Below, piece by piece: positions 1 to 27,572 of a DNA stretch of 27,572 nucleotides. The position numbers and the translations under genes were made by a program. Positions within the stretch are counted from its first letter, which is position 1, and the number at the start of each line of letters is the position of its first letter. The DNA is from a virus, in the UHGV virus genome UHGV-1358942; one strand, given 5' to 3'. Below the pieces are notes generated by a model. It ran no database searches, had not been told where the DNA came from, and was given only the letters and a program-made list of their open reading frames with translations.

Positions 1-1
1 T

Positions 2-202
2 GGTCAATACGTGATGGACGATGTTCAAGGCCACTGGCAAACGTGGCAGGCATCGAGAGCAGCTATTGAAATTGAGCTGCAAAAGCCAAAGAAAGGCCCA
101 CTTCCCGGTGATTATCACATTGGCTATGACTCAGGTGCAGAATCACAATACGAAAGCGATGTAGAGGCCATCCGCACTGCTGGAGTCAAAGTGAAGGAGT
201 GA
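2..202 (+). CDS. 3' end of an upstream early-region gene, truncated by the window start (product not recognised)
   Basis: Frame is open from position 2 to the TGA at 200-202; the ORF track shows the last 63 codons. Confidence 0.4.
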   Translation, partial: GQYVMDDVQGHWQTWQASRAAIEIELQKPKKGPLPGDYHIGYDSGAESQYESDVEAIRTAGVKVKE

Positions 203-204
203 GT

Positions 205-369
205 ATGAGCGCATACGAAGAAATCATGTTAGCCCTGCGATTCTTTTTCGGTGTGGAAGAAGATGAAAACGTAAATGAGATTATCGGGCAAGACCATGAC
301 CCGATAGGGACTATTGCAGCTGCACTTGACGATTACAGGAGCGTAAATGGTGAGGAAACTAACGTTTGA
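205..369 (+). CDS. Small hypothetical protein (54 aa)
   Basis: ATG 205 to TGA 367-369, packed between the upstream fragment and ninB. Absent from the ORF track because it is under 60 aa. Confidence 0.3.
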   Translation: MSAYEEIMLALRFFFGVEEDENVNEIIGQDHDPIGTIAAALDDYRSVNGEETNV

Positions 370-790
370 ACTAAGAAGCCCCATCCATCAGCAGAACGCC
401 ATTCAAGCTATCCAGAAAATTCTTCCAGACCCAACCAAACCAATCGTAGTAACCATTCAGGAACGCAACCGCAGCTTAGACCAAAACAGGAAGCTATGGG
501 CCTGCTTAGGTGACGTCTCTCGTCAGGTTGAATGGCATGGGCGTTGGCTGGATGCAGAAAGCTGGAAGTGTGTGTTTACCGCAGCATTAAAGCAGCAGGA
601 CGTTGTTCCTAACCTTGCCGGGAATGGCTTTGTGGTAATAGGCCAGTCAACCAGCAGGATGCGTGTAAGCGAATTTGCGGAGCTATTAGAGCTTATACAG
701 GCATTCGGTACAGAGCGTGGCGTTAAGTGGTCAGACGAAGCGCGACTGGCTCTGGAGTGGAAAGCGAGATGGGGAGACCGGGCAGCATGA
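347..790 (+). CDS. ninB: NinB (Orf-family recombination mediator)
   Basis: 147 aa, near-identical over its length to lambda NinB as I recall it (e.g. [29 protein letters not shown]). Confidence 0.9.
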
Positions 791-960
791 TGCGATGTTA
801 TCGGTGCGGTGAATGCAAAGAAGATAACCGCTTCCGACCAAATCAACCTTACTGGAATCGATGGTGTCTCCGGTGTGAAAGAACACCAACAGGGGTGTTA
901 CCACTACCGCAGGAAAAGGAGGACGTGTGGCGAGACAGCGACGAAGTATCACCGACATAA
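787..960 (+). CDS. ninD: NinD-like small zinc-ribbon protein
   Basis: ATG 787 overlaps the ninB stop (ATGA). 57 aa starting [11 protein letters not shown] with a CxxC...CxxC pattern. The ORF-track entry 727..960 carries an unlikely N-terminal extension. Confidence 0.7.
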
Positions 961-1103
961 TATGCGAAAACTGCAAATACCTTCCAACGAAACGCTCCAG
1001 AAATAAACGCAAGCCAATCCCAAAAGAATCTGACGTAAAAACATTCAATTACACTGCTCACCTGTGGGATATCCGGTGGCTAAGACATCGTGCGAGGAAA
1101 TGA
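927..1103 (+). CDS. ninE: NinE-like protein
   Basis: GTG 927 preceded by GGAGG at 918-922. 58 aa basic protein ([44 protein letters not shown]) resembling lambda NinE. Not in the ORF track (short, GTG start). Confidence 0.65.
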
Positions 1104-1465
1104 CAATGGATTATTCACAGTTAAGTGATTTTGAAATTAACAAGCGAGTGGCAATTTGCTGTGGATTTGCTCCCGAAGATTGCGAAATCGCAAAGTTGGG
1201 AACATCAATCGTTGGTGTTGAGTGGGATGACGAAACTGGTTATGCAATAAAAACGGTTGATTACTGTAAAAGCCCATCAGACGCAGAGCCGATTATCGTA
1301 GAGAACAGAATTGGCATTATTCCAGCGCCAGAAAATGGATTATGGAAGGCAGCGCATAGAAAAGTTGGCAGTGATAGTACCCCATATCATATGACTCAAG
1401 ATGAAAACCCACTCCGCGCCGCCATGATTGTCTTTCTCATGATGCAGGACGCCAATAATGCTTAG
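1100..1465 (+). CDS. NinX-like protein (DUF2591-type phage protein)
   Basis: ATG 1100 overlaps the ninE stop (ATGA). 121 aa, sitting between ninE and ninF as ninX does in P22. The ORF-track start at 1064 is an upstream extension. Confidence 0.55.
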
Positions 1466-1634
1466 CCCATCCCAATCCCTTCAATACCAGAAAGAAAGCG
1501 TCGAGCGAGCTTTAACGTGCGCTAACTGCGGTCAGAAGCTGCATGTGCTGGAAGTTCACGTGTGTGAGCACTGTTGCGCAGAACTGATGAGCGATCCGAA
1601 TAGCTCAATGTACGAGGAAGAAGACGATGAATGA
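1458..1634 (+). CDS. ninF: NinF
   Basis: 58 aa, [40 protein letters not shown]..., matching lambda NinF as recalled; Cys-rich. Confidence 0.8.
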   Translation: MLSPSQSLQYQKESVERALTCANCGQKLHVLEVHVCEHCCAELMSDPNSSMYEEEDDE

Positions 1635-2349
1635 GTTAATAAATGGCAATGCCATCAAAATGACAAGCATTGAAATCGCTGAGTTGGTGGGAAGTCGTCA
1701 TGACAAGGTGAAACAATCTATTGAACGACTGGCGGCTCGAGGTGTGATCCGAAATCCCCCAATGGTGGTTTTCGAAAAAATCAATAACTTAGGATTACTT
1801 CGTGGCGTAGAGGCTTACGTTTTTGAGGGCGAACAAGGTAAGCGAGACAGTATTGTCGTTGTAGCCCAGTTGTCGCCGGAATTCACCGCTCGTCTTGTTG
1901 ACCGTTGGCGAGAGCTTGAAGAAACTGCGGTTAATATCCCCAAAACGCTACCGGAAGCGTTGCGCCTTGCTGCTGATCTTGCTGAGCAGAAAATGCAACT
2001 GGAAAACCAGCTCGCAATTGCCGCACCTAAAGTTGAGTTTGCCGATCGCGTTGGCGAGGCCAGCGGAATTTTGATTGGAAACTTTGCAAAGGTTGTCGGT
2101 ATTGGTCCAAACAAACTGTTTGCGTGGATGCGCGATCACAAAATCCTTATTGCTTCAGGTTCCCGGCGCAATGTGCCAATGCAGGAATATATGGATCGCG
2201 GCTATTTCACAGTGAAAGAAACAGCGGTCAACACAAATCACGGAATACAGATATCGTTCACCACAAAAATCACCGGGCGTGGTCAACAGTGGCTGACCAG
2301 AAAGCTGCTCGATAACGGAATGCTGAAAGTAACAGGGGAGGCTGCTTAA
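1627..2349 (+). CDS. Antirepressor-like protein with Rha/AntA N-terminal and KilA-C/ANT C-terminal domains (Roi-like)
   Basis: 240 aa. N-terminal TSIEIAELVGSRHDKV motif typical of Rha/AntA HTH domains; C-terminal half resembles the Ant/KilAC domain. Confidence 0.7.
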   Translation: MNELINGNAIKMTSIEIAELVGSRHDKVKQSIERLAARGVIRNPPMVVFEKINNLGLLRGVEAYVFEGEQGKRDSIVVVAQLSPEFTARLVDRWRELEETAVNIPKTLPEALRLAADLAEQKMQLENQLAIAAPKVEFADRVGEASGILIGNFAKVVGIGPNKLFAWMRDHKILIASGSRRNVPMQEYMDRGYFTVKETAVNTNHGIQISFTTKITGRGQQWLTRKLLDNGMLKVTGEAA

Positions 2350-2639
2350 TGGCTAACCTACGCAAAGAAGCGCGCGGCAGAGAATGCCAGGTACGTATTT
2401 ACGGAATATGCAATGGTAATCCTGAAACTACAGTTCTGGCACATTACCGGATGGCTGGAATTTGCGGAACGGGAATGAAGCCTGACGACCTGATCGGCGC
2501 ATGGGCTTGTAGTGACTGCCACGCGGAGATCGACCGACGCACCCGGATTCTCGACAACAAAGACGCCAGACTTTACCACCTCGAAGGCGTGATCAGGACG
2601 CAGGCGATACTGCTGAAGGAGGGGAAGATTAAGTCATGA
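2349..2639 (+). CDS. ybcO: DUF1364 family protein (YbcO-like putative nuclease)
   Basis: 96 aa, Cys/His-rich (CQVR..CNGNPE..CSDCH), resembling DLP12 prophage YbcO. Start overlaps the preceding stop (TAATG). Confidence 0.75.
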   Translation: MANLRKEARGRECQVRIYGICNGNPETTVLAHYRMAGICGTGMKPDDLIGAWACSDCHAEIDRRTRILDNKDARLYHLEGVIRTQAILLKEGKIKS

Positions 2640-2998
2640 ACGAATATCAGTTTGTGCTCCCATACCCGCCGTCGGTGAACACCTACTGGCGAAGACGGGG
2701 AAGCCAATACTACATCAGCGATAAAGGCCAGAAATACCGAAAAGACGTTCAGCAAATCATCCGCCAACTTAAGTTAGACATTTTCACCAAATCACGACTC
2801 CGCATCAAAGTCATCGCAGACGTTCCAGACTCCCGCCGCCGCGACCTCGATAACATCCTGAAAGGTTTACTCGACTCCCTTATCCACGCCGGATTTGCGG
2901 AAGACGACGAGCAATTCGATGACATTCGCGTAATTCGTGGTGTGAAAGTACCAGGCGGACGGCTTGGAATAAAAATCACCGAACTGGAGAACGTATGA
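2636..2998 (+). CDS. rusA: RusA Holliday junction resolvase
   Basis: 120 aa with the RRRDLDN motif and overall similarity to E. coli RusA; ATGA overlap with the upstream gene. Confidence 0.9.
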   Translation: MNEYQFVLPYPPSVNTYWRRRGSQYYISDKGQKYRKDVQQIIRQLKLDIFTKSRLRIKVIADVPDSRRRDLDNILKGLLDSLIHAGFAEDDEQFDDIRVIRGVKVPGGRLGIKITELENV

Positions 2999-3183
2999 AC
3001 GCCACAATTCAAACGATACCAGAGCTTCTTATCCAGACACGAGGCAATCAGACCGAAGTGGCGAGGATGCTTTCCTGCGCAAGAGGAACAGTGCTCAAGT
3101 ACAACCGAGACAGCAAAGGCGAGCGTCACGTAATAGTTAACGGCGTCCTGATGGTCAAACAGGGCAAGAGGGGAAGACGATGA
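2995..3183 (+). CDS. ninH: NinH-like protein
   Basis: 62 aa (TIPELLIQTRGNQTEVARMLSCARGTVLKY) similar to lambda NinH. Confidence 0.7.
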   Translation: MNATIQTIPELLIQTRGNQTEVARMLSCARGTVLKYNRDSKGERHVIVNGVLMVKQGKRGRR

Positions 3184-3803
3184 GACTCGAAAGCGTAGCT
3201 AAATTTCATTCGCCAAAAAGCCCGATGATGAGCGACTCACCACGGGCCACGGCTTCTGACTCTCTTTCCGGTACTGATGTGATGGCTGCTATGGGGATGG
3301 CGCAATCACAAGCCGGATTCGGAATGGCTGCATTCTGCGGTAAGCATGAACTCAGCCAGAACGACAAACAAAAGGCTATCAACTATCTGATGCAATTTGC
3401 ACACAAGGTATCGGGGAAATACCGTGGTGTGGCAAAGCTTGAAGGAAATACTAAGGCAAAGGTACTGCAAGTGCTCGCAACATTCGCTTATGCGGATTAT
3501 TGCCGTAGTGCCGCGACGCCGGGCGCAAGATGCAGAGATTGTCACGGTACAGGCCGTGCGGTTGATATAGCAAAAACAGAGCAGTGGGGGAGAGTTGTTG
3601 AGAAAGAATGCGGAAGATGCAAAGGTGTCGGCTATTCAAGAATGCCAGCAAGCGCCGCATATCGCGCTGTAACGATGCTAATCCCAAACCTTACCCAACC
3701 CACCTGGTCACGCACTGTTAAGCCGCTGTATGACGCTCTGGTGGTGCAATGCCACAAAGAAGAGTCAATCGCAGACAACATTTTGAACGCGGTCACACGT
3801 TAG
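3180..3803 (+). CDS. Q: Late-gene antiterminator Q (lambda type)
   Basis: 207 aa, essentially identical to lambda Q as recalled, with the zinc-finger CRDCHGTG...CGRCKG. Confidence 0.95.
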   Translation: MRLESVAKFHSPKSPMMSDSPRATASDSLSGTDVMAAMGMAQSQAGFGMAAFCGKHELSQNDKQKAINYLMQFAHKVSGKYRGVAKLEGNTKAKVLQVLATFAYADYCRSAATPGARCRDCHGTGRAVDIAKTEQWGRVVEKECGRCKGVGYSRMPASAAYRAVTMLIPNLTQPTWSRTVKPLYDALVVQCHKEESIADNILNAVTR

Positions 3804-3845
3804 CAGCATGATTGCCACGGATGGCAACATATTAACGGCATAATA

Positions 3846-3874
3846 TTGACTTTTTGAATAAAGTTGGGTAAATT
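3846..3874 (+). promoter_or_regulatory. Late promoter pR'-like with qut region
   Basis: TTGACT (3846-3851), 17 bp spacer, TAAATT (3869-3874). Sequence through about 3895 nearly matches lambda pR'/qut as recalled. Confidence 0.75.
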
Positions 3875-3909
3875 TGACTCAACGATGGATAAATGCACTC
3901 GTTAAATAA

Positions 3910-3942
3910 AGCCCTGAGTTAATAGCTCGGGGCTTTTTGCGT
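3910..3942 (+). terminator. tR'-like intrinsic terminator
   Basis: 9 bp stem (3910-3918 pairs 3926-3934, one G-U) followed by TTTTTGCGTTTT, about 30-60 nt downstream of the predicted pR' start. Confidence 0.65.
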
Positions 3943-4235
3943 TTTAAGCACGGCCTTTCTGAAAGCACATCAAACCAAATACCAGACAGACCAAAATAAT
4001 CACCTTATCCGCTGTGGCTACGGTGCGGTGTGCTTTGCATAAAAGAAAACCAGCTCAATGGCTGGCTTCGTGAAAGCGGGTGGCAGGAGGTTGCGCTAAC
4101 AACCTCATGCCGTTTTGCCCGTGCATATCGGTCACGAACAAATCTGATTACTAAACACAGTAGCCTGGATTTGTTCTATCAGAAATCGACCTTATTCCTA
4201 ATTAAATAGAGCAGATCCCCTTCTGGGGGTAAGAC

Positions 4236-4559
4236 ATGAAGATGCCAGAAAAACATGACCTGTTAGCCGCCATTCTCGCGGCAAAGGAACAAGGCATCGG
4301 GGCAATCCTTGCGTTTGCAATGGCGTACCTTCGCGGCAGATATAATGGCGGTGCGTTTACAAAAACAGTAATCGACGCAACGATGTGCGCCATTATCGCC
4401 TGGTTCATTCGTGACCTTCTCGACTTCGCCGGACTAAGTAGCAATCTCGCTTATATAACGAGCGTGTTTATCGGCTACATCGGTACTGACTCGATTGGTT
4501 CGCTTATCAAACGCTTCGCTGCTAAAAAAGCCGGAGTAGAAGATGGTGGAAATCAATAA
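4236..4559 (+). CDS. S: Holin S (lambda type, with Met1/Met3 dual start)
   Basis: 107 aa starting [22 protein letters not shown], essentially identical to lambda S. Confidence 0.95.
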
Positions 4560-5019
4560 TCAACGTAAGGCGTTCCTCGATATGCTAGCGTGGTCAGAGG
4601 GAACAGATAACGGACGTCAGAAAACCAGAAATCATGGTTATGACGTCATTGTTGGCGGAGAGCTATTCACTGATTACTCAGATCACCCTCGCAAACTTGT
4701 CACGCTAAACCCCAAACTCAAATCAACAGCAGCCGGACGTTACCAGCTTCTTTCCCGTTGGTGGGATGCCTATCGTAAGCAGCTTGTCCTGAAAGACTTC
4801 TCTCCCAAAAGCCAGGACGCTGTGGCACTGCAACAGATTAAAGAGCGTGGCGCTTTACCGATGATTGACCGCGGTGATATTCGTCAGGCAATCGACCGTT
4901 GCAGCAATATCTGGGCTTCACTGCCGGGCGCTGGTTATGGTCAGTTCGAGCATAAGGCTGACAGCCTGATTGCAAAATTCAAAGAAGCAGGCGGAACGGT
5001 CAGAGAGATTGAGGTATGA
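4543..5019 (+). CDS. R: Endolysin R (lambda-type lytic transglycosylase)
   Basis: 158 aa starting [26 protein letters not shown], near-identical to lambda R. Confidence 0.95.
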
Positions 5020-5474
5020 GCAGAGTCACCGCGATTATCTCCGCTCTGGTTATCTGCATCATCGTTTGCCTGTCATGGGCTGTTAATCATTACCGTGATA
5101 ATGCCATCGCCTACAAAGAACAGCGTGATAAAAAAGTCAGTGAGCTGAAGCAGGCGACCGCCACCATCTCTGACATGCAGCAGCGTCAGCGTGATGTTGC
5201 AGAACTTGACGCCAGATACACAAAGGAGCTTGCTGATGCTAACGCGACTATCGAAAGTCTCCGTGCTGATGTTTCTGCTGGTCGTAAGCGCCTGCAAGTC
5301 GCCGCCACCTGTGCAAAGTCAACGACCGGAGCCAGCGGCATGGGCGATGGAGAAAGCCCAAGACTTACAGCAGATGCTGAACTCAATTATTACCGTCTCA
5401 GAAGTGGAATCGATAGGATAACCGCGCAGGTTAACTACCTGCAGGAATACATCAGGACTCAGTGCCTGAAATAA
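5016..5474 (+). CDS. Rz: Spanin inner-membrane subunit Rz (i-spanin)
   Basis: 152 aa. First ~31 aa identical to lambda Rz, remainder homologous but diverged. Confidence 0.9.
5236..5421 (+). CDS. Rz1: Spanin outer-membrane lipoprotein subunit Rz1 (o-spanin), embedded in Rz
   Basis: +1 frame inside Rz. AAGGAG 7 nt upstream of ATG 5236; lipobox VSAC then a Pro-rich segment; 61 aa. The ORF-track entry 5191..5421 is trimmed to this start. Confidence 0.75.
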
Positions 5475-5505
5475 TTTTTTTGCAAATCACAAAGTCCATT
5501 TAATG

Positions 5506-5530
5506 AGCCTCGCGATGCGGGGCTTTTTTT
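5506..5530 (+). terminator. Intrinsic terminator downstream of the lysis cassette
   Basis: AGCCTCGC-gat-GCGGGGCT hairpin followed by seven T. Confidence 0.6.
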
Positions 5531-5679
5531 ACATCTGAATTTCACAGCGCATCTCACGCGCATATTACATCACCCGAGCCTTTCAGAAAGTTGAGCCTGA
5601 GAACTGCCGTATATGGTGGCGACCATCTCGGGGCGGCTTTTCTGTGAGACAGGCTCACTTTCTAAAAGGTAAAGACGCT

Positions 5680-6198
5680 ATGAATCATCAATTGGCTAAT
5701 CTCGATTTCCGGGACATGGTGGTTGTTTCTGGTGATCGCGTGATCACAACCTCCCGCAAGGTAGCAGCTTACTTCGACAAGCAGCATCACCACATCATTC
5801 AGAAAATCGAAAAGCTAGACTGTTCGGATGAATTTCTAACCAGCAACTTTTCGCGGGTTACCTATGAACACAAGGGTAATCAGTATGTTGAATATGAAAT
5901 TTCCAAAGACGGTGCGATGTACATCATCATGTCGTTTACCGGCAAAAAAGCTGCCGCCATCAAAGAGGCGTTTATCAAAGCATTTAATTGGATGCGTGAC
6001 AGGCTGATGGAGATGGCTCACTCATACCAAAGAGAGCACAACGAGTTAATGCTGGAGTTCATGAAGGAAAAGGATGTTGCCAGTATGTCAGGACGCTTGC
6101 TGAACCGCTGGGGCAGGATCAAAAAACCTCAACTCATAGCAAGAATCGAAAGGCTTGAGCAGCAGGCGCAAATATCGATCCCCGGACTGCCAAAGTGA
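5680..6198 (+). CDS. rha: Rha family phage regulatory protein
   Basis: N-terminal TTSRKVAAYFDKQHHHIIQKI motif typical of Rha. Start chosen at ATG 5680; the ORF track begins at an upstream GTG (5644) with no good RBS. Confidence 0.8.
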   Translation: MNHQLANLDFRDMVVVSGDRVITTSRKVAAYFDKQHHHIIQKIEKLDCSDEFLTSNFSRVTYEHKGNQYVEYEISKDGAMYIIMSFTGKKAAAIKEAFIKAFNWMRDRLMEMAHSYQREHNELMLEFMKEKDVASMSGRLLNRWGRIKKPQLIARIERLEQQAQISIPGLPK

Positions 6199-6492
6199 CC
6201 ATTACAAAGCCTATCTACGGGTGGGCTTGATAATGAAACCGGAATTTATTCTGGGCAACCAGTTACGGCAGTACCGCGAAACAACCCAAGCCAGTAAGTG
6301 GGGAAATAACACTGGCAGCCACTGAAAGATGAACCTCCAGCCTTATGGCAAAAAAGATTCTTTGTGGTGGCGGACTGATGGAAAGACATCGGTTATTGCA
6401 GAGACCATTCAATGAGTGGTCTCGACAATGGCTTATACCCTACACGGGATAACTTAACTGATATCCCTTTTAACGGATAAACGGAGCCAACA

Positions 6493-6735
6493 ATGGCAGA
6501 GATTATTCCCATGACTGAAGAACAGAAATTCCAGTTAGAGATTTACAAGCTGGTCATGAACCAGAACGCAGCCGCAGAGGAAGCGTTTCAATTCATTGGC
6601 ACTGACGAGCTGAAGCTTGAGCTATTCAAAATTCACTTCCAGTCAGGCGGCGCTAATTCAGATATCACGACCCGCACTATCGAAGCGGTGCGTAAATCGA
6701 AGGAAGCGTTAGACCTGTTCACTACCGGAGCATAA
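6493..6735 (+). CDS. Hypothetical protein (80 aa) upstream of the small terminase
   Basis: Clean ORF ending 3 nt before the small terminase start; product not recognised. Confidence 0.45.
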   Translation: MAEIIPMTEEQKFQLEIYKLVMNQNAAAEEAFQFIGTDELKLELFKIHFQSGGANSDITTRTIEAVRKSKEALDLFTTGA

Positions 6736-6737
6736 AC

Positions 6738-7178
6738 ATGGCGCGCCCAACAAAGTATCAAGAGGCGTATGCCGAACAGGCACGCAAACTGTGCTTGCTG
6801 GGCTATACAGACGCAGAACTTGCTGATTTCTTTGAAGTCAGTGAGTCAACTATTAACAAGTGGAAGCTTGATTATCCTAAGTTTTCGGAGTCCATAAAAA
6901 AGGGTAAGGCCGTCGCTGATGCAGAAGTTAGTGACCGTCTTTATCAACGCGCTATGGGCTTCGTGGCTCCAGACATCGATATTCGTGTTATTGAAAACAG
7001 AATTGTCGAAACTCCGCTTGAGAAGTATTACCCTCCTGATACAACCGCCGCCATCTTCTGGCTTAAGAACCGACAGAAGGATAAATGGCGCGACAAGGTT
7101 GATCACGAGCTAACAGGCAAAGACGGCGGCGCAATTCAGATTGAAACATCACCGATGAGCACTCTATTCGGAAAATGA
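6738..7178 (+). CDS. Terminase small subunit (Sf6 gp1-like)
   Basis: 146 aa. C-terminus ELTGKDGGAIQIETSPMSTLFGK matches the Sf6-type small terminase as recalled; HTH-like N-terminus. Confidence 0.85.
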   Translation: MARPTKYQEAYAEQARKLCLLGYTDAELADFFEVSESTINKWKLDYPKFSESIKKGKAVADAEVSDRLYQRAMGFVAPDIDIRVIENRIVETPLEKYYPPDTTAAIFWLKNRQKDKWRDKVDHELTGKDGGAIQIETSPMSTLFGK

Positions 7179-8590
7179 CCTCGATTAATCCTATCTTTGA
7201 ACCGTTCATTGAGGCGCATCGCTACAAAGTCGCCAAAGGCGGTCGAGGTAGCGGCAAGTCATGGGCAATCGCGAGGCTGCTTGTTGAAGCGGCGCGTCGG
7301 CAGCCGGTGCGTATTCTCTGCGCTCGTGAACTGCAAAACAGTATCAGCGATTCGGTAATCCGGTTGCTTGAAGATACCATCGAGCGTGAAGGGTATTCGG
7401 CTGAGTTTGAAATTCAGCGTTCCATGATTCGTCATCTCGGAACTAATGCTGAATTCATGTTCTACGGCATAAAAAACAACCCGACGAAGATTAAATCGCT
7501 CGAAGGCATTGATATCTGCTGGGTGGAAGAAGCGGAAGCGGTAACAAAGGAATCGTGGGATATCCTGATACCAACCATCCGCAAGCCGTTTTCCGAAATA
7601 TGGGTGAGCTTTAACCCGAAGAACATCCTCGACGATACCTATCAGCGATTCGTCGTAAATCCTCCTGATGATATTTGTCTGCTGACGGTGAACTACACCG
7701 ACAACCCGCACTTTCCTGAAGTTCTCCGTCTGGAGATGGAAGAGTGTAAACGCAGAAACCCGACACTGTATCGTCACATCTGGCTTGGTGAGCCGGTAAG
7801 CGCAAGTGATATGGCAATCATCAAACGTGAATGGCTTGAAGCCGCAACCGATGCGCACAAGAAACTCGGATGGAAAGCGAAAGGCGCTGTTGTTTCTGCA
7901 CATGACCCATCAGATACAGGGCCGGATGCCAAAGGTTATGCATCGCGCCACGGTTCGGTAGTTAAGCGCATTGCCGAAGGTCTGCTGATGGACATCAACG
8001 AGGGTGCTGACTGGGCAACTTCGCTGGCGATTGAAGACGGTGCTGACCATTACCTGTGGGATGGTGATGGTGTTGGTGCCGGGCTACGCAGACAGACAAC
8101 GGAAGCGTTCTCCGGCAAGAAAATCACCGCCACGATGTTCAAGGGCAGCGAATCGCCATTCGATGAAGATGCTCCGTATCAGGCCGGAGCATGGGCTGAT
8201 GAAGTCGTACAGGGTGACAACGTTCGCACTATTGGTGATGTGTTCCGCAATAAGCGAGCACAATTCTATTACGCGCTGGCTGACAGGCTGTATCTGACAT
8301 ATCGGGCGGTTGTTCACGGTGAGTATGCAGACCCCGACGACATGCTGAGTTTCGACAAAGAAGCGATAGGCGAGAAGATGCTGGAGAAGCTGTTTGCAGA
8401 ACTGACGCAGATTCAGCGCAAATTCAATAACAACGGGAAGCTGGAGCTAATGACTAAGGTCGAAATGAAGCAGAAGCTCGGTATTCCATCTCCTAACCTG
8501 GCTGATGCGTTGATGATGTGTATGCATTGCCCGGAGTCGGTTGCGCAACCAGACTATTCCAGTTACTCAATTCCTTGTGGTGTAGGTTGA
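7175..8590 (+). CDS. Terminase large subunit
   Basis: 471 aa with Walker A GGRGSGKS near the N-terminus; ATGA overlap with the small subunit. Confidence 0.9.
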   Translation: MTSINPIFEPFIEAHRYKVAKGGRGSGKSWAIARLLVEAARRQPVRILCARELQNSISDSVIRLLEDTIEREGYSAEFEIQRSMIRHLGTNAEFMFYGIKNNPTKIKSLEGIDICWVEEAEAVTKESWDILIPTIRKPFSEIWVSFNPKNILDDTYQRFVVNPPDDICLLTVNYTDNPHFPEVLRLEMEECKRRNPTLYRHIWLGEPVSASDMAIIKREWLEAATDAHKKLGWKAKGAVVSAHDPSDTGPDAKGYASRHGSVVKRIAEGLLMDINEGADWATSLAIEDGADHYLWDGDGVGAGLRRQTTEAFSGKKITATMFKGSESPFDEDAPYQAGAWADEVVQGDNVRTIGDVFRNKRAQFYYALADRLYLTYRAVVHGEYADPDDMLSFDKEAIGEKMLEKLFAELTQIQRKFNNNGKLELMTKVEMKQKLGIPSPNLADALMMCMHCPESVAQPDYSSYSIPCGVG

Positions 8591-8591
8591 T

Positions 8592-10790
8592 ATGGCAGAA
8601 AAAAAGATGACTGACTGGCATCGCAAGGTGCTGTGCAACTTTGATAATGCCTGGTCAGCAACGCAGGATATGCGTGAGCAAATTATTGAGGCTCAACGTT
8701 TCGTCCGGGTGTCCGGCGCACAGTGGGAAGGCAGCACAAACGCTGGTTACTCATTTGATGAAGGCAGGTTTGAGCATTACCCGCGCTTTGAACTGAATAA
8801 GATTGCCCGTGAATGTGATCGCATCATTGGCGAGTATCGACAGAATCGCATCAGCGTTAAATTCAGGCCGAAGGATGACAAGGCATCGGAAGCGTTAGCC
8901 GAAAAAATGAACGGCAAATTCCGCGCTGACTATCAGGAAACATCCGGTGGCGAAGCGTGTGATAACGCATTTGATGATGCCGTAACGGGCGGATTCGGTT
9001 GTTTCCGCATGTGTGCCGATTACGAAGATGAAATGGATCCGAGTAACGAGCAACGCCGTATAAGCCTTCTCCCTGTTTACGACCCAGCGACATGCGTCTT
9101 CTTTGATCAGGACAGCAAGCAATATGACCGCTCTGATGCTATGTGGGCTATGGAAATGTTCTCCATGACGCCCAAAGCGTTCGAGGCTGAATACCCTGAT
9201 TCCACCGCGGCAAGCCTTTCTCGTGATGACACTGGCACTCAATATGACTGGTCAACTCCTGATGCTATCTATGTTGGTCGCTACTATGAAGTCCGCATAG
9301 AGAAGGTGAAGCTCACGGCGTGGCGCAACCCTGTTAGCGGAGAAACGGCAATCTATGATGAAGAGCAAATCAAAGATATTGTCGACGAGCTAACCGATGG
9401 TGCATTCGAACTGATCGGTGAGCGAACGGTGAAGAAACGCCGCGTTTATTGCGGTCTTCTGTCTGGCGCTGAATGGCTGGAAGAACCGAAGCGCATTCCG
9501 GGCGAACATATTCCTCTCATCCCGGTATATGGGCGTCGTTCATTTGTTGATAATCAGGAGCGAATCGAAGGCCACGCAGCAAAAGCGATGGATGCACAGC
9601 GTCTTGAGAACCTGATGGTTTCCATGATTGCAGATAACGCTACTCAGGCTGGCGGTGATGGCATTCCTGTAGTTGATGTTGACATGATTCCTGGTCCTCT
9701 CGCCACTCATTGGGCGGAGCGCAACAAAAAGCGCCCGGCGTTCCTGCCGATGGTCAGTCTGAAAAACAAAAACGGAGATATTACTGCGCAGGCTCAGGTC
9801 AGCAGTTATACGCCTCCGACACAAATGCCTCCAGCTCTTGCCGGGCTATTGCAGTACACCGGAACGGCTATTCAGCAAATTACAGGTGCGTCGCAGCTTG
9901 AGAACATGCCGAGCAACGTCGCCACCGATACCGTTGATAGCATCTTTAACCGGATGGATACGCAGTCCTATATCTACATGGACAACATGGCTAAATCCAT
10001 GCGTCGCGCTGGCGTTGTGTGGCTTTCTATGGCGCGTGAGGTCTATGGCAGTGATACGCCGATGCGTATCGTTAATGAGGACGGCAGCGATGACGTGGCG
10101 CTGATGACTGGTGAAGTGGTTGACCGTCAGACAGGGCAGGTTATCGCGCTTAATGACCTTTCGCAGGGCAACTATGAAGTGACGGTCGATGTTGGTCAGT
10201 CGTTCGCTACTCGCCGTGATGCAACGGTTAAGTCGTTACTTTCCATGCTGGCACTTATCCCACCAGGAACGCCGAAGCACGACCTTGTATCGTCGATGAT
10301 TCTCGACAATATGGACGGCGAAGGGATGGACGACCTTAAAGAATACAACCGCAATCAGTTGCTTCTGTCTGGAGTTATCAAGCCGAGAACGCCAGAAGAA
10401 CAGCAGATGGTTGAGCAGGCGAAACAACAACAGGCCAGTCAGCCAGATCCGGCTATGGTTGCTGCGCAAGGTCAGCTTCTTGCTGGTCAGGCTGAATTGC
10501 AGAAAGCGCAGAACGAACAGGCAGCCATTCAGGTTAAAGCATTCCAGGCACAGACTGATGCTCAGGTTGCAGCGGCAAATGTTGTGAAAATCCTCGCATC
10601 TGCCGATAGCCAGCAGAAATCTGATATCCGCGAGGCTCTGAAACTGCTCGGACAGTTCCAGCAACAGCAAGGAGACAATGCCCGTGCTGATGCAGAGCTT
10701 GTCCTGAAAAGTCAGGCACAGGGCCATGCGCAGCGCATGGACATCAGCAGCATCCTGCAAAAATCAACTCAGCAACAACCACAGCAGTAA
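8592..10790 (+). CDS. Portal protein (P22 gp1-like, with Gln-rich C-terminal barrel extension)
   Basis: 732 aa. Blocks such as RRVY...GEHIPLIPVYG and the C-terminal TPEEQQ...DPAMVAAQGQLLAGQAEL resemble the P22 portal. Confidence 0.9.
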   Translation: MAEKKMTDWHRKVLCNFDNAWSATQDMREQIIEAQRFVRVSGAQWEGSTNAGYSFDEGRFEHYPRFELNKIARECDRIIGEYRQNRISVKFRPKDDKASEALAEKMNGKFRADYQETSGGEACDNAFDDAVTGGFGCFRMCADYEDEMDPSNEQRRISLLPVYDPATCVFFDQDSKQYDRSDAMWAMEMFSMTPKAFEAEYPDSTAASLSRDDTGTQYDWSTPDAIYVGRYYEVRIEKVKLTAWRNPVSGETAIYDEEQIKDIVDELTDGAFELIGERTVKKRRVYCGLLSGAEWLEEPKRIPGEHIPLIPVYGRRSFVDNQERIEGHAAKAMDAQRLENLMVSMIADNATQAGGDGIPVVDVDMIPGPLATHWAERNKKRPAFLPMVSLKNKNGDITAQAQVSSYTPPTQMPPALAGLLQYTGTAIQQITGASQLENMPSNVATDTVDSIFNRMDTQSYIYMDNMAKSMRRAGVVWLSMAREVYGSDTPMRIVNEDGSDDVALMTGEVVDRQTGQVIALNDLSQGNYEVTVDVGQSFATRRDATVKSLLSMLALIPPGTPKHDLVSSMILDNMDGEGMDDLKEYNRNQLLLSGVIKPRTPEEQQMVEQAKQQQASQPDPAMVAAQGQLLAGQAELQKAQNEQAAIQVKAFQAQTDAQVAAANVVKILASADSQQKSDIREALKLLGQFQQQQGDNARADAELVLKSQAQGHAQRMDISSILQKSTQQQPQQ

Positions 10791-10880
10791 TTAACCCATA
10801 ACGTGCAATGGCTGTCTTTATGAGGCCTGGCACCCTATTGCCTTCCGATGGGCTGAACATCGAGTAAACAGGGGTAACAA

Positions 10881-11774
10881 ATGGACCAGATGGCAGAAAA
10901 CACACCAGAAGTTGAAATCGAAACCGACGCGTCAGAGCATATTCCTGATGATGTCGAACTGGCTGAAGAAGTCGAAACAGAAGATGGCAGTGAGTCCTCC
11001 GGCAATGATGCAGAGGAAGCTACTGAAACTGATGACGACGAATCGGAACAGGAATTCTACTTTGGTGACGAAAAGCTGGATTCGCCAACCAGCGAAGATG
11101 GCGCAGAGCATGGACTGGTAAAACACCTGCGCAAGACGATTAAAGAGAAAGACCGTGAGCTGAAAGAGCTGATGCGTCAGTCTCAGAAACCCGTCGAGCA
11201 GCAGCCGGTAATTACTCAACCACCGCGAATGCCAAAACTGGATGATGAGGACATCGGTTTCGATGAAGAAATCTACCAGCAACGCATGGCTAAGTGGGCA
11301 GAGGATAACGGCAAGTACCAGCAACAGGAGATGGCTCGCAAGCAGAAGGAGCAGGAGCTTCAGGCTGCCTATCAAGAGCGATTATCCAAATATCAGCAAC
11401 GTGTTAAGGCTCTCAAAGTTCCTGGCTATCAGGAAGCTGAGCAGGCCGTACTCGAGGAAATCCCCATCGAGACACAAAACGCGATCTTGTTTGAGTCAGA
11501 GAAGCCGGAAATCGTTGTTCTGGCACTCGGTCGCAACGCTGAACTGCGCAAGCAACTGGCAGAAGCTACCAACCCCGTAGCAATTGGTCGTCTGCTGGAA
11601 CGTATCGAATCGAAGGCCAGAATCATGCCAAAAGCAAAAACCACGGCAGCCACAACCCCGACAGTTAAGGGGAGCAACGGCGCAGTAATCAACAACCTCG
11701 ACAAACTGAAAGCCAAGGCGCTGGAAACTGGTGACTGGACGCCGTATTTCGCCGCTAAAAAGGCAAAAAAATAA
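10881..11774 (+). CDS. Scaffolding protein (P22 gp8-like)
   Basis: 297 aa, highly acidic N-terminus and charged helical body, placed between portal and coat. Confidence 0.75.
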   Translation: MDQMAENTPEVEIETDASEHIPDDVELAEEVETEDGSESSGNDAEEATETDDDESEQEFYFGDEKLDSPTSEDGAEHGLVKHLRKTIKEKDRELKELMRQSQKPVEQQPVITQPPRMPKLDDEDIGFDEEIYQQRMAKWAEDNGKYQQQEMARKQKEQELQAAYQERLSKYQQRVKALKVPGYQEAEQAVLEEIPIETQNAILFESEKPEIVVLALGRNAELRKQLAEATNPVAIGRLLERIESKARIMPKAKTTAATTPTVKGSNGAVINNLDKLKAKALETGDWTPYFAAKKAKK

Positions 11775-11792
11775 CCTATCGGAGCATTAAGC

Positions 11793-13046
11793 ATGGCTAA
11801 CCAATTAGCAAAAGACCTTGAAATCATGTTCGAAAACTACGTTGAAGGCTTTGAGGCCGCCTGCGTAGTTTCCCGTAACGCTAAAAAATTCCGTCCCGGT
11901 GATACAGCAATGCAGCGAGCAGGTGATGTTCTGTATCGTCCGCAGCATTACCACATGAACATTGAGGAAGGCCTCGACCTCAGCAGCAAAACGCCAACAG
12001 CACTGGTTCAGCGCCTTGTTCCTTCTGTGTTCAAGGAGCCGAAAAACATTCTGTACACTCTGGATGCGCGTGAAATGCGTGACCCGGAACATAAAACTGA
12101 AGCTGGTCGCGCCGCAGGTATGCGCCTTGCTGCACAGATTGACTCTGACCTGATTTCCATGGTCACGCAGCGTGCTACTAACGTGATCACAATGTCTGAC
12201 TCAACCACTGGTTCACAGGGCCGTGATTTGTGGAACTGTGCGGCAGGTATTGATGCCACCATGACGGCGATTGGTGTACCACAGGGTATCAACCGCCGCT
12301 CTTTCTGGAATCCCTTCAACTACAAAGACCTTGCTGGCGAGCTTGGTCACCGTGCCTATGCTCAGGGCGCAACCCTGACAGCATACGAAAAAGCGCAGAT
12401 CCCTCCGGTTGCGTCCTTCGATAGCTACAAGACCGATATTTCTGGTCGTGTTCCGAAAGGTACAGCAACTTCCCTGACGCTGGCGGCTGAACCTGCGCAC
12501 AAGGTTGAAGCGAAAGATGCCAACGATATGCCAGTGGATAACCGACAGGGGACCATTACGGTATCTGCATCTGGTTTGCAGGTTGGCGATGCGTTCACCA
12601 TTGCTGGCGTGAATTCTGTACACCAGATCACCAAAGACACCACCGGGCAGCCGCAGGTATTCCGCGTTCTGGCAGTAAGCGGAACGACAGTAACTATCTC
12701 CCCGAAAATTCTGCCGCCTGACAACGCAGATGTTGCCAGCCGTCCATATGCAAACGTTGATGCTAACGCGGCAAATGGTGCAGCAATTACCATTCTCAAC
12801 AAAAATGCAGCACCGGCTAACCTGTTCTGGGCTGATGGTTCTGTTGAACTGATGTACGGAAAACTGGCTTTCCCGACTGGTCAGGGTCCACAGGTAATGA
12901 CAGCAACCACCGAGCAGGGCGCTACGCTGATCATGTCTTACGCCTTCGACCACATCAAAGGCGTAACCACTGCTCGTTTCACCACTCTGTACGGTTGCTC
13001 TGTACTTGTTCCTGAATATACGGGCATCGTTATTGCCGGGCAGTAA
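11793..13046 (+). CDS. Major coat protein (P22 gp5 / Sf6-type)
   Basis: 417 aa at the conserved position, with recognisable similarity blocks to P22 coat (e.g. NLFWADGSVEL versus NVFWADDAIRI). Confidence 0.8.
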   Translation: MANQLAKDLEIMFENYVEGFEAACVVSRNAKKFRPGDTAMQRAGDVLYRPQHYHMNIEEGLDLSSKTPTALVQRLVPSVFKEPKNILYTLDAREMRDPEHKTEAGRAAGMRLAAQIDSDLISMVTQRATNVITMSDSTTGSQGRDLWNCAAGIDATMTAIGVPQGINRRSFWNPFNYKDLAGELGHRAYAQGATLTAYEKAQIPPVASFDSYKTDISGRVPKGTATSLTLAAEPAHKVEAKDANDMPVDNRQGTITVSASGLQVGDAFTIAGVNSVHQITKDTTGQPQVFRVLAVSGTTVTISPKILPPDNADVASRPYANVDANAANGAAITILNKNAAPANLFWADGSVELMYGKLAFPTGQGPQVMTATTEQGATLIMSYAFDHIKGVTTARFTTLYGCSVLVPEYTGIVIAGQ

Positions 13047-13053
13047 TTTTGGT

Positions 13054-13075
13054 GGGGCTTCGGCCCCATTTTTAT
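13054..13075 (+). terminator. Tetraloop hairpin terminator or attenuator after the coat gene
   Basis: GGGGC-TTCG-GCCCC followed by ATTTTTATT, 7 nt after the coat stop. Confidence 0.6.
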
Positions 13076-13087
13076 TGGGAGAAGACA

Positions 13088-13276
13088 ATGGCACGAACAA
13101 TGCTCTATAAGCCTGGCAACATGATCACCTGTGGTCAGTTTGCTGTCGATTACATCATTGTTGATGACGAAGAAGTTAAATCTCACCTGAAAAAAGGTTG
13201 GGTAAAAACTCCTGAAGAAACCGCAACGAAGCAAAAAGTGGCTAAGGCGGAAGAAGATGGCGAAAACGAAGGGTGA
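13088..13276 (+). CDS. Small hypothetical protein (62 aa) between coat and gp4
   Basis: GGAG at 13078-13081 upstream of ATG 13088. The ORF-track start at 13049 would read through the terminator hairpin. Acidic C-terminus. Confidence 0.4.
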   Translation: MARTMLYKPGNMITCGQFAVDYIIVDDEEVKSHLKKGWVKTPEETATKQKVAKAEEDGENEG

Positions 13277-13718
13277 TCTCGTTCTAAAGGCTTTACGAAA
13301 AGCCGGGCTGTATTCCAATGCCACGTTGACAGATGCTGACCCTCAGGCAATTGAAGATGCCATTAATGACCTCGAAGACATGATGGCAGCATGGCAGGCT
13401 AAAGGTATCGAGCTTGGGTATCAGTTTGCTGATACAGAAAACGGCATCATGCCGTTACCGGACGATGATTCAGGTATCCCTGCATGGGCAAATGATGGCG
13501 TCGCTTTGAAACTCGCTGTGCAAGTGTGCATGGATAACGTCATTCAGCCGTCAGACGCTCTCCTTACCGCTGCTGACAGTGCATATCAGACAATCTGTAT
13601 CGCTTTAACCAAAATACCACCACTTGAGCGGCGAAATGACATGCCTCGCGGTAGTGGTAACAAAAGCGCGTTTGCGTGGAATCGGTTTTACATCGAGAAA
13701 GATGATCCGAGTACGTGA
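13257..13718 (+). CDS. Head completion / tail adaptor protein (P22 gp4-like)
   Basis: 153 aa; N-terminus KTKGDLVLKALRKAGLYSNATLTDADPQAIEDAINDLEDMMAAW closely parallels P22 gp4. Confidence 0.75.
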   Translation: MAKTKGDLVLKALRKAGLYSNATLTDADPQAIEDAINDLEDMMAAWQAKGIELGYQFADTENGIMPLPDDDSGIPAWANDGVALKLAVQVCMDNVIQPSDALLTAADSAYQTICIALTKIPPLERRNDMPRGSGNKSAFAWNRFYIEKDDPST

Positions 13719-13727
13719 GGTGAATAA

Positions 13728-15146
13728 ATGCCGATTCAGCAACTTCCGCTTATGAAAGGCGTCGGCAAAGACTTTCGAAACGCCGACTATATCGACTATC
13801 TGCCAGTGAATATGCTGGCTACACCCAAAGAAATACTCAACAGCAGCGGATATCTTCGCTCATTCCCGGGCATTGCCAAACGTTCTGATGTGAACGGCGT
13901 ATCGCGAGGCGTCGAGTACAACATGGCGCAGAATGCTGTTTATCGTGTGTGTGGCGGCAAGCTGTATAAGGGCGAAAGTGAAGTCGGTGACGTCGCCGGA
14001 AGTGGTCGCGTATCAATGGCGCATGGTCGAACATCTCAGGCGGTAGGCGTTAATGGTCAACTGGTCGAGTATCGCTATGATGGCACGGTTAAAACAGTCT
14101 CAAACTGGCCTACAGACAGCGGATTCACGCAGTATGAGTTAGGTTCGGTTCGTGACATTACGCGCTTGCGTGGGCGTTATGCGTGGTCAAAAGACGGCAC
14201 TGATTCATGGTTTATCACTGACCTTGAAGACGAATCGCATCCTGACCGTTACAGCGCACAATATCGCGCAGAATCGCAGCCGGACGGCATCATCGGTATC
14301 GGCACATGGCGAGACTTCATCGTCTGCTTTGGTTCATCAACGATTGAATATTTCTCCCTGACGGGTGCAACCACCGTTGGTGCTGCTTTGTATGTCGCAC
14401 AGACATCTCTTATGGTGCAGAAAGGCATTGCCGGGACTTACTGCAAAACGCCATTCGCTGATTCTTATGCGTTCATCAGCAATCCGGCAACAGGTGCGCC
14501 GTCTGTGTACATCATCGGTTCCGGTCAGGTATCACCAATCGCCAGCGCGAGCATTGAGAAAATACTACGCTCCTACACTGCTGATGAACTGGCTGATGGC
14601 GTGATGGAGTCTCTGCGATTTGATGCGCATGAGTTGCTGATTATCCACCTTCCGCGCCATGTTCTTGTTTACGACGCATCTTCAAGCTCCAATGGTCCGC
14701 AATGGTGTGTACTGAAAACAGGCCTGTATGACGATGTGTACCGCGCTATCGACTTCATTTACGAAGGCAATCAGATAACGTGCGGCGATAAGCTGGAATC
14801 CGTGACCGGGAAACTGCAATTCGATATCAGCAGCCAGTACGACAAGCAGCAGGAACACCTGCTGTTTACTCCACTCTTCAAAGCAGATAACGCCAGATGC
14901 TTTGATCTGGAGGTGGAATCATCGACGGGTGTTGCTCAGTACGCTGACCGCCTTTTTCTCTCTGCAACCACTGACGGCATAAATTACGGTCGTGAGCAGA
15001 TGATTGAGCAGAATGAACCGTTCGTTTACGACAAACGCGTTTTGTGGAAGAAAGTAGGGCGCATCAGGAAAAACATTGGTTTCAAATTGCGCGTTATCAC
15101 GAAGTCACCTGTCACTCTGTCTGGCGCTCAGATAAGGATTGAGTAA
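13728..15146 (+). CDS. Head completion protein (P22 gp10-like)
   Basis: 472 aa, same length and position as P22 gp10. Confidence 0.7.
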
Positions 15147-15847
15147 TGGCGGATTCGAATCTCAATACACCTGTTATTGTTCAGGCTACACGGCTCGACA
15201 CATCAGTCCTTCCACGCAATATCTTCTCGCAGTCGTATCTGCTTTACGTTATCGCACAGGGTACTGATGTTGGTAACGTGGCGAACAAGGCCAACGAAGC
15301 AGGGCAGGGCGCTTATGACGCACAAGTCAGGAACGATGAGCAGGATGTGATTCTGGTCGATCACGAAGAAAGAATTCGTCAGCTCCGCATTGAAGTAGAT
15401 GACCATGAAATCCGTATTGCTGCGAATACTGCGGCAATTGCAGCGCTGGATGTCAGACTAACCACGGCTGAAGGAGAAATAGTCACCTTACAGGCTGACG
15501 TCAGCGCTCTTGATGGCCGGGTTACGACTGCTGAGAGCAACATTTCTGCATTACAGGACGACTATGTATCGAAAACAGCCACTGCAACACAATCGCTGGC
15601 ATCTCCCCTCAATGTAACAACATCCTATTCGGTCGGCGGCACCAAGGTTATTGGTGCTCGTCAGACAGGGTGGACAGCGGCTACAGGTACGGCTCTTCGC
15701 GGCTCATTCAACGCTAACCAGACATACACGGTAAGTGCCACATACACACGGTCTGAGGTGTCGGCTATGGCTACAGGATTGCAGCAGGCGCGGCAGCGTA
15801 TCAAAGCTCTGGAAGATGCATTACGGACTCATGGGTTGATTGACTGA
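15146..15847 (+). CDS. Tail needle protein (P22 gp26-like trimeric coiled coil)
   Basis: 233 aa with heptad-repeat region ([55 protein letters not shown]), matching gp26 in length and position. Confidence 0.85.
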
Positions 15848-16302
15848 TGATTACATTCAAACCAACGCGAAACATCGACCTGATAGAAGCAGTAGGAAAT
15901 CACCCTGACATTATCGCCGGGAGCAACAACGGTGATGGATACGACTACAAACCTGATTGCCGTTACTTTGAGGTGAACGTGCACGGGCAGTTCGGCGGCA
16001 TTGTTTACTATCAGGAGATTCAGCCGCTGACATTCGATTGCCACGCCATGTACCTGCCAGAGGTTCGTGGATTCAGCAAGGAAATCGGGCTGGCGTTCTG
16101 GCGATACATTCTTACTAACACCACCGTTCAGTGCGTCACATCGTTCGCTGCACGCAAATTCCGCCACGGTCAGATGTACTGCGCAATGATTGGCCTTAAG
16201 CGTGTAGGAACCATCAAGAAATACTTCAAAGGCGTGGATGACGTGACGTTTTACAGCGCCACACGCGAAGAACTAATCGACTTCCTGAATCACGGGAGAT
16301 AG
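15847..16302 (+). CDS. P22 gp14-like virion assembly/ejection-associated protein
   Basis: 151 aa; assigned by position between the needle and gp7-like genes. Confidence 0.55.
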   Translation: MITFKPTRNIDLIEAVGNHPDIIAGSNNGDGYDYKPDCRYFEVNVHGQFGGIVYYQEIQPLTFDCHAMYLPEVRGFSKEIGLAFWRYILTNTTVQCVTSFAARKFRHGQMYCAMIGLKRVGTIKKYFKGVDDVTFYSATREELIDFLNHGR

Positions 16303-16304
16303 CC

Positions 16305-16997
16305 ATGTTATATGCATTTAAGCTGGGCAGAAAACTGCGCGGCGAGGAACCTTATTGCCCTGAAAAAGGCGGGAAAGGTGGCAGTTCTGATAAAAGCGCA
16401 AAGTATGCCGCAGAAGCTCAGAAGTATGCCGCAGACCTGCAAAATCAGCAGTGGCAGACGATCATGAAAAACCTTGCTCAGTTCACGCCGCTTGCGGAGC
16501 AGTATGTTAACCGGCTTCAGAACCTTTCCAGTTTAGAAGGTCAGGGGCAGGCACTTAATCAGTATTACAACTCTCAGCAGTATAAAGACCTTGCAGGTCA
16601 GGCTCGTTACCAGAGTCTTGCTGCTGCGGAGGCGACGGGTGGACTTGGTTCGACAGCCACAAGCAATCAACTGGCTACGATCGCGCCGACACTCGGTCAG
16701 TCTTGGTTATCAAACCAGATGAGCAATTACAACAATCTGGCAAACGTTGGGCTTGGTGCTCTGCAAGGTCAGGCAAACGCTGGGCAGACGTACGCCAACA
16801 ACATGAGCAGCATTGCACAGCAAAGCGCAGCTCTTGCCGCTGCTAATGCCAACAAACCATCAAGTCTTCAGACAGCAATTAGCGGTGGCACGTCTGGTGC
16901 GATTGCCGGTGCAGGTCTTGCCGGCCTTTTGGGAACATCAACGCCTTGGGGCGCTGGCATTGGTGCTGGTATCGGATTGCTTGGCTCGTTGTTTTAA
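16305..16997 (+). CDS. Ejection (internal virion) protein, P22 gp7-like
   Basis: 230 aa with Gly/Ala-rich hydrophobic C-terminus (AGAGLAGLLGTSTPWGAGIGAGIGLLGSLF); positional equivalent of gp7. Confidence 0.7.
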   Translation: MLYAFKLGRKLRGEEPYCPEKGGKGGSSDKSAKYAAEAQKYAADLQNQQWQTIMKNLAQFTPLAEQYVNRLQNLSSLEGQGQALNQYYNSQQYKDLAGQARYQSLAAAEATGGLGSTATSNQLATIAPTLGQSWLSNQMSNYNNLANVGLGALQGQANAGQTYANNMSSIAQQSAALAAANANKPSSLQTAISGGTSGAIAGAGLAGLLGTSTPWGAGIGAGIGLLGSLF

Positions 16998-17006
16998 GGG
17001 GTAATC

Positions 17007-18413
17007 ATGGCTACTTGGCAAGGAACAAACGGCGGATTGTTGGCTGGTATCGGCGGCGTCAACTCAAACGCTCCGAGCGTAAATGACATCGGCAATACGC
17101 TTCAGCTTATCAGGCAGAACAATGATATTGAGCGTTCAGGCGCTAACAATGTTGGGCTGACTGCTTTGCAAGGCCTTTCAGGTATTGCGGGGGTGTTTCA
17201 GCAGGAAAAGCAGGCTCAGCGGCAGAAAGAATTTCAGCAGGCATACGCTAATGCTTATGCGTCTGGTGATCGCGGTGCTTTGCGTCAGTTGGCTACTCAA
17301 TATCCAGACCAGATTGAATCCGTTCGTAAAGGCATGGGATTCATTGATGAAGACCAGCGTAATTCTATCGGCACCTTAGCGGCTGGCGCACGCCTTGCGT
17401 CATCGTCTCCAGAAGCAATGCAATCATGGCTGCAAAACAACGCCAAGGAACTGGCTCGCGTCGGTGTTGACCCTAACAGCGTTGCTCAGATGTATCAGCA
17501 GAATCCTTCAGGATTTGGTGAGTTTGTTGATCACCTTGGGATGGCTGCTCTCGGTCCGATTGACTACTTTAATGTTCAGGACAAGATGGCTGGTCGTGAG
17601 ATTGACCGAGGCAGGCTGGCAGAGACAATCCGCAGCAATCAGGCTGGTGAAGCACTTCAGGCGAGAGGGCAAAACCTTTCCTATCAGTCAGCAATGACTG
17701 GGCACAATATCGCAGCACAACGCTTGGCTCTGGATCAGCAAGAGTTCGGGTTTAAGATGCAGCAAGCGCAGGAAAAGGCTCAGCAGTTGATTAGCGAAGC
17801 ACCTAAGCTGTCAGTAAACATGGAAAAAGGCATCGAGACGGCTGTAAACAATGCCACAGCATCATCAAACTCAGCCAATTCTATGAGTGCGCTTGCTCAA
17901 CAGTTCAGAGCAGAAAAACCAACGACAGGTTTGTTCGGTAACGCACAGAACATGTTCGCAAAACTTACCGGAAGCGATACGACATTGCGTGATTTGCGCA
18001 TTCGCCAAAATGCCCTTGTTAACAGTCAGGTTCTTAAATTCCTACCTCCCGGCCCAGCAACGGATAAAGACGTTGAGATCGTTCGACAGGGTGCGCCAAC
18101 TGACATGGATAACCCTGAGACGGTCGCAAGATGGCTTGATGCAATGGCAAACCTTGAGCGACGAAACGCGCAGTTTAATGAGTTTAAAGCTGAGTGGATG
18201 AGCGCGAATGGCAACCCTGGACAATCGCGTAATGGCGGTCAGATATTGGGGTTGGATGTTAAAAAAGGTGAATCATTGGGAAGTGCCGTTAAGCGGTATA
18301 TGTCAATGAATACTGGCGCAGCGCCAGCGCAAGATTCGACACTTTCAGGAGAACCACGGAATCAGGTTGGATCATATACCTCAAAATCAGGCATTCAATT
18401 TACGGTGGAATGA
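17007..18413 (+). CDS. Ejection (internal virion) protein, P22 gp20-like
   Basis: 468 aa (gp20 is about 471); position and size. Confidence 0.7.
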
Positions 18414-20257
18414 TGAAAGTAACTGCAAACGGTAAGACATTTACCTTTCCTGATGGTACGAGCACCGAAGATATTGGCACCGCCATTGATGAGTATTTTG
18501 CTGGTCAGGCTGTTCAGCAACAAACAGTTAATCAGGCCAATAATGCACCAACACGGGAAGAACCATCATTGATGCAACAAGCTGGCGATTGGCTCACTGG
18601 TGGTCAAAGTGCAGGGCAAATTGCAGAACAGGCTGGTCGTGGTCTGGTAAACATACCATTTGACGTATTGCAGGGCGGCGCAAGTCTGATTAATGCAATC
18701 AGTCAGGGGCTTGGTGGACCCAAGGTTTTGGATGATGTTTATCGTCCAGTAGACAGACCGACAGACCCCTACGCACAAGCCGGTGAAACAATTGGTGGGT
18801 ATTTAGTTCCAGGAGTTGGAACGGCAGGAAGCATGGCTATTGGATCACTGGCAGAGGCCGCAAATCAGAAAGGCGATTTCGCACAAAATGCAGCTAAAAA
18901 TGCCGGAGTTAACCTTGCCGCTCAGGGTGTTCTTTCCGCAGCAGCAAAGGGAATAGGGCGTGGAATAACGGCTATAAAAGGTGATATTGCGCCAGAAGTG
19001 GCGAAGAAAATTGCCACATCAGAATCGATGGGCGTGACACCAATGACATCTGATGTTATCCCGCCGAAAAATGCTTTCACTCGCGGCCTTACTCAGGATG
19101 CCGAGGGGGCTTTGCTCGGGACAGGCTCAAAGCGAGCGGAGCAATATGCAACGCGTAGTAAGCTGGTAAGTAATTATTTTGACCGTTTTGGTGAGTACAA
19201 CCCTGATGACGTGGTGAAATCTCTGACCACCACGTTAAGGGGGCGGAAGGATGCCGCTGGCGCTGTTATCAATGACGTCACCAATAAAATGGGTAATGCC
19301 GCAGTTGATACCACAAATACCATGAATGCTCTGAATACAGCGATCGCAAGACAGGAACGGCTTGGGACGTCTGCCAATCAAAGCCTGCTTACATCCTTAC
19401 GTAACCTACGTGAAGAATTAGCAAACCCTGCAACTGATTTGGAGGTTACGTTTGATCTCTTGCGTCAGCACAGAACAGCATTTAGATCTAATGTTCAGGG
19501 AGATGCTATGGTCTTCCCCAACCAGGCAAAAGCAGCTACCAATATGGTAGAGAATGCAATGTCAAAAGACCTTCGTAACGCAGTTGCTAAAAACCTCGGT
19601 GCATCAGACGCAGCAAAATACCTTAAAGCAAATTCCGATTATGCAAACGTTTATAATAAGGTGCTTAATAAAAACATTGCTAACAAACTCAACAAGGCAA
19701 GCAGTGAAGCCAGTCCTGAACTTATAAATACCGTTGTATTAAGCAGAAAACCATCTGACGTGAAACGAATCTGGAGCGCACTGGATGATAAAGGGAAAGA
19801 TGCTATGCGTGCAGCTTACGTCAGCAAAATAGCGGAAAAGGCCGGTGACTCTCCAGCCAAGTTCATCACTGAAGTTAATAAGCTGAAATCTCAGTCAGGC
19901 GGTGAAATTTACAACACTATTTTTTCTGGAAAGCACATGAAAGAGCTTGATTCTCTTCATGAAGTTCTACAGCAAACAGCAAGGTCAGACACCGCAAATG
20001 TAGTAACTCAGACTGGGCAATCGCAAGCCAACAGGATAAGGACGATTGGCGCAACTGCGACTCTTGGCGTATCAATGGGGCTTGAGGCTGGTTTCGGTGC
20101 AGTGATGCGCTTGTATGAGTCCAAAGCAGCAAGGAATGCTCTCTTACGTTTGGCAAACACCAAAGCAGGAACACCAGCCTATGAAAGAGCGCTAAATAAT
20201 GCTGCAAATGCGATACGCCCTATACTTTCAAGACAAATTACAGCAGAACAGCAATAA
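18410..20257 (+). CDS. Ejection (internal virion) protein, P22 gp16-like
   Basis: 615 aa (gp16 is about 609); position and size; ATGA overlap with the upstream gene. Confidence 0.7.
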
Positions 20258-20271
20258 AAGATAAGATGTAA

Positions 20272-27572: not shown

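Follow-up and report, generated by a model that had tools for sequence, protein, structure and literature searches.

The late switch of virus genome UHGV-1358942 reads as a P22-type version of the lambda-family late control unit

The role of the -10-like element AACGAT in sigma70-dependent pausing is known from established work on lambda. Among the late antiterminators, lambda Q and P22 gp23 have been described as 'type 1' proteins that are mutually substitutable (PMC8022706), and the Q protein of epsilon34 was reported to be 98% identical to that of lambda and to have the same qut (PMC2629481). For the late promoters of P22, 21, 82 and phi80, short RNAs under the control of antitermination are reported in a passage of PMC7547250 that cites Roberts et al. 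1976 for P22. A further lambda RNA of ~63 nt, LPR2, was described as new in a 2024 preprint (bioRxiv 10.1101/2024.10.31.621285). The curated P22 record (BK000583) marks the late unit with 'P late or P R'' and 'similar to phage lambda qut', at positions corresponding to those considered here; from +31 to +59 it has the entry 't late or t R'; antiterminated by gene 23 protein action'.

We analysed a window of 27,572 nucleotides, that is, the whole stretch of DNA taken from virus genome UHGV-1358942, and compared its late switch with these systems. Judging from its sequence, this switch is very probably (probability about 0.9) a late control unit of the lambda family (type 1 Q) in its P22-type version. 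The short leader/terminator cassette that it carries is already known, being annotated in P22 and common in HK97-like phages, and the arrangement is ordinary lambdoid mosaicism, in which modules are exchanged by recombination, and not a new event in the window. Taken whole, the window is the late region of a P22-like podovirus, the closest phages being CUS-3, phiv205-1, Sf101 and Kapi1, and the presence of a P22-type late leader in it is therefore unsurprising. The coordinates of the features are collected in Table 1.

Table 1. Features of the late control region in the window, from the Q gene to the holin gene
Feature	Coordinates	Strand	Basis or remark
Q late antiterminator gene, 207 aa	3180..3803	+	Pfam PF03589 Antiterm, E = 1.3e-57
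Late promoter pR': -35 TTGACT 3846-3851, 17-bp spacer, -10 TAAATT 3869-3874	3846..3874	+	promoter scan; hexamers and spacing identical in lambda
Q-binding element of qut (TTTTGAATAAAGTTGGGTAAA)	3852..3872	+	2 substitutions relative to lambda: 3853, 3863
+1 and -10-like pause-inducing element AACGAT (+1 to +6)	3881..3886	+	identical to lambda
Predicted terminated late leader RNA, ~55-62 nt	3881..3942	+	counted from 3881 to a release point within the T-tract or directly behind it
Intrinsic terminator tR', stem 3908-3936, core GCCCTGAG/CTCGGGGC, T-tract TTTTTGCGTTTT	3908..3947	+	fold, P22 annotation
Spacer, HK97/HK022 type, ~120 bp	3945..4065		alignments; ~50% diverged from that of P22 over 3966-4045
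Terminator-like hairpin GAAGCCAGC-CATTGA-GCTGGTTTT, then CTTTTA	4046..4069	-	dG -11.9 kcal/mol, z = -3.7
Lambda-like untranslated region before S (lambda 45015-45185)	4066..4235	+	~97% identity to lambda
Holin S, 107 aa, dual-start MKM	4236..4559	+	Pfam PF05106 (lambda holin family), E = 2.4e-30

Global alignment of lambda NC_001416 (43800-45600) to window 3180-4600 was carried out. A Q of the lambda/P22 family is encoded immediately upstream of the late promoter; 609 of its 624 nucleotides and 206 of its 207 amino acids are identical to lambda Q, the sole protein change being Q instead of L at residue 135. The protein is 5 amino acids away from P22 gp23 and identical to the Q of HK544. From the stop codon of Q to +8 there are three substitutions with respect to lambda, at 3842, 3853 and 3863, the latter two inside the Q-binding element. 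A preliminary description of this DNA had regarded Q and the pR'/qut region as lambda-identical; near identity is what we found, and strict identity does not hold, considering the 15 nucleotides and one amino acid that differ in Q and the three substitutions in the pR'/qut region.

The promoter scan returned pR' as the sole promoter-like site in 3700-4300. It is a sigma70 promoter with the Q-binding element between -35 and -10 and with AACGAT at +1 to +6, and PR' is annotated at the corresponding positions in the records of HK544, P22 and epsilon34. The sequence AACGATGG begins at 3881 on the plus strand, and the P22 record places 'similar to phage lambda P late RNA 5' nt' on the A that corresponds to this position. 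The Q-binding element of the window is identical to that of P22, and the HK544 record carries, at the corresponding coordinates, the remark 'similar to coliphage lambda Qut site with 2bp mismatch'. It was also possible to see that the differences at 3853 and 3863 occupy equivalent positions of two direct repeats (TTTGAATAAA and GTTGGGTAAA).

Downstream of the promoter, collinearity with lambda stops at 3903, CTCGTT (3898-3903) being still common to both sequences. No alignable similarity to lambda was found in 3904-4065, and it returns sharply at 4066 (lambda 45015), from where an identity of ~97% continues into S. Because the alignment is lost after 3903 and regained at 4066, 162 bp of the window (3904-4065) stand in place of 405 bp of lambda (44610-45014). 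The preliminary description had located the departure at roughly 3895 and the return of lambda-like sequence, on into S, around 4065, both within a few bases of the aligned junctions, and had proposed pairwise alignment to lambda as a check. Once this alignment was made the interval proved not to be collinear, which supports the mosaic replacement inside the Q/pR'/tR' unit that the same description had postulated, the allele in the window being that of P22, HK97 and HK022. That there was no replacement at all, the interval being collinear with lambda and the supposed departure from its 6S region an error, is a reading to which we give next to no credence: only short islands such as CTCGTT are common to segments of such different length, and BLAST of 112 related contigs against lambda confirmed the junction at lambda 45015.

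Returning to the replaced segment, the allele-specific differences from lambda start already at +9 (3889), with substitutions at 3889, 3891, 3895 and 3897 (+9, +11, +15 and +17). These are near the lambda +16/+17 pause site, and the position or the lifetime of the pause could differ from those in lambda. On alignment, the segment is composite: a highly conserved cassette from +9 to ~+64 (3889-3944) is followed by a spacer (3945-4065) that varies more. The cassette was taken to begin at +9 because the +9 to +17 substitutions are perfectly linked to the leader type, with no recombinants among the IMG/VR matches listed. In 44 contigs of the window's type the leader and terminator diverged from the window by 0.3-0.45%, against 2.2-4.3% for the spacer and the DNA ahead of S, and the leader was 5-10 times less diverged than the adjoining spacer.

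An intrinsic terminator lies between qut and the late genes on the same strand, with S, R, Rz and the virion genes following tR' on the plus strand. Its stem (3908-3936) is a G+C-rich hairpin of 13 pairs, 6 of them G-C, followed by TTGCGTTTTA. The hairpin taken over 3905-3943 folds with a dG of -19.1 kcal/mol (z = -4.9, 0 of 200 shuffles folding as well), a strength comparable to that of lambda's own tR' (-23.5 kcal/mol). A terminator is annotated at the corresponding place in the records of Emek and ES18. By these criteria of sequence and fold the terminator is real, as had been anticipated earlier for 3910-3942, an interval that is right to a few bases. For the 63-nt leader the predicted fold has a small hairpin at the 5' end (AACGA/UCGUU) and, beyond a linker rich in A/U, the terminator hairpin with the U-tail behind it (dG -23.3 kcal/mol, z = -5.3 for the whole). 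Counting from +1 at 3881, the predicted RNA has a length of ~55-62 nt, in agreement with the leader of about 60 nt, instead of 194 nt, that the first description had expected.

Twenty unique leader variants were compared. The loop of tR' is variable, with four main forms, and the stem is nearly invariant, although several natural variants have single stem mismatches. No compensatory covariation was found in the stem among these variants. Because the stem changes are few and one-sided, the support for tR' comes from conservation, energetics and the P22 annotation and not from covariation.

All the sequence determinants of a type 1 unit are present in the window and are identical to those of P22. 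In the comparison with P22, which covered 75 nt beginning with the -35 hexamer (window 3846-3920), the identity is 100%; it thereby takes in all bases between +1 and the last one of the 5' stem arm (3881-3918), and the stem arms and the T-tract are the same, so that +1, the position of the terminator and the length of the leader coincide. The two differ in the terminator loop, which is TTAATAG in the window and TTTAACCG in P22, and in the spacer, where the identity is ~50% over 3966-4045, the replaced segment as a whole being 76% identical. The lysis genes of the window are nearly identical to those of lambda, whereas the P22 copies are more diverged. In this way the sequence anatomy of the late unit and its identity with the annotated unit of P22 are established, together with the distribution described below. 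As for annotation, the late switch of the window should be labelled as a P22-type PR'-qut-tR' unit with a leader of ~58-60 nt, and beyond this correction the significance is small.

By comparison with lambda, Q (1 amino acid off), the promoter hexamers, the pause element and the region before S from lambda 45015 onward are the same. The logic would also be the same, by analogy: a constitutive promoter, an early sigma-dependent pause, a terminator and read-through with Q. What differs is the leader, which is the 194-nt "6S" RNA in lambda and is predicted to have ~58-60 nt in the window; the terminator hairpins are unrelated, and the 6S body, orf-64 and the LPR2 region are missing from the window. 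The direction of the change is not inferable from these sequences, and lambda could equally be the derived form.

The best match to the replaced segment is HK544, with 100% identity to the window there and 98.8% for the whole of Q through S; for HK97 and HK022 the figure is ~95% over the segment. The records of HK544 and the mEp phages annotate PR' and the similarity of qut to lambda, and in the records of the group as a whole (HK544, HK97, HK022 and mEp, Hendrixvirinae) the terminator is left unannotated. These phages are siphoviruses, whereas the virion genes of the window are those of a P22-like podovirus (CUS-3, Sf101, Kapi1). Over window 1-25000, lambda-like Q, S, R and Rz are joined with P22-like (CUS-3, Sf101, Kapi1) terminase, portal, coat and injection genes, and the maximum coverage of this interval by any phage record is 61%.

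Taking the unit together with what is known of lambda and P22, the following mode of action may be proposed. The constitutive sigma70 promoter pR' (3846-3874) would start transcription at 3881, and sigma70 would bind again to the -10-like AACGAT (+1 to +6), holding RNA polymerase in an early pause. Q would bind between -35 and -10 and load onto the paused polymerase, which would become terminator-resistant. Without Q, the polymerase would stop at 3908-3947 and release an RNA of ~58-60 nt; with Q, it would continue past tR' to S-R-Rz and the P22-like virion genes. In comparison with lambda, the cassette (+9 to ~+64) and a 120-bp spacer stand where lambda has the 6S body, tR' and the LPR2-encoding DNA. 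Pausing, loading of Q, termination and read-through are thus proposed by analogy with the work on lambda and P22.

The distribution of the allele was studied in several collections. Megablast with Q through S recovered 106 phage records with at least 80% query coverage, the best match, HK544, being followed by HK97, HK022, HK106, HK140, HK542, mEp phages, Sf101 and epsilon34. With the replaced segment alone there were 88 phage records at the same coverage (at least 80%), with identities of 100% for HK544, 94-99% for the HK/mEp/Sf101 group and ~76% for P22 and relatives, and the same leader allele was found in HK97, HK022, HK544, epsilon34, Sf101, Emek and mEp phages. Among 5426 complete E. coli genomes, again at 80% query coverage or more, the window's allele is present in 265 and the lambda-specific 405-bp segment in 217; the P22-type allele is at least as common as lambda's own.

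IMG/VR was scanned for the qut core TTGGGTAAATTTGAC(N1-2)CAACGATGG, with which at least 120 contigs were obtained. Among the matches listed, only two leader cassettes follow the qut core, the P22-type one in ~70 and the lambda 6S one in ~50, and directly behind the terminator of each there is a choice of several different downstream sequences. In the case of the short terminator, at least 6 unrelated sequences can follow, the join being at ~3944, a few bases at most from the T-tract. The commonest combination among the matches listed, in ~46 of 112 contigs, is the P22 leader with the HK spacer and lambda 45015 through S. One Q/qut specificity with just two alternative leader/terminator cassettes and many downstream joins, as seen in the IMG/VR matches listed, is of mild general interest. 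We also considered a linkage of the Q-binding-element polymorphisms to the leader type, which was rejected: in the matches listed all four combinations occur, both variants being found with both leader types as common polymorphisms, and the reference lambda form of the element is the minority form.

As a separate observation, five IMG/VR contigs (L021, L111, L119, L055 and L104) carry hybrid alleles, with lambda post-tR' DNA attached to the P22-type leader and terminator. The fusion is located within or just after the T-tract, and the lambda side runs from ~44768-44807 or from 44845 onward. BLAST of the 112 contigs gave recurrent junctions at lambda 44781, 44805, 44845, 44936-44945, 45003, 45015 and 45181.

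Two other readings of the replaced segment were weighed, and both concern what it might encode besides the late switch. One is that it carries a small gene, either a 19-aa hydrophobic peptide (VIILVCLVFGLMCFQKGRA) on the minus strand from 4009 to 3950 or one of the ORFs annotated in GenBank. The peptide ORF is present in the window and in HK97 and is flanked by hairpins, namely the minus-strand one at 4069-4046 and tR', possibly bidirectional, and a 'hypothetical protein' is annotated over the spacer in three GenBank records. Nevertheless, the peptide ORF is frameshifted in HK022, only 11 residues from an unrelated start are left in P22 and epsilon34, and the promoter scan of 3700-4300 found no minus-strand promoter for an antisense unit between the hairpins; the peptide gene was rejected on the frameshift and on its lack of conservation in P22 and epsilon34. 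The three annotated ORFs (epsilon34 gp63, mEp234 054 and Sf101 0056) are on differing strands and frames, are not conserved with one another, and were likewise rejected. No conserved ORF was found in the replaced segment on either strand, the ~120 bp behind the terminator contain no long ORF, and we consider a small gene very improbable. The three conflicting 'hypothetical protein' CDSs (EU570103, JQ182732 and KJ832078) fall over 3944-4210; from their disagreement they are probably over-annotation, and such calls over this interval in related GenBank records are to be treated as doubtful.

The other reading is that the terminated leader is also a trans-acting regulatory sRNA in lysogens, possibly Hfq-dependent, the exchange of cassettes being then an exchange of payload. 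In Stx phages the terminated pR' transcript, StxS, is an sRNA that is bound by Hfq and controls RpoS and stx1; it has the same genomic position and origin as the predicted leader, a short RNA released at tR' without Q (PMC7547250), although its Q type and its sequence are different. In lambda, both 6S and LPR2 are Hfq-associated (bioRxiv 10.1101/2024.10.31.621285), and by our own reading of the sequence against the alignment the LPR2 probe matches lambda ~44815-44850, inside the 405 bp that the window lacks. The leader combines a terminator hairpin and U-tail with a single-stranded stretch rich in A/U, and it is far more conserved than the flanking DNA. By analogy, then, an sRNA role for the ~58-nt leader is possible. 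However, its conservation is already accounted for by the qut and terminator functions, the hairpin, the 5 U and the A/U-rich linker are generic features, and the U-tail has just these 5 U before GCG. Rfam at gathering thresholds over the whole window gave no family in the replaced segment, and when E values up to 10 were admitted for 3750-4300 the matches were all at chance level (best E = 0.5-2, far below gathering scores), with no family match for the leader RNA. A literature search found neither a described function for the P22/HK97-type leader RNA nor target, Hfq-binding or expression data for it. Taking into account both sides, the regulatory role seems unlikely, and the fuller proposal, that the leader is an sRNA constitutively expressed in lysogens and that lambda 6S with LPR2 on one side and the P22-type RNA on the other are exchangeable payloads, somewhat less likely still. 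If it were true, such sRNA 'payloads' would give prophages differing effects on the host. The two cassettes offer a convenient natural comparison for the question of whether a terminated late leader serves some function in itself, because lambda's region encodes two Hfq-associated RNAs that are absent from the P22-type allele.

Apart from the P22-type late switch itself, two hairpins were observed between tR' and S. The minus-strand one (4069-4046) is moderately stable, has its T-run leftward and is located just upstream of the lambda-like S leader, as a putative terminator; it has an extra C-G pair at the base of the stem in P22 and epsilon34 and a stem mismatch in HK97 and HK022. The second, at 4082-4111 (lambda 45031-45060), is common to lambda and has 12 bp followed by GTTTTGCC, with a dG of -26 kcal/mol. 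In the window it contains a G·A mismatch at 4086/4107, a pair that varies from contig to contig (A·C, G-C, T·C, A-T), and P22-type versions show a double change from T-A to C-G at 4091/4102. This hairpin may correspond to one of the tandem late terminators that lambda has downstream, or to a site of RNA processing. Further on, the S protein differs from lambda S in 1 amino acid, and R and Rz are next.

The tR' hairpin was also encountered outside this family. The exact 30-nt hairpin, including the loop (AAGCCCTGAGTTAATAGCTCGGGGCTTTTT), is found in unrelated phages with unrelated flanks, which suggests a terminator that travels as a very small module. In the Hafnia phage Meifeng (L135:1203-1232) it is located ahead of tRNA genes and a holin gene, and in the Pantoea phage AH01 (L136:1202-1231) behind an endolysin gene.
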